The notes beneath the pieces are model-generated. The model saw only the letters and a program-made list of their open reading frames with translations. It had not been told where the DNA came from and made no database searches. Of a stretch of DNA of 64,000 bases, positions 1-64,000 are shown in pieces. The stretch comes from a virus. The stretch lies in IMG/VR virus record IMGVR_UViG_3300046333_000090. One strand, given 5' to 3'. The position numbers were made by a program, and so were the translations under genes. Within the stretch, counting starts at the first letter, position 1, and each line of letters opens with the position of its first letter.

Positions 1-3000
1 CATATTGGTGATTGACAGAAACACTAATATTATCCCCACCACAAACATTCGTATAATTGGCACTAGAAATAGCGTATACCCCAAAATTATCTAAATCAAT
101 TGGTACAATCGAAGTAAAGGTTTTATTTAATTCTACTAGTGGAATACCATTTATAGAATAAATCTCTACTACACTATTTGTTAAATGCTGAATGATTGAA
201 GTGTTATTCTTACCTCTACCACCAGCAGGGATAGTGATTAATTTTGTGCCATTATTCACATTAATATATGATAGGATCTCATCATCTATTTTGATATAAC
301 CTGGATTGGTGATAGATATTGGTAGATTATTTATAAATTGAGGTACCAATTCAGGAGTTTCTACTGGTATCGTTGTAGCCACTGTATACTGAGTGTCAGA
401 AATAATATCAGTCAATATAGTTGGAATATAATTAGACACTATATTCTTTATAGTCACACTGTTATTAGTGGTGTGCATCCCATGATTTTTGGAATATACA
501 CTAACTAAGTTGCTATTTTTTGTTGTGGTTATATAATTTCCAATAATTTCTGGGAGATTGTCTTCATTATTAAAATTAATATTTCCAGTCAAACTAAATT
601 TTGCTTTATTCAACTTGAATTTTATCGATTTCTTATTGTCTGCGATCCAATTTTTATAGTTTTGTGGGACGTATAGATTGGAAATATTAGGATTTTTGAT
701 TGAAACTATATCAGTTGTATTTTTTACTTCAAAGTCATTACTGAATATTTCATAATTATTTGAGTTAGATAGTACACAAATACAATATTGAGTATTGTCC
801 TTTAAGTATACCATATTATTAAATTTAATAATAGTAGGCGTATTTCCATCACTACTGGTAACTATATCTTTTGTATTTACGCTTATTTCTGAGTATGGTA
901 GAATAGTTTCAGTAGGATAGTTATTTTCAACAGTTCTCAACTGAACTATTAAAGGGATGAAATTATCTTTTTTGTTGAAGAATAGTTCTAATGAGGTGAT
1001 AAAGCAGCCACCAACAATATTGTTATTAAATGATTGAGTTATTGGACTATTCCAACCATTATTGTTGATGATATTACCATTGATCTGATTTTGAATTATG
1101 TTAGTGTCATTATTTTCAGGAATGCTTAGTGAGATGATGTCTTTAGTTTCGATGTTAGAATTGCCACCACACTGAAATATGGTTTTAGCAAATGTAGTAT
1201 TACCAATTGCGGATAACACTAGTGTTCCTACTGAAAATTTGTAATCGCTTTTAGTTGGGTTGGGAATAAATACATTTCCTGCAAAATTACCATTGTCATC
1301 ACTAATGATATCAGTGTTTGTCAAAATTGCAATTGCCCCCGAAGTTTGTCCAATGATGTATGTGCCGACTCCAATATCCTCCACATTAAACTGATACCCG
1401 TCATTCCAATTTATTTTTATGGTGTTAGTGGTGCCAGTGTACACTCCACTAGATAAACTATCTACTTTGGCGGATATATAATTTGATAGTACTGTTGGCT
1501 GATATCTTGAACCTGTTAATACTCTAGTATTGACATTTCTCCACAACAATTTTTCACCAACTACAAATGATATAGTATTAGTGCCATTAGTACCATCCTT
1601 TTTAATTACACAAGTAGAGGGTACTACTAGATCTGTAATATTTTTTGAATTTATATATACATCCAGTTTAGTGTTTGGTTTTAGTGCATCTATATTTATT
1701 TTTATAGTTTGTTGTTTTAAGTAATTGTTGGTGTTAGTATTTTTCTTAGTAGATTTGTTGCTGGTGATAGGCAACCAATTTTCTTTGTCAGAGTAATCTC
1801 CATAAAACCAATTGTCAGAACTAGGATGAGTGTTTATAACACCTTCCCAATTATTCAACGCATATGGATTGACCTTCAATACATAATTTTTGTTATTTTG
1901 TTCGATAAATGTTGCCTCAGTATATGGTAGACTGATTAAATTATTGCTTATTTTGTAACTACCATTATTAATTTTCAATTTTATATTTTTACTTGCAGTC
2001 TTTGGTACTAAAGTTTGATCATCGGGATTTATGCTGCTTTTATATGCTAAATTACTTATGTCGGATAATTGGTAATTTAAAAATTCATCTACCACAAATC
2101 CAGTCTTTAGTCGAACTATTCCAGTATTGTCTAGTAATACTGTATTATTGGCAGTAGATTCTAATTTGTTTAATGCTATTTCATTTTCTGTATTTTTTAT
2201 TCTTTTTTCTAAATTTCCAATATCTTCCATAGTGTATCTCTTGTTTGGATACACCACAGTTTTAATGTCACTAATAGCTTTAACTACTGGTGGGATTTGT
2301 AATGTTGCTATCGCCAAACAATCTTGTGGCAGATCGGGATTATTTGGATTGTTTGCCGAAATACCACTAATTATTCTACATTTACCAGTAGTATCTATTA
2401 TTAGTAAATCTGTTCTAGGAGTGTAATAATTATAATCACCTTTTAGTATGGTGCTTGGTGCAGGAAATGATCTTAGTTTTAATAGTCTGGTGCTGGGGTT
2501 TAGACCACTATACAACAAACTATATGGGGATAGGAGATTGCCTAGTCCAACAATTGTTGGAGATTTAGCATAGTATCTCAAATCGATTATATTAGTCTCT
2601 ATATCATCAGTTGGGTTGATGTAAGAATCAATACTCGTTATATCTCCTATACTAGTGTTAAAATAATCAAACACCACTACTAAATGATTGGTGGGTATGT
2701 TACTATTATTGATTATGGTCAATTTGTCGATGTCATGAATGTTATTATTACTATTTTTTATTAATTTGTAATTGCCAGTTACATCAATATAATTTCCTCT
2801 ATATACATTTGTCACTGTACTAGTAGTTGCAGTATTCCAATTGAACGCTGTATCAGCAATATTAAAATGATTGCTACTGTAATATATTAAATTTAATATA
2901 TTACCAGTTATGCCTATTATTTTGGCTTTTATATTCTTGTTATAAACAATATCACCTACATTAAATAATGAATTGTTGGATATAGTGATATTGTCGAAAC

Positions 3001-5347
3001 ATTCATTAGTGTAGTTGTTATTGGTATTGTCATTGTTAGAATATCTGACTGCCAATACATTACTCACATTACTATATCCTAAAGATAGTTCAGGATCATC
3101 ATAACGAATACCATAGTCAGAAGGAACTACATCAGTTTTTGACTTAATGTACTTTATTACTTTATTTTGTATTAAAGTATTAGTAGTAATGGTTGGGGTG
3201 AGTAATTCTACGGTATAAGAAACTAACCCATTCCCAGTAAAGGGCACTCCTAGATTTACTAAAGTTATTGTGTTAATCCCTGTAAATGTACCAACAAAAC
3301 TTCCTACACTGGTCTGCACTAGCGTATCTCCACTATAAATTTCATTAATATTTTGATTTGGCAGTACGCCCACATTATTTGTGAACGATATTGAACTGTT
3401 TCTTATAATAGAAATAGTTTTGTTGGTGGTGTCTTTGATATTCTTATCTGTTAATGGCACATATAAGTTTTTGTTATTACTTTTTAGTATAGTAACAGAT
3501 TTGTAGATGGTATCAATATTTTGAGAAGTAAAGCTATTGGATAAAGAAAGAGTAGTATTATTTAAAATGCCATCAACTGTGGTAATAACCCCAGCCAAAT
3601 TTATATTACTTCCAACATGTAATTCTGATATAAATTTAGAATTAATACCCGTTAAGGTTGTGCCATTGACATTGAAGTTGCTACCAGTCAAAACAAATTC
3701 TGTTTTTAATGTTGATGCCGCAAATCCGACTCTACCAATACTTCTAATATCATCAATCAAGTAATCTCTTATTTCCAATATATTGTTGATGATATTGTTT
3801 TTTGAGTTAATAATTGGTTCGTTCAAAATAAATGTACCTGTATTGTTCTCCAACGTAATCATATCACCAACTACTGAATATACATATCCAGAAGAACCAG
3901 AAATTGTTCCAGTCACATGATCGCCATAGACGATATTAGTTAATGCCCCACTTACTCTTAAATCGGTGTGAGTGGATAAATCTATCACATACAGTCTCAC
4001 CGAATTTTGAAGATAATTAATCGATACGGCTTTGGCTACCCCAATAATCTTCGATGGGGTAGCTACAGTGCTAGTACTATATAAATTTATATTTTGTGGT
4101 GATGATGATACATCTAACATACCGCCTATGCCACTAATTTCAAGATAAGACCCACAATCTATGAATGATTGGTGATTTATTCTTCGGTTTGTTTTGGTGG
4201 GTAGGTCTACGGTTATTAATTGTTTATCTGGAAACTTGTAATTGTACCCCTTTACTACAGCATCGCCAGCAGACAATTCCACAGAAAAGTAATCATTTCC
4301 ATTGATCTTATTTGGTTCACTCACCAATGGATCTACATTGATTACTGTTCTATTTTGATCGTCTACCTCATTTACTTTATATACACCATTATTAAATAAA
4401 TTATCTAGTGTTGGGTATACATTAATGTCAAAATCCTTGAGTACATAATTGCCAGCTTGTTTGTAAGTCTGAACCGCAATTGCATCAATAATTTGAGTAT
4501 TTACACTTACATCGATTTTGTAATTGATATTTCCATTCAATATTTGTACTAACTCTGTGTAATTAGTAGGAATGGCGGAACCATAAGTAAGTTTTACTAC
4601 ATTTGCTAATATTTGTAATCTGTCTGCTCCAACAGCAGCACAATTATTGAATCCATTCGCATTATCTGTTAAAGTTGCGTCATCTACAGCAGTGACAAAT
4701 TTAGGAGTAAATTGTATCCCAATACTATAATTACCTGTGTTGGTGTATTGATCTAATACCACACTAGTATTGTTCAGGTTGGTATAGTACCCGTCCCAAT
4801 AAAATGTGCCCTGATTTACGTGTACTATACTTGAATTATATAGTGTACTATTCGTGCTAATAGTTGTGGCAAATTTAATATTATTGAATGACAATATTTC
4901 ATTATCTGCAAATTTGTTATATTGTACTCCCATCAATACAGTACCACCACTAACATATTTTACATATAATGATGGTTTGGATATAGTACTATTCTTTTTG
5001 CTTACATATGCAACTACTATGGCTTGTACGTTTGTAGTATTACCTTTAATAGTTTTGCCAATTAGTTTATTTATTTCTACATCGGGTGTATTGCCATTAA
5101 ATAGATCATTTAATAATACTACATCTACCTCTTTGTCATGAGTAATCTCACCACCAGAAATCAAATCTCCATTTTGGTATTGTACATCAGATAAAGATTT
5201 TATTTGATTCTGAGCAATACTTTGTAGATTATTTAATTCTCTAGCTTGGATCGGATATCCTGGTTTAAATAATACTTGGTGATAATTTTTGGATTTGCCA
5301 AAATCATCATGATACGGTGGGATGTTTGTGTTGATTTTGTCGGTCAT
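1..5347 (-). CDS. Very large virion structural/baseplate protein (DUF4815/VrlC-like, cyanomyovirus type); 3' end runs off the window
   Basis: ATG at 5347; N-terminus MTDKINTNIPPYHDDFGKSKNYHQVLFKPGYPIQARELNNLQS matches the PY.DDF...LFKPG.P.QAREL motif of these proteins. Absent from the ORF track, probably because it is open at the window edge. Confidence 0.8.
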   Translation of the reverse strand, partial: MTDKINTNIPPYHDDFGKSKNYHQVLFKPGYPIQARELNNLQSIAQNQIKSLSDVQYQNGDLISGGEITHDKEVDVVLLNDLFNGNTPDVEINKLIGKTIKGNTTNVQAIVVAYVSKKNSTISKPSLYVKYVSGGTVLMGVQYNKFADNEILSFNNIKFATTISTNSTLYNSSIVHVNQGTFYWDGYYTNLNNTSVVLDQYTNTGNYSIGIQFTPKFVTAVDDATLTDNANGFNNCAAVGADRLQILANVVKLTYGSAIPTNYTELVQILNGNINYKIDVSVNTQIIDAIAVQTYKQAGNYVLKDFDINVYPTLDNLFNNGVYKVNEVDDQNRTVINVDPLVSEPNKINGNDYFSVELSAGDAVVKGYNYKFPDKQLITVDLPTKTNRRINHQSFIDCGSYLEISGIGGMLDVSSSPQNINLYSTSTVATPSKIIGVAKAVSINYLQNSVRLYVIDLSTHTDLRVSGALTNIVYGDHVTGTISGSSGYVYSVVGDMITLENNTGTFILNEPIINSKNNIINNILEIRDYLIDDIRSIGRVGFAASTLKTEFVLTGSNFNVNGTTLTGINSKFISELHVGSNINLAGVITTVDGILNNTTLSLSNSFTSQNIDTIYKSVTILKSNNKNLYVPLTDKNIKDTTNKTISIIRNSSISFTNNVGVLPNQNINEIYSGDTLVQTSVGSFVGTFTGINTITLVNLGVPFTGNGLVSYTVELLTPTITTNTLIQNKVIKYIKSKTDVVPSDYGIRYDDPELSLGYSNVSNVLAVRYSNNDNTNNNYTNECFDNITISNNSLFNVGDIVYNKNIKAKIIGITGNILNLIYYSSNHFNIADTAFNWNTATTSTVTNVYRGNYIDVTGNYKLIKNSNNNIHDIDKLTIINNSNIPTNHLVVVFDYFNTSIGDITSIDSYINPTDDIETNIIDLRYYAKSPTIVGLGNLLSPYSLLYSGLNPSTRLLKLRSFPAPSTILKGDYNYYTPRTDLLIIDTTGKCRIISGISANNPNNPDLPQDCLAIATLQIPPVVKAISDIKTVVYPNKRYTMEDIGNLEKRIKNTENEIALNKLESTANNTVLLDNTGIVRLKTGFVVDEFLNYQLSDISNLAYKSSINPDDQTLVPKTASKNIKLKINNGSYKISNNLISLPYTEATFIEQNNKNYVLKVNPYALNNWEGVINTHPSSDNWFYGDYSDKENWLPITSNKSTKKNTNTNNYLKQQTIKINIDALKPNTKLDVYINSKNITDLVVPSTCVIKKDGTNGTNTISFVVGEKLLWRNVNTRVLTGSRYQPTVLSNYISAKVDSLSSGVYTGTTNTIKINWNDGYQFNVEDIGVGTYIIGQTSGAIAILTNTDIISDDNGNFAGNVFIPNPTKSDYKFSVGTLVLSAIGNTTFAKTIFQCGGNSNIETKDIISLSIPENNDTNIIQNQINGNIINNNGWNSPITQSFNNNIVGGCFITSLELFFNKKDNFIPLIVQLRTVENNYPTETILPYSEISVNTKDIVTSSDGNTPTIIKFNNMVYLKDNTQYCICVLSNSNNYEIFSNDFEVKNTTDIVSIKNPNISNLYVPQNYKNWIADNKKSIKFKLNKAKFSLTGNINFNNEDNLPEIIGNYITTTKNSNLVSVYSKNHGMHTTNNSVTIKNIVSNYIPTILTDIISDTQYTVATTIPVETPELVPQFINNLPISITNPGYIKIDDEILSYINVNNGTKLITIPAGGRGKNNTSIIQHLTNSVVEIYSINGIPLVELNKTFTSIVPIDLDNFGVYAISSANYTNVCGGDNISVSVNHQY

Positions 5348-5373
5348 ACTAGAAATTTTTGTATTCTTTTTAA

Positions 5374-5405
5374 TATTTAGTTTAATATAAATATCTGTAT
5401 AAATA
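5374..5405. promoter_or_regulatory. Divergent T4-type late promoters (TATAAATA on + at 5386 and 5398; CTAAATA on - at 5374-5380)
   Basis: gp55-type consensus directly upstream of two divergent structural genes. Confidence 0.65.
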
Positions 5406-5419
5406 TTAAATTTAATAAA

Positions 5420-6895
5420 ATGAGTTCAATCATTACAAATCAATTTCGTACTGCTATTGCAAAGAATTTTTTATCTCTTGCCGCCACTGACAATTTATAT
5501 CTCTTCATCTCTAGACCACAACAATGGCAGTCTGAAGAGTATGCTGGTAATCCTGCCGTCAGTGAATTAACCCCCCCAGTGCCTAATGACAATTCTGCTG
5601 AATTTGTGAATAGTCACAATAATATGATCGGGATTAAGAAAATTAATTCTACCGATCTCTCGCTTGTGATTAAGAAAATTGTATGGCAACCAGGCGTAAT
5701 TTATGATATGTATAAGCATAATTACTCTCAAAATAATCCTACCGCCACTGGTTCTACTATTTTGGCGGATAGTAATTTTTACATAGTCAACAGCCAATTT
5801 CAAGTTTTTAAATGTATATATAACGGACAAACCCCAGAAACTCCATTAGGGATACCAACTACTATCGGGTCGGAACCTACTGTAATAGGTTCTTCTACCG
5901 CTATTGTCACTACGTCAGATGGATATAAATGGAAATATTTATTCTCTCTGACCACTAATCAAGTATTGAAATTTGCAAATAACAATTATATTCCTGTACT
6001 AGTAGATAGTGTTGTTAGCATTGCTGCTGCTCCTGGTTCAATTTCTCAATTGAATATCCTTAATAGAGGTACAAACCTGACTCCAGGTACATATTACTCC
6101 AGAATTATTGGTAATGGTGAAGGTGGGATTATTAGAATTATTGTTCCCAATGATACTTTAGACCCATTTAATCAAAAAATTGGTAGTGTATCTGTTATTT
6201 CTGGTGGTACTGATTATACTTATGCTAAAGTTAATTTGGGTGCTGTCTTTAGTGACATTCTGTGTACCATTCCTTCTAATATTGGCACTATTAATAATTC
6301 AGTACAGTATTTGGAAGTAATTATTCCACCAATATTAGGGCATGGGAGCGATCCGGAAAAAGAATTGTTCGCTCATCGCGTAGTTATCGCTCCCAAATTA
6401 GAATCTATCGATCAAGATATTCCCGTAAATATCCAGTATCGTCAGTTTGGTTTGTTCATAAATCCAAAAGTTGCTGGCACGGATACATTATTTGATGCTG
6501 CTACTGGTAATTGTACCACTCGTATCAAATTTCCTAATACTTTCGTAGGTACGTTTGTGTTAGGTGAGCGAGTTGTGCAAGCTATAACTGGCGCAATTGG
6601 TAATGTAGTGGCGTGGGATGTAGTTAATAAGATATTGTCTGTGTATCAGAATCAGTTTCAAAACAATTTTGTTGTTGATGACTTTGCTGGCGCAAATACT
6701 GTAACTGCTGGTGGGTTGACTGGAGTTCCTGAAATTGCTTTTAATGGTGTATTGAATTACAATACTTTCATTAATGGATATTCCACTAGCGAGATCGAAA
6801 AATATTCTGGTGAAATACTTTACATAGAAAACAGGGGGGCGATCAATAGAAGTCTCGATCAAACAGAGCAGATACTTCTCATAATTGAACTCTGA
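5420..6895 (+). CDS. gp8: Baseplate wedge subunit gp8
   Basis: MSSIITNQFR..., YDMYKHNY, DGYKWKYLF and C-terminal GEILYIENR...EQILLIIEL motifs. Confidence 0.9.
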   Translation: MSSIITNQFRTAIAKNFLSLAATDNLYLFISRPQQWQSEEYAGNPAVSELTPPVPNDNSAEFVNSHNNMIGIKKINSTDLSLVIKKIVWQPGVIYDMYKHNYSQNNPTATGSTILADSNFYIVNSQFQVFKCIYNGQTPETPLGIPTTIGSEPTVIGSSTAIVTTSDGYKWKYLFSLTTNQVLKFANNNYIPVLVDSVVSIAAAPGSISQLNILNRGTNLTPGTYYSRIIGNGEGGIIRIIVPNDTLDPFNQKIGSVSVISGGTDYTYAKVNLGAVFSDILCTIPSNIGTINNSVQYLEVIIPPILGHGSDPEKELFAHRVVIAPKLESIDQDIPVNIQYRQFGLFINPKVAGTDTLFDAATGNCTTRIKFPNTFVGTFVLGERVVQAITGAIGNVVAWDVVNKILSVYQNQFQNNFVVDDFAGANTVTAGGLTGVPEIAFNGVLNYNTFINGYSTSEIEKYSGEILYIENRGAINRSLDQTEQILLIIEL

Positions 6896-6952
6896 TGACA
6901 AATAATTAAAATTTGTGTTATAATAGGAATGTTGTCATTCCTATTATTTTTT

Positions 6953-7156
6953 ATGGATAAAAATAAGAAATACTATTACACTTATATCATTCGACACAAA
7001 AATGGGCAATATTATGTAGGCAGAAGGACTTCTAAAGTAGAACCACAATTAGATTCGTACATGGGATCTGGCGTGTGGGTAACTGCAATTAAAGATAGGG
7101 ACTCTATTGAAAAATATATAATTGCTGAGTACAATTATGCTATAAGAACATCATAA
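6953..7156 (+). pseudogene. Truncated GIY-YIG (Seg-like) homing endonuclease
   Basis: YYYTY...YYVGRR...DSYMGSG motif, stop after ~67 aa; paralogue of 34741 and 44722. Confidence 0.7.
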
Positions 7157-7164
7157 CACAGATA

Positions 7165-8868
7165 TCAAATAAATGGGAAAATCTGCACCACCTCAGCAAA
7201 CCAATTATTTATTTCGTTAGAACCTATTTCTTCGTAGCTATATTGAGTATTCGCATCAATCCAAAAAGATGTTAAAGTTTTCATAGAATAATATACTATT
7301 TCACTTCCTACATATTCATAATTTCTAATTTCATTAGAACCACTAGTGGTAAAGGTTACATTAAATTTGTTCAATTGTAAATAACCAGAACTCATGAATT
7401 CACTAGTGTCAACAACATTAATGACTCTTTGACCAATTAGCAAATCGGTAGTCATCGTAGTAATGGCAGGAGTGGGGTATTCATAATTACCACCAATATC
7501 GTTAACTAATTTTATTTTTTCTGCACCAAAGCTGTATTTTGTAGAAATATCGATCTGATTTTGGATGTCGCGCAAATTAGTAACATTAGACGAACCATAT
7601 GGTTCGATATCGTAGTCTAATACATGAGTAGTAGTTTCATAAACTACATCATTACCAGCAAATAATACATTAGTGGTAGTGTTATTAGTATATCCTACAA
7701 AATTGACATAATTATTGGCATCTTTATTGTATCTTATAGATGGAGGTGCAGAATATGTAATATCATCAGGTACTTGTGGATCTATATTTGGAGTGACAGT
7801 AGTGGTATAGTTATAAGTATGTAACAGCCAGCCATCAATGACACGAGAATTAAGAGTAGTAGCAGGAGGGTTAGTGATAGGAATTGGTGAATAGAACCTA
7901 TTAAATTTAATAGTTATTGCCCCAAAACTAGGAGAAACATAAGTAAAATCGTTATTTTTGGGGGTAATGTTACTAACGCCGAAACCAACAATATTAGTTT
8001 TGATGGGGATATCCAGCCAAGAAGTCACTACTATAGGATTATCTATATTACTGATACCATCTACAGGACTATCATTTTTGACAAATGTTGCACCATTGAG
8101 ATCTGCAATAGATGAGATGTGACTATTAGCAGTAGATAATATACTATTAGCAGTAGATAATCTGTTATTTGGGGTGGAGATGGGGACAATTTGCGAATTA
8201 TCCACATATTTGGTATTATTTTGTTCAGTATAGGGATTTGGCAATTTTAGATCATAATTACTAAAATTACTCACCGAATCTGAATTTGTAGGTAAATTTG
8301 GTGTAAATTTGGCATAATACGATATATTTTTATAATCTGTGGAATATTTACCAACTACTCCAGCACGATCTAATATTCCTTTTCCAGCTAATATTATGAC
8401 TTGAATTCCATTAACTGTGATAACCTGATTGACAGTAAAAGTAGCAGTGCCAGTATATTCAAAATATGAATATTTGTCAAACAAATTAACCACTTTTGTA
8501 ATAATTCCATTATTAAATGTATCACCCAATTTTAGTAAGTTTTTATTAGACCTTGGGTTTATAATGTAGTCAAATATGACTGCATTAGTAGTCATATCTG
8601 CATAATAAATGGTAGCATTAGGATTAGGTATTACAGATATAGCAGTAGCAACTAATTGAATAGTGCCTTGTAAATCTAATGTATAGTTATCTACGTTTTC
8701 TGGGGTAGATTCTGTTCGAGTATCTGCTTTATTAGCCGTGGACAGATTAAGAGTTAATTGATTTGATGGGATGACGAAAACATGGGCAAATGTGGTGTCG
8801 TCAGTATAAAATATGGGTAGGGGTGGGTTAATTGTTAAAGTTTTTTTGTAACTATTCTGGAGCGTCAT
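7165..8868 (-). CDS. Hypothetical virion structural protein
   Basis: 567-aa Thr/Asn-rich ORF directly downstream of gp25. Confidence 0.55.
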   Translation of the reverse strand: MTLQNSYKKTLTINPPLPIFYTDDTTFAHVFVIPSNQLTLNLSTANKADTRTESTPENVDNYTLDLQGTIQLVATAISVIPNPNATIYYADMTTNAVIFDYIINPRSNKNLLKLGDTFNNGIITKVVNLFDKYSYFEYTGTATFTVNQVITVNGIQVIILAGKGILDRAGVVGKYSTDYKNISYYAKFTPNLPTNSDSVSNFSNYDLKLPNPYTEQNNTKYVDNSQIVPISTPNNRLSTANSILSTANSHISSIADLNGATFVKNDSPVDGISNIDNPIVVTSWLDIPIKTNIVGFGVSNITPKNNDFTYVSPSFGAITIKFNRFYSPIPITNPPATTLNSRVIDGWLLHTYNYTTTVTPNIDPQVPDDITYSAPPSIRYNKDANNYVNFVGYTNNTTTNVLFAGNDVVYETTTHVLDYDIEPYGSSNVTNLRDIQNQIDISTKYSFGAEKIKLVNDIGGNYEYPTPAITTMTTDLLIGQRVINVVDTSEFMSSGYLQLNKFNVTFTTSGSNEIRNYEYVGSEIVYYSMKTLTSFWIDANTQYSYEEIGSNEINNWFAEVVQIFPFI

Positions 8869-8874
8869 GTCTGT

Positions 8875-9243
8875 TTATCTATCTCTCACTAAGTTTACAG
8901 TGAATGAATCTGTTTCTTCCAGTTGTTTAATAGTGTATTCTAGATAAACAGATAATGTAATATTATCATCTTCTAAAATAACTTCTATTTTTTCTATAAT
9001 AACACGATTCTCCCATAACGTCAAGGAGGTTCTGATCTCTTCAAGTATTTCGTTCCCAAGATTGTTGTCTGCAACTTCAAATAAATATTTTGATAGTGAT
9101 GTACCGTAATAAGGTTGGAAAATTGCACTACCTCTTTCGGTGAGTATAATATTTTTTACTGATGCTTTTACGGCTGCTTTTGTATTTAAGATTGTGATAT
9201 CGTGACTATTAGTTTGGCTGAATGATAAATCCAAGTCTGGCAT
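8875..9243 (-). CDS. gp25: Baseplate wedge gp25 (GPW/gp25 family)
   Basis: DLDLSF...AVKASVKNIILTERG...FQPYYG...LFE...WENRV. Confidence 0.9.
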   Translation of the reverse strand: MPDLDLSFSQTNSHDITILNTKAAVKASVKNIILTERGSAIFQPYYGTSLSKYLFEVADNNLGNEILEEIRTSLTLWENRVIIEKIEVILEDDNITLSVYLEYTIKQLEETDSFTVNLVRDR

Positions 9244-9283
9244 AATTTTTATGTTTTGATACTAATAGTCATATTTAGAGTTT

Positions 9284-10012
9284 CTATGCGGTGTAGGGCA
9301 TTCTAGACCCCTCTGGGAGCATAATAGGTTGTTCCCAAGATGCTTGATTTTCTAAATGTGCTTCAATTAATTGGTCTAGTTTTATCTGATGTTTTGGTGA
9401 GAATTGGATAGTATGATCTGGCAACCAATTAGGAGTTTCTTTGAGGTATCGTTCTGGCAATACTAAACCTGATTTGATGCCGAACTGATAGTGAATATTT
9501 TGAAGGTAATTTATTGATTGTGAACCAAAACTTATTCTCTCACCATTTACTCTTGGCATACGAATTTGTGTTTTATAGCTACTACTACCACCATTAGCAC
9601 ATTTTATACCAATAGGGAGTCCAGATGACTTCTTCATTAATGCTATATTAAACCATTGAGTGACTACTTCTAAATTAGATAATTTGTTATTACTAGGATC
9701 TCCGTCGATATGATTGATCACCCAATTATTATTAGTCTTCAATCCAACTATTAATTCATGAATTTTTACAGTTTGTCCATTTTTATATGTTAGAAATCTA
9801 CCTGTATTATTAGGATTAAAATTATATAGTTTTAATAGATCTACTTTATCAAGATCTATAGAATTAGTATATAATATACCAGTATTAGTATTGAGTACAT
9901 ACAGTTGGTCATAAGTAAAGAATTGATTATATATTAAATTGTAACCATTGTCTACATTATGATGAGGTTGATTGAACTGCCATAAATCCAGCGTTGTGTC
10001 GTAGTAAATCAT
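9284..10012 (-). CDS. HNH endonuclease, expanded family copy A (intact)
   Basis: INHIDGDPSNNKLSNLEVVT HNH motif; start set at MIYYD by alignment with paralogues. Confidence 0.85.
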   Translation of the reverse strand: MIYYDTTLDLWQFNQPHHNVDNGYNLIYNQFFTYDQLYVLNTNTGILYTNSIDLDKVDLLKLYNFNPNNTGRFLTYKNGQTVKIHELIVGLKTNNNWVINHIDGDPSNNKLSNLEVVTQWFNIALMKKSSGLPIGIKCANGGSSSYKTQIRMPRVNGERISFGSQSINYLQNIHYQFGIKSGLVLPERYLKETPNWLPDHTIQFSPKHQIKLDQLIEAHLENQASWEQPIMLPEGSRMPYTA

Positions 10013-10100
10013 TTTAATATAATAAAGTATATAATCATCATAACACAGATATTGATGTATCGCAATCATAAATATCTATAGAATTATTAAATTTAATAGA

Positions 10101-11957
10101 ATGAAGATCTCCCCGTTGACTAATCTCGACTACGAAAGCATTAAAACAGATCTAAAGCTATTTTTGAAAGATAACACTACATTTAGTGATTATGACTATA
10201 ATGGTTCAAATATCACTCAACTGATAAATTTGCTTGCGTATAATACATTTCTAAGTCAGTTTCAACTCAACTTAGCATTAAATGAATTATCGTTAGAAAC
10301 TGCAACATTACGAGATAATGTCACAGCTAAAGCGAATGAACTCGGATACACACCTAACAACTATTCTTCAGCACTTCTAGATTTGCCACTCACGTTCACC
10401 GTTCCCGCTGGTGCAAAATTTGTAGAGATTCCATCAGGAATAATGTTTGTCGGCACTAAATCTACAGACAACATTGGTTACACATTCAATAATGTAGATA
10501 GAAAGATCTTGCCAGCAACAAATGGTAATGTAACAACTACATTAACGCTAAGTGAAGGTGTATTGCTAACAAATTCTTACATTTATGGTGAAGAAGATGC
10601 AGATCGAATCATTCTGTTCAATGACAAAATCGACATCAACACAATTCGAGTTACATCAAATGGGATAAATTATACTAAATTTGACCGAAATAACGCTACA
10701 GATACAACATTCTATGTCTCTTTAATACAAGATCAAAACATAGAAATTCAATTTGGTGGTAATATTTTGGGAAAATCTCCGAATATTGGTGATACGGTAA
10801 CAGTATCATACCTCACTAATAATGGTTCTAATGGTAATAATATTAATCAAGGTACATTTGTAGGAAACATCAAATACTACTTTGACAACAATGCAATTGG
10901 TATAATAGTACCATTAGGAGATATTACAGTAGGAACAATTGCTGTTAGTAGTGGTGGGACAGATAGCCAGCCGCTTAAACAGATCAAATTTAATGCTAGA
11001 AATTTGTATACTGCACAGGATAGAGCAGTAGTAGCTAGTGACTATCAAGCGTTGTTGATAGAACATTTCCCTTTTATCAACTCAGTGATGGTCATTGGTG
11101 GAGAAACATTAGTACCACCAAGATACGGTCATGTGAAGCTAATTATACAAAATAAAGATGGAAATAAGCTGAATCAAGTACAGAAAAACAATATATTACA
11201 ATTTTTGAAGCGATACAACTTAACAAATATAATCATCATAGAGGACGCAAAGTATACCAAATTGAAGATCCGATCTTATATCAAATATGATCTGAAGAAA
11301 TTGCCTACTTATATCGATAAACTAATAGAAAAAATTAGTACTGCAATAAACGATTACGTCGCCACAGAAGACTTTGCTAATGGTTTTTATGGTAATAGGT
11401 TAGAATCAATCATTTATAATTTGGACAAATCCATCCTATCGGCAAAAATTAAACTAGTGCTAGTGGATGAGTTGAGTAGTAATAATGGTAATTATAAGGG
11501 AAATATTGGCAACAAGATTAAATCAGATAACTGCAAATTATTTTCCCTGATGAGTAAATCCTATAATCAGAATGGGACAAACTATAGAATTGTGTCTGTA
11601 GGAGATAGTGGAATAGTAGAGAAGCAGAAGTATACATCGGATGGGGATGTATATTCTTGGAATATGGATTCCAATGTAGGTACGATAGATCCTAAAACTG
11701 GCGAATTTGATCTAAATGTGGATACTAACGATCTAACTATTGTGACTATACCAGATACGCTAGACATAGATAATACTGGGGGTATATTAGTGCCAGTAGT
11801 ATTGCCCCCAGTGGTGTCTGTTGATGATATTGTAATCATTGATGATATTTCCATAGAGGAAGAAGTAGTCGATCCAGTAGTGATAGATGTGGTAACGCCA
11901 ATCGATACGGTAGTGATTAGCGATATTATTCCAATTTTGTCCAATATTGTTTGTTAA
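10101..11957 (+). CDS. gp6: Baseplate wedge gp6
   Basis: LDYESIKTDLK...FSDYDYNGS...LAYNT; AQDRAVVASDY. Confidence 0.92.
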   Translation: MKISPLTNLDYESIKTDLKLFLKDNTTFSDYDYNGSNITQLINLLAYNTFLSQFQLNLALNELSLETATLRDNVTAKANELGYTPNNYSSALLDLPLTFTVPAGAKFVEIPSGIMFVGTKSTDNIGYTFNNVDRKILPATNGNVTTTLTLSEGVLLTNSYIYGEEDADRIILFNDKIDINTIRVTSNGINYTKFDRNNATDTTFYVSLIQDQNIEIQFGGNILGKSPNIGDTVTVSYLTNNGSNGNNINQGTFVGNIKYYFDNNAIGIIVPLGDITVGTIAVSSGGTDSQPLKQIKFNARNLYTAQDRAVVASDYQALLIEHFPFINSVMVIGGETLVPPRYGHVKLIIQNKDGNKLNQVQKNNILQFLKRYNLTNIIIIEDAKYTKLKIRSYIKYDLKKLPTYIDKLIEKISTAINDYVATEDFANGFYGNRLESIIYNLDKSILSAKIKLVLVDELSSNNGNYKGNIGNKIKSDNCKLFSLMSKSYNQNGTNYRIVSVGDSGIVEKQKYTSDGDVYSWNMDSNVGTIDPKTGEFDLNVDTNDLTIVTIPDTLDIDNTGGILVPVVLPPVVSVDDIVIIDDISIEEEVVDPVVIDVVTPIDTVVISDIIPILSNIVC

Positions 11958-12019
11958 TAAGTCGTTTGTCCATAAAAAATAATAGTAATGACAACATTAC
12001 TATTATAACATAAATATTT

Positions 12020-12445
12020 TTATATATCAGATTTCTTATTTATAAATTTTAATAACTGCGCCGTACTTCCAACGAAAATACTATTATTAGTAGTATTGTT
12101 AGTATTGCCGCCATTCAATCCTTTGACCTTTTTGACTTCATTCGCCAATTTGATCAAAGATAAATTCAGTTCAACCGCCTCTCTCACCAACCCACCAGCG
12201 ACTTCATATGCGCGGGGAGTTTCTGATGCTTGGGCGACATCTATTGCATTGTCGATCAATCCGTTTAGTTTTTCTGAAAGAGCATGTAAATTGCTTCTGG
12301 TACGAACATAATCTACATCTAGATTAGTATTTATAGATGTGTCACCAATAGTAGTAGTAATAGGTTCGGCATCTACAACCTCTACTGGGGTAATAGACAC
12401 ATTTTCTATGTCCAATGATTCTGTAAGTTTATCAAATATTGACAT
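12020..12445 (-). CDS. gp16: Terminase small subunit gp16
   Basis: DYVRTRSNL...PRAYEVAG...NNSIFVGSTAQLLKFI, cyanophage gp16 signature. Confidence 0.9.
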   Translation of the reverse strand: MSIFDKLTESLDIENVSITPVEVVDAEPITTTIGDTSINTNLDVDYVRTRSNLHALSEKLNGLIDNAIDVAQASETPRAYEVAGGLVREAVELNLSLIKLANEVKKVKGLNGGNTNNTTNNSIFVGSTAQLLKFINKKSDI

Positions 12446-12635
12446 TTTATTTTTTTTTGAATCTGACTATATTTATATCAAATTGTTACATGTTTCCATG
12501 TTCTGCCGACTGTGATTCCAATCACTACCGCGACCGCGGTAGTAGTATCAAATTATTCAAATATGCTAATTAAAATCATTTTGGATATATCATTGGTGAC
12601 AGCTGCTTTGCAGCATTTCTCACCAATGATATGCC

Positions 12636-14951
12636 TCATACATCAATTATACTGATACTCACTGGGTCAGGAGTAGCTATTAAATAATTATTACCAGAAA
12701 CCAAAGTAAGAGTAACCGTCTTATTACCTTCTACAAAAGCACCAGTAATAGGAGTAATTATTAATTCTGTGGTAAGAATATTATTATTATCAAATGTAAT
12801 AACTGTGTCAACTAATTCATAATCAATACCATTAACCGCAATACCACCTAATATATAATTAACGCTCATAATACTAGTATTACCATCAGTCCTCGTAAAA
12901 GTAAATCCAGTGTTATTAGCATTAGCAACCACACTAACATCAGTAGGATCAATAATAGTCATAATAAATATGTCTGGTGTAAGTATTTCGTATCCACCTC
13001 CAGCAACTAATGTAATAGTAACTGTCTCAGAACCATCATTAAGCGCATCAAGAATAGGACGTATAGTTATAAAGGCATATTCAGAACCACGAGTAAATGT
13101 GACGGTATTATCCAGTAATTCATAATCAACACCATTAACCGCAGTACCACCTAATGTGTAATTAATAGTTAGAGGATTAGTATTGGAACCAGTTCTTTGT
13201 AATGTGAACGTCCCAATGAAGTCATCATTTTCCACAACAACAGGAAAATTAGCTGCATTCATAATCACACCAGCAAGAGAATCGTTAAGATTAATAGTAA
13301 CGGGATTAGGAGTAATAACGGTATATTCGCTACTGCCTAGCACAGTTAATTGAATATTTTCAGTTGGTTCTGCTACGTTATCAATAGTAGGATCAATTAT
13401 TAATTCAGCAGTGGCAGAACCAGCAGCAATTATGACAGAAGAATTAATTACTGTATAATCAACCCCATCAGTAGCAGTACCACCTAATGTGTAATTAATA
13501 GTTAAAGGATTAGTAGTGGAACCACTTCTTGTGAATGTATATGTAGCATTTACTACTTCATTTTCAACAATGCTCGTAGTACTAGCAACAGTGGTGATTT
13601 CAGGAAGTGCAGTAGTACTATCTAAAATATTAATACTTACCGGATCGGGAGTAATAGACACATATCCACTACCATCGACTAATGTAATAGAAACGGTTTC
13701 CGTTGCTTCGCTGTCTGCATCCACAATAGGAACGATTACCAAAGTAGAAGTAGCAGAATTGGCACCAAAAATAATAGAATTACCTACCGCAACATAATCT
13801 GCACTAGTGGTAGCAGTACCACCCAATATATAATTAACCGTCAATGGATTAGTAATATCGCCATTTCTTGTAAATGTATATACGGAATTGGTGTTTCCAT
13901 CTTCAGTGATATTAGTATTAGTCGCAAATAAACTAACATCAACGGGAATAGTATTACTTAATAAATTAATAATTACCGGATTAATACTAATAGAAATATA
14001 TCCGCTACCATTTATTAAATTTAATGATATTGTTTCTGTTTCCTCTTCAACATTATCAACAATAGGATTGATTACTAGTGTGGTGGTAGAAGAATTGGTA
14101 GCAAATATAGCTGAGGTACTAATTAATTCATAATCAACACCATTAACCGCAGTACCACCTAATGTGTAATTAATAGTTAGAGGATTAGCAGTGGAACCAC
14201 TTCTTGTGAATGTATATGTAGCATTTAATACTTCATTTTCAACAATAGTTGCCGTAGATGCAGTAACACTAACCTGAATATTACTTACCAACTCAAAATT
14301 AATAATATTTACAACAACTGGATTAACAGTATTTTTAATATATTCTGTATCATCAAGTAATTCTACAGAAATCGTTTCTGTAAATTCTACAATATTATCA
14401 GAAGTAGGATCGATTATCAGGGTGGCAGTATCAGATCCCGCAGGTATTATAATATTATCAGGTAATAACGCATAATCAAAACCATTAGTACAAGAACCGC
14501 TTAATATATAATTTACCACCAAGTCATAATTGTTATACCCAGTTCTAGTAAATGTATATACTAGATTGGTAGCACTATTTTCATCAGCAGTAGAAATAGT
14601 GGCAGATACACTGACCCCGACATCTTTAATTATATTTACTATAATTGGGGTAATAGTATCTACAGCATAATCAGCACTATCCACTAATGTTAAAGAAATA
14701 GCCTCATACAATTGAGTAAGATTAGTTGTGCGAGGATTAATAGTTAATGTAGTAGTATTAGATCCGGCGGGGATGACGATGGGAATTTTGGCAGAAATCG
14801 CACCAACATTATTACTATCAGTAAATCTATAAAAAATAGTCAATGGATTGTCTGTACTACCAGTTCTAATAAATGTAAATTCGATATAATGTATAGTATT
14901 TACCGAATTATAAACTCTAACTCTAGTATCATCAGAAATTAATATTGGCAT
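12636..14951 (-). CDS. Calx-beta repeat protein (~7 units), probable virion surface/adhesion protein
   Basis: Repeated YTFTRxG...LTxNYxLGGTAxxGxDY...IxPxxDxxxExxETxxxxL units. Confidence 0.8.
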   Translation of the reverse strand: MPILISDDTRVRVYNSVNTIHYIEFTFIRTGSTDNPLTIFYRFTDSNNVGAISAKIPIVIPAGSNTTTLTINPRTTNLTQLYEAISLTLVDSADYAVDTITPIIVNIIKDVGVSVSATISTADENSATNLVYTFTRTGYNNYDLVVNYILSGSCTNGFDYALLPDNIIIPAGSDTATLIIDPTSDNIVEFTETISVELLDDTEYIKNTVNPVVVNIINFELVSNIQVSVTASTATIVENEVLNATYTFTRSGSTANPLTINYTLGGTAVNGVDYELISTSAIFATNSSTTTLVINPIVDNVEEETETISLNLINGSGYISISINPVIINLLSNTIPVDVSLFATNTNITEDGNTNSVYTFTRNGDITNPLTVNYILGGTATTSADYVAVGNSIIFGANSATSTLVIVPIVDADSEATETVSITLVDGSGYVSITPDPVSINILDSTTALPEITTVASTTSIVENEVVNATYTFTRSGSTTNPLTINYTLGGTATDGVDYTVINSSVIIAAGSATAELIIDPTIDNVAEPTENIQLTVLGSSEYTVITPNPVTINLNDSLAGVIMNAANFPVVVENDDFIGTFTLQRTGSNTNPLTINYTLGGTAVNGVDYELLDNTVTFTRGSEYAFITIRPILDALNDGSETVTITLVAGGGYEILTPDIFIMTIIDPTDVSVVANANNTGFTFTRTDGNTSIMSVNYILGGIAVNGIDYELVDTVITFDNNNILTTELIITPITGAFVEGNKTVTLTLVSGNNYLIATPDPVSISIIDV

Positions 14952-14986
14952 AAAATTATTAAATTTAATATTTATATTTAGTTCAG

Positions 14987-15784
14987 CTAATTTATTGCCA
15001 ATGCGAATCCAAAATCACTAGTAGCAGTTAATAAATTATTATCTAATTGATTTATTGCCCCATCATTATTCAGATCGGTCTTAGCTACTGGCGTTACTAC
15101 TAATGTAGATGCAGGCACGACACTATTATTGACTGTATTTATATTTACGGTTACATGTTTAATCAACTTATTACTGTTATCAGTAATTGCTCCAAATATA
15201 TTACCACTAGCCGTAAATCTTAATGTATATATAATTTCTCTAGTGGAATCCATATAATTCCCCGCATAACTATCACTATAATTAATATTATTCAGGGTGA
15301 TTGGTACTTCTGTACTTGGGAATCCTGCCGTACTGACTATATTTATAGTGAATGTGGGAGTAAAGTATGGTAATATTTGTTCGACTATTTGTAGAACATC
15401 ATCATTAGAAATAGTGAGTATATTGACTTCAAAATCTAAATTGTAGGGCACTGGTACTAAAGTTGAGGACTTCCCATCAATACTGCAATTGTAGAGTTTG
15501 TTTAAGGTATTCAGTTTTCGTTCTGGATCGTATTGGAGCGAGATCATCTCAAAAACGATCTGAGGATACTTCATTCCAATCAAAGTAGTATCTTCCAGAT
15601 CTGGTACTTCTAGTGCCCTCGCTAGAAGGCGGTCTCTGTTCGAGTAGTGGATCGGGACTTTGATAGTTTGGATCAATGTGTTGGTCTTGTCATATCTTCG
15701 TAATTCAATGTTCGAGAATAGAGTGCCGAATGCTATAATAATTCGTTTAATTGATTCGTTATAAAACCATCTATTTCCTAACAT
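14987..15784 (-). CDS. gp15: Tail sheath stabiliser/completion protein gp15
   Basis: FYNESIKRIIIAFGTLFSNI...PVPYNLDF...QIVEQILPYFTP. Confidence 0.93.
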   Translation of the reverse strand: MLGNRWFYNESIKRIIIAFGTLFSNIELRRYDKTNTLIQTIKVPIHYSNRDRLLARALEVPDLEDTTLIGMKYPQIVFEMISLQYDPERKLNTLNKLYNCSIDGKSSTLVPVPYNLDFEVNILTISNDDVLQIVEQILPYFTPTFTINIVSTAGFPSTEVPITLNNINYSDSYAGNYMDSTREIIYTLRFTASGNIFGAITDNSNKLIKHVTVNINTVNNSVVPASTLVVTPVAKTDLNNDGAINQLDNNLLTATSDFGFALAIN

Positions 15785-15819
15785 TTTTATATTTTGATAC
15801 TTGTATTCATATTTAGAGT

Positions 15820-16115
15820 TATGGTGCGTTGTGGGGCATCCTAGACCTCTCTCAGAGCAGAATAGGTTTACCCCATGTTGCTTGATTCTCTAGATGTGCT
15901 TCAATTAATTGATTTTGACATACCTCCCTGTGCTAAAGCATCGCTTCGCTCAGGGATTCCTCTGCGTTTCTCAGAACAATTGCTATCTAATTACCCCGTA
16001 AGGGGTTTTTACCCAAATCTCCGATAAACTATCTTTTTATTAGCATTTTTTTATATACATTATGATTAGGTTGATCGAACTGCCAAAGATTTAATATTTT
16101 ACAGAAATGAATCAT
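15820..16115 (-). pseudogene. HNH family copy B: only the 5' and 3' ends remain, interrupted by an IS200/IS605 right-end remnant
   Basis: MIHFCKILNLWQFDQPNHN start at 16115; QLIEAHLENQATWGKPILL end near 15850-15912. Confidence 0.8.
15915..16045 (-). mobile_element. IS200/IS605 right-end / TnpB omegaRNA-type remnant (PATE-like)
   Basis: - strand ...GGAATCCCTGAGCGAAGCGATGCTTTAGCACAGGGAGGTATGTCAA: hairpin plus TCAA end. Far boundary approximate. Confidence 0.65.
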
Positions 16116-16157
16116 AATTTGCTAATATAAAGTATATAATCATTATAACACAAAAAA

Positions 16158-17018
16158 TTAAAAGTTATTCATAAAATTACTTGTCACGATTTTGCCTAAA
16201 GCATTGACTTCGCTCTGATCTACAATAGTATCTGCCTTCTTCTCTAGTAAATCATTTATATCCATCAAAATATTAGTATCATCAGTGGTCTTAAATTTGG
16301 CAATACTCCAGACAGTAGAACCACTAATTATAGGTAAAATCTCATTCACCGCACCATTCATATCAATTAATTTCAATTCTCTAGTGACTATATTCCAGTC
16401 AACTACCTTACCATTAACAGTTCCATTATTTGCCGCTTCGCCAATAATAAAATCACCAACTCCAGCATCTAATGTGATAGTAAGTGCAGTGCTAAACCCG
16501 TTTGCTTCTCGTTCCACAATGTCAGTATTAATACGTTGATTGCTATATTTGTAAGCTTCACAACTTAATTTGTACGTTTGTATCTTACCGAACTGTCTAT
16601 AGGGGTTCTCTTCTTCAACAAACTTTATTTGAAACAGTTCTCTAGAAACGATAGAATATATAAGATCCCCTTCCAATGGTCTGGTTAGTGATGAAAGATT
16701 GTTGTCCAATACCACTTGCTCAAACTTAGTTTTAGAGATGGTGTATATTGCTTCATCCTTAACTTCTATCCCAAACTTACCAAAAATGTTAGCTTGATTC
16801 CCAAACCCAGAGTTTTGATTGTCCATATATGCTTCTAATAAAAAAGATTCCGTGTATTTGGACAGAATATCCTCACCAAATAAAGTATCAAAATTGACAA
16901 TTGTGCGAGGAAGATATAGAATGTCCTCACCCATGATATAGATGGATTCAGTGATGATGTTTTCATATAATCTCTGCTCATTTTCCGAAGAATTTCTAAA
17001 GTACGGTGATTTAGCCAT
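16158..17018 (-). CDS. gp14: Neck protein gp14
   Basis: EQRLYENIITESI...YLPRT...FGED...KFGIEVKDE...RPLEGDLIY. Confidence 0.93.
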   Translation of the reverse strand: MAKSPYFRNSSENEQRLYENIITESIYIMGEDILYLPRTIVNFDTLFGEDILSKYTESFLLEAYMDNQNSGFGNQANIFGKFGIEVKDEAIYTISKTKFEQVVLDNNLSSLTRPLEGDLIYSIVSRELFQIKFVEEENPYRQFGKIQTYKLSCEAYKYSNQRINTDIVEREANGFSTALTITLDAGVGDFIIGEAANNGTVNGKVVDWNIVTRELKLIDMNGAVNEILPIISGSTVWSIAKFKTTDDTNILMDINDLLEKKADTIVDQSEVNALGKIVTSNFMNNF

Positions 17019-17235
17019 TGTAACCCCAAATATTGGTATTAATATTTATAAAAAAACTCCCCATTATTAACAGGGAGTTATTAAATTTAATAATTATATT
17101 CTTCCAAAGTTTGTCTAGCTGCATCTTCTGCGGTTAACCCATTATTAATTAAATACCTGCGGCGCGATACTAGTTTACAAATCATTTGCTTATCGTTTTT
17201 TATACTAAAAATCAGTGTTTTTAATTTGGTGTCCA

Positions 17236-17628
17236 TTATAGTTTATGTAGTGATGTGAACATAGTTTCTCCAGCAATTGATAACTCTAATAAAAATTCGG
17301 AAACAGTTGGCAATTTTGATAAATTATTAAGGTAGTATTCAACTTTGTTGAATATAAAATCAAAATCTGCATCGTCTGATATTAATACAGTTTCTGCTGA
17401 CCAATCACCATCATCAATGTTATTAATAGTCACATTAACTGCCGCACCATTTTGTTTAATATTTTTTACATATTTTATAGACTGACGTAATTTGATCGAT
17501 AGTAATCCACTATCATAATCAAACATTGGAAAATCACCAGTGGGTATATAACGAATGAGGTTATATTTAGACATTTCTCGAAATTTAAAATATTCTCGAT
17601 AGACTGCGGACAAACTTTTATAGTTCAT
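17236..17628 (-). CDS. Hypothetical protein
   Basis: 130-aa ORF, no recognised motif. Confidence 0.5.
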   Translation of the reverse strand: MNYKSLSAVYREYFKFREMSKYNLIRYIPTGDFPMFDYDSGLLSIKLRQSIKYVKNIKQNGAAVNVTINNIDDGDWSAETVLISDDADFDFIFNKVEYYLNNLSKLPTVSEFLLELSIAGETMFTSLHKL

Positions 17629-17640
17629 TGTTATTAATAT

Positions 17641-17877
17641 TTGAATGACCCGTACTTACTAATAAAGTTACAAGTTCCTTAGACCAACATATCCAAGATG
17701 TCCTATTTAATAGAATCTAAACAATTAGATTTATAGAGGTACAGCCTAGGAAAATATCTGAACGTATGTGCCAGGATATGTATTGTAGATGTGGTCAGAC
17801 CACAAATGATCTAGACAAGACTTGAGTTAGATATATTGTTATACCCAAGCCACGGGGTTAACCCCGTGGTTCTTGAC
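17641..17877 (-). ncRNA. Stand-alone IscB-type omegaRNA (HEARO-like), copy 1
   Basis: Starts GTCAAGAACCACGGGGTTAACCCCGTGGCTTG; ~200 nt nearly identical to the RNA in front of the IscB PLMP remnant at 48368-48602; no iscB follows. Confidence 0.75.
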
Positions 17878-17923
17878 AATTAATCTTTCGCTACTTATAT
17901 ATTATGACACCATCTCCATAAAA

Positions 17924-17951
17924 TGGTTATCCGCCATTTGGCGGATAACCA
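17924..17951 (-). terminator. Intrinsic terminator after gp43
   Basis: TGGTTATCCGCCA-N2-TGGCGGATAACCA hairpin followed by a T run on -. Confidence 0.7.
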
Positions 17952-17956
17952 ATACA

Positions 17957-20443
17957 CTAGAACAGCAAATCTTCTAGTGTATTGGATTCAGTTAATTCCC
18001 ATCCTACAACATTTAGAACGCCCTCTAGGGGAGTTAAGAAACATTTCTCTAGCATTAAGTCGTGATCCACATACTGCTCTAACCCCATTTCTGGCGGTAT
18101 GCTGCCAAAAAAGGCAATAATATTCTCGTGGATGGGATTGGGCATCTTTAGATATACCGTTTTAATTTTATCACCATTTTTGATTAATTGATATTTTTTT
18201 TCCAAATTATTAACAAGAATATATCCATTATATACAATTGCAGACCTTGCACCAATAGGTGTCCCTTTTATGTATCCATTACTATACGGATCCGTATACT
18301 TGTTCACATCAGACACTCCACGCGCAACACCAATTTCGGCAGAAGTTAGCTTTTTGCTATCAGACCGTACCCGATCTACATATTCAATCAATTCTGAATT
18401 ATTAGAATTGATGATAACAGAATATGCAGAGTTCAACTTATCTCGAAAACACTTAGGAGTAGACGAACGTACTACTTCTAATCCAACTACCTTTAATTTT
18501 GGTTCTTTGTAGCGCACCCCTTCTGCATCATAAACATTAGATATGTATCGTTTTTTACCAGTAATCAAGAATTTACTAGAAATCGTGTCCCGAACCATCG
18601 TAAGACACTGCTTATACACATGCAAATATTCTCCCAGTTCGTCATATATTTCTGATATCTTTGGACTGATAATAGCTTGACAATATTCGTCCAAATAATC
18701 AACTATTTGCTCATTATTCATACCTTCACATTTAGCCAATACTAAATCGTTAAAATCAATAAACATAGAATCTGTATCGTTAGCAATAATACGGTCTTTA
18801 CTCTTGCCTACTAGTTCAGAAATAAATATGTTAATTCTGTCACTCGCGCAACGAATAGCGACTTGTCCAGTATGCGTAATTGAAGTAGCGTTTGCTAAGT
18901 TATAATACCTGAAATATGGCGATCCTAGAACACCATAAGCACTATTCATGGCAATTTTTTTGGCAAGCTGTATGTTATTGTAGGTAGATATATCTATCGC
19001 TAATTGCTCGGTAGGATTAATTTGATATTCCTTTTCTGCTTCTTTTTGTAATTTTTTATAATGTTTTCGTTCACTATAGTACTTTGACATTAGTTGAGAT
19101 AACATACCTTCACTAGTACGATCATACAACGTACCAGAAGGAGAAATACAATAATCGGTGTATCGAGAGAAGTCTAAACTTTCATTCAATACCTTTTCTA
19201 TTGTTATTTGTGGGTCAAATCCTCGTATAGTCTCTGGGGAGATATTAAGCAGTTGGATAATGTGAGGATACAGAGATGCCAAATCGAATGACACAACCCA
19301 ACTATACATACCAGGGTTAGGTTCTTTGACAAATGCACCATCAAATTTGTCATCTTTGGTATTATAAGCTTTAGAAGGAACTACTATATTTCTTTCTTTG
19401 AGGTAATTATAGATAATATTATCCCAGCAACATACTTGAGAATATACATCAGAGAAATTAATTTTGGCATCATATGATACTACTAATGCTAAGTCTAGTA
19501 GACCCATCTTTTCTTCTAATCGCCGGAGTAATCGTACATCTTGTAAATTATAAGAAGTAAATTTGAAAATGTTTTCAGTGTAGAATGAAATCCAACTACC
19601 ATACTCGCTATGATCTAACTTTTCTGCCCCCAATTCCACATTAGCAATATGATCCAATGAATAACTTTCTTGATTCTTATATGTAAACTTTTTGTAAAGC
19701 TGCATATAATCTAAGTGAGATACCCCTACGATCTCATACACAGTATATTCATTACCAAAATCATAATCCTTTTTAGTATGAATCCTACCCCAAGGTGACA
19801 ACTTCTTGCTATATGATTCACCCAAGACTAGATTGATTCGATTAATTATATAGGGAATATCAAATTTTATACCATTCCAACTAGAAAGAACATCTGGATA
19901 ATTATCTTTCCAATAATTAAGAAACCCAATCAGCATATCAGGTTCAGTGCTATATTGGTGATACACCGTATCTACTTCTTCTAAAGTTATATCTGCAATA
20001 CCATACACATTGTATATCTTTGTATATGAATCGTATAAAGTAAGACAAATTATACTCTCTTGTGGATCGTTTACATTGGGAAATCCATATTCGCTGGTAG
20101 TTTCGATATCCAAATAGAACTTCCTGACCAGTTCATTATTAAATTTAATAATTTCTGGAAACTTTTCTGATAACCATATATAGTTAAATTTCTCATAACC
20201 ATACACTTTGAAATCAGTTACATACTCGTACTCCTTAATAAAATCCTTTGCTTCTTTGACGGTATTGAAGGATTTTGGTGATACAAATTCGCCAGATAAA
20301 GTTTTATAATCAGTGGGAGTATTTGATTTTAGATATAAAGATGGGGAAATTGGTTCTTTGAATTGAACCCTTTTCCCATCCTGATACCCAATATAATATA
20401 TAATATTTCCGAAAAGTTTGCAGCTAACATACTGTGCAGACAT
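17957..20443 (-). CDS. gp43: Family B DNA polymerase gp43
   Basis: DIET exonuclease I, SFDLASLYPHII, KKIAMNSAYG, DTDS, KKRY motifs. Confidence 0.97.
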   Translation of the reverse strand: MSAQYVSCKLFGNIIYYIGYQDGKRVQFKEPISPSLYLKSNTPTDYKTLSGEFVSPKSFNTVKEAKDFIKEYEYVTDFKVYGYEKFNYIWLSEKFPEIIKFNNELVRKFYLDIETTSEYGFPNVNDPQESIICLTLYDSYTKIYNVYGIADITLEEVDTVYHQYSTEPDMLIGFLNYWKDNYPDVLSSWNGIKFDIPYIINRINLVLGESYSKKLSPWGRIHTKKDYDFGNEYTVYEIVGVSHLDYMQLYKKFTYKNQESYSLDHIANVELGAEKLDHSEYGSWISFYTENIFKFTSYNLQDVRLLRRLEEKMGLLDLALVVSYDAKINFSDVYSQVCCWDNIIYNYLKERNIVVPSKAYNTKDDKFDGAFVKEPNPGMYSWVVSFDLASLYPHIIQLLNISPETIRGFDPQITIEKVLNESLDFSRYTDYCISPSGTLYDRTSEGMLSQLMSKYYSERKHYKKLQKEAEKEYQINPTEQLAIDISTYNNIQLAKKIAMNSAYGVLGSPYFRYYNLANATSITHTGQVAIRCASDRINIFISELVGKSKDRIIANDTDSMFIDFNDLVLAKCEGMNNEQIVDYLDEYCQAIISPKISEIYDELGEYLHVYKQCLTMVRDTISSKFLITGKKRYISNVYDAEGVRYKEPKLKVVGLEVVRSSTPKCFRDKLNSAYSVIINSNNSELIEYVDRVRSDSKKLTSAEIGVARGVSDVNKYTDPYSNGYIKGTPIGARSAIVYNGYILVNNLEKKYQLIKNGDKIKTVYLKMPNPIHENIIAFFGSIPPEMGLEQYVDHDLMLEKCFLTPLEGVLNVVGWELTESNTLEDLLF

Positions 20444-20493
20444 GTTTCAATTTCCTTATTTTAATACTATCGTATCACTAAAATTAATTATTG

Positions 20494-20715
20494 TCAATCA
20501 TCGATTTCTATATATCCTTCACCTACTAATGAAAAGTGATCGTAACCTAATGGCAATTGCATCCTCAATCGATTCCTTAATTGTATAGTGGCTGTCTGTA
20601 ATATGGTTTCATATGGTTGTTTATAAACAATCACTACACCAGATAATAAGGGTAGCTGATATTGAAAACAATAATATTTTAGTTTAGTATTCATAGCTTC
20701 ACATATCCCACACAA
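20494..20715 (-). CDS. Hypothetical protein
   Basis: Short ORF in a run of - strand genes. Confidence 0.4.
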   Translation of the reverse strand: MCGICEAMNTKLKYYCFQYQLPLLSGVVIVYKQPYETILQTATIQLRNRLRMQLPLGYDHFSLVGEGYIEIDD

Positions 20716-21092
20716 GTTTGATATAATGCAGTAAATTCCGCACCATTCGCAGTAACCATAATGTCTTCATATATTTTTTGAGACAATTCTTCTAATTTAC
20801 CTTCTGGTAAGTCTTTCCAGACTTCATCTGGTTTTGTATTAACTACCAGATCTACTTTTTTAATTTGTGAATAATTATTAGCAGGATCGACTCCTCTCAA
20901 CTCACGAACTTTATGGTTCGGCATATAATGAAGTTGTTTGTTTAGTATCCCATATTCTTTAATCAAATCACAAATTTCTGGTACTGTAATACCTAACTGC
21001 ATAGCCATATCTGTACGACTACAACTTGTTTTTGCTAATAAAATTATTTCTTCTTTTGTTGGTTTCATGTTCTTAATTAAATATGTTTCCAA
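20691..21092 (-). CDS. Hypothetical protein, possible N-terminal HTH
   Basis: SRTDMAMQLGITVPEICDLIKEYGI resembles an HTH. Confidence 0.5.
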   Translation of the reverse strand: METYLIKNMKPTKEEIILLAKTSCSRTDMAMQLGITVPEICDLIKEYGILNKQLHYMPNHKVRELRGVDPANNYSQIKKVDLVVNTKPDEVWKDLPEGKLEELSQKIYEDIMVTANGAEFTALYQTCVGYVKL

Positions 21093-22117
21093 GTACGTCT
21101 TTCTACCATATCCGAAACAGTTTTTCTATCCAAACTATAACGTCTAGATAATTCTCCTTTACTTACTCCTTCACTCCATAATCTTCTTATTTCTAATACT
21201 TGTTCGTCAGATACTTTACTATTCTTGTGCGAACTTCCAACCATTGTACGAGATTTGATGACAACACCTGGGAATATTTTACGCTCCACATGTTTAAAGC
21301 ATTCTCGTCTCAATATTCTCCCTACTTGTACTTGACTGATTTGGAATTTCTCACCAATTTCTTTTTGTGTCCATTTATGTATATCATACAATTCTACAAT
21401 ATGGAGAATATCTTCTTCACTTAAATCAGAATTAGTTCGGAATTTCTCGGCTTTATCATTATTATTGTCTATTCTGGAACCTTCAAATAAATTATCTGGG
21501 TGAACATTTAATTTATTATCATCTTTATGACATAAACATATATCTGAAGTTAATACTACCTTTGTTAGTTGATATATGATTCTATGTATTTTATGAGATG
21601 ATGGTTTTCCATTTTTACATAAAGTGATTTTAGGATAGCCATTAGTGGTACTATACTTACACAACCAAGTATTTTCATCTATTACATCTATCTTACCTTC
21701 CAATTTTTCGATCATATCTTGCAAATATATATCACTCAATCCTAATTTATTTACAATTGGCACACCAAAAATATTAAAATTAATATCTAATTCAATATAT
21801 GCACGAACTACTCGCACAATATTATATTTATCAATTAATCGATTTATTGTAGATGGCGAACTATTAAGTAATTTAGCTGCTTCTGATTGATGCCAATTAC
21901 ATTCTTCCAATGCTTCCATCAACTGTTCTCGACTAATGCTGCTGAATTTAGGTTTTTGTAGAAATATTAGTTCCTTTTTATTAATCCCCAATCGTTTAAT
22001 GTGAAGATGAATACCAGTTACACTGTATCCTAATTGTTTAGCTATATCAGAACCACTATGTACAGTTTTAGCAATATCAAGCAATTCTTTTTTCGTTAAA
22101 GTTATTTTATTAGCCAT
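21077..22117 (-). CDS. HNH homing endonuclease with multiple HTH domains
   Basis: HKIHRIIY...LCHKDDNKLNVHPDNLFEGSRIDNNND plus N- and C-terminal HTHs; directly downstream of the TerL IntN-bearing gene. Confidence 0.85.
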   Translation of the reverse strand: MANKITLTKKELLDIAKTVHSGSDIAKQLGYSVTGIHLHIKRLGINKKELIFLQKPKFSSISREQLMEALEECNWHQSEAAKLLNSSPSTINRLIDKYNIVRVVRAYIELDINFNIFGVPIVNKLGLSDIYLQDMIEKLEGKIDVIDENTWLCKYSTTNGYPKITLCKNGKPSSHKIHRIIYQLTKVVLTSDICLCHKDDNKLNVHPDNLFEGSRIDNNNDKAEKFRTNSDLSEEDILHIVELYDIHKWTQKEIGEKFQISQVQVGRILRRECFKHVERKIFPGVVIKSRTMVGSSHKNSKVSDEQVLEIRRLWSEGVSKGELSRRYSLDRKTVSDMVERRTWKHI

Positions 22118-22157
22118 CTATACATCTTAATTCAATAAATTAATCATAACATCCACA

Positions 22158-22319
22158 TCATTCTTTGTCAAGTACTATTTCTGAATCAATATCTATGCAC
22201 TCTTGCTTCTGCTCTAATATGTTCTGTTCTTTTAATAAATTGTATAATTCTCCTAATTGTATGTCTCTCTCAACCCCCTCTAGATCGATGATACGAACAA
22301 TACTACAAGATGAAAGCGA
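22158..22319 (-). other. Split-intein N-fragment 2 (short, Ser1; 53 aa including an acidic tail)
   Basis: EQEFE|SLSSCSIVRIIDLEGVERDIQLGELYNLL; same site and pattern as the AceL/GOS TerL short IntN. Confidence 0.82.
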
Positions 22320-24569
22320 CTCAAACTCCTGCTCGAATTGTTTAGCACTCGTATTCGCGATGGTCATTCGTTTAAATTCCGCATCTCTTCCTGGAATCAT
22401 ATCCCATGTAATCTCTACTGGCACATACTCATTCTTACCATTCTTTGCATCAACAAAAATACGATAAAATAAGTTTAGCCCACGGGGGGTTTGTTCACCA
22501 ACAAATCCATTATAGATAACGGAATGACACCAAGGATCGTTAGGAACATTATCTAGAGAAAAATCATATAACTGTTCGATGTGGTCGTCATTAATCCGAC
22601 GAATTTTAGTCCACAACAAATCCGGTCTAACATTCAATTCAACAAATTCGCTAACACTACTATTAATTACAGATTGAATGATTGGTAATTTTTTAAGAGC
22701 ATTTTGTCGATTCATGTGTACATATTTGTGTTGTCCCTCCCCATTAAAAGCAAAATATTGTTTAATATATTTCTTTTGTGTTTCTAATGGGAGATGTTGT
22801 TTAATGAATGGAATAAAAAATGGAATAGAATCACTCTGTTTACGAAATTTTCTGATATTAGTCTGATAGCAATTCCATTGTTGTTTGTGAGGATGTTTAA
22901 AATTAATTATTTCAAAAAATTCTGGGGTGTAGCAATTTGGTATCTTCAGCAAAGTGCGACGAGAGTATCTCATTTTTCTTCTCATATGCCAATAATATCT
23001 TCGTTGTTCATATAACCCCTTTTTGATAGAATTAACCACACCAATATTCAATAATAATAGGTGTATTTGTTCCAATAGGTCTTCATTAGTATTAGTGATG
23101 TATATATCACCATAATTGTTATTTTTTTTACGATGATTCACTAGTGCCATACTATCGAAGCATCCTTGGAGAAAGGTAACAGTATTAATTTTAGACCACC
23201 GAAGGGGAATATCAGTTAGACCATTTCCAAAAGTAGTATACTTATCAGGAGAAGTGTACTTCAATTTTTTTAATACACTGGCTAGTTCAATTGAATCTAT
23301 AATGTAATTAACCCCATCAAACTCATAATCCAGTCCAATATTTTTTATGGCATCATCATAACAATCCTCATCCAAATATCCACTATCCGTAATACGAAGA
23401 GTCAGAGTAATAAATCTGCCATCAGTTATATAACCACTACCAGCATATATACCAAAAAAATAAGCAAATTCTGGAGTAACTATTGGGAATTTTTCAGAAT
23501 CTAATGTATCCAAATTACCAAATATTTGAGTATTATATCTGACTGCAATAAAATCATTAGGTTCCAACTCAGATGCCCTAAACCAACCATATTTGCCTTG
23601 CTTACAGGCATAAAGTTTATGAGTAGTCGAACACTCCAATTCAGTAAAATTAGTATATATTTTTCTAACGTTTGATTTACCGTTATTACACATAACAGTA
23701 CCTTTATTATTTCCCTTCATACCCACTAATTCATATGGTGGGATATGATATGATTTTTTCTCTAATTGATCTTTAATAAAAGTTTCGATGCGAGTATAAC
23801 CTTTAGTGGTGAGAATATATGTATTTTTCACTACACAAGAAGTGATAATTAATTTAGATTCTTTAGATGACGAAATAGTAGGATATACCGAGGTCATAAA
23901 CTCTTCTTGGATACCATTAGGGACGAATGCGAATTCGTCGCAAAATACGATATTGAAGGTAGACCCGCGAACAGAGGTGGCACTGGTGGATGAGGCTAAT
24001 ATTTGAGAACCATTTTCAAGTTCGATATGTGTTTTATTCCATTGTATTACTCCTTGTTGTAACCACATTGGCAAATTTTCATATGCCATTTGTAGTCTAC
24101 CTAATAGTTCCATAGATAGATCTCTTTTGTTTGCTAATATTGCAATATTTTGATGAGGTTTAAATAGTGCGACCCAGAGGGCATAGCAAATCATCGTAGT
24201 CGAGTTATGTGAAACTATATTATTGGTGATGTAGAGGTCATCTTCTACATTCAATAAATCATACATATTTTCAATATTATCTGATTCATTAATAGCAAGA
24301 ATTATATCAGGATACAAATATCCACCATCATCCATTACCAATATCTCGTCCCCAACTATTAAATCTACTAGTTTAGTTTCTTCATACTCATCTTTATCAT
24401 TCAATCTAATTAGAATATGATCGTCAGCACAAGATAGATGATATTGGGTGGTGTATACGTTCCAAACATTATATTTAATAGTTTGCCCTACTCCAGCAAA
24501 ATCTTTATATCCAGTAGGCGTTAGTACTTGCCAATCATTAGTATATTTTTCTTGTACAAACTCAGCCAT
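22158..24569 (-). CDS. gp17: Large terminase gp17, middle fragment: IntC - ATPase part - cis intein - extein - IntN
   Basis: Exteins STTMICYALW...ILANK...LENGS...VRG...FCDEFAFVP...IITS|TPRGLNLFY...FEQEFE; intein motifs at both ends and internally. Confidence 0.92.
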   Translation of the reverse strand: MAEFVQEKYTNDWQVLTPTGYKDFAGVGQTIKYNVWNVYTTQYHLSCADDHILIRLNDKDEYEETKLVDLIVGDEILVMDDGGYLYPDIILAINESDNIENMYDLLNVEDDLYITNNIVSHNSTTMICYALWVALFKPHQNIAILANKRDLSMELLGRLQMAYENLPMWLQQGVIQWNKTHIELENGSQILASSTSATSVRGSTFNIVFCDEFAFVPNGIQEEFMTSVYPTISSSKESKLIITSCVVKNTYILTTKGYTRIETFIKDQLEKKSYHIPPYELVGMKGNNKGTVMCNNGKSNVRKIYTNFTELECSTTHKLYACKQGKYGWFRASELEPNDFIAVRYNTQIFGNLDTLDSEKFPIVTPEFAYFFGIYAGSGYITDGRFITLTLRITDSGYLDEDCYDDAIKNIGLDYEFDGVNYIIDSIELASVLKKLKYTSPDKYTTFGNGLTDIPLRWSKINTVTFLQGCFDSMALVNHRKKNNNYGDIYITNTNEDLLEQIHLLLLNIGVVNSIKKGLYEQRRYYWHMRRKMRYSRRTLLKIPNCYTPEFFEIINFKHPHKQQWNCYQTNIRKFRKQSDSIPFFIPFIKQHLPLETQKKYIKQYFAFNGEGQHKYVHMNRQNALKKLPIIQSVINSSVSEFVELNVRPDLLWTKIRRINDDHIEQLYDFSLDNVPNDPWCHSVIYNGFVGEQTPRGLNLFYRIFVDAKNGKNEYVPVEITWDMIPGRDAEFKRMTIANTSAKQFEQEFESLSSCSIVRIIDLEGVERDIQLGELYNLLKEQNILEQKQECIDIDSEIVLDKE
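22491..23837 (-). other. Contiguous intein (449 aa) in TerL: Cys1, C-terminal Gln, Thr+1, degenerate LAGLIDADG domain
   Basis: IITS|CVVKNTYILT...TTHKL...LYDFSL...GFVGEQ|TPRG. Confidence 0.85.
24204..24569 (-). other. Split-intein C-fragment 1 (122 aa, ends SHN, Ser+1) at the TerL Walker A site
   Basis: VLTPTGYKDFAGV...CADDH...MYDLLNVEDDLYITNNIVSHN|STT. Confidence 0.88.
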
Positions 24570-24629
24570 TTTATTAAATTTAATAATTCTATACTGATAT
24601 TTATTGGTGTGTTTTTAATTATTAAATTT

Positions 24630-24668
24630 AATAATGACCTCCTAAAATCAATTAGGAGGTCATTATTT
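24630..24668. terminator. Hairpin terminator between HNH copy C and the TerL middle fragment
   Basis: AATAATGACCTCCTAA-N6-TTAGGAGGTCATTATT. Confidence 0.75.
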
Positions 24669-24734
24669 TATGATTTGATACTAGTAGTCATATTTGTGAT
24701 TTTTATGCTCTGAGAGGGGCATCCTAGACCCCTC

Positions 24735-25433
24735 TCAGAGCATAATAGGTTTATCCCAAGTAGCTTGATTTTCTAGATGCGTTTCAATAAGTTGTTCTAG
24801 TTTTGATTGATGTTCTGCTGTGAATACAATATTAGGATCTGGCAACCAATTAGGTACTTCTTGTAAGTATCTTTCGGGAGTGACTAATCCAGATTTTACT
24901 CCAAACTGATAATGCAAGTTTTGTAAGTAATTGAGATCTTTATAACAAAAATTTATATGTTTACCATTTACTCTTGGCATAGCAATTTGTGTTATATAGC
25001 TACCATTATTATATGTTGCACCAATAGGGAGTCCAGATGACTTCTTTTGTATTAATATGTTAAACCATTGAGTAACTACTTCTAAATTAGAACGTTTATT
25101 ATTACTAGGATCGCCATCTATATGATTAATTACCCAATTAGCATTAGTTTTATATCCATATACTAACTCATGAATTCTTACAGTTTGTCCATCTTTTTTT
25201 GTACTAAATCTACCTCCACTATTATGATACCAATTATATAGTTTTAACAATTCTACTTTATCAAGATCTATTGTGTTAGTATATATTTTACCAGATTTAG
25301 TATTCAGTACATGTAACGTTTCATCTACAAATAGTTGATTGTAAGTAAGTTTACCTGCATATAGTTTATTGAGATTATGGTGAGGTTGATCGAATTGATA
25401 GAAATTGAGTATTTTGTCGCAGAAATGTATCAT
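24735..25433 (-). CDS. HNH endonuclease, expanded family copy C (intact)
   Basis: MIHFCD...QFDQPHHN; INHIDGDPSNNKRSNLEVVT. Confidence 0.88.
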   Translation of the reverse strand: MIHFCDKILNFYQFDQPHHNLNKLYAGKLTYNQLFVDETLHVLNTKSGKIYTNTIDLDKVELLKLYNWYHNSGGRFSTKKDGQTVRIHELVYGYKTNANWVINHIDGDPSNNKRSNLEVVTQWFNILIQKKSSGLPIGATYNNGSYITQIAMPRVNGKHINFCYKDLNYLQNLHYQFGVKSGLVTPERYLQEVPNWLPDPNIVFTAEHQSKLEQLIETHLENQATWDKPIML

Positions 25434-25435
25434 TT

Positions 25436-25807
25436 TTAATAATAATATATAGAATATATCTCAATCTGACGCATCCGATTTAGAAAATAGGTTTTTTCAT
25501 TTTCAGTTTCAACTATCGCAACCGACGCATAAAATTCAACACAATTCCCTAAGTCAATTCTTTCAACTTCTATATATTCTTTTAGTCCCGAACCAATTTT
25601 AAATATTTGATCTTTTAATATTATACCAGATTCACCATTAACACTGATATTAATAATTTTGATATATTTTTCGTTTAAATCTTCAACAATTCCAGAGTAT
25701 CTTTGAGATCTATTTTTGTACTTAACTAAGTTGCCATTAATAATGTTCAATATATTTTTTCTCGATGTGTATTCTAATAATATAACATTATTGGTGAGAT
25801 ATGTCAA
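25436..25807 (-). CDS. Hypothetical protein
   Basis: 123-aa ORF; no TerL or intein motif. Confidence 0.5.
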   Translation of the reverse strand: MTYLTNNVILLEYTSRKNILNIINGNLVKYKNRSQRYSGIVEDLNEKYIKIINISVNGESGIILKDQIFKIGSGLKEYIEVERIDLGNCVEFYASVAIVETENEKTYFLNRMRQIEIYSIYYY

Positions 25808-25844
25808 GTATATCTAAATATCAATATAAAAATTCAGTTTTTAC

Positions 25845-27068
25845 ATGTTAAAATTACTTCCGTCATTACAGCAAAATATAGGAAATTTGGTAGAAACACC
25901 AGATGGTTTCGAGAAATTTATGGGAGTGCAGAAAATTTATAGAAATAAATATATAGAATTAGAATTCTTAGACGACAATAAATTAGTTTGCTCACTTAAT
26001 CATCCGATAAACACCACAGAAGGTATAATATTAGCTAAAGATCTCACTAAAACTATAGAAATAATTGGAAAAGTAAATAATACTTTTCTTAAAACAAAAA
26101 AAACTATAAGAAAAAAAATAGAATTATATGATATTGTTAATTCTGGCAAGAATCATTGGTATTATGCGAACGATATATTAAATAAAAACTGTAGCTTCAT
26201 AGGTTCATCGCTCACCCTTCTTAATGCCAATAAATTAGCAGCATTAACCCATAAAGAACCAATAGAAAGAAATGACAATATAGTTGTCTACGCAAAACCA
26301 AATCCTACGCATAGATATATGATTTGTGCAGACACCGCAGAAGGTGTTGAAAAGGATTATTCAGTAGCAATGGTGTTTGACATCACTACTGTACCATACA
26401 CCATAACAGCTATTTATAAAAACAATAATATTGCACCAATAGTATTCCCCAACATAATATTGAAATTGGCGAATGAATATAATAAAGCTTACGTTCTTGT
26501 AGAGTTAAACAGCATTGGATCACAAGTAGGAGATATTCTACATTACGATCTAGAATATAGCAACCTACTTATGACAGCCACCGTGGGACGAAACGGGTTA
26601 ATTCTAGGTCAAGGATTCGGTAATAAGTGCAAATTTGGATTACAAATTACTAAAACTACAAAACGACTAGGTTATAGTAACATGAAATCTTTGATTGAAG
26701 ATGATAAATTACTAATAGAAGATTTTGGTATTATTAGTGAATTATCAACATATGTAGAAAAAGGGGATTCTTATGCAGCAGATGATGGTAGTAATGATGA
26801 TCTAGTAGCTTGTATCGTATTATTTTCTTGGTGTGTTACCCAGCCGTATTTCAAAGAACTTACAGATTTAGACGTAGCAAAAGATATTCGGGAATTACAC
26901 AGACAAGAAATAGAAGACGACATGGCGGTATTAGGTGCTTTATTGATAAATGGAGAAGAATTAGAAGATGGTATTGTGGAAGAAGGTGGAGATCTGTGGT
27001 GGAATGCTAAGTTAACTGACAGTTATTATGAGTACGGGTACGAGGTGCCAGTTATTTATTACTTTTAA
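25845..27068 (+). CDS. gp17: Large terminase gp17, C-terminal fragment: IntC (25845-26189, 115 aa, ends NKN, Cys+1) plus nuclease domain
   Basis: VETPDGFEKFMGVQK...SLNHP...LYDIVN...DILNKN|CSFIGSSLTL; RuvC-like ADTAEG..DYS, VELN..G, NDDLV; late promoter CTAAATA at 25814. Confidence 0.92.
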   Translation: MLKLLPSLQQNIGNLVETPDGFEKFMGVQKIYRNKYIELEFLDDNKLVCSLNHPINTTEGIILAKDLTKTIEIIGKVNNTFLKTKKTIRKKIELYDIVNSGKNHWYYANDILNKNCSFIGSSLTLLNANKLAALTHKEPIERNDNIVVYAKPNPTHRYMICADTAEGVEKDYSVAMVFDITTVPYTITAIYKNNNIAPIVFPNIILKLANEYNKAYVLVELNSIGSQVGDILHYDLEYSNLLMTATVGRNGLILGQGFGNKCKFGLQITKTTKRLGYSNMKSLIEDDKLLIEDFGIISELSTYVEKGDSYAADDGSNDDLVACIVLFSWCVTQPYFKELTDLDVAKDIRELHRQEIEDDMAVLGALLINGEELEDGIVEEGGDLWWNAKLTDSYYEYGYEVPVIYYF

Positions 27069-27120
27069 TTGCTTACTATAATTATAGTTTTCGTGCGTTG
27101 TAGGGCATTTTAGCCATCTC

Positions 27121-27525
27121 TCAGAGTATAATTGGCTGCTCCCAAGTAGATTGATTCTCTAGATGTGCTTCAATTAATTGATCTAATTTTGTTTGATGTT
27201 TTGGTGAGCATTGTATGGTAGAATCGGGTAGCCAATTAGGAACTTCTCTGAGGTATCTTTCTGGAGTAACTAATCCTGACTTTACTGCAAAATGATAATG
27301 TATGTTTTGTAAGTAATTTATATATTTAGAACCAAAAGTCATAGCTTTACTATTTTTTCTTGGCATAGCAATATTTGTTAGATAACTACCGCCACTAACA
27401 ATTATTTATAGATCGTCTATAAATAATTGATTATATGTTAATTTTAATTTTTATTTTCCATTATCTACATTATGATTAGGCAGATTGAACTGATAGAGAT
27501 TTAATGTTTTGCAGAAGTGGATCAT
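27121..27525 (-). pseudogene. HNH family copy D, internally deleted (HNH core lost)
   Basis: MIHFCKTLNLYQFNLPNHN start and QNIHYHF...HLENQSTWEQPIIL end retained. Confidence 0.8.
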
Positions 27526-27564
27526 TTTTACCAATATAAAGTATATAATAATTATAACACATAA

Positions 27565-27864
27565 ATGCAAAAAAAACAGGTTTATATTATCTTTAATGAA
27601 TTATTAAATTTAATAAAAATAGGAGTCACCAACAACATTCCTCGCAGACTAAGGCAACTTGAGTGCAGTTCTGGATGCAAACTAGAACTATACTATCATA
27701 CTGAACCGATATATAACGCAACCAAAATAGAAAAGTCACTGCATCAGTATTTTAATTTAAAACGAAAAGAAGGCGAGTACTTTTTTATAAGCGCAGAAGA
27801 AGCAAAAGAAAAATTGTTATTTATGATATCTAACTTGACTAAAGTATATACAGACAATTTATAA
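27565..27864 (+). CDS. T5orf172/Mug113-type GIY-YIG domain protein
   Basis: VYII...IKIGVT..IPRRLRQL...IEKSLHQYF...GEYF. Confidence 0.8.
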   Translation: MQKKQVYIIFNELLNLIKIGVTNNIPRRLRQLECSSGCKLELYYHTEPIYNATKIEKSLHQYFNLKRKEGEYFFISAEEAKEKLLFMISNLTKVYTDNL

Positions 27865-27899
27865 ATATAAATAATAGTAATAACAATAAGTATAATAAA

Positions 27900-29876
27900 A
27901 TGCCTATAAATTTATCCTCGCCTGGTGTGTCGATTCAAGAAATAGATAAGTCCGCAACAATCAATACAGAAAATAGCAAAATTGCAATTATTGCATTACC
28001 CGCATCTAAAGGCGTAACTAATAAAGTAACATACATTTCTAATGAAGCAGAATTAGTAGAGCAATTTGGTAAACCAGATGATAATAATTACATTGAATGG
28101 TTTAGCGCATTAGAAGTAATGCGTTATGGAGTACTAGCAGGGGTAATTCGCCCAAATGATAGTACCACTGCACTAAAAACAGCAAACGTAACTAGCAATG
28201 GATTTGATAGTACATTATCTGTATCAGGAATGTCAGAATACGAATTAAACACCAATAACTATATTTTTTCTGCACAAAGTCAATCTGATTTATACAATGG
28301 GGTGACAGTAGCGGTAATCGATCATGGAGCAGATCAAATTCTGACAATAAATGTTGGTACAAATCCAGTACCAACAATTGCAGTTGGGGATATTGTAAAA
28401 ACGATAACTAGTTTTGGATGGGTGTATTCTATTAATACAAATGGATATACAGTTACAATAAATGACCCCACCAAAAAATTTAATTTGGGGGAAACTATTT
28501 ATCTAGTAGATGGTATTACACCTATTGGGGTAATCACTGGCATTACTGATTTTTATAATACACAAAATATATTACCAGGACTTCCTTGGTCAACTATTGC
28601 ACCACAACCAGGAACTAGTCAAAAAGCTAAAGATTTGAATAGCAAATTTGATGAATTTCATGCAGTAATTATTGATACTACTGGTAAAATTAGTGGTAAT
28701 ATTAATGCAATTTTAGAATCATACACATACCTATCCAAAGCATCAGATGGAACTAGTGCGGAAGGAGTAGACACTTATTGGAAACGAGCAATTTTAAATC
28801 GTTCAAAATATATTTTCCCTGGTTCACAAAAATTTAATATTGGTACTACATTAACTCCAGTAATCCCAGCAAATGCTACATATATTGGAGCAGATATTGG
28901 AGATCAAATTGCCGGAAAAATATTTAGACTATTTCGGAATAGTTCGAGTGGAGCAACATTAAAATTACATTTACAAGGTGGTACATCTTACAATTGGCTA
29001 TTACCTACAGTTGTCGAAAGCAGTATTAGTTCTGCCTATGATATTGTAGAAGATTCCGAAGTATTTGGTGATATCGATTTTTTAATCCCTGGTAAAATTA
29101 CTACACAGAGAATATTAAAATTACTCAGTATTTGCGAACGTCGTAGAGACTGTAGAATGGCGGTCGCGCCTGCACAAGCAGATGTTTTAAATAGTTTCAG
29201 TAGTAACAATAAAGTTAACAGAATTATTAATTTCTTTGATACACTACCTAGTAGTTCATTCATGATTTTCTGTGATAATTATAAATACATTTATGACAAG
29301 TACAATAATACTTTTAGATATATTCCATGCTCTGCTGATGTGGCTGGATTAACTTTATCTACATTAAATTCTTGGCAATCTCCCGCAGGAGTTACACATG
29401 GGGTAATAAAAAATGCAATTAAACTAGCATATAGTCCAAAACGTTCTGAAAGAGATCAACTATATAGTCATAGAGTAAATTCGATCATTAGCTACCCAGG
29501 TAGAGGGGTAATTCTAAATGGTGACAAAACTGCATTATCTTCACCATCGGCATTCGATCGAATTGGTGTAAGAGGATTGATGATTGAATTACAACGAGTA
29601 ATTTCTCAATTTGCAGAAAATCAATTATTTGAAATCAATGACGATAACAGCAGAAAGAATTTTCTAGATAACGTAACACCTTATCTACAGAATATTCAAG
29701 CAAATCGCGGAATTTACGAATACCAAGTGATTGCCGACACTACTAATAATAGTGTTCAAGATATTGATGCCAATAAGTTTACTGCGGATATCTACATCAA
29801 ACCTGCACGTAGTATAAACTTTATCGTATTGAATTTTATTGTTACTGCTACTGGTGCAAGTTTCACAGAAACTTAA
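27900..29876 (+). CDS. gp18: Tail sheath protein gp18
   Basis: SPGVSIQEID, FGKP, WQSPAG, GDKTAL..SAFDRIGVR, IKPARSINFI. Confidence 0.96.
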   Translation: MPINLSSPGVSIQEIDKSATINTENSKIAIIALPASKGVTNKVTYISNEAELVEQFGKPDDNNYIEWFSALEVMRYGVLAGVIRPNDSTTALKTANVTSNGFDSTLSVSGMSEYELNTNNYIFSAQSQSDLYNGVTVAVIDHGADQILTINVGTNPVPTIAVGDIVKTITSFGWVYSINTNGYTVTINDPTKKFNLGETIYLVDGITPIGVITGITDFYNTQNILPGLPWSTIAPQPGTSQKAKDLNSKFDEFHAVIIDTTGKISGNINAILESYTYLSKASDGTSAEGVDTYWKRAILNRSKYIFPGSQKFNIGTTLTPVIPANATYIGADIGDQIAGKIFRLFRNSSSGATLKLHLQGGTSYNWLLPTVVESSISSAYDIVEDSEVFGDIDFLIPGKITTQRILKLLSICERRRDCRMAVAPAQADVLNSFSSNNKVNRIINFFDTLPSSSFMIFCDNYKYIYDKYNNTFRYIPCSADVAGLTLSTLNSWQSPAGVTHGVIKNAIKLAYSPKRSERDQLYSHRVNSIISYPGRGVILNGDKTALSSPSAFDRIGVRGLMIELQRVISQFAENQLFEINDDNSRKNFLDNVTPYLQNIQANRGIYEYQVIADTTNNSVQDIDANKFTADIYIKPARSINFIVLNFIVTATGASFTET

Positions 29877-29893
29877 TTTAAATTATTAAATTT

Positions 29894-29927
29894 AATAAAA
29901 TGCCCTCAACTATGAGGGCATTTTATT
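29894..29927 (+). terminator. Terminator after gp18
   Basis: AATAAAATGCCCTCA-N4-TGAGGGCATTTTATT. Confidence 0.75.
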
Positions 29928-30002
29928 GTATTAGATGCTAGTAGTCATTATTCTAGTTATCATGCGTTGAGGGGCATTCTACACCCCTCTCAGCGCATAA
30001 TA

Positions 30003-30190
30003 TTAGATATCAGGAAAATTTAAGTGTGCAAATTGTTTATGATGTATTTTCGCAGCATCATCATAAGCTTTAGCTGCTTCAATTTCAGTTTTAAACCTTC
30101 CTAATCGGTACTTGGTCTTATTTGCAATTATTGTTGCCATCCAGGTATTATTACGAGAATCTAAATAGTATCGAATAATATAGACATTTA
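30003..30190 (-). pseudogene. AP2-domain C-terminal fragment of a gene interrupted by IS607
   Basis: WMATI...YRLGRFKTEIEAAKAYDDAAKIHHKQFAHLNFP. Confidence 0.75.
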
Positions 30191-30202
30191 AGTCTTTACT
30201 AC

Positions 30203-31423
30203 TCATTTGTAAGTTTTTATCCTTACTGGGTGTACTACTAAACCCTCTATCCCATTGCTGAACACGTTTGGGATTGCTTTTCTCATGATATTATAACTAC
30301 CATTTATGTCTGCATTAAATTTCAGACCACTCTTGGCTTTGTATATCCCTCGTTGCAGTCTTCTACCGCTGAACTGGCGTTTTACACCTGCACTGTAAGT
30401 AGGAATTGAATCTGCATCTAAGAAACTTGCTTTACTTGTATAACTCTCTTCTTGTTCGATAAATTTTATACCTACCAATTCACATTTGTAATGCAGTTTG
30501 GCTATCAAATCATTAAATGGTACTTGAACGAAGTTCTGGTTATTTTTACTCCCTATATTGATGTTTTGTTTCCATCCATTGTTTTTACCTACTACCAATG
30601 TGCCCACATCATTTTCTATCAATGTCCTTACAATAGTTGTACTAGCTTTATGTAAATAATCACTAATTTTGTTTCCTCTCTTATTGTAAAGCCTTCTGAT
30701 CCTCTTACTACTACCACCTTTCAAGATTGATTGTAGCTGCGCTAATCTCTTGTTGAAAAATTGGTTAATTGATTTTAGAGGATTCCCACTTAACAGCATT
30801 GGCTTAGTTCCAATTTTATTAAATGTAAGTGCAACCAAATTACTCAGTCCTAAATCTATAGCTGCTACGTTTGCTTGGTCTAATCTCAAATCAACAATTG
30901 ATTTTTCGTAAACTATTTCTACTACATAATGCTCCAATTTTGGCACAATTCTAACTTGATCGATTTTCTCATATGGGATATCTGTTTGAACAAATATATT
31001 GGTACCAGATGGATTAAGTAGTCCATCCTTGGTTAAGCTGCGCTTAGAAATAGCTTGATTAGAGTAAGAAGTTACATTTCTACCAGATTCAATTTTATGA
31101 TATTTTGGAATTTTTGGACACGCATTAAATTTAGATGGATTGCTTGTAAAAGATTTGATAGCCTGAAAGTAAGATTTCCAATTTTTATCAAGACCCATCA
31201 GGACATGTTGGGACACTTTCGCCGGAAGCGAAGTATAATCAATAGTACCCTGAACAAGCTTTAATATCTTGTAATAATTAAGATAACCAGTACCAGCAAA
31301 TATAGATTGTCTAATTATATAATTTGCATAGTTATATAAATTCTTAGATAAGAAACAAATAGAATCTAACTCATAATAAAATGGATGATTAGAGTAGAAC
31401 TTATGTTGTTGAGTTAGTTTCAT
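30203..31423 (-). CDS. tnpB: TnpB RNA-guided endonuclease (IS607 type)
   Basis: SKNLYNYANY, IDLGLSNL (RuvC-I), VVGKNNGWKQ, EESYTSK, NADINGSYNI. Confidence 0.92.
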   Translation of the reverse strand: MKLTQQHKFYSNHPFYYELDSICFLSKNLYNYANYIIRQSIFAGTGYLNYYKILKLVQGTIDYTSLPAKVSQHVLMGLDKNWKSYFQAIKSFTSNPSKFNACPKIPKYHKIESGRNVTSYSNQAISKRSLTKDGLLNPSGTNIFVQTDIPYEKIDQVRIVPKLEHYVVEIVYEKSIVDLRLDQANVAAIDLGLSNLVALTFNKIGTKPMLLSGNPLKSINQFFNKRLAQLQSILKGGSSKRIRRLYNKRGNKISDYLHKASTTIVRTLIENDVGTLVVGKNNGWKQNINIGSKNNQNFVQVPFNDLIAKLHYKCELVGIKFIEQEESYTSKASFLDADSIPTYSAGVKRQFSGRRLQRGIYKAKSGLKFNADINGSYNIMRKAIPNVFSNGIEGLVVHPVRIKTYK

Positions 31424-31979
31424 CAGAATTAATAATATTTACAATTTGACAAGATTTTCTAGTTCTTCTACGAATAGAATATAGTCTAGCACAGAAAGAA
31501 GTAATAATGCTAACAAAATCTTGCATAAGATCATCAGTACGTTCGGTACAAATATTAACCACATCAATAGATTTGCCTTGTTTAGATAGTAGAACATCTA
31601 GATAATTAAACCCAACTCTAGTAAGGCGATCTTTATGTTCTACAACTATGATATCATAGTTATCAGAATTAAGCAAGTCAATAAATTTACGTCTATGGTC
31701 ATTAACGCCAGAACCAACTTCTTTAATAATTTTAACAATAGAATAACCTTTTGATAAACAATAGGATTCTAAGCGTTCCACTTGAGTGTCCAGATTAGAT
31801 TTATTTTGAGAAGAAGAGACTCTGGTATATATAACTGCATTTTTAGTAGGAGTGGTAGGTGGATGAACAATAATAGTACCAGTAGGGAGTTGGGTGGCGG
31901 ATAGAGTGCCAGATTTCCACATACGCCAAGCAGTTTTGTAGGAAATACCAAGAGAAGAGGCGTAAGTAGATAACTTCAT
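31401..31979 (-). CDS. tnpA: IS607 TnpA serine recombinase
   Basis: N-terminal HTH; YTRVSS...LDTQ...EVGSG...EHKDRLTRVGF. Confidence 0.94.
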   Translation of the reverse strand: MKLSTYASSLGISYKTAWRMWKSGTLSATQLPTGTIIVHPPTTPTKNAVIYTRVSSSQNKSNLDTQVERLESYCLSKGYSIVKIIKEVGSGVNDHRRKFIDLLNSDNYDIIVVEHKDRLTRVGFNYLDVLLSKQGKSIDVVNICTERTDDLMQDFVSIITSFCARLYSIRRRTRKSCQIVNIINSDETNSTT

Positions 31980-32029
31980 ATGTGACTATATATAACCATG
32001 TTTGTCTATATATTTAGCAAAGTTAACCA

Positions 32030-32164
32030 ATACATTAGTCTACTGACTGAAGTATTACTAATTCCCAAATCTTTAGCAGTCAAAGATTGATCGTAATTAT
32101 TATCATTTAATGATTTGATAAATTCTTCTTTAGTTATATTTGCTGTAGAATTTGGATTTGACAT
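32030..32164 (-). pseudogene. N-terminal HTH fragment of the IS607-disrupted gene
   Basis: MSNPNSTANITKEEFIKSLNDNNYDQSLTAKDLGISNTSVSRL; sigma70-like TTGACT-17-TATAAT at 32195-32223. Confidence 0.55.
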
Positions 32165-32283
32165 GATGATTTATTTAACTTTTTACATATTTTAATTATA
32201 TCACATTTAAACTATTGAGTCAAGCATACTACGAAATTACTAAATATTAATATAACAAAATATAATAATTTTTTAAAAAACAT

Positions 32284-32934
32284 ATGGCATTAAATATAAT
32301 GGACTTTCGGACACAATTACTACTTGGTGGCTTTAGAAGCAACTTGTTCAGAGTAGATCTGTCCTTCCCCTCCCAAATTGATTCATTAAAAGGAAATACT
32401 GGGGATAAACCAGCATCAGCAGCAACATTAAATACAGCAGCTAGTTTTTTGATTAAATCAGCACAAATACCTAGTATGGACATTGGAGTAATTCCTGTTC
32501 CATTTAGAGGAAGAGAATTAAAAGTAGCTGGTGACAGAAGTTTTGAGAATTTTTCCTGTACTGTAATTAATGATGGTGAATTTAGATTACGCAAAGGATT
32601 TGAGGCATGGTCTAGAGGCATCAATGCGTTGACAGAAAACGTATCAGAATTAGGATATTCTAATGGATCGGGTACAAACAAAATTAGTTATATTCAAGAT
32701 ATTACATTACATTTATTGAGTAGAGATAATGTTGCTCCAGAGAGAACACCAGCAAATGCTAGTTCATTTAGTTCTGCTACTGATAAGATTTTGAGAAGTT
32801 ATCGGTTATACGGTGCATGGGTATCCAGTTTATCTGGAATGGATCTTGGTTACGAACTCAATAACCAAATTTCGCAGTACAGTGTGACTTTTGCGTACCA
32901 GTACTTCGAGGTACTACCAAGTACTACAAATTAA
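32284..32934 (+). CDS. gp19: Tail tube protein gp19
   Basis: GGFRSNLFRV...VPFRGRELKVAGDRSFE...VINDGEF..RK.FE.W. Confidence 0.95.
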   Translation: MALNIMDFRTQLLLGGFRSNLFRVDLSFPSQIDSLKGNTGDKPASAATLNTAASFLIKSAQIPSMDIGVIPVPFRGRELKVAGDRSFENFSCTVINDGEFRLRKGFEAWSRGINALTENVSELGYSNGSGTNKISYIQDITLHLLSRDNVAPERTPANASSFSSATDKILRSYRLYGAWVSSLSGMDLGYELNNQISQYSVTFAYQYFEVLPSTTN

Positions 32935-32949
32935 TTATTAAATTTAATA

Positions 32950-32985
32950 AAGCCTTTCTAGATGACTCTAGAAAGGCTTATTTTT
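32950..32985 (+). terminator. Terminator after gp19
   Basis: AAGCCTTTCTAGA-N4-TCTAGAAAGGCTT followed by T-rich sequence. Confidence 0.75.
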
Positions 32986-33046
32986 ATATTCTGACACTAG
33001 TAGTCATTATTATAGTTTTCGTGCGTTGTGAGGCATCCTAGACCTC

Positions 33047-33760
33047 TCTCAGAGCAGAATAGGTTTACCCCATGTTGCTTGATTCTCTAGATGTGCTTCA
33101 ATTAATTGATCTAATTTTGTTTGATGTTCTGCTGTGAATACAATATTAGGATCTGGCAACCAATTAGGTACTTCTTGTAAGTATCTTTCTGGGGGACACT
33201 AAACCTGATTTGGTTGCAAATTGGTAATGAATATTTTGAAGGTAATTGAGATTTTTAGAACCAAAACTTATACTTTTTCCATTTACTTTTGGCATCCTGA
33301 TTTGTGTCACATAGCTACCAACATAATTAGTATATTGTAACCCAATAAATAAACCAGAAAACTTTTTCTTTATTGTTGTGTTGAACCATTGAGTCAATAG
33401 TTCTAGATTGGAACGTATATTATTACTAGCATTACTATCTAAATGATTAATTACATAATTTTCATTAGTCTTCGCTCCAAATACTAGTTGATGAATATAT
33501 GTATTAGCACTATCAGTTCTTGTCTTAAATCTACCACTACTATCAAGATTAAAATTATATTGTTTTAGAATATCTACTTTATCAAGATCTATAGAATTAG
33601 TATATATTGTACCAGATTTAATATTGAGTAGATGTAATTTGTCATGTAAAAATAATTGATTATATATTAATTTGTAATTACCATTATTTACATTATGGTG
33701 AGGAAGATCGAACTGCCATAATTTTAGTAATGAATCAAAGTGAATCATATTACTACTCAT
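33047..33760 (-). pseudogene. HNH family copy E, frameshifted near 33190
   Basis: INHLDSNASNNIRSNLE motif; the family C-terminus continues in another frame after LVSP. Confidence 0.8.
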
Positions 33761-33775
33761 AAAAATTTATTAAAT

Positions 33776-34639
33776 TTAATAAAGTACTTCAACTAACTCG
33801 TTAATACCCAAACCAGAGACTTTACACGGTTTTGTTCCTATAGAAGAACCTCGATCATTATACACTCCAACAATTGTATCAAACTGAGCATTGACATGGT
33901 AGTGCCCAAAGTAATATTTCTCTGGATTGATGCGATTGAATATACCATTAAGATATACCGCATCTTTATCTAAATCTTCTTTTAAAGTAGGATCGTTTTT
34001 ATATCGTTGGTCTAAGCAACTTAATTTTAAATAGGGATAGAATAGCATCGGCGCAGAATGACTGACAACGATATCAAAGTAATTGGCATTTATGAGATTA
34101 TCTAATATTTTATCAGCATCATTATAAGGAGATACTTTAGTTATTTTTTGTGCGCCGTGGCGAGAACAAACTGATAAATGGCGTATATATTCGTCTTCCC
34201 ACCACGACACATTTTTTTCTCTGTCTACTCGATCAATAGAAGTTGCACCACCAACAGTCAATAGTTTTTTACATACAGAACCCCCTTTCCAATTAATAAC
34301 CGAATAGTCTGGTAAAAATTTAATATTGGATAAAGGTCGATCATATTCCTTTGTACCAATATGAGGTTCATGATTATAATATTGCGAACCCAACTCAGGA
34401 TAATGGTTATAGTAATTGTCGTGGTTGCCACGATTAATTAGTAAAGTAACATCATTACACCTCAAATAATAATCGAGTTTGGATAATTGTTCTTGAGTGA
34501 ATCCGTAACCAAAATCGCCGACTTGGATAATTGTGCAGCCTTGTAAATCAAATCTAGTGATGTAGCTGTAGATGACGGCAAGTTCGCCGTGGATGTCGCT
34601 TAAAATGAATAGCCGTCCGTTTGTATAAAATTCTTGCAT
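33776..34639 (-). CDS. Calcineurin-like metallophosphoesterase
   Basis: SDIHG, GDFG, GNHD, GGATSID, SHSAP, FGHYH. Confidence 0.9.
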   Translation of the reverse strand: MQEFYTNGRLFILSDIHGELAVIYSYITRFDLQGCTIIQVGDFGYGFTQEQLSKLDYYLRCNDVTLLINRGNHDNYYNHYPELGSQYYNHEPHIGTKEYDRPLSNIKFLPDYSVINWKGGSVCKKLLTVGGATSIDRVDREKNVSWWEDEYIRHLSVCSRHGAQKITKVSPYNDADKILDNLINANYFDIVVSHSAPMLFYPYLKLSCLDQRYKNDPTLKEDLDKDAVYLNGIFNRINPEKYYFGHYHVNAQFDTIVGVYNDRGSSIGTKPCKVSGLGINELVEVLY

Positions 34640-34740
34640 AAATATAAATCTCTTTTATTACCATAACTAATTAATGGTGTTCTTTATTTATATTCTAACA
34701 TATATTAGTTCTAAATACTAGAAGAATTACCATTAATTAG

Positions 34741-35439
34741 TTATGAATGATGTGCCCATGTTCTCCCATATTTAATACCATATATCGCCCCCTGACTGAT
34801 ATTATAAAGTTTGGCAATATATACACAAGTATGACCATCTCTTAATAATATTTTTATTTCCTTTACTGATATATTATTAAGTATTGCTCTTGGATTGTTT
34901 TCTCCACTATATTTACCAATTCTTGCATCAGAAATTTTTTTCTTAGATTCTTCTGTATGATTTTTTCCAAATCTATTATGATTACTTCCAATTTTACCCA
35001 TTGCAGAATTGGACATTTTTTTCTTAGATTCTTCTGTATGAGTTTTACCAAAAAAAGTATTATCTTCCCCACAAAATTTTCCCGTCCTGGCATCAGATAA
35101 TTTTTTTCTATGTTCTTCTGACTTAGGGATTCTGGCATTAGTTCCTGGCGGACTTCCTGCTGTTCCATGAGATATATTATTACAACCATGTTTTCCTATA
35201 TTTTCTTTAATTAATAACTTTTCCGCCTTTTTTAATTCTATAGCTGTATTAAAAAATTGAAGTTCAGTTCTATGTAGTAATTTTTTATTTTTTATAGATC
35301 TCACCCAATTTCCAGATCCTTTATATGAATCTTTAGTGGGGTCTTTATCTGATGAATGCTTGCCGACGTAGTAATCGTTACTCCCTTCTAAAGTTGTCTT
35401 GTAGAGGTAATTATACTTTTTTTCTTTAAATTCAGCCAT
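34741..35439 (-). CDS. GIY-YIG homing endonuclease with NUMOD3 repeats and HTH
   Basis: YLYKT...YYVGKH...YKGSG; FGKTHTEESKKKMS repeated. Confidence 0.88.
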   Translation of the reverse strand: MAEFKEKKYNYLYKTTLEGSNDYYVGKHSSDKDPTKDSYKGSGNWVRSIKNKKLLHRTELQFFNTAIELKKAEKLLIKENIGKHGCNNISHGTAGSPPGTNARIPKSEEHRKKLSDARTGKFCGEDNTFFGKTHTEESKKKMSNSAMGKIGSNHNRFGKNHTEESKKKISDARIGKYSGENNPRAILNNISVKEIKILLRDGHTCVYIAKLYNISQGAIYGIKYGRTWAHHS

Positions 35440-35476
35440 AAATACTAATAGTAAGGATATAATTATTAATATTTAT

Positions 35477-37057
35477 ATGAATAAAGGTGTAGAATTATTA
35501 GGATTTAATTTAGAAGAAAGAATCCGTGGAAAAAAAGCTGCATCATCCCCAATCCCAAAAAATAATGATGATGGCACAGTCATGATATCTGGGGCGGGAT
35601 TCTTTAGTACGGGGATCGACTTAGAATTGAATTTCAAAAATATTGCAGATCTTATTAATAAATATCGTCAAATAGCACTGGATCCGTTAGTAGATGCCTC
35701 AATTGATGATGTGGTGAATGAGATGATTGCTAGCGATCTGACAGAAATGCCAGTAAAGATAGATTTATCAAAATCACAAATACCTGACAATATAAAAACC
35801 GCAATACGAGAAGAATTTGATTATATTTGCAAATTATTAAAATTTGAAAAAAATTGTCATAGTATTACTAGAAAATGGTATGTAGATGGTATTTTATATT
35901 ATCAAAAAATAGTAGATCCAAAAAATTTGAAGAAAGGAATTCAAGAATTAAGAAATATCGATCCTATTCACATCAAGCCGATTAAGCAAAAAATAAAAGA
36001 TGATCAAATATTATCAGAGAATGATAAAAAATTCGTAAATGAAAATTATTTGGAATATTATATCTATATAAAGAGTTCATCCAATAATAACAATAATTAC
36101 AGTCCTAGTCCACATGCGGGGTCAGCACTTAAATTTACTAAAGATTCAATCACCAGCATTCCTAGTGGAGTAGTTGATTATACCAAAAAAATAAATGTAT
36201 CATACCTAAATAAAGCGATTAAGCCAATCAACCAATTGAGAATGTTGGAAGACAGTATTGTAATATATGCTCTAACAAGAGCAACAGAAAAGAGAATTTT
36301 TTATATTGATGTAGGTAATTTACCAAAAATAAAAGCAGAGCAATATTTGAAAGAGGTAGTGAATAGATATAAAAATAAAATTAGTTATGATTCCGTCACC
36401 GGAGAAGTTGCTAACAAAAGACACCAAGCAACTATGTTAGAGGATTTCTTCTTACCCAGACGCTCTAGTGGTAATGGTACAGAAATTTCTACATTACCTG
36501 CTGGACAAAATTTGGGAGATTTGGGAGAAAATTTAAAGTTCTTTTTGAAAAAAGCACTACATGCACTTAATGTACCCGAATCTAGACAAAGTGGGGACTC
36601 TGGTAGTTTTAATATTGGTAGAGGTAGTGAGATAGCCAGAGATGAAATAAAGTTTGCTAAATTCGTAGGCAGATTGAGAAAACAATTTAGTCAATTATTT
36701 TTAGATCCACTCAAAACTCAATTAGTATTAAAAGGAATATTAAATGTTGATGAGTGGGATGCTATAGAATCTGATATACAAATAGACTTTATATTTGATA
36801 ATCACTATGCAGAACTTGTGGCATCTGAATTAGCAGTAGATAGATTAAATATATTGGCACAAACTGAACCATATTTGGGCAATTATTTTAGCAAACAATA
36901 TATTCAAAAAAATGTACTGAAAATGAATGACAGAGAAATAGAAGAAATAGCTTTACAGATCCAAATGGAGAAAAATCTGGGGTTAATTCCAGATCCAGCA
37001 CAAATGACACAAATTGCTGCACAAACCCCTGCTCCACCACAAAATACTGCTAAATAA
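35477..37057 (+). CDS. gp20: Portal protein gp20
   Basis: WYVDG, SYLNKAIKPINQLRMLEDS, RIFYIDVGNLPK.KAEQY, EDFFLPRR. Confidence 0.97.
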   Translation: MNKGVELLGFNLEERIRGKKAASSPIPKNNDDGTVMISGAGFFSTGIDLELNFKNIADLINKYRQIALDPLVDASIDDVVNEMIASDLTEMPVKIDLSKSQIPDNIKTAIREEFDYICKLLKFEKNCHSITRKWYVDGILYYQKIVDPKNLKKGIQELRNIDPIHIKPIKQKIKDDQILSENDKKFVNENYLEYYIYIKSSSNNNNNYSPSPHAGSALKFTKDSITSIPSGVVDYTKKINVSYLNKAIKPINQLRMLEDSIVIYALTRATEKRIFYIDVGNLPKIKAEQYLKEVVNRYKNKISYDSVTGEVANKRHQATMLEDFFLPRRSSGNGTEISTLPAGQNLGDLGENLKFFLKKALHALNVPESRQSGDSGSFNIGRGSEIARDEIKFAKFVGRLRKQFSQLFLDPLKTQLVLKGILNVDEWDAIESDIQIDFIFDNHYAELVASELAVDRLNILAQTEPYLGNYFSKQYIQKNVLKMNDREIEEIALQIQMEKNLGLIPDPAQMTQIAAQTPAPPQNTAK

Positions 37058-37080
37058 ACTATATATAATTATTAAATTTT

Positions 37081-37578
37081 ATGAGTACAGCTAGAGATAT
37101 ATTCAATTCAATTATTGACCAAGATAACGTAAGTGCATCCCAACATATTGCAGATGCACTACTTGATAGAAGTGTAGAAAAAATAGAATTGATGAGAGAA
37201 TATGTGGGTAAGTCTTTATTTCAAGAAGCATCTGATTCTGACTATAACGAAGGATTAAAGGATGCTACTCGTGAAGATAACGCCAATACATTCACCAAAG
37301 GGGTGCGCAACAGAATCAAAAATCCTAGTATCAAGGATAGAGATGCAAGAATAGATGCGTCTACTAGAGAATATTACAAAAAATCTTTAAATAATCCAGA
37401 TAGCATGGATTATGGAGTGAAATTGGGTGATAGACATGATAGTTTGAGAAATAGAATTACCCTAAATCCTTCAGAAAAAGAAGAATTAAATACCTTAGAC
37501 AAAGAACAACAATCGAGTAGTAAACATGCGAAATATCTAACAAAACGTTATCCAGATCATTTACCAAAGTACAAATAA
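37081..37578 (+). CDS. Prohead core protein (gp67/68-like N-terminus) with C-terminal extension
   Basis: Position between gp20 and gp21; helical N-terminus ending ...VGKSLFQE. Confidence 0.55.
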   Translation: MSTARDIFNSIIDQDNVSASQHIADALLDRSVEKIELMREYVGKSLFQEASDSDYNEGLKDATREDNANTFTKGVRNRIKNPSIKDRDARIDASTREYYKKSLNNPDSMDYGVKLGDRHDSLRNRITLNPSEKEELNTLDKEQQSSSKHAKYLTKRYPDHLPKYK

Positions 37579-37579
37579 T

Positions 37580-38218
37580 ATGAAATTACTAATAGAATCA
37601 GCAGAACAAATAGAATACCTCACCGAAGAAGTAAATGGCACGAAACAATACTTTATTGAGGGGATTTTTCTTCAATCGGAGTTAGAAAACAAAAATGGAA
37701 GAATTTATCCAAAACACATTCTAGATAAAGAAGTAAAACGGTATATCAAAGAATCCATAGAACAAAATAAAGCAGTAGGAGAACTAAGTCACAGCAGCAG
37801 TATTTTACCAGATCCAAAATTAATATCTCATAAAATTATTTCTTTGAAGGAATCTGGCAATAATTATATTGGTAAGGCATTAGTATTGGATACACCTAAT
37901 GGGAAAATTGTAAAAGCTTTGATGGAAGGTGGAGTCAAATTCGGTGTATCTAGTAAAGGACTAGGCACACTTCAAGAGCGTAATGGTAAAAAATATGTAT
38001 CAGAAGATTATAAATTATCTACTGCTGGAGATTGCGTAATGGATCCTAGTGCGCCAGATGCTTATGTTAATGCAATTATGGAATCCACCGAGTATGATAT
38101 TGATAAAAATGGACTAATATACGAAATCAAATATAATATTCAAAGTGCTAACACTAAATCACAATTAGAAGAAGCGCGGTTAGGTGCATTCAAAAAATTA
38201 TTAAATTTAATAAAATGA
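37580..38218 (+). CDS. gp21: Prohead protease gp21
   Basis: FIEGIFLQ...NKNGRIYP...GELSH...TPNGKIVK...GVSSKGLG...DPSAPDAYV. Confidence 0.96.
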   Translation: MKLLIESAEQIEYLTEEVNGTKQYFIEGIFLQSELENKNGRIYPKHILDKEVKRYIKESIEQNKAVGELSHSSSILPDPKLISHKIISLKESGNNYIGKALVLDTPNGKIVKALMEGGVKFGVSSKGLGTLQERNGKKYVSEDYKLSTAGDCVMDPSAPDAYVNAIMESTEYDIDKNGLIYEIKYNIQSANTKSQLEEARLGAFKKLLNLIK

Positions 38219-38619
38219 ATGATAAAAATGTATTACCAATTCCTCAATTAAGTACTAATGATGGAAACATTTATATTTTAAAGGACAGATACGTAATTAA
38301 TTTCAGTAAATATTTTAATTTTGATATAGTGGTGCCAAAAAATTATAAATCCGATCTAGCATCTGTACCAAAATTATTAAGGTGGATTATAGATAGAGCA
38401 TCACTAGGTTTAGTGGCACCATTATTGCATGACTATATATGTTTTAAAAAGGGGAGAATTATAAGCATAGATGGAGCAATGTATGAACTAACTTGGTTTG
38501 AATGTCATTTATTATTTTTATTGGTGATGAATATAACAGGGATTCATTGGTTTCGTGCTACTTTATGTTTTTTAGCAGTATTGATCGGTGTTAAGTATTG
38601 GGAAAATAATAAATACTAA
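38215..38619 (+). CDS. DUF1353-like protein
   Basis: IVVPKNYKSDLASVPK...LLHDYI. Confidence 0.75.
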   Translation: MNDKNVLPIPQLSTNDGNIYILKDRYVINFSKYFNFDIVVPKNYKSDLASVPKLLRWIIDRASLGLVAPLLHDYICFKKGRIISIDGAMYELTWFECHLLFLLVMNITGIHWFRATLCFLAVLIGVKYWENNKY

Positions 38620-38629
38620 ATTTAATAAA

Positions 38630-39421
38630 ATGAGAGACTTATATCAAGAAATTCAAGAATTTTATTTGTTAGGTGAGGGGTTATCCAAAGAACCATCTTC
38701 ACCAATAGAAACTCGAAAAGTTAAAACTACAGGAAATCTATATCATTCACTTAATAGCACCGTTCATACCCAATATAACGCTGCACAATCCCACGAAACT
38801 GATAAAATAGCACCTGGTCAATCTGATATTTCACACCATGTGTCCTGGAACAATTTAATTGATCGTAATAATATGAATAATACACAAAAAAAACATACAT
38901 TACATGACGCTTTACATTTACATAATGATTATGTTAAAAACCATACAAATATTGGAGATTTAGTAACTAATCATCCAGCTACAAAAGCAGATAAGACTGA
39001 AAGAAATAGAAGAGAGGAAATATATAGAAAAGTAGCAGGATTTGGTGCTTTAGCTAAAGATGGACGAACCCAGTATGGTATAGTCAAACAACATCCAGAC
39101 GTTCATCCAGAAGAACATTTACGAGGACAAAAATACTTACATCCACTAGAAGATCATGAAATTAAATCTTATCAAGAAAAAAATAGATTAATTAATGACA
39201 TGAAAAGGAATAATACTCCAGAAAAACGAGAAGAAGGGATAGCTAAAATAAAAAAAGGACAAGAAAAATGGGAAGAAAAAAGAATGCTGAGTGGAAGATT
39301 ATCTTTAGCATCTTTGCAACGTAAACCAGGAAGTGATAAAAATCATCTAGAAAGAGGACAACGTTTAATAAATACTAAAAGGTCAATTTTAGGGGGGTAT
39401 TTGCACCAAGAAAATTTTTAA
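38630..39421 (+). CDS. Hypothetical protein, possible internal head protein
   Basis: Likely start MRDLYQEIQEFYLLGE at 38630; His/Lys-rich; within the head operon. Confidence 0.5.
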   Translation: MRDLYQEIQEFYLLGEGLSKEPSSPIETRKVKTTGNLYHSLNSTVHTQYNAAQSHETDKIAPGQSDISHHVSWNNLIDRNNMNNTQKKHTLHDALHLHNDYVKNHTNIGDLVTNHPATKADKTERNRREEIYRKVAGFGALAKDGRTQYGIVKQHPDVHPEEHLRGQKYLHPLEDHEIKSYQEKNRLINDMKRNNTPEKREEGIAKIKKGQEKWEEKRMLSGRLSLASLQRKPGSDKNHLERGQRLINTKRSILGGYLHQENF

Positions 39422-39494
39422 TACACCAAGTAAAACAAAAAATAATGAAATATAAATATAAATATAAATAGTAGTATAAATTAAAATAATTACA

Positions 39495-40421
39495 ATGGGA
39501 AGAAATCAGGTAACAAAAAACGCAGTAGCAGGAGATCCTATGGATACTTCTTTATCAGATGGTAACGTAGAAGAATTACCTAATTCTGAACCTATTGCTA
39601 CTGAACAACCAAACACTGCTGCAAAATATGTGGCTGGTGTCAAAAAAATCAAGAATATCGTAAATAAAGATGCTGTACCCCCAGTACCTATGAATGGATT
39701 ACAGAAAAGTGACATGGATGAATCCATTAGTGTAACAGATTCAATCAATACTTTATTTGAAGGTTCTGATTTATCAGAAGAATTTAAAGAAAAACTGATT
39801 GTTATTTTTGAAGCAGCAGTAAAAGAAAAAACATTTGAATTGATGACCAATCTTGAGGAACACTATAATCAAACTCTAGAAGAAGAAATTAACTCACTAG
39901 CAGAAGTATTGATTGAATCTATTGACACCAAACTAGATTATATTTCTGGAATGTGGTTAGAAGAAAATGAAATTGCTATTGAAAATGGTATCAAATTAGA
40001 ACTATTTGAAAACTTTATTGGAGGGATGAAAAATCTATTCCAAGAAAATTATGTAGATATTCCCGAAGAACGATATGATGTATTGAGTAATATGAATGAT
40101 ACTATCGAGATGCTAGAAAACAAATTGAATGAGCAAATTGATATCAACACCGAACTATATGGTGTTCTTCAGGAATCTACCCTAGAACAAACTATAGAAG
40201 AAGTGGGTAGAGATTTAAGTCAAAATCAAAAAGCAAAATTGCGATTTTTAGCAGAAGGATTAAATATAGACTCCGTTGACGATTTGGCAAATAAAGTACA
40301 AATCTTAAAAGAAAGTTCTTTCCCCACTGTAACAAAAAAATATACTATCTTGGATGATGATGTGTCTGGAAATTATGAAGTTATTAGTGATAGTATGTCT
40401 AAATATGTAAGTGCTTTGTAA
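39495..40421 (+). CDS. gp22: Prohead scaffold gp22
   Basis: LSEEFKEK...IFEAAV...WLEENEIAIENGIK...FQENYVDIPEE. Confidence 0.93.
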   Translation: MGRNQVTKNAVAGDPMDTSLSDGNVEELPNSEPIATEQPNTAAKYVAGVKKIKNIVNKDAVPPVPMNGLQKSDMDESISVTDSINTLFEGSDLSEEFKEKLIVIFEAAVKEKTFELMTNLEEHYNQTLEEEINSLAEVLIESIDTKLDYISGMWLEENEIAIENGIKLELFENFIGGMKNLFQENYVDIPEERYDVLSNMNDTIEMLENKLNEQIDINTELYGVLQESTLEQTIEEVGRDLSQNQKAKLRFLAEGLNIDSVDDLANKVQILKESSFPTVTKKYTILDDDVSGNYEVISDSMSKYVSAL

Positions 40422-40460
40422 TTTTCTATAAATAATAATAATAATAAAAAATATAAATTT

Positions 40461-41846
40461 ATGTCTTACGGAAATCAAATGTTAGGAATTGAGCAATTGT
40501 TGGAAAAATGGGCACCAGTACTAAATGCCCAGAGTCAAGTAGAAATCAAAGACGAATATAAACGAAAATGTACAGCAATCTTACTGGAGAACCAAGAACG
40601 AGATAATCGTTCACAAAAAGAAATGTTGTTTGAGTCTCCTACCAACTCTGCTGGTAACGGTGGTTTTACTGGCGGTGCTGCATCTACTCCAGTAGCAGGT
40701 TACGATCCTGTGCTAATTTCGATGGTACGTCGTTCTATGCCCAAAATGATGGCATATGATGTTTGTGGGGTACAACCACTAACTGCACCATCTGGACTAA
40801 TATTTTCTCTGCGTTCTCATTTCGGTACAGATCGAGATGGTAATGGTGCTACCCCCAATGTTTACACCAATGAACTATTTTATAATGAAACTGATACTGC
40901 ACGTTCTGCTAATGGTGGGGTATACACACCAGTGGCAGGAAATCTAGAAGACAACCCAGCAGTACTAAATCCTGGTGCTAGTGGTATTCCTGGTGCATAC
41001 ACTTATTCTCAAGGTATGCCAACAGCTATTCAAGAATCTTTGGGGGAAAGTGGTAATGCTTTCCGCGAAGTCAGTTTCTCCATCGAAAAATTCTTAGTAG
41101 AAGCAAAAGGTCGTGCGCTAAAAGCAAGCTACTCTCTTGAACTACAACAAGATTTGAAAGCAGTACATGGTCTAGATGCAGAATCCGAACTAGCAAACAT
41201 CTTGTCTAGTGAGATTATATCTGAGATCAACCGCGAAATCATTCGTACCATTTATGTTACTGCTAGACCAGGGGCACAAAATAACGTAGTTATCCCAGGT
41301 CAATTTGACCTCAACTTGGATTCAAATGGACGTTGGGCAGTAGAACGTTTCAAAGGGTTGTGTTTCCAATTAGAACGTGAAGCAAACGCTGTAGGTCATC
41401 TCACTCGTCGGGGTAAAGCGAATTTCATGATTGTTTCTGCTGATACTGCATCTGCTTTACACGCAGCTAAACAACTTGATTATACTCCAGCAATGGCGGT
41501 AAATGATGTCCCTGATGACACCACCAGTACATATGCTGGTCTGTTCAACAGTCGCATCAAAGTTTATGTAGATCCTTATGCAGCTAATATTTCTGATACC
41601 CACTTTGCAGTACTAGGGTATAAAGGTGCGTCTGCTTGGGATGCAGGTATTTACTACTCCCCATATGTTGCACTACAAATGGTACGAGCAACCGATCCTG
41701 AAACATTCCAACCCAAGATAGGGTATAAATCTCGATATGCAGTAAGTGCTAACCCATTCTCCCAAGGTTCTACTCAGTCTAATGGATCTTTGACTCCCAA
41801 CGCCAACGTTTATTTCCGTAGAATTTCCATCGTGAACTTGAACTGA
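40461..41846 (+). CDS. gp23: Major capsid protein gp23
   Basis: LLENQE, DPVLISMVRR, GVQP, KASYSLELQQDLKAVHGLDAESEL, FQPKIG. Confidence 0.98.
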   Translation: MSYGNQMLGIEQLLEKWAPVLNAQSQVEIKDEYKRKCTAILLENQERDNRSQKEMLFESPTNSAGNGGFTGGAASTPVAGYDPVLISMVRRSMPKMMAYDVCGVQPLTAPSGLIFSLRSHFGTDRDGNGATPNVYTNELFYNETDTARSANGGVYTPVAGNLEDNPAVLNPGASGIPGAYTYSQGMPTAIQESLGESGNAFREVSFSIEKFLVEAKGRALKASYSLELQQDLKAVHGLDAESELANILSSEIISEINREIIRTIYVTARPGAQNNVVIPGQFDLNLDSNGRWAVERFKGLCFQLEREANAVGHLTRRGKANFMIVSADTASALHAAKQLDYTPAMAVNDVPDDTTSTYAGLFNSRIKVYVDPYAANISDTHFAVLGYKGASAWDAGIYYSPYVALQMVRATDPETFQPKIGYKSRYAVSANPFSQGSTQSNGSLTPNANVYFRRISIVNLN

Positions 41847-41938
41847 CCCACGTTATTAAACCTATTGTAAAATAAGTAAAATCTGTTGTAATAGAACTAA
41901 GGAAGTAAAAAACCTTAGTTCTATTTTTTCATTAAATT

Positions 41939-42395
41939 ATGCCTTGGACAAGAACAAAATCATATTATCACAAAATGAACGATATATGTTTTGATACAAA
42001 CCATAAACAGTATCATATGTATGATGCTGTGGGTATATCAGTAGAACTGCGATGGAAGTCAAATTTTGACTCATTTTACGAGGACATGGGAAAATGCCCA
42101 GAAAATTTAAGATTGTGTCGTAAAGACCGAACAAAAAACTTCAACAAAGATAATTGCCACCAGAAAAGCAAACGCAAAACCACAAAGCGAACACCAGAAA
42201 AAAGTAGTATCAGAGTTAATGGCTAAAAAATATATACTTACCGTTCCTAATGGAGTAGAACACCATATCACTAATTTATTGCAATTTTGTTTATTAACAC
42301 CAGAATTGGGTAAGAATGCAAGTGCAAATTTAACAAATGTAGCAAATGGAAAATTAAATCATTACAAGAAGTGGAGAGCAAGAAGAGTTGAATAG
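41939..42395 (+). pseudogene. Decayed homing endonuclease (degenerate HNH part plus separate C-terminal DNA-binding fragment)
   Basis: GISVELRWKSNFDSFYEDMG.CP...KDNC, then MAKKYILTVPNG...NLLQFC...NHYKKW in another frame. Confidence 0.55.
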
Positions 42396-42398
42396 ATC

Positions 42399-42434
42399 AA
42401 AAAGACCTCCTAATTGAGTTTAGGAGGTCTTTTT
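42399..42434. terminator. Bidirectional terminator at the strand switch
   Basis: AAAAAGACCTCCTAA-N6-TTAGGAGGTCTTTTT; same stem core as 24630. Confidence 0.8.
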
Positions 42435-42608
42435 ATTAAATTTAATAATTAATCAAAATGTTCATCATACCACCAGAATTGCATAGTAGTATAAAAAAAA
42501 AATTTATCGGTAGTGATAATATTATATGGAGTGAACATCAAGTTTTTCCAAATAATTAGAGAATATTTAAAGTCGCTCCAACCAAACATAATTTGTCTAA
42601 ACGACCAT

Positions 42609-43355
42609 TTATATGGAGTCATTTTTTAAGCCTTGTAATTTAATATTATTAACATAAGCTTCAATAGGTATATCCCAAGTTGATTGATTTTCTAGATGCG
42701 CTTGAATTAATTGGTCTAGTTTTATCTGATGGTCTGGTGAGAATTGGATAGTATGATCTGGCAACCAATTAGGAGTTTCTTTGAGGTATCTTTTTGGTGT
42801 AACTAAACCTGATTTAGTGCCGAACTGATAGTGAATATTTTGAAGGTAATTAAGTTCTTTGGCACCAAAATTTATACATTTGCCATGTATTCTTGGCATG
42901 GCAATTTTTGTTAGATAGCTAGTACCACTATTATTATATCTTATACCAATAGATAGTCCAGATTTTTTCTTCATTAACACTGTATTAAACCAATGAGTAC
43001 ATAATTCCAAATTAGACAATATATTGTTACTAGGATCTCCGTCGATATGATTGATTACATAATTGCGATTAGTTTTTACTTCATATACTAATTCATGAAT
43101 ATATACAATTTGACCATTTTTACCTGTATTAAATCTACCTTCATTATCAGCACAAAAATTATATTGTTTTAATAGATTTATTTTATCTAGTTCTACAGTA
43201 TTGGTATAAATTTTGCCAGTCTTTGTATTGAGTACATAAAGTTTATCATCTACAAATAATTGATTATATGTTAATGCACCAGTATGGGATTTATATATAT
43301 TATGATGAGGTTGATCAAATTGATAAAGATTGAGTGTTATGTCAAAGTGAATCAT
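42609..43355 (-). CDS. HNH endonuclease, expanded family copy F (intact)
   Basis: MIHFDITLNLYQFDQPHHN; INHIDGDPSNNILSNLE. Confidence 0.88.
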   Translation of the reverse strand: MIHFDITLNLYQFDQPHHNIYKSHTGALTYNQLFVDDKLYVLNTKTGKIYTNTVELDKINLLKQYNFCADNEGRFNTGKNGQIVYIHELVYEVKTNRNYVINHIDGDPSNNILSNLELCTHWFNTVLMKKKSGLSIGIRYNNSGTSYLTKIAMPRIHGKCINFGAKELNYLQNIHYQFGTKSGLVTPKRYLKETPNWLPDHTIQFSPDHQIKLDQLIQAHLENQSTWDIPIEAYVNNIKLQGLKNDSI

Positions 43356-43955
43356 AATCTATATAAATCCATAACCATTATCTTAAAAATTGTTCATTGT
43401 GATGCCACCAGCCTAAAGAAGCATAAAATGCTCTAGTAGATCTAGCATATGCAGGATTAAACATTAATAGTTTCCAGTGATCGTAGGAATCCTTAATATC
43501 TGTATATCCATCTCGAATATATCCTCTTTTATCCTCTTTTTGTTTCCTGAACATTATAGATCTCATTGTAGTGATACCCAACCATCGATTATACCAGACA
43601 AAACAGCAATAATGAAATATTTTGTCTGGTATAATTTATTCATTTATTCTTCGTCGTCATCGTCATCGGCATCATCATCGTCAAAGTCATCCCAATCATT
43701 ATCATCAAAATCTGGAACTGAATCTGGGTCAATTGAATTAATCTTAGCTGATTTTAGTTTTTCTGGAGTAATTGGTAGCATAATTTTATTATCTTAGTTC
43801 TGAGACTATTGTAGTGATTAAGTTTTTGAAAACAGAAATTTCGCTATTCAATGATTGTTCGCTATTTTTAATCATCTCAAGAAATACATTATAGTATTCT
43901 TCAGATAATTGTTCAATATCTTCTTCTTCTTGAGTTGAATAACGACTAGACATAT

Positions 43956-44168
43956 TTATAGATGGGTAGGATAAATAACGCCAGATTTTAGTAATTGATA
44001 AAATACCCCAAAAACATTACCAGAAGAAAATGCCGCTGTTACAAATTCAAATTTGTCTGCGTCTACAGTAAATGGAAATAGTATTTTTGGGGTAGATTCA
44101 AAATAAAAAAATACTTGGTTAGTATCAGGAGAAAAGGTAATAGTAGGCATGAATTTAGGTGTTGACAT
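43956..44168 (-). CDS. KTSC-like small protein, paralogue 2
   Basis: Aligns with 44171-44413 (NQV..F.S.P...P.TV....F..V..AFS....G..Y..L). Confidence 0.55.
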   Translation of the reverse strand: MSTPKFMPTITFSPDTNQVFFYFESTPKILFPFTVDADKFEFVTAAFSSGNVFGVFYQLLKSGVIYPTHL

Positions 44169-44170
44169 AC

Positions 44171-44413
44171 TTATTTTAAGGGAAAAATGATGGAATTATT
44201 GACTAATTCGTGATAAATTGCACCAACAGATTCAGTCAAAGAAAATGCTTCTACTACATAATGAAATCGACCTTCAGCTACAGTATAGGGGTATTGTTTA
44301 TCTGGATTAGAAGTGAAAGTTAAAATTACTTGATTATCACTTTCACTAAAAGATACCTGAGAAATAGCACTAGACTTTTTATTAATATTTGAAGCAATTT
44401 CGGTTGATGGCAT
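44171..44413 (-). CDS. KTSC-like small protein, paralogue 1
   Basis: SSAISQVSF...LTF...Y.Y...F..AFSLTESVG..Y. Confidence 0.6.
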   Translation of the reverse strand: MPSTEIASNINKKSSAISQVSFSESDNQVILTFTSNPDKQYPYTVAEGRFHYVVEAFSLTESVGAIYHELVNNSIIFPLK

Positions 44414-44721
44414 ATATTTTGATTTATTTTGATTTACTCTTATATTCTAGCACATTAATTTTGATTTGGCAAGGACAAACTCGATATTAGAAATTTAATT
44501 ATTTAATTTGTCCAATTGTTTTTGTCTTAACCAAAATGATAGTGTTACCTTTAGCCACTACTTTTGCAAGATGATCTCTTTGTTTTTTTTACATTTTAGT
44601 GTCCATCTGATATGGTCATCCGCACAATTATTGCAGCTACACCCTTCCATAACCGACCCATCACATTGAGGGCAAACACCAATAGAATGACCCATATTTT
44701 TATAGTTTTTATTTAATAAAA

Positions 44722-45378
44722 TTATTGATGTTGCCAAGATTTTCCATTTATTATTCTATAAATGGTTTTTCTATTGACATTAAACGTTGTTGCTATTTGT
44801 TTTTGAGAAACATTTTTTTTATATAGTATCTTAATTTCTTCGATATCCTTTTCAGTTAATTTTGCACATCCATTTTGTATACCAATATTTTTTCCCTTCA
44901 CTGATTTAGATATATTATCTTTATGTTCTTTTGTTAGAGATTTGCCCTTTTTCGCATCAGATAATTTCTTTTTAATTTCATTAGACATAATATGTCCAGG
45001 TTTAAACCCACTGGAAGAATATATCATGTTCATACAATTCACGTCACTATAATGTTTTTCTATCCACAACTCTTCTGCTATATACAAATCTTCTATCGAA
45101 CTGTATATGCCTAAAATTATTTTGGATAATTTATTTTTATCTTTAATTTTTCTAATCCAAACACCCGAACCAAAATACCCGTCATTTAATATATCTTTTT
45201 TTGTTGTTGAGTGTCTGCCGATATAATACTTATCATTCCCTTCCAATAATGTTTTATAAACGTAATGAGTAACCACAAATTTTTTAATAAAATATACATA
45301 TATATTTATTAAAAAAATGTAGTTACCTGATGCCCCATATAGGTTTACTCCCCAATAGATTTTAATCGTTTTTCCCAA
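44722..45378 (-). CDS. GIY-YIG homing endonuclease with NUMOD3 and HTH (true start probably internal)
   Basis: HYVYKT...YYIGRH...GYFGSG; C-terminal HTH. Confidence 0.8.
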   Translation of the reverse strand: MGKTIKIYWGVNLYGASGNYIFLINIYVYFIKKFVVTHYVYKTLLEGNDKYYIGRHSTTKKDILNDGYFGSGVWIRKIKDKNKLSKIILGIYSSIEDLYIAEELWIEKHYSDVNCMNMIYSSSGFKPGHIMSNEIKKKLSDAKKGKSLTKEHKDNISKSVKGKNIGIQNGCAKLTEKDIEEIKILYKKNVSQKQIATTFNVNRKTIYRIINGKSWQHQ

Positions 45379-45578
45379 CTATCTCCTTCCGCCGGATCCC
45401 CAGTTTTATTAATACACTGGAGTTTTAATGCTACCCCATTTGGATTTTTACTAAGATTAGAACACACCAGTCCAGCCACATCATTAGCTGAAATTGGCTG
45501 AGTAGGTTTATAGGAAAACCTGAATGTACCATCAATGAAATAAACACCACATACAGGACAAATGATAGGATTTTCCAT
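45345..45578 (-). CDS. Small Cys-containing hypothetical protein
   Basis: CPVC...C...CIN pattern. Confidence 0.55.
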   Translation of the reverse strand: MENPIICPVCGVYFIDGTFRFSYKPTQPISANDVAGLVCSNLSKNPNGVALKLQCINKTGDPAEGDSWEKRLKSIGE

Positions 45579-45762
45579 AAAATTAAATAAAAATTACTAT
45601 TTTTTCATTTTCTAATGTGTTTTCATTAATATTACCGCATGGAAACCCAACAGGTTTAGAAGTAGCATGATAACTATAAGTTTCGATATGACAACTTAAA
45701 GTTATCATGCTGTGCTTTAGTTTTCTATAATTCAGCGATGATTTGTGAAATTTTCATAATTT

Positions 45763-46446
45763 TTAAGTGATAGAGTCGCTTTCACAAGCGATCCAGTAAA
45801 TGAGATCCATATTTTCATTACAAAATTTAGAGATTTTCTTTTTACTGATAGAAATCCAGTAGTCGCCAGACAATAGTTTTAAATTGGCTATTTTGAAATT
45901 GAATTCTATATCTGTATCACCAATCACTTCTGGATAATAATTAGATTGTTCCAATTTTATTGTATGATTATTAGTGGCACTATTTGATTTATCACATACT
46001 ACTCCCACCAATACATCATCTACTATCTTAACCACTAGGTCTGGTAAAGATAATTTGGTGGAAAATTGATTAATAGTGGTGATATCGTTATTACGAAGCA
46101 TAAATTCTGCTTCAATATCAGTCATAATAATATCCTTTTCTGGCAGTTTTACTGTTAATACAGTGATATCTGAAAAAAGATATCTTGTAGATTGTCTTTC
46201 GTTTGAAATAGTCAGATGTGTGTCATAAAATATAATATCTGGATCGTCAACGATCTCAACAACAGACAATAATTTATTAAGATCGTAAATAGCAAAATCT
46301 GGAAATGTTTCTTCTACATGGGCAATCGCATATACGTTCTTAGCGTCCGACAAAGTTTTGATAGTATTCCCAGATTTTATAATCAAAGAAGGATTAATTT
46401 TTTGATAATTCTTGAGAATTTTTAGTGTGTCTTTAGAAATTTTCAT
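45763..46446 (-). CDS. gp45: Sliding clamp gp45
   Basis: MKISKDTLKILKNY..INPS...FAIYDLN...NLKLLSGDY...YWIACE. Confidence 0.94.
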   Translation of the reverse strand: MKISKDTLKILKNYQKINPSLIIKSGNTIKTLSDAKNVYAIAHVEETFPDFAIYDLNKLLSVVEIVDDPDIIFYDTHLTISNERQSTRYLFSDITVLTVKLPEKDIIMTDIEAEFMLRNNDITTINQFSTKLSLPDLVVKIVDDVLVGVVCDKSNSATNNHTIKLEQSNYYPEVIGDTDIEFNFKIANLKLLSGDYWISISKKKISKFCNENMDLIYWIACESDSIT

Positions 46447-46753
46447 TTTGATTATTCTCCAATAATAATTCGGGACTAGTAAATGGTTTTCGTGTAAAGT
46501 GTATTAATAAGATGATACAGTGGATCGCCTTAAATAAATCTTTTACGTTGTATGGATTTTTGTTTTCGTCTGCTTTTTTACCATACCTTAACACGTATCG
46601 CATAATAGATGTTTTAAGGTAATCTATAATCATATCCTCACTAGCAAACAAGTCTATTAATTGGACAGATTTAGATTTATAATGTTGTCTGTATGTGCTA
46701 CAAACATATTTTTTAACATCACTTAAAATTTCTTCTTCAGAATAATTAAACAT
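46433..46753 (-). CDS. Conserved T4-like cyanophage protein (DUF3310-like)
   Basis: TYRQHY...RYGKK...DLFKAIHC. Confidence 0.65.
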   Translation of the reverse strand: MFNYSEEEILSDVKKYVCSTYRQHYKSKSVQLIDLFASEDMIIDYLKTSIMRYVLRYGKKADENKNPYNVKDLFKAIHCIILLIHFTRKPFTSPELLLENNQNENF

Positions 46754-46827
46754 TAGTTTTTTTTTGATAATGTATGGTTTAATTAATTTTATCCCAGAAT
46801 AGTATTGACGAGAACAGGCATCTTCTA

Positions 46828-47055
46828 CTATAGAAACAGGGGTATTAACACATATACAAACACTGTTTGTATATTTTTGTCAGATAAATATGAATACAAT
46901 ACCCAGATATTTGTGCCTCTAATAGTTTTAGCCTCTCTCAAAGTTTTTAAAATAGTTTCAGTGATAGTTGTGGAGTTGGTTAATTGGAATAAAAATGATA
47001 AAGCACCTGGATTGCCTTTAGCGTATTTTATAATTTGTTCGGCGGTTAGTGTCAT
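46828..47055 (-). CDS. Hypothetical protein
   Basis: GNPGAL...IRGTNIWVLY motif. Confidence 0.5.
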   Translation of the reverse strand: MTLTAEQIIKYAKGNPGALSFLFQLTNSTTITETILKTLREAKTIRGTNIWVLYSYLSDKNIQTVFVYVLIPLFL

Positions 47056-47248
47056 TTTTTTATCTGTTACTTTTTAAAATTATTCTTTGTAACTGTAGTG
47101 AGATCCAAGAACAGTTTAAATAAACCCATCCTGCATGTTTAATTACTGCCAATGGTCTAAAGCCAAAAAGATCTATATAAATCCATTTTGAATCAAACTC
47201 TCCCTTGTGAAAATATATCCTATTGTGCTTAATCATTAAATTTAATAA

Positions 47249-48052
47249 TTAAGCAGAGTGTAATAATGATATTAATTGAATAGATTCATTTTGATAATGC
47301 TGTTTTCGAGCAGCAGAATAAGCAGCAGCAGTAGCAGAATCAGCAGCAGCAGAATAAGCAGCAGCAGTAGCAGTAGCAGAATAAGCAGCAGTAGCAGAAT
47401 AAGCAGCAGCAGAAGCAGAATAAGCAGCAGTAGCAGAATCAGCAGCAGCAGTAGCAGTAGCAGAATCAGCAGCAGCAGTAGCAGAATAAGCAGCACAAGC
47501 AGCAGAATAAGCAGCAGCAGTAGCAGAATAAGCAGCAGCAGCAGTAGCATAATCAACAGAATAAGCAGCAGAACGAGCAGCATACCATTCGTTTTTACTC
47601 ACTTCCTGTATTAATGCCTTTTTATGTAATTCTGCTACATCTACTATACACTCATCATTACTAAATCTGATTACTCCTCGTTCTGGATCTAATAATCTCC
47701 ATATAGCTAATTTGTGTAATACTGGTTGTAAACACACTCCTACTGGTATAGCTTGTATAGATTCTAAAGGAAATCTCATAGCATCATCATTAGGCAATCC
47801 TTCAAATATATTATCAAATAAATAGCATATCCATTCTGGTAATCCAAAAAAATTACTCATATCTTTATGAGAATTAGAATGAATGCAACAACCTACATGA
47901 CACCCCTTACCATTTTGCCAATAGTGACCTTTAATTATTTGATCGTGGGCATAGTGGGATTGTAGTTGATATAGGAGATCTTGTTTGAGTTGGTCATTAC
48001 CATAGAAAGATAAATTATTGTAACGAGTGTAGGAGTGGGTATAGTCGATCAT
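47249..48052 (-). CDS. Early protein with an Ala-rich tandem repeat tract
   Basis: N-terminal GKGCHVGC domain, then (A)nYS/DS repeats; sigma70 promoter upstream. Confidence 0.75.
   Translation of the reverse strand: MIDYTHSYTRYNNLSFYGNDQLKQDLLYQLQSHYAHDQIIKGHYWQNGKGCHVGCCIHSNSHKDMSNFFGLPEWICYLFDNIFEGLPNDDAMRFPLESIQAIPVGVCLQPVLHKLAIWRLLDPERGVIRFSNDECIVDVAELHKKALIQEVSKNEWYAARSAAYSVDYATAAAAYSATAAAYSAACAAYSATAAADSATATAAADSATAAYSASAAAYSATAAYSATATAAAYSAAADSATAAAYSAARKQHYQNESIQLISLLHSA
47308..47583. repeat. Imperfect tandem repeat (GCA)n-GTA/GAATAA encoding A/T/Y/S
   Basis: About 14 units of gcagcag(tagcag)aataa. Confidence 0.9.
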
Positions 48053-48076
48053 GATGATTAATGTGATGATATAGTT

Positions 48077-48105
48077 ATCATATCATCACTGATTTAGATT
48101 GTCAA
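48077..48105 (-). promoter_or_regulatory. sigma70-type early promoter TTGACA-17-TATGAT
   Basis: Exact spacing; its upstream ~50 bp is repeated at 55153-55203. Confidence 0.8.
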
Positions 48106-48154
48106 CTATTAATTTTGTGGTATGAGAGGGGTCTAGAATGCCCTGTAAGGGGGG

Positions 48155-48367
48155 TTAAATGGATTTAATGTATTTGTTATGGTCAACGCCGTGGGCGATA
48201 TCTTGAGTAATATTATCTGAAGGTTCTGCGATTAATCGAATATAATAAATACCCAAATCACTCCAATGTGGAGTAGCAAGATGCTGATTGACCATACGTC
48301 TAGCACGAGATGCTTTAGTAGGCATGAGCGGTAGACCGCTAGGAGATAAGACGGGTACTCTTTGCAT
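48155..48367 (-). pseudogene. iscB: IscB N-terminal remnant (PLMP/RRXRR domain, truncated at RuvC-I)
   Basis: MQRVPVLSPSGLPLMPTKASRARR...TQDIAHGVD then breaks off. Confidence 0.85.
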
Positions 48368-48602
48368 AGAGATAATCCTAAGAGTAATAAAGTTAACGGT
48401 TCCTTAGACCAACATATCCAAGATGTCCTATTTAATAGAATCTAAACAATTAGATTTATAGAGGTACAGACTAGGAAAATATCTGAACGTATATACCAGG
48501 ATATGTATTGTAGATGTGGTCTAACCACAAATGATCTAGACAAGACTTGAGTTAGATATATTGTTATATCCAAGCCACGGGGTTAACCCCGTGGTTCTTG
48601 AC
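48368..48602 (-). ncRNA. IscB omegaRNA, copy 2
   Basis: GTCAA start, CCACGGGGTTAACCCCGTGG hairpin, immediately 5' of the iscB remnant. Confidence 0.8.
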
Positions 48603-48603
48603 C

Positions 48604-51333
48604 TTAGTTAGTGGGGTAGGCTATTTTGGTGAATCCATCGACTTTAGAAAATTGCATCACTCGATCAAAATCATCGATAGCAACATCTTCTCGATGAGTA
48701 ATAATCATAATATTATGATCGACCATCTGGTTAATAATACTCATCAAATTATTGTTAGAATCATAATCTAAAGAACTATCAAACACTTCATCCATTATCA
48801 ATATATTAGTACTATTAGCACTATTTAAAGACGCAAGATCTCTAAATGAGAGCATAATTGCTAGAGATATTTTCATCTTTTCTCCCTCACTAAATGATTC
48901 ATAAGAAAAATTCTGTTTATCCCTAGCACATATAATTTCTTTAAATAATGAATTAAATGTGAAATTTATGTTTAATCCAAATATGTTGAGATAATTATTG
49001 ATATAGCTATTGAAATATGGTAAATATTTTTCTAGAATTTTTGATTTAATCCCAGAATCAGACAACAACTTAACCACTATATCATAATTATTTTTATCTA
49101 CTTTCAATAAATCCAATTTATTATATAATGACTCTAAATTAGCTTTAGTGTTAGTCAATTTATCATTATATTCAGTTATATCAGAATTATTTGATTTTGG
49201 AATTACGATAGATAATCGGCTAATTCGATTATCTATAGATGTTAGTTCACTATTCAAATTTTTCATTTTTTGAGCATGTTCTGTTTTTCTACTAGTCAAC
49301 TTTTGAATATCTGACAAGATAGCTTGTCCAGAATTAAGTTTTTTAGTGGCTATATCTAATTTAGTTTCAAAGGATTGTATATCACTCTTAAATTTTAATA
49401 TAGAATCCCTTTTTAATGTAGGATCTATAGATTGAGTACAAGTAGGGCAAGTATTGTTACTCTCGTAAAATTTAATTTGTTTGTTGTCCAATTTGATTGC
49501 AGCATTACAATCACTTACATAAGTTTTAAGCTTAGTGATATGTGGCTGCGGATCGCTGAAACCAGATAACTCTAACTCTAGTTTATCCTTTTCTAGCATC
49601 AATAAATTGATATTTTTATTGATAGAGTCTTTCTCTAAATTTAATCTATTAATTTCTTCACTATTATCCACCACAGTGGTATTGGTGATAGTATTGATGA
49701 ATGATTGTATTAATACTACTTGCTCATTATTTGATTTGATGTCATTTGATATAGATTTAATCTCATCATATAACTCTTTATTTCGCTCTTTAGCCACCAC
49801 TAACATTTCTGCAAAGATTTTTATATCTAGCAGTTCTTCAATTAGTGTACGCCGCACCAATACTGGCTGCTCCATAAAAGGAATATAATTACAACTACCC
49901 AATATAGCGATATTAGAAAATGTTAGATAGTTGATTTTAATGATATGATCTTCAAGATATTTCTGTTGTTCCTTTACTGAAGACAATTCGTTAAGTTTTT
50001 CACCATTAATGTATATATCAAATACATTTGGCTGCTGTCCTCTGACAATTTTGTATTCATTATTAGATGAAGAAAATTCTAATTCTACCAGTAATTGTGC
50101 TTTATTGGTAGAATTGATTAGTTGACTTTTATTTATATTTCTGTATGCTACACCGTATAGTGCATACACAATAGAATCTAGCAATGTCGAACTATTATGG
50201 GTCAATTTAAACCCAGTAGTCACATATAATTGATCTTCTGCATCAACGGTGATACATACTTGTTCTTCCTGATAACCATTCTGTACGATCTCACTAATCG
50301 TTGATTGCATAGAACGTCTGGATGGTCGCCATCTGTCATCATGTAATTTGAATGGGCATACTGGCAATCTGAATGACAAATTCCAGCAATTACCAGACTT
50401 ATAATGGGTACGATTATCTGCAATTGGTTCACATGCTCGTCCACCCAACGATCTTACCAAATCTCTTACTAAAACAATTAAATTGATAGAAGTAGAACTA
50501 AAACTAGATCGTGGTCTACCATCTGCTTTTGATAATCCTACACAACCATTGCTATCTAATAATCCCTGTAGTAATTCTAGTCTCGATTGATAATCCCATA
50601 GCAACCAATCACTATGATCTTTGTGTAAATTTTTATCATGTGATAAACCACTATCACGATACTTTGCTATTTCTGGATGAATAGCAGACCAACTATATCC
50701 AGATTGTGCAGAATGACCACCATTATTTCTTGAATTAGTAGGAATCCCCAGAGAAGATTCTAATAGTGGCAGTAGTTTAGATTCAATTCTGTCATCATAT
50801 GAAACCTTTAGTTGTCCTTGACTAAAACAACCATTACCAAGACAATAACCTAGTGCATATCCAAAACTAACAGAGATACCTTCTTGGAGTCCGTCAAATT
50901 TAGGTAACGTATATCTTGCAGTATTATCTGATGATTTTCTCACACCATTGTCAATTAATTCTTGAGTAGTTTTGGTAATTAATACATTTTTACCATGTCT
51001 TTTTACCCATACAGACCATAGATGGTCTTTACCACATCGTATATCCACCCCATCCATAGTCTTTACCGTGTATACATCTTTCACTCCTTGAGGATGGATA
51101 GACAATACTTTGATGGGTGTGCCAGCAGAACCAATCACATAGTCACCAGGACGAATAGCACCCATAGTAGACCAACCTAAAGGAGTTAGAACTGGTTCTG
51201 ATATTGGTGCTTCTTTACCCGTCCCATTAGACCCTACAACAATAGTTTTATTGTGGTTACACAAATCTATTTCTATTGGCACATTACCAACAGAAATGAA
51301 ATTTTTTATTTTGAGTTTTTTTAGTAAGATCAT
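48604..51333 (-). CDS. gp46: Recombination ATPase gp46 (Rad50/SbcC-like) with intein
   Basis: GSNGTGK|intein|SSTLLD, CPTC zinc hook, FSEGEK signature, ILIMDEVFDSSLD. Confidence 0.95.
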   Translation of the reverse strand: MILLKKLKIKNFISVGNVPIEIDLCNHNKTIVVGSNGTGKEAPISEPVLTPLGWSTMGAIRPGDYVIGSAGTPIKVLSIHPQGVKDVYTVKTMDGVDIRCGKDHLWSVWVKRHGKNVLITKTTQELIDNGVRKSSDNTARYTLPKFDGLQEGISVSFGYALGYCLGNGCFSQGQLKVSYDDRIESKLLPLLESSLGIPTNSRNNGGHSAQSGYSWSAIHPEIAKYRDSGLSHDKNLHKDHSDWLLWDYQSRLELLQGLLDSNGCVGLSKADGRPRSSFSSTSINLIVLVRDLVRSLGGRACEPIADNRTHYKSGNCWNLSFRLPVCPFKLHDDRWRPSRRSMQSTISEIVQNGYQEEQVCITVDAEDQLYVTTGFKLTHNSSTLLDSIVYALYGVAYRNINKSQLINSTNKAQLLVELEFSSSNNEYKIVRGQQPNVFDIYINGEKLNELSSVKEQQKYLEDHIIKINYLTFSNIAILGSCNYIPFMEQPVLVRRTLIEELLDIKIFAEMLVVAKERNKELYDEIKSISNDIKSNNEQVVLIQSFINTITNTTVVDNSEEINRLNLEKDSINKNINLLMLEKDKLELELSGFSDPQPHITKLKTYVSDCNAAIKLDNKQIKFYESNNTCPTCTQSIDPTLKRDSILKFKSDIQSFETKLDIATKKLNSGQAILSDIQKLTSRKTEHAQKMKNLNSELTSIDNRISRLSIVIPKSNNSDITEYNDKLTNTKANLESLYNKLDLLKVDKNNYDIVVKLLSDSGIKSKILEKYLPYFNSYINNYLNIFGLNINFTFNSLFKEIICARDKQNFSYESFSEGEKMKISLAIMLSFRDLASLNSANSTNILIMDEVFDSSLDYDSNNNLMSIINQMVDHNIMIITHREDVAIDDFDRVMQFSKVDGFTKIAYPTN
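50194..51213 (-). other. Class 3 intein (340 aa) in the gp46 Walker A motif
   Basis: Starts EAPISEPVLTP (no nucleophile); WCT triad DHLW / QVCITV / LTHN. Confidence 0.85.
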
Positions 51334-52077
51334 CTAATAACTTCTACCATTAGCAGCAAGATTAAGGGAACCGTTGTATAGATCAGAATGATTTCTATAC
51401 ATGCTTATTGCTACCCAATTCTTAAAATTGGCATATTTGATAGAAAAACTCCAATAATTATTTTCAGAAGTATTTCTCAGCACATCTATTAATTTTAATA
51501 ATTTGCGATCTTCTTCTATCACAGAGGCTTTGTTTTTATTAAAAGCATATAAGAAAGATACCCCTCCTTGTAATAATTCTTCTTTATCAAAAAACTCTAT
51601 ATATCTTTTTTCTAATGTAATGTAATTATGCAAATCGTCATATGCACTTACCAGTTTCTTATTTTCCTCCCAATGATAATTAACAATATATAAAGGACTA
51701 CGCTCAAAAATTTGTGGAACAATATTGTCTTTCAAATTATATTCAGGAGCAGAGTTTAAATAATAATGATTAATAGGTCTACCAATAATACGACAACAAA
51801 GATTTTCCAGATGACATTTGTATCTATGTTGTCTAATCTTATCTCTAAATTCTTTCTGGCTGCTTATATTAATAATATCGCGAGAAACATACATCTTTAA
51901 TGTGTGTCCAGACAACAAATAATGTAGTTTATCATCAATATTCAGTAGATGCAAGAAAGCATTAATAGTGGCTAATGTTTTTAGCCTAATCGGATAATAC
52001 TTATATTGATCGGAATCATCACTAGTCGTAGAAATTTGTAATACTGTTGGTTTAACAAACTTTATAAAATATGCCAT
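51334..52077 (-). CDS. Hypothetical protein between gp47 and gp46
   Basis: 247-aa ORF, no recognised motif. Confidence 0.55.
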   Translation of the reverse strand: MAYFIKFVKPTVLQISTTSDDSDQYKYYPIRLKTLATINAFLHLLNIDDKLHYLLSGHTLKMYVSRDIINISSQKEFRDKIRQHRYKCHLENLCCRIIGRPINHYYLNSAPEYNLKDNIVPQIFERSPLYIVNYHWEENKKLVSAYDDLHNYITLEKRYIEFFDKEELLQGGVSFLYAFNKNKASVIEEDRKLLKLIDVLRNTSENNYWSFSIKYANFKNWVAISMYRNHSDLYNGSLNLAANGRSY

Positions 52078-52092
52078 ATTACTTTCCTAAAT

Positions 52093-53118
52093 TCATACTA
52101 TTTTCTGGTATATATTCTTTATAATCGACATCACCGTATCTATATCGTCTATGTCTATACTTTGCACATATTCTTCAAACAATTCTAGAGTAGAATTGTT
52201 TGAAATTGCTTCATCAGTAAATTCTACATCACTGATATTTTTAACCAATTGTTCTACTATTTTAACACTGTATGCAACAGAAGTCAATCTTTCCACATAA
52301 CTATCAAAATCTTGAATTCCATCTAATCCCTTCACTATTAACTTTACCACACAATCCCTATAGGATTCTAGATCAATAGGTGTTAAATATGGTTCATAAT
52401 AGACAGTTTGATAAAGTTTATAAGGATTTCGTATAAACTTTGTTTTTAGGGTGGTAGTATCGAGTACAGTTAATCCTCTAACCGCATTCTCATCACCAGC
52501 ATTCATTTCTCCAAATATACCAATATAGTGAATATTTTGGTAAATAGATCTGAAATGAATATGACCAGATAACACCTTAGTATATTTGGAGAAAATATTG
52601 GGATCTGTGCCATGAGTGAGGTGGTGTCCTGGTAACAACATGGCACCATTGACCTCTAAGTGGGCAAATGCAATTTTTGATTTAGTATCGTCAATAAATT
52701 TGACAGTATTATCATAATTACTAGTATTGATCCAAGGAATCAAATCGATACTAGTTCCACCAATATTAATAGTCGCACATTCTGAATAAGTATTGATATT
52801 TGTATACTCACCTAATACTAAATCAATAGAATTAATATGGTTCGAGTCTTTATAATACAGATCGTGATTACCAGTAATGATATGTATCTTTTTATCTTTT
52901 AGTTTATCTAGTACATATGTTTTAGTTTGATATATGGTATGTAGTTCAAGTGATTTGCGGTTATCAAAAAAGTCACCTAATTGGATGATGGTATTGATAT
53001 TATTTTCTTCTATGTATGGAAGAAAAATATTGTCAAACCACTTTAAGAAATAATTCCAGTGCATTGGATCGGATTTTCTTACACCCAGATGGAGATCTGC
53101 TAAAATTGCTACTAACAT
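52093..53118 (-). CDS. gp47: Recombination nuclease gp47 (Mre11/SbcD-like)
   Basis: DLHLG, GDFFDNRK, GNHD, PWIN, HLE, SGHIH. Confidence 0.95.
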   Translation of the reverse strand: MLVAILADLHLGVRKSDPMHWNYFLKWFDNIFLPYIEENNINTIIQLGDFFDNRKSLELHTIYQTKTYVLDKLKDKKIHIITGNHDLYYKDSNHINSIDLVLGEYTNINTYSECATINIGGTSIDLIPWINTSNYDNTVKFIDDTKSKIAFAHLEVNGAMLLPGHHLTHGTDPNIFSKYTKVLSGHIHFRSIYQNIHYIGIFGEMNAGDENAVRGLTVLDTTTLKTKFIRNPYKLYQTVYYEPYLTPIDLESYRDCVVKLIVKGLDGIQDFDSYVERLTSVAYSVKIVEQLVKNISDVEFTDEAISNNSTLELFEEYVQSIDIDDIDTVMSIIKNIYQKIV

Positions 53119-53149
53119 TATTCTTTCTCATCCTCTAGTGGTGGTTCCA

Positions 53150-53428
53150 TGTTGTCTGGTTAGCTATATGTGTCCCAATTAATTGGTCTAATTTGATCTG
53201 ATATTCTGGTGAGAATTGGATAGTACTATCAGGCAACCAACTAGGAACTTATTTGAGATATCTTTCTGGCGATACTAATCCTGATTTTACTCCAAACTGA
53301 TAATGTAAATATAATTTGTCACCACCAAACCATTGATTATAAATTAATTGCTTAGTAGATCCATTATTTACATTATGATTGGGTTGATCGAATTGCCACA
53401 AATTGAGTATAGGATCGAAATGAATCAT
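53150..53428 (-). pseudogene. HNH family copy G, miniature with internal deletions
   Basis: MIHFDPILNLWQFDQPNHN start joined to LHYQFGVKSGLVSPERYL...WLPD. Confidence 0.75.
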
Positions 53429-53430
53429 AA

Positions 53431-54015
53431 TTATACTATCTCCAGATTTCTATATTTTAACTCGATAGAATCTTTTAAAGCTTGCTTCTCATGTTCCTCC
53501 AAACCACCTCCATTAAAGAAATAACTAAACTCTGAAAAATCTATAATTTTATTTTTTATCTCTTGCTGCTTCTTCTCAATCGCGATAGTGCGAATGAACG
53601 CAAAATAACAAATTTGAGTAAAGTAGGAGAATGGGTTAGTACTTATAGCAGGATCGAAATTGGTGATAGACTTTAGACAATTTTCTACTGCATTATTAAT
53701 CATGTCCTGTTTATAGGTATAATTAACAAATCCACCACCTTGAGAAAATCGATATGCAATCTTTTCTATCTGAATTAATAAGTAATTACTTACCATTGGT
53801 TTATCTAGTATATTAGCAATTAAATACTCGTAAGTGCATCTAAGATAATACAATTTTAATATATTAGTAGTAGAGGGTAACTGTTCTTTAAAGAGAATTA
53901 TTAAATTTAATACTTTGGATTTCCAGTCGAGTATCTTGGTCTTGTGTTCAATCAAGGCATCTGCAAATGCTACATTGTCAACATAGTGTTTTGGTTCTTT
54001 GGTGGTTCTTGGCAT
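53431..54015 (-). CDS. gp55: Late sigma factor gp55
   Basis: HYVDN..F..AL; FVNYTYKQDMI..AVENC...FDP..STNPFSYFTQICYFAFIR.I..EKKQ. Confidence 0.93.
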   Translation of the reverse strand: MPRTTKEPKHYVDNVAFADALIEHKTKILDWKSKVLNLIILFKEQLPSTTNILKLYYLRCTYEYLIANILDKPMVSNYLLIQIEKIAYRFSQGGGFVNYTYKQDMINNAVENCLKSITNFDPAISTNPFSYFTQICYFAFIRTIAIEKKQQEIKNKIIDFSEFSYFFNGGGLEEHEKQALKDSIELKYRNLEIV

Positions 54016-54102
54016 AAAATTATTAGATTATCATAGTAGTATATTAATTTTTCAATTATATATATACCATTATAAACAATATATCACAAATTGTCAATGA
54101 CA

Positions 54103-54135
54103 TAAATCCCTCCTATTGTTAATAGGAGGGATTTA
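54103..54135. terminator. Hairpin terminator after the dual-coding locus
   Basis: TAAATCCCTCCTATT-GTT-AATAGGAGGGATTTA. Confidence 0.7.
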
Positions 54136-54197
54136 ACATCACTTCAGCTTTACTGGACTACCACAACCATTTCTGGTACTGCATATATTAAATACAC

Positions 54198-55127
54198 CTA
54201 ATCAAACATTACATCTGCTGTAATGTTTCGTTGAGGAAACGGGAAGCTAGAGTTTGATTTTCTGGTGCCACTAGATCCATCAATTTCTTCAGGAGTTCCT
54301 CCAAGAGCGTAAAATAACTTTGTGAACGGTTTAATAATAACTTCGTCGAGGACTGTGAAGTGTTCGTCGAGGACTGTACTGATTTTAACGTTGCTGTCAT
54401 AAATTTTTTCAAATATTCCAGTAATGGTTGATCGATCTGCCAATAAAGTAGTTTTATCTTGTTGTACATTTTCTGATTGCATATTTTCAATCGCTTGACT
54501 TGTTCGGAGTCTGATGGATGAATTGTTGTCATCAACAACTGCATTTGATTCATCGAGTATTGCATACGCCCCCCCCACGCTTCTATTTGTGCTATCACTT
54601 CCAACACTGGTTCTGGAATCATAAACTTCTCCAACATTTCCCACAAAACTTTGATGTGAAATTTCTGGTTGCATGGATTCCATTTTATTAGATTGCGAAT
54701 CTCGCTGTAGGTCTTTTTCGTTTGTGTCTGACCAGTTGTATTTTCGTACTTGATTATATCTGATCGTAATTTTGAATTTATGTTTTTTAAATGACCGTTT
54801 TCCATATCCAAGCCAGTCATTTTGTCCTGACATTGGGTAGCAAAATCTTTTTCTTTCTTGGATGTTTTCTCCAGTTGACTGACTTTTTCCTTCAGTCTGG
54901 CTATCTCCAATTCTGCCAATCTCAGCTTTTCTGCTATCTTCATAATCCTGTCCTTCGCTCTTAGCAAATTTGGCAATCAATCGTTTAGCACAACCCAAAC
55001 TAGCCACTTTAAATGATTCTAATCCATCAATTACAACCAACCAAAATGGTGATTGTTTACCAGATTTAGTAGTGTGTCTAATTAATTCGATCATCTCAGT
55101 TAAAGTGGTTTGTTTGGCTGTCTTCAT
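54198..55127 (-). CDS. Hypothetical protein, frame 0 of the dual-coding locus (start may be 55094)
   Basis: 309-codon ORF behind a TTGACA-17-TATAGT promoter (55130-55158). Confidence 0.6.
   Translation of the reverse strand: MKTAKQTTLTEMIELIRHTTKSGKQSPFWLVVIDGLESFKVASLGCAKRLIAKFAKSEGQDYEDSRKAEIGRIGDSQTEGKSQSTGENIQERKRFCYPMSGQNDWLGYGKRSFKKHKFKITIRYNQVRKYNWSDTNEKDLQRDSQSNKMESMQPEISHQSFVGNVGEVYDSRTSVGSDSTNRSVGGAYAILDESNAVVDDNNSSIRLRTSQAIENMQSENVQQDKTTLLADRSTITGIFEKIYDSNVKISTVLDEHFTVLDEVIIKPFTKLFYALGGTPEEIDGSSGTRKSNSSFPFPQRNITADVMFD
54209..54943 (-). CDS. Hypothetical coiled-coil protein nested in the +1 frame
   Basis: ATG at 54943 preceded by GAAGGACAGGATT (SD-like); MKIAEKLRLAELEIARLKEKVSQLEK heptads. 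Confidence 0.6.
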   Translation of the reverse strand: MKIAEKLRLAELEIARLKEKVSQLEKTSKKEKDFATQCQDKMTGLDMENGHLKNINSKLRSDIIKYENTTGQTQTKKTYSEIRNLIKWNPCNQKFHIKVLWEMLEKFMIPEPVLEVIAQIEAWGGRMQYSMNQMQLLMTTIHPSDSEQVKRLKICNQKMYNKIKLLYWQIDQPLLEYLKKFMTATLKSVQSSTNTSQSSTKLLLNRSQSYFTLLEELLKKLMDLVAPENQTLASRFLNETLQQM

Positions 55128-55220
55128 TAACTATATCAGTGAAGGTATAGTTTGTCAACTATTAATTTTGTGGTCTGAGGGGGGTCTAGGATGCCCCGTA
55201 AGGTGTCTCGATCTGGGAGT

Positions 55221-55400
55221 TTGACACTCCCCTGCCTAAAGGCGAGGAGATTCTTCTCTCAATGACGCACCTTGCCCACGCAGGTTTGCCCCAGCGAAAG
55301 TAGAGGTTATGGGTGAGATAACTAAAGTGACGGGGGTTTCCGATAACCCAATTCTGACAATTCTGGGTCTTTGTATTCCGCAAAAGTAGTCGCAATTCTG
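55221..55400 (-). mobile_element. IS605/IS1341-type right end / TnpB omegaRNA remnant without tnpB
   Basis: - strand ...AAGAATCTCCTCGCCTTTAGGCAGGGGAGTGTCAA; GC-richer than flanks; far boundary approximate. Confidence 0.7.
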
Positions 55401-55449
55401 CAAAAATAGGAATAAGGCTTTGTACGATATGTCCTAGACATTTTATTAA

Positions 55450-55887
55450 TTATAAATTTTTATAAATATTCTCCAAAGAATTTTTGATCGAAATCATCTC
55501 AGGAGAATTTTGATTATTATCCACCCCAACTTCTTGTAACACTCCAGTATATTCAACAGAATTGAGATACATATTGTAATATTCAAACATAGTAGGACTC
55601 ATATCTCCCCAGACTACTACATCTTTTTGATTCATATGAAACGTATTATCAGAACTATTACTCATCCACGGTGATAACTGGTAGTTCATAATCATCCGAC
55701 CACCAGAAATAATTGTTATTGGTCTAACCACCAGTGGATCGGTAATATAAAAAGACCCGTCTTCTTGTTCTTCAAGATCGTCTGGGATATTGACAAATCC
55801 AATAATTTCCTCATTTGTAACTAATTTAATAGCAGCAAAGAATTCTAAATCTTGATTTTCAGCTTTTGAGTCTGGAGTTAACATCAT
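55450..55887 (-). CDS. Conserved T4-like protein downstream of uvsW (Sm-like fold)
   Basis: FAAIKLVTNEEIIG...DP.V...PWM..S.D..F. Confidence 0.7.
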   Translation of the reverse strand: MMLTPDSKAENQDLEFFAAIKLVTNEEIIGFVNIPDDLEEQEDGSFYITDPLVVRPITIISGGRMIMNYQLSPWMSNSSDNTFHMNQKDVVVWGDMSPTMFEYYNMYLNSVEYTGVLQEVGVDNNQNSPEMISIKNSLENIYKNL

Positions 55888-58271
55888 TTTTTCTTTATTA
55901 AATCTATTTCTGTTATGTTAAATTCTAATTCTTCTTCGGAATAATATTTGATTCTGTCCATCAAATGATCGATAGTATAATTTTTTATATTACCTACACT
56001 AATGTTATCCGCGATATCATATATAGTAGCACGTTGTTTAGAATCATGCAAACGTAAACCTCTCCCTATACTCTGTAAATTGCGTATTCTAGATTTATTT
56101 GGTGATGCGAATATGATATTATGTAGGTTTTTAATATTTATACCTTGTTGGTATGTCTGGTAGGATGCTATTATCACACCATTTTGTTCGGTTTCTACTA
56201 ATTGTCTAATTCTTTCTCTCTCGTCACTACTAATTTTTCCATATACTAAATGTATACTTTTTTCTGGTAGTTCTTTAGTGAACTGTTCATATAGTGGCAG
56301 ACCTTGTTGTTCTACTCTACTGAATAATACCAAAGTATTGCCTTTTAGTCTAGAAACTAAATTTTTGATAAAGTTATTTCTAATTTGGTGAGTGACTAGA
56401 TATTCTAATTCTTCTGTGTACGTTGCAAACATTCGATATGGGTGCTTCAGAATAAGAATTTTAATAAAAACATCACTAATTTGTTTATTTTTAATTAGTT
56501 CGGTAGTAGTGACTACTTGTTTACAGTCACCAAATAAACCCATTAATTGTAATTTATTAGCTTTAGCACCATCTAGAGTACCAGTAAATCCAAATCTATA
56601 TTTACATTGATCTAGATGTTGTAGGATGATAGTCAATGATTTGGCAACAGCAGTGTGGCAATTGCCTGTTATAACAACTTTACCATTGTGGCGAACAACA
56701 ATATTTCCTGTTGGCACTTTCACACAATAAACTTTGCCATTATAATCGATTTCAGATTTAGTTATACCTCGACAACCTATTCTATTAATATGTTTACTAA
56801 TAAATAATCTATAAACATCATTAAACGTATCAGATCTATTATCAACTTGAACGGTTTGATTAGTGTGGTAATTACATAGCACCGCCATCGCCTGATAAAA
56901 ATCAACATTGGCTTTAATAGTTGAACTATAGTAGTATAAACCATTTTTTGTAATACTTCCATCCCAACAAACCATTTCTTCAATAATTTGTCTACATACA
57001 TCTAGTGACAATTCCGCAATATTAAAATAATCTGATATATTTTTATAAGCGTATGAAATGCCACTCACCAAAAATCTTCTTTTATCCTTTACGTTGCCAT
57101 TACGTTCAGTTCCCTTGACTTCTCTAAAATTAAAGTCACCTTTAGACATAATATCTAAAAATTTATTTATTTTACGTTGTTTTGAAAACGTAAAATCTAA
57201 AGTTAAAGTTCCATTTATATCAGTGTGCCACAAACTACCATCCGCTTGGAAAGCAATTAATAACTTATCTAATTCAGTCAATTCTGTTTTAATATTTGAT
57301 GTTGTCAAACCACAAGTTTTAATAGTCCAATTACCATTATTATAACTAACATCTTTATGAGACTTTTTAACATGATTTATTTTATTAAAAAGTAAAATTT
57401 CGTGATTTGGTGTGGTAGTTAAGCTTATTCTTCTGTCAGAACTAGCATTAATCAATTTTCCACTATAGTCATTTTCAATATAACAAATTGGTTTTACAAA
57501 AGATATTTCATTTGTGTCTGAATCATATTGGGCAACTAATTCAGTTTTATCTAAACAATCAAATCTAACAAATCCTTTATTGGTGAGTATTTCTGTATCT
57601 GGGGTAAAGCATTCGTCCACTTGAACGCATCCATACTGTTTGAAATATGATTTAGGCTGAGTATATATACCTTGCCACGTAGACATCACTATTGGTTTAT
57701 CTGATTGTTTTTCACGATCTTCAAATATTTCATGAATTAATCTAACATCCATACCATAACTAACAAATTCTTTTTTAGTTTGTATTACTAAACTAGTATT
57801 TGGAAAAATTATCAAGACTTTAGTAAAATCTTTATAATAATTAGCCAAAATATAAAGAGACATGCTCTTGCCGCTACTTGTTGGAGACAGTATTAATTTT
57901 CTATTATTAAATATACACTCCTTAACAGTATCTATCTGATAATCTCTAAGAGAAAATGGCAATTTTAGAGATTTTATATATGTATCTACATCGTAATTAC
58001 ATTTTTCATTTACATCTGGTGAGATTTCATATGTATAATTATTATCCTTCAGAAAATTGGTGAGATGATCTAGTAGTCCATAATATAATTGCCCACCAGT
58101 AACAGAGAATAATCTGATTTTTCCGTCCCACGCACCATTCTTATATGCTGGCATATATTTGTAGCCAGATACTTCAAATGAGTAATAATCATTCAATATA
58201 TATCTCAGTTCAGCATCACACTCTACAATAATGTAGAGTTCATTCTTTTTTTTAATCCTAACGTCAGTCAT
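55884..58271 (-). CDS. uvsW: UvsW helicase with intein
   Basis: WDGKIRLF, LRDYQ, SPTSSGKS, VDE|intein|CH, GFTGT, LQSIGRGLR; start set at MTDVRIKKKNE. Confidence 0.94.
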   Translation of the reverse strand: MTDVRIKKKNELYIIVECDAELRYILNDYYSFEVSGYKYMPAYKNGAWDGKIRLFSVTGGQLYYGLLDHLTNFLKDNNYTYEISPDVNEKCNYDVDTYIKSLKLPFSLRDYQIDTVKECIFNNRKLILSPTSSGKSMSLYILANYYKDFTKVLIIFPNTSLVIQTKKEFVSYGMDVRLIHEIFEDREKQSDKPIVMSTWQGIYTQPKSYFKQYGCVQVDECFTPDTEILTNKGFVRFDCLDKTELVAQYDSDTNEISFVKPICYIENDYSGKLINASSDRRISLTTTPNHEILLFNKINHVKKSHKDVSYNNGNWTIKTCGLTTSNIKTELTELDKLLIAFQADGSLWHTDINGTLTLDFTFSKQRKINKFLDIMSKGDFNFREVKGTERNGNVKDKRRFLVSGISYAYKNISDYFNIAELSLDVCRQIIEEMVCWDGSITKNGLYYYSSTIKANVDFYQAMAVLCNYHTNQTVQVDNRSDTFNDVYRLFISKHINRIGCRGITKSEIDYNGKVYCVKVPTGNIVVRHNGKVVITGNCHTAVAKSLTIILQHLDQCKYRFGFTGTLDGAKANKLQLMGLFGDCKQVVTTTELIKNKQISDVFIKILILKHPYRMFATYTEELEYLVTHQIRNNFIKNLVSRLKGNTLVLFSRVEQQGLPLYEQFTKELPEKSIHLVYGKISSDERERIRQLVETEQNGVIIASYQTYQQGINIKNLHNIIFASPNKSRIRNLQSIGRGLRLHDSKQRATIYDIADNISVGNIKNYTIDHLMDRIKYYSEEELEFNITEIDLIKKK
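56661..57611 (-). other. Contiguous intein (317 aa) in the UvsW DExH box
   Basis: DE|CFTPDTEILT...TPNH...VYCVKVP...VVITGN|CH. Confidence 0.9.
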
Positions 58272-58371
58272 GAATGCCCCAAAACCTTTAATAAATTTAT
58301 AGAATGGCACAAAGTATCTCATTACTATTTAGAGGGGGTCACAGGGCATTCTATACCCCTCTCAGAGCATA

Positions 58372-58857
58372 TTATCTAAATGCTCCATCAGCAAACCTGA
58401 TCTGATCGGCACAAGTTTTAAGATGATTGCCTTGAAACTTTACAAAATCTAATATTCTAGTGATATAAACTTTGAGATCTTCCAATTTAGAAATTTCGTT
58501 CAGATAAGATATATATTCTGAATCTAATTCTATTGCTCTATTAAGTTCAGTATTAGTTTTACCTTTAACTATTAGATCTGGATTTATCTTTTTTTCGTGT
58601 TCATATGATGTACCATTGTAATATCTAGCCAATCTAGATCTCAATATTTCCTTTTCATAACTCTTAATTCTATAAGCATCATGAATAGATTGGTATATAC
58701 TATGGTATTTACTATACAGTAGAGGATAGTCACTTAACCTCTGAGTAATATTTGCAGCATTTATAGGTTGACAATCTTCTTGAAATATATTATATAGTTT
58801 TTCGGAATTTGGGTATTGTTGTAAATAATCCAAAAATGAGACTGATTTGTCAGACAT
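58372..58857 (-). CDS. uvsY: UvsY recombination mediator
   Basis: P.LYSKY...YYNG...HLK...FADG; adjacent to uvsW. Confidence 0.75.
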   Translation of the reverse strand: MSDKSVSFLDYLQQYPNSEKLYNIFQEDCQPINAANITQRLSDYPLLYSKYHSIYQSIHDAYRIKSYEKEILRSRLARYYNGTSYEHEKKINPDLIVKGKTNTELNRAIELDSEYISYLNEISKLEDLKVYITRILDFVKFQGNHLKTCADQIRFADGAFR

Positions 58858-58891
58858 ATATTTTTTAGTGAGGTATTAAATTTAATAGATT

Positions 58892-59446
58892 TTAGATAAC
58901 ATGTGGTTTTACATCAAAATACACATATTTGAATGAGGCAGTGACTTCTAATGGTGAAGATTGACGATTTTGAGTAGAAAAGTTAATAGAAGACAATCTT
59001 ACTGGAAAGATTTTATAGAAATATACATCGAATTTTGGATTTAGTGAGTTATCTAATACCGTCAATACAGCATCACTAAAAATGCCGCCATTACTAGCTT
59101 CTCCACCTTTTGATGGATTATTCCTTACATAATTTTGTTGTTCATACAAATCGGTGAGATTAGTTGGATGTCCAGAATTGATCAACCAGTTATAAATTTC
59201 TAAATAATCTGCTAAATTTTCTTGTAATTTGAAACTAACGACTAAATCCGTGTACTGGATCTCATCTCCAGGCATAGGAATTGCATTATACAAAGTACTC
59301 TGTGTGGTAGTTTCTACAGAGATCTCCGGTACTGCAACTTTAGTAACAAAAAACGTTACATTCGGTGAGTTAAGTATTTTAAACTTAAAACTGGTGTCAT
59401 TGAGAAAGTTTATATTATTTGTGTTTTCGCAAGAAACATTACTCAT
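58892..59446 (-). CDS. gp3: Tail completion protein gp3
   Basis: NFL....FKF...PNV.FF...PGDEIQY..L...F...ENL.DY.EIYNW...SDA.L...FPV.LS. Confidence 0.88.
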   Translation of the reverse strand: MSNVSCENTNNINFLNDTSFKFKILNSPNVTFFVTKVAVPEISVETTTQSTLYNAIPMPGDEIQYTDLVVSFKLQENLADYLEIYNWLINSGHPTNLTDLYEQQNYVRNNPSKGGEASNGGIFSDAVLTVLDNSLNPKFDVYFYKIFPVRLSSINFSTQNRQSSPLEVTASFKYVYFDVKPHVI

Positions 59447-59510
59447 GAGGTTTAGATTATTAAATTTAATAATGTACTCTTACAGTATAACATACTATTA
59501 ATATTAATGC

Positions 59511-59743
59511 AAATGTCTGAAAGCTATACTAAGCACTGGTGAGAGAGTTGATAGTATATAATTAGTAATAGTAGGTAGTACTATTACTAATTGTAATAAT
59601 AGATCATACTTGTAATAATAGATCATACAAATATGATCTATATTGTATTATATTAATAGTAAAATTGTAATAGTACTACCTACTATTACTAATTATATAC
59701 TATCGACTCTCTCATCAGTACTTAGTATAGCTTTCAGACATTT
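59511..59743. repeat. Long inverted repeat: 77-bp arms (3 mismatches) around a 79-bp spacer with a 19-bp tandem repeat
   Basis: Arms 59511-59587 and 59667-59743; TTGTAATAATAGATCATAC x2 at 59591-59628. Confidence 0.92.
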
Positions 59744-59874
59744 AGTGAGAATAGTTGCAATATACAAGATAATATGTTATGCTTATAGCAGCATAGGTAA
59801 AGACAAGAGAACTACTAAAAGTGGTTCTCCTTTTAAAATCAAATACTCACCAAAAAAGATTATCTTGTTAATGC

Positions 59875-59903
59875 TTGACAGACTAATATGGATATGTTAG
59901 AAT
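59875..59903 (+). promoter_or_regulatory. sigma70-type promoter TTGACA-17-TAGAAT
   Basis: Near-consensus; suggests the next gene starts at 59974. Confidence 0.75.
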
Positions 59904-61536
59904 GATAAATATAAGAGTAGACAATAAAAAAAAGTCTACTATTTCTAGTAAACTTATCAACTCAATATTATTTATGCTAAATCAAACTATCCCATTCTCA
60001 CCAGACATTTTCATTTCCGACATTGGTAAGTTCCAATTATGGACACTTGCTAACAGTATTAAACTTAATAATAGATCGAATTTTTCTATGCAAGAGATGC
60101 AAGATGCTCTAGGGTATGGAATGAGAACGATCCAGAAGCATATGTCAAGCAATCTATTCTATCATAGAGAAGAGCAGATTGAACTAGGATATACCAAAGA
60201 CAGCGATTATGTATGGTTCAAAGATAAAAATTTGTACCACTATGATGAAAATCGTACAACTATATACTCACTATTTCCTAAACCTTTTGATGAAGTAAAA
60301 AATATTTTAGGATTTATTAGAGAATTATCTTTAGTTGAAATCTCACCAGAAGAATTGCATAGAGATAATGTAAAAGTTACTCATATTACTGCAACAGAAT
60401 ATATTTTACGCAATCAAAAAATTGAATATCAATCATCACTACAAACTGATAAATTAATTCTAGATACTGAATCAATCTTTAGTGATGTAGATAATGTAAA
60501 GGGAGTCCTTAATACTAATAGAGAAGAGTTAGTATTGTTGAATGGTGATGTAGTAAATACTAAAACATCTGTCACCCAAAAAGAAATCGCTAATTATTTG
60601 GGGAAATCTATTGGATATGTATCAAGAAATCTGAGAAATGCAGATATCGATACTAAAATTGTATATGCTACTACTGAAGAACTGAACAAAAAAGTCGGTA
60701 AATATTTCAAAGAAAATCCAGATAAAAAAGCTGGTTTTTTTCAAAATATTGGGTTTGTGTCAGTCATGGGTGGCAAAGTTTTTAAGAAGATCGGCAATAT
60801 ATACAACAAGACTTACAATTTTGTTAAAGGAGTTGTTGAAACAGTTGTAGAGACTATTAAAGAAAAATTTTTGCATTTTTTTGATGTTCATACCGATTTA
60901 CAATTGCATAAAGTGTATCAAGCATTTAAAACAGAACAAAAAAAATTAGGTCAAAATGTGCCTGGAGTTTGGAATCAACTTACTATAAATTTTTTAAATG
61001 ATTCGTTTGATGATATCATTATTAAACCAGATGAAGTCATCTATTATGAGGCAGAAAAAAACAATCCTGAATATGGAGAACCAGGATGGCAAAGAATTAG
61101 TGTCAAGAGTGCCGTTAGAAAATACGTTGCAGCACTTAATGATAGTCAATATAACGAATATATACTTGCAAAAGATGATATTAATGAACTTTATAATGAT
61201 GCCATCAGTCAATTAGCAGAATACCATTATCGTGATTCTCACCCAGAAAAAGCAGAATTATTTGCCGAAAAAGATAGAATCCAAAGAATTGCATCAGAAA
61301 AAGCAAAACAGCACCAAAAAGATGTTCAACAAAGAAATCAACAAGAAAAAAATTTAGTTGCGAAATATGAAAAAAAAGCAGGCGTGAGTGAGATGTTTGA
61401 CGACAAAGCAGAAGATAAATCTTTACAAAAAGATCTTGATTATGCAGTCAAATTGGGGGAGAAATATTGGAATGAGATGTTAGATAAATCTGTGCCAGGA
61501 GAAGATGAAATGATGGATTTTATTGCATTGTTCTAG
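59902..61536 (+). CDS. Large protein with two HTH motifs, possible replication initiator or regulator
   Basis: SMQEMQDALGYGMRTIQKHM and TQKEIANYLGKSIGYVSRNL; charged C-terminal helix. Confidence 0.6.
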   Translation: MINIRVDNKKKSTISSKLINSILFMLNQTIPFSPDIFISDIGKFQLWTLANSIKLNNRSNFSMQEMQDALGYGMRTIQKHMSSNLFYHREEQIELGYTKDSDYVWFKDKNLYHYDENRTTIYSLFPKPFDEVKNILGFIRELSLVEISPEELHRDNVKVTHITATEYILRNQKIEYQSSLQTDKLILDTESIFSDVDNVKGVLNTNREELVLLNGDVVNTKTSVTQKEIANYLGKSIGYVSRNLRNADIDTKIVYATTEELNKKVGKYFKENPDKKAGFFQNIGFVSVMGGKVFKKIGNIYNKTYNFVKGVVETVVETIKEKFLHFFDVHTDLQLHKVYQAFKTEQKKLGQNVPGVWNQLTINFLNDSFDDIIIKPDEVIYYEAEKNNPEYGEPGWQRISVKSAVRKYVAALNDSQYNEYILAKDDINELYNDAISQLAEYHYRDSHPEKAELFAEKDRIQRIASEKAKQHQKDVQQRNQQEKNLVAKYEKKAGVSEMFDDKAEDKSLQKDLDYAVKLGEKYWNEMLDKSVPGEDEMMDFIALF

Positions 61537-61605
61537 TATGCTCTCAGAGGGGACTAGAATGCCCCACACCCCTCCCTAAATACAATTAATATACTTTTAA
61601 TCAAT

Positions 61606-61791
61606 ATGAAAGACAAGAATCTATATATAGCAGCCTTTGTTGCTGCACTTATTCATTTTATAATTATTCCCTTGGTGATCATGTTTTTCTGGAATATGGT
61701 ATTGGTTCCAATCATCCCAGCAGTAGTAGCTGTTATTAATTTCTGGCAATCATTAGCAATTAGTCTAACAATTCAATTTTTAAAAAGATAA
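61606..61791 (+). CDS. Small membrane protein
   Basis: Two hydrophobic segments, INFWQSLAI. Confidence 0.6.
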   Translation: MKDKNLYIAAFVAALIHFIIIPLVIMFFWNMVLVPIIPAVVAVINFWQSLAISLTIQFLKR

Positions 61792-61944
61792 AAATCTCAC
61801 CAAAATAAAATCATATATATTATTAACTATGTGTGCATATTTGGGTCTTGATGGATGTATTAGAATTAAAGTTGGCAATCCTAATAATATGTTATATTAA
61901 TTAAAAGATCATTCACAAAAAAAAACACTGGAGAAAATTAAATC

Positions 61945-62292
61945 ATGACTTTATATAGAGGTACATGTGCATATCTAGATCTTGATGGAGAGATCTATAC
62001 TGATACAAAAGTGGTAGAGGCTGATTCAAAAAAACTAGCAGGATCTATTTTGTCTGAATTTTTCCGCAATAAGCACGATGTACCTAATGCTAAATTTTTA
62101 TTTAGCACACCAAAAGAAGTAACTGGTAATACAACTATTGCTACTGGAGATCGTAGTGTTGCTATTGGAGGTCGTACTGGTAATACAGTTATTAATAATG
62201 GTAATGGTAACATAGTTGGTAATAATAATCAGTTCATTGGTGCAAATACTGGAACTGGCAATAGCAATATAATCGGAAATCTGAATATTTAG
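61945..62292 (+). CDS. Hypothetical protein with Gly/Asn-rich tail
   Basis: GGAG SD-like motif upstream; GDRSVAIGG...GNGNIVG tail. Confidence 0.55.
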   Translation: MTLYRGTCAYLDLDGEIYTDTKVVEADSKKLAGSILSEFFRNKHDVPNAKFLFSTPKEVTGNTTIATGDRSVAIGGRTGNTVINNGNGNIVGNNNQFIGANTGTGNSNIIGNLNI

Positions 62293-62297
62293 ATACC

Positions 62298-62326
62298 TTG
62301 CTAAATATTTAAAACAGTGTTATAAT
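62298..62326 (+). promoter_or_regulatory. sigma70-type promoter for the tRNA cluster (TTGCTA-17-TATAAT, extended -10)
   Basis: Consensus spacing upstream of the tRNAs. Confidence 0.65.
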
Positions 62327-62442
62327 AAGATATAGGTTAACAATAAAGAAATATATCTTAATAGTAAAGCAGAGTCCTTTAATTATTAAATTTAATAATT
62401 AATTATTGGTTCAGATTTTCCAAACAAAAAAATCTTTAACTT

Positions 62443-62480
62443 GCCCTCGTAGCTGAAAGACAGCCAGTCGCCTTATAAAC
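62443..62480 (+). pseudogene. 5' half of a tRNA-like sequence with a TAT anticodon loop
   Basis: GCCCTCG-TA-GCTG aaaga CAGC-CA-GTCGC-CTTATAA; abuts the next tRNA. Confidence 0.45.
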
Positions 62481-62553
62481 GCACTTTTAGCGATCTAGTG
62501 AACGCACCGATCTCATAAATCGGCTGAGGAGGGTGCAATCCCCTCAAGGTGCA
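62481..62553 (+). tRNA. tRNA with CAT anticodon (Met, or Ile2 if lysidine-modified)
   Basis: GCACTTT/AAGGTGC acceptor, CCGAT-CTCATAA-ATCGG, GAGGG-TGCAATC-CCCTC (non-canonical T loop). Confidence 0.8.
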
Positions 62554-62583
62554 TTAGTTAAACTTCTATAAAAAGTTACTCTT

Positions 62584-62673
62584 GGGGGTGTAGTGTAAGC
62601 AGCACCGACCATCTTATAAATGGTGTTCTCTAGATTTTGGAGACGAGTTCCAGTTCAAGTCTGGACACCCCTA
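62584..62673 (+). tRNA. tRNA with TAT anticodon (nominally Ile) and a long variable arm
   Basis: GGGGGTG/CACCCCT acceptor, ACCAT-CTTATAA-ATGGT, 24-nt variable region, TCCAG-TTCAAGT-CTGGA. Confidence 0.78.
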
Positions 62674-62862
62674 TTAATTTCTTCTATTTTTTAAATCAGT
62701 AATATTTAAAAAATTATGATCGAATTCCCAATAAAGGATATTGGCACACTGCTGTTTATGAAAAACCAAAATTTTTTGGACAACCAAGTATGTTAAATTC
62801 ACCACTAATTTCTGTTAGAATAGAATTAGTATATTGTCAAATTGTAAATATTATTAATTCTG

Positions 62863-64000
62863 ATGAAACTAACTCAACAACATAAATTTTACTCTAATCA
62901 TCCATTTTATTATGAATTAGATTATATCTGCTTCTTATCTAAAAATTTATATAATTATGCAAATTATATTATTAGACAATCTATATTTGCTGGTACTGGT
63001 TATCTTAATTATTACAAGATATTAAAGCTTGTTCAGGGTACTATTGATTATACTTCGCTTCCGGCGAAAGTGTCCCAACATGTCCTGATGGGTCTTGATA
63101 AAAATTGGAAATCTTACTTTCAGGCTATCAAATCTTTTACAAGCAATCCATCTAAATTTAATGCGTGTCCAAAAATTCCAAAATATCATAAAATTGAATC
63201 TGGTAGAAATGTAACTTCTTACTCTAATCAAGCTATTTCTAAGCGCAGCTTAACCAAGGATGGACTACTTAATCCATCTGGTACCAATATATTTGTTCAA
63301 ACAGATATCCCATATGAGAAAATCGATCAAGTTAGAATTGTGCCAAAATTGGAGCATTATGTAGTAGAAATAGTTTACGAAAAATCAATTGTTGATTTGA
63401 GATTAGACCAAGCAAACGTAGCAGCTATAGATTTAGGACTGAGTAATTTGGTTGCACTTACATTTAATAAAATTGGAACTAAGCCAATGCTGTTAAGTGG
63501 GAATCCTCTAAAATCAATTAACCAATTTTTCAACAAGAGATTAGCGCAGCTACAATCAATCTTGAAAGGTGGTAGTAGTAAGAGGATCAGAAGGCTTTAC
63601 AATAAGAGAGGAAACAAAATTAGTGATTATTTACATAAAGCTAGTACAACTATTGTAAGGACATTGATAGAAAATGATGTGGGCACATTGGTAGTAGGTA
63701 AAAACAATGGATGGAAACAAAACATCAATATAGGGAGTAAAAATAACCAGAACTTCGTTCAAGTACCATTTAATGATTTGATAGCTAAACTGCATTACAA
63801 ATGTGAGTTGGTAGGTATAAAATTTATAGAACAAGAAGAGAGTTATACAAGTAAAGCAAGTTTCTTAGATGCAGATTCAATTCCTACTTACAGTGCAGGT
63901 GTAACACACCAGTTCAGCGGTAGAAGACTGCAACGAGGAATGTACAAAGCCAAGAGTGGTCTGAGATTGAATGCAGACATAAATGGTAGTTATAATATCA
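62863..64000 (+). CDS. tnpB: Second TnpB copy without tnpA; runs off the window
   Basis: Near-identical inverted copy of 30203-31423; similarity starts at ~62834 (last ~30 nt upstream of tnpB, inside tnpA). Confidence 0.92.
   Translation, partial: MKLTQQHKFYSNHPFYYELDYICFLSKNLYNYANYIIRQSIFAGTGYLNYYKILKLVQGTIDYTSLPAKVSQHVLMGLDKNWKSYFQAIKSFTSNPSKFNACPKIPKYHKIESGRNVTSYSNQAISKRSLTKDGLLNPSGTNIFVQTDIPYEKIDQVRIVPKLEHYVVEIVYEKSIVDLRLDQANVAAIDLGLSNLVALTFNKIGTKPMLLSGNPLKSINQFFNKRLAQLQSILKGGSSKRIRRLYNKRGNKISDYLHKASTTIVRTLIENDVGTLVVGKNNGWKQNINIGSKNNQNFVQVPFNDLIAKLHYKCELVGIKFIEQEESYTSKASFLDADSIPTYSAGVTHQFSGRRLQRGMYKAKSGLRLNADINGSYNI

Follow-up and report, generated by a model that had tools for sequence, protein, structure and literature searches.

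The window analyzed in this study, a stretch of 64,000 nucleotides from a T4-like cyanophage (GC content, ~31%), probably carries a true pair of overprinted genes that are read from the same strand and lie within an early, mobile cassette. The outer member of the pair, ORF A, occupies positions 54198-55094 on the minus strand (298 codons plus stop, counted from a conserved ATG that opens the sequence MIELIRH). The inner member, ORF B, occupies positions 54209-54943 on the same strand (244 codons plus stop from its ATG) and lies wholly inside A, in the +1 frame of A, with the two stop codons 11 nt apart. The initial annotation of this DNA had described a same-strand dual-coding locus with a nested +1 ORF, an arrangement that we confirmed for both minus-strand frames, and it had offered a true overprinted early gene pair as one of two explanations. 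Our findings argue for that explanation, given that both frames are open in two relatives and beyond what chance allows, that B is under purifying selection, and that the promoter ahead of the locus is conserved.

Cyanophage gp55 genes were the only matches returned by the DNA search. The late sigma factor gene gp55 itself follows the locus (53431-54015, minus strand; PHROG 234, E value of 1e-37), and the locus is preceded by an Sm-like gene (55450-55887, minus strand) and a gene for a UvsW helicase with an insert (55884-58322, minus strand). The gene order in relatives equals that of the window, namely, UvsW, the Sm-like gene, a 60-aa ORF, the family member, gp55, gp47, and gp46. The ORF list gave A a longer form of 309 aa beginning at ATG 55127 (54198-55127, minus strand). 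However, the A relatives P0002, P0003, P0004, P0006, and P0007 all start at MIELIRH, which corresponds to ATG 55094, while ATG 55127 sits just 2 nt past the -10 hexamer and is replaced by a non-ATG codon in L001 and L006, two related loci described below. For these reasons, the true length of A is most likely 298 codons, and the 309-codon form is probably an over-extension. A TTG start would extend ORF B to 54209-54976 (minus strand).

The two frames divide into segments that carry different constraints (all on the minus strand). The N-domain of A (54951-55094; residues ~1 to 48, with ~45 aa conserved) lies outside the overlap. Six +1 stops occur inside A, five of them in the first 50 codons, which encode the N-domain, and the sixth being the stop of B itself. 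ORF B starts with an N-terminal coiled coil (54860-54943; residues ~1 to 28) and continues into a conserved core (54395-54736; residues ~70 to 183), the DNA of which encodes an apparently unconstrained spacer in A. Two copies of a 21-nt unit follow at 54341-54377, read as the heptads TVLDEHF TVLDE in A and as an S/T/N-rich linker in B. The last segment is a tail (54198-54336) that appears to be constrained in both frames, given that it encodes a C-terminal motif in A (QRNIT..V.F) and the C-terminal helix of B. A G8 homopolymer at 54569-54576 lies within both frames and is absent from L001 and L006; a one-base slip there would give full-length A/B chimeras.

Relatives of A are few, with P0002, P0003, P0004, P0006, and P0007 recovered among 5.8 billion clusters, and those with DNA were P0002 (locus L001), P0007 (locus L006), and P0006 (locus L003). 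Since L001 and L006 were both found through protein A, the openness of A in these loci is partly expected, but that of B is not, and the B frame there serves as an unbiased test. It had been anticipated in the initial annotation that both frames would stay open in relatives and that homologues keeping a single open frame would speak against dual coding. Both frames are open in L001 and in L006, which are diverged from the window. P0002 is a full-length A relative that is 52% identical to A, and its locus, L001, is 77% identical to the window in DNA, with an A of 353 aa, a B of 301 aa, the same ATG, and A and B stops that are 8 nt apart. All indels between L001 and the window are multiples of 3, and L001 carries a 42-nt insert in the coiled-coil region of B that equals exactly two heptads. 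The tail of L001 is 89% identical to positions 54198-54336 of the window. L006 encodes an A' of 257 aa and a nested +1 B' of 204 aa, yet what it has in common with the window is limited to the promoter cassette, the N-domain, and the tail, and the bodies of the two loci are unalignable. BLASTP of the window proteins against those of L006 found the tails alone (E value of 0.001 for A and 0.03 for B). The +1 ATG in L006 falls in the same TAT-GA codons as in the window, the upstream +1 TGA is also the same, and the B' stop lies 11 nt ahead of the A' stop, as it does in the window. For P0004, the +1 frame was read degenerately from the protein and gave z values of 0.5 to 2.3 compared to 2.5 to 4.1 for controls. 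Scans of viral, metagenome, and genome contigs with peptide and DNA patterns returned no further relatives.

We estimated dN/dS separately in each frame, a check that the initial annotation had put forward. The window and L001 were aligned by codon over the 244 codons of the overlap, the 174 differences were sorted by their effect in each frame, and omega was obtained from an OLGenie-style estimate with bootstrap confidence intervals (CI). The omega for B was 0.55 (95% CI, 0.40 to 0.75), with 0 of 2,000 bootstrap replicates reaching 1, a value indicative of purifying selection; the omega for A over the overlap was 1.13 (CI, 0.81 to 1.59), and no amino acid constraint was detected. In the core of B (residues ~70 to 183), omega was 0.26 for B and 1.17 for A. 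Differences that were silent in B and changed A were enriched (60 observed versus 34.5 expected), and there was no enrichment of differences that were silent in A and changed B (33 observed versus 37 expected). Amino acid identity across the overlap was 68% for B, 59% for A, and 57% for the closed third frame, and in the conserved core of B it ranged from 0.66 to 0.90 for B versus 0.50 to 0.73 for A. With ~24% DNA divergence, the 174 substitutions were expected to create ~9 stops in A and ~10 in B, and none was observed in either frame. By these measures, B is a protein under purifying selection, and A within the overlap appears to be constrained only to stay open, with a body that evolves neutrally.

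The alternative that survives best confines function to B and the short N-domain and holds that the A frame is open for some other reason, such as ribosome run-through that protects the mRNA, the tuning of B initiation, or the attachment of a short tail. We consider this unlikely, though far from negligible, given that it accounts well for an omega of ~1.1 for A across the overlap and 1.17 in the B core. It would also fit the hydrophilic composition of the A body, which is what the B sequence alone would yield, so that selection on this composition is indistinguishable from the effect of B. In addition, the N-domain stands alone in L003, where it forms a 75-aa protein (P0006) that is followed by an unrelated gene. 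However, the A frame is open far beyond what B would impose on it. In simulations in which the protein of one frame was held fixed while codons were resampled or permuted (20,000 trials), fixing B led to 8.5 to 22 expected stops in the A frame of the window, and fixing B' led to 10 to 24 in the A' frame of L006. Across the three sequences (window, L001, and L006), 8.5 to 31 stops were expected, and 0 of 20,000 trials were stop-free in each.

The ends of A also argue against a function confined to B and the N-domain, given that the C-terminal motif and the heptad array ahead of it are retained in relatives with unalignable bodies. The motif ([QE]R[ND]IT..., then hydrophobic residues and a Phe) is found in all four full-length forms, and the tail of A is common to P0003 (E value of 0.001) and can be seen in P0002 and P0004. 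Just ahead of the tail, every full-length member has a tandem array of 7-residue units, with a copy number that varies (2 in the window, 2 in P0003, 4 in P0007, and ~6 in L001). In the A frame, these arrays read as heptads with hydrophobic positions, and in the B frame as S/T/N-rich low complexity. Among six proteins, the N-domain shows almost no variation. The AlphaFold2 (AF2) model of A was weak overall (mean pLDDT of 41), with residues 1 to 48 forming three strands and a helix (pLDDT of 60 to 77) and residues 49 to 190 lacking structure (pLDDT of ~30). For this model, the best VIA-align match in a fold search was to PH/FERM-like fragments (Z of 4.3), a value that carries no meaning for a domain of 48 residues and was discarded. 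As judged from sequence, the case for the importance of the whole of A consists entirely of stop avoidance together with the conserved tail and repeat array.

The base composition of codon positions in A is that of a gene, which also weighs against an A frame held open for reasons other than its protein. Frame A fits the genes of this genome in this respect and B does not, with third positions in B containing G at 0.30 and T at 0.17 versus 0.11 and 0.43 in other genes. The correlation of codon usage with the genome was 0.66 for A and 0.48 for B, compared to at most 0.59 for the +1 frames of other genes, although the difference between A and B was borderline (P = 0.09). Codon usage and phylogenetic distribution have been described as criteria for recognizing the ancestral frame of overlapping genes (PMC8227390). 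Given that the codon-position composition and codon usage of A are gene-like and that its distribution is wider, A is likelier to be the older frame, with B either overprinted on it or having arrived later together with the body.

Expression of the pair would begin at a sigma-70-type early promoter. The initial annotation had placed a TTGACA-17-TATAGT promoter ahead of the locus, and this element was recovered at 55158-55130 on the minus strand with 11 of 12 matches and an extended -10 TG; both hexamers are kept in L001, L003, and L006, and within the window the promoter recurs at 48099-48150. Upstream of the promoter lies a conserved cassette (55148-55203, minus strand) that extends into the -35 hexamer and resembles the promoter-early stem-loop (PeSL) elements of T4-type phages. 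The cassette, CCTTACRGGGCAT...AAAATTAATAGTTGACAA, is present twice in the window, and the second copy (48095-48150) is 91% identical to the first and shares an exact 18-mer with it; the cassette also occurs in L003 and L006. Genes downstream of the cassette vary among relatives, as in PeSL-mediated shuffling. In L006, the cassette occupies a different slot, after a gp46-like gene, and in L003 a homologue of the window gene at 47060-47236 follows the N-domain gene. The GC-rich upstream stretch showed no significant structure (z of -1.5), and Rfam gave no match within the locus. The terminator claimed behind the locus was borne out in part, in that a hairpin of 14 bp (54104-54134, minus strand; z of -4.5) lies 3' of both stops, but its T run is weak and a consensus terminator scan of the locus called none.

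Directly behind the A/B cassette of L006 (positions 3807-4460 of that locus) and of the P0003 and P0004 contigs lies an orphan gene of 215 to 217 aa. The window has no such gene; in its place come the terminator and the gp55 promoter.

We infer that translation of B may start by internal initiation at its own ATG. The Shine-Dalgarno (SD)-like GAAGGA that had been noted ahead of ATG 54943 is present in the window and not conserved in L001. Since an SD core precedes only 5 of the 38 long ORFs of the window and such motifs are thus rare in this phage, the lack of conservation of GAAGGA is not a strong objection to an internal start. In the scheme that we propose, host RNA polymerase would begin transcription from the extended -10 promoter at 55158-55130, with the transcript starting just downstream of ATG 55127, and would produce a single short early mRNA that ends at the hairpin at 54104-54134. 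Protein A would be made by ribosomes that start at AUG 55094, and protein B by others that start on their own at the internal AUG 54943, in a register shifted by one base. In this scheme, A would consist of the conserved 45-aa beta-beta-beta-alpha N-domain, a disordered spacer of ~200 residues, the 7-residue array, and the C-terminal motif. Protein B, nested in the spacer of A, would be all-helical, with its N-terminal coiled coil, conserved core, and C-terminal helix. Given that the spacer of A would need no more than an open frame, the same DNA can hold a constrained second protein.

A different route to B, and the second explanation offered in the initial annotation, would be a programmed frameshift that gives alternative C termini; more broadly, a programmed +1 frameshift or transcriptional slippage could fuse the N-domain of A to B or swap the C termini. 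Its appeal lies in the layout of the locus, where the B frame opens just 11 codons before its ATG, directly behind the N-domain, and where the G8 run of the window has both frames open on either side. We find it very unlikely nonetheless. There is no A-frame slippery heptamer (X_XXY_YYZ) common to the window and L001, and L001 lacks the G8 run. Three lineages retain the +1 ATG in an identical position, and L001 has no other start codon between the stop and this ATG. Moreover, a single shift site has no need of parallel open frames over 200 to 300 codons.

The converse possibility, in which A is the sole gene and the absence of stops in the +1 frame is accidental, draws on the composition of the A spacer, which is poor in Leu, Ile, Val, and Met (LIVM content of 0.20 in A versus 0.26 in other genes), as well as on the lack of B homologues and a B codon usage that resembles an off-frame. 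However, the +1 frames of 30 other long genes in the window had 0.084 stops per codon, and their longest open run was 110 codons. With the A protein held fixed in the simulations described above, 5.5 to 12 stops were expected in the B frame of the window, and at most 2 of 20,000 trials were stop-free. Fixing A in L001 led to 4 to 14 expected +1 stops, and fixing A' in L006 led to 4.8 to 14.6, with a probability of none of at most 6e-4. This probability was at most 7.5e-4 throughout the three sequences (window, L001, and L006), and 4 to 7 stops were still expected when A's own composition and codons were used. Chance is thus excluded as the cause of the two open frames, in agreement with the earlier claim that such an arrangement would be very unlikely to arise by chance. 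Repeats of 21 nt were also considered as a cause and rejected: Tandem Repeats Finder (TRF) reported no array in the window locus, and the arrays in L001 (21-nt period; 3.7 and 2.4 copies) cover only a small part of it. Given further that B remains open despite ~24% DNA divergence, over which ~10 new stops were expected, that no bootstrap replicate brought the omega of B from 0.55 up to 1, and that L006 has the same nested frame in an unalignable body, the reading of A as the sole gene is close to refuted. A sequencing or assembly artefact, in which a single gene would have been split by a false frameshift at a site such as the mid-locus G8 homopolymer, is excluded for practical purposes, given that two independent assemblies (L002 and L004) are 100% identical to the window, including the G8 run, that the frames run in parallel over their whole length and not in succession, and that L001 and L006 keep both frames without this run.

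The overprinted pair thus remains the probable reading, and we considered what its inner product might be. The beginning of B shows a regular a/d heptad pattern, and the AF2 model of B was all-helical, with a confident first helix (pLDDT of ~80 to 86 for residues 1 to 20 and 69 for residues 21 to 30) and low confidence elsewhere (mean of 47), in line with the coiled-coil start that had been read from the inner ORF. Neither A nor B has a lipobox or a transmembrane segment (maximum hydropathy over 19 residues of 0.9 to 1.3), as had been noted earlier. No B homologue was found in a word search of 5.8 billion proteins, an exhaustive phmmer search of 1.84 billion representatives, or a tblastn search of INPHARED; this is expected if gene callers always choose the longer frame, A. 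Searches of B, B', and A against Pfam, PHROGs, and PADLOC gave no significant match, the ESM Atlas gave no usable match, and among PDB sequences the only match to B was a weak one to CdiA (E value of 0.021). Both A and B are orphans. The position of the pair behind an early promoter is consistent with an early role of both products in the infection, such as host takeover or counter-defence, and an effector-plus-inhibitor role is speculation.

We also considered a more ambitious, and in our view rather doubtful, interpretation in which A and B form an obligately linked two-protein module. The two proteins would cooperate, for example, as an effector with its cognate partner or as a tethered N-domain with a helical oligomer, and the variable bodies that give specificity would be encoded in the same DNA. 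The family (window, L001, L006, and probably P0004) would then represent a hypervariable, mobile dual-coding early-gene system of cyanophages that diversifies in an arms race with the host. If this were true, recombination between the conserved flanks could never split a matched A/B pair.

The pair, which we continue to read as two overprinted genes, can be compared to several known systems. In the Microviridae (phiX174 and G4), genes B and K are nested in A and gene E in D, with overlaps of ~56 to 120 codons in tiny single-stranded DNA genomes that are under size pressure. The present locus is similar in that a complete out-of-frame gene lies inside a larger gene on the same strand, and the nested genes of the Microviridae are expressed from the same transcript with their own internal start, as we propose for B. 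It differs in that the phage genome is at least 157 kb, with no obvious need for compression, and in that the nested gene is 204 to 301 codons long, covers ~80% of the outer gene, and appears to be the more constrained of the two. The nested genes of the Microviridae have been cited as the founding case of overprinting (PMC8227390). Another parallel is the Rz/Rz1 pair of lambda, in which a double-stranded DNA (dsDNA) phage likewise carries one gene entirely within the +1 frame of a second, same-strand gene. Both of these genes belong to the lysis cassette; Rz1 is a lipoprotein of ~60 aa with a lipobox, and Rz is anchored in the membrane by its N terminus. Unlike Rz and Rz1, A and B have neither a lipobox nor a transmembrane segment, and they are preceded by an early-type promoter and surrounded by replication and late-sigma genes. 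These features argue against a spanin pair of the Rz/Rz1 type, the neighbors here being UvsW, the Sm-like gene, and gp55.

A second gene placed in a variable spacer is also found in the hepadnaviruses, where the surface gene is overprinted on a spacer of the polymerase that is tolerant of sequence change, much as the spacer of A has an omega of ~1.1 and a predicted lack of order. Neither the organisms nor the proteins are related, and in our case both A and B are orphans. The hepadnavirus polymerase/surface gene overlap and its modular origin have been described previously (PMC8227390, section 8). With respect to mobility, PeSL cassettes are known to shuffle early genes in T4-type phages (Arbiol 2010, PMC2839356; Comeau 2014, PMC4122927). 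The cassette described here is similar in being a repeated composite motif that ends in an early promoter and flanks variable genes in differing slots, a likeness that is seen in the repeat and the promoter. PeSLs, however, are regulatory flanks without dual coding. Taken in this context, A/B is an orphan addition to the known class of overprinted phage genes, and what appears to be unusual is the length of the pair, the better conservation of the nested frame, and the persistence of the arrangement across unalignable bodies.

The long nested out-of-frame genes that are familiar from tiny viruses have rarely been reported for large dsDNA phages, and gene callers are built to discard them. In this locus, conservation is stronger in the hidden frame, B, than in the annotated frame, A, which looks like a spacer over most of its length. 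With 0.9 kb, one promoter, and two orphan proteins, the system is compact and could serve to address how a second gene is born and maintained in a disordered linker and whether overlap acts as a linkage device in frequently recombining regions of phage genomes.

Several features elsewhere in the window were observed during this work. A GC-rich insert of ~122 nt (55220-55341, minus strand) interrupts the 60-aa ORF (MSRT[FY]RTKPYS...) within the small ORF at 55322-55441. Both L003 and the P0004 contig have an intact copy of the 60-aa ORF, and L001 begins inside it and contains its 3' part; the window has in addition lost the 3' part of the small ORF. A "transposase" gene of Nodularia phage kac65v151 (gp172) matches the insert over its 3' end and the first bases past it, 38 nt being 95% identical. 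The insert therefore has the look of a remnant that a TnpB-type element left behind, a solo right end (omega-RNA-like) for which the would-be guide is the ORF's own sequence. Behind the second copy of the cassette, a 267-aa ORF (47249-48052, minus strand) ends in a long Ala/Tyr/Ser tandem repeat (AAAYSAT...), and two more open frames are found there (47272-47583, minus strand, and 47276-47614, plus strand); these extra frames look like a by-product of the repeat and not dual coding. Lastly, the UvsW helicase at 55884-58322 is 812 aa long and contains an intein-like insert (CFTPDTEIL ... VVITGN|CHT), and the UvsW on the P0004 contig is 1145 aa long, with matches to Hom_end_hint and LAGLIDADG.
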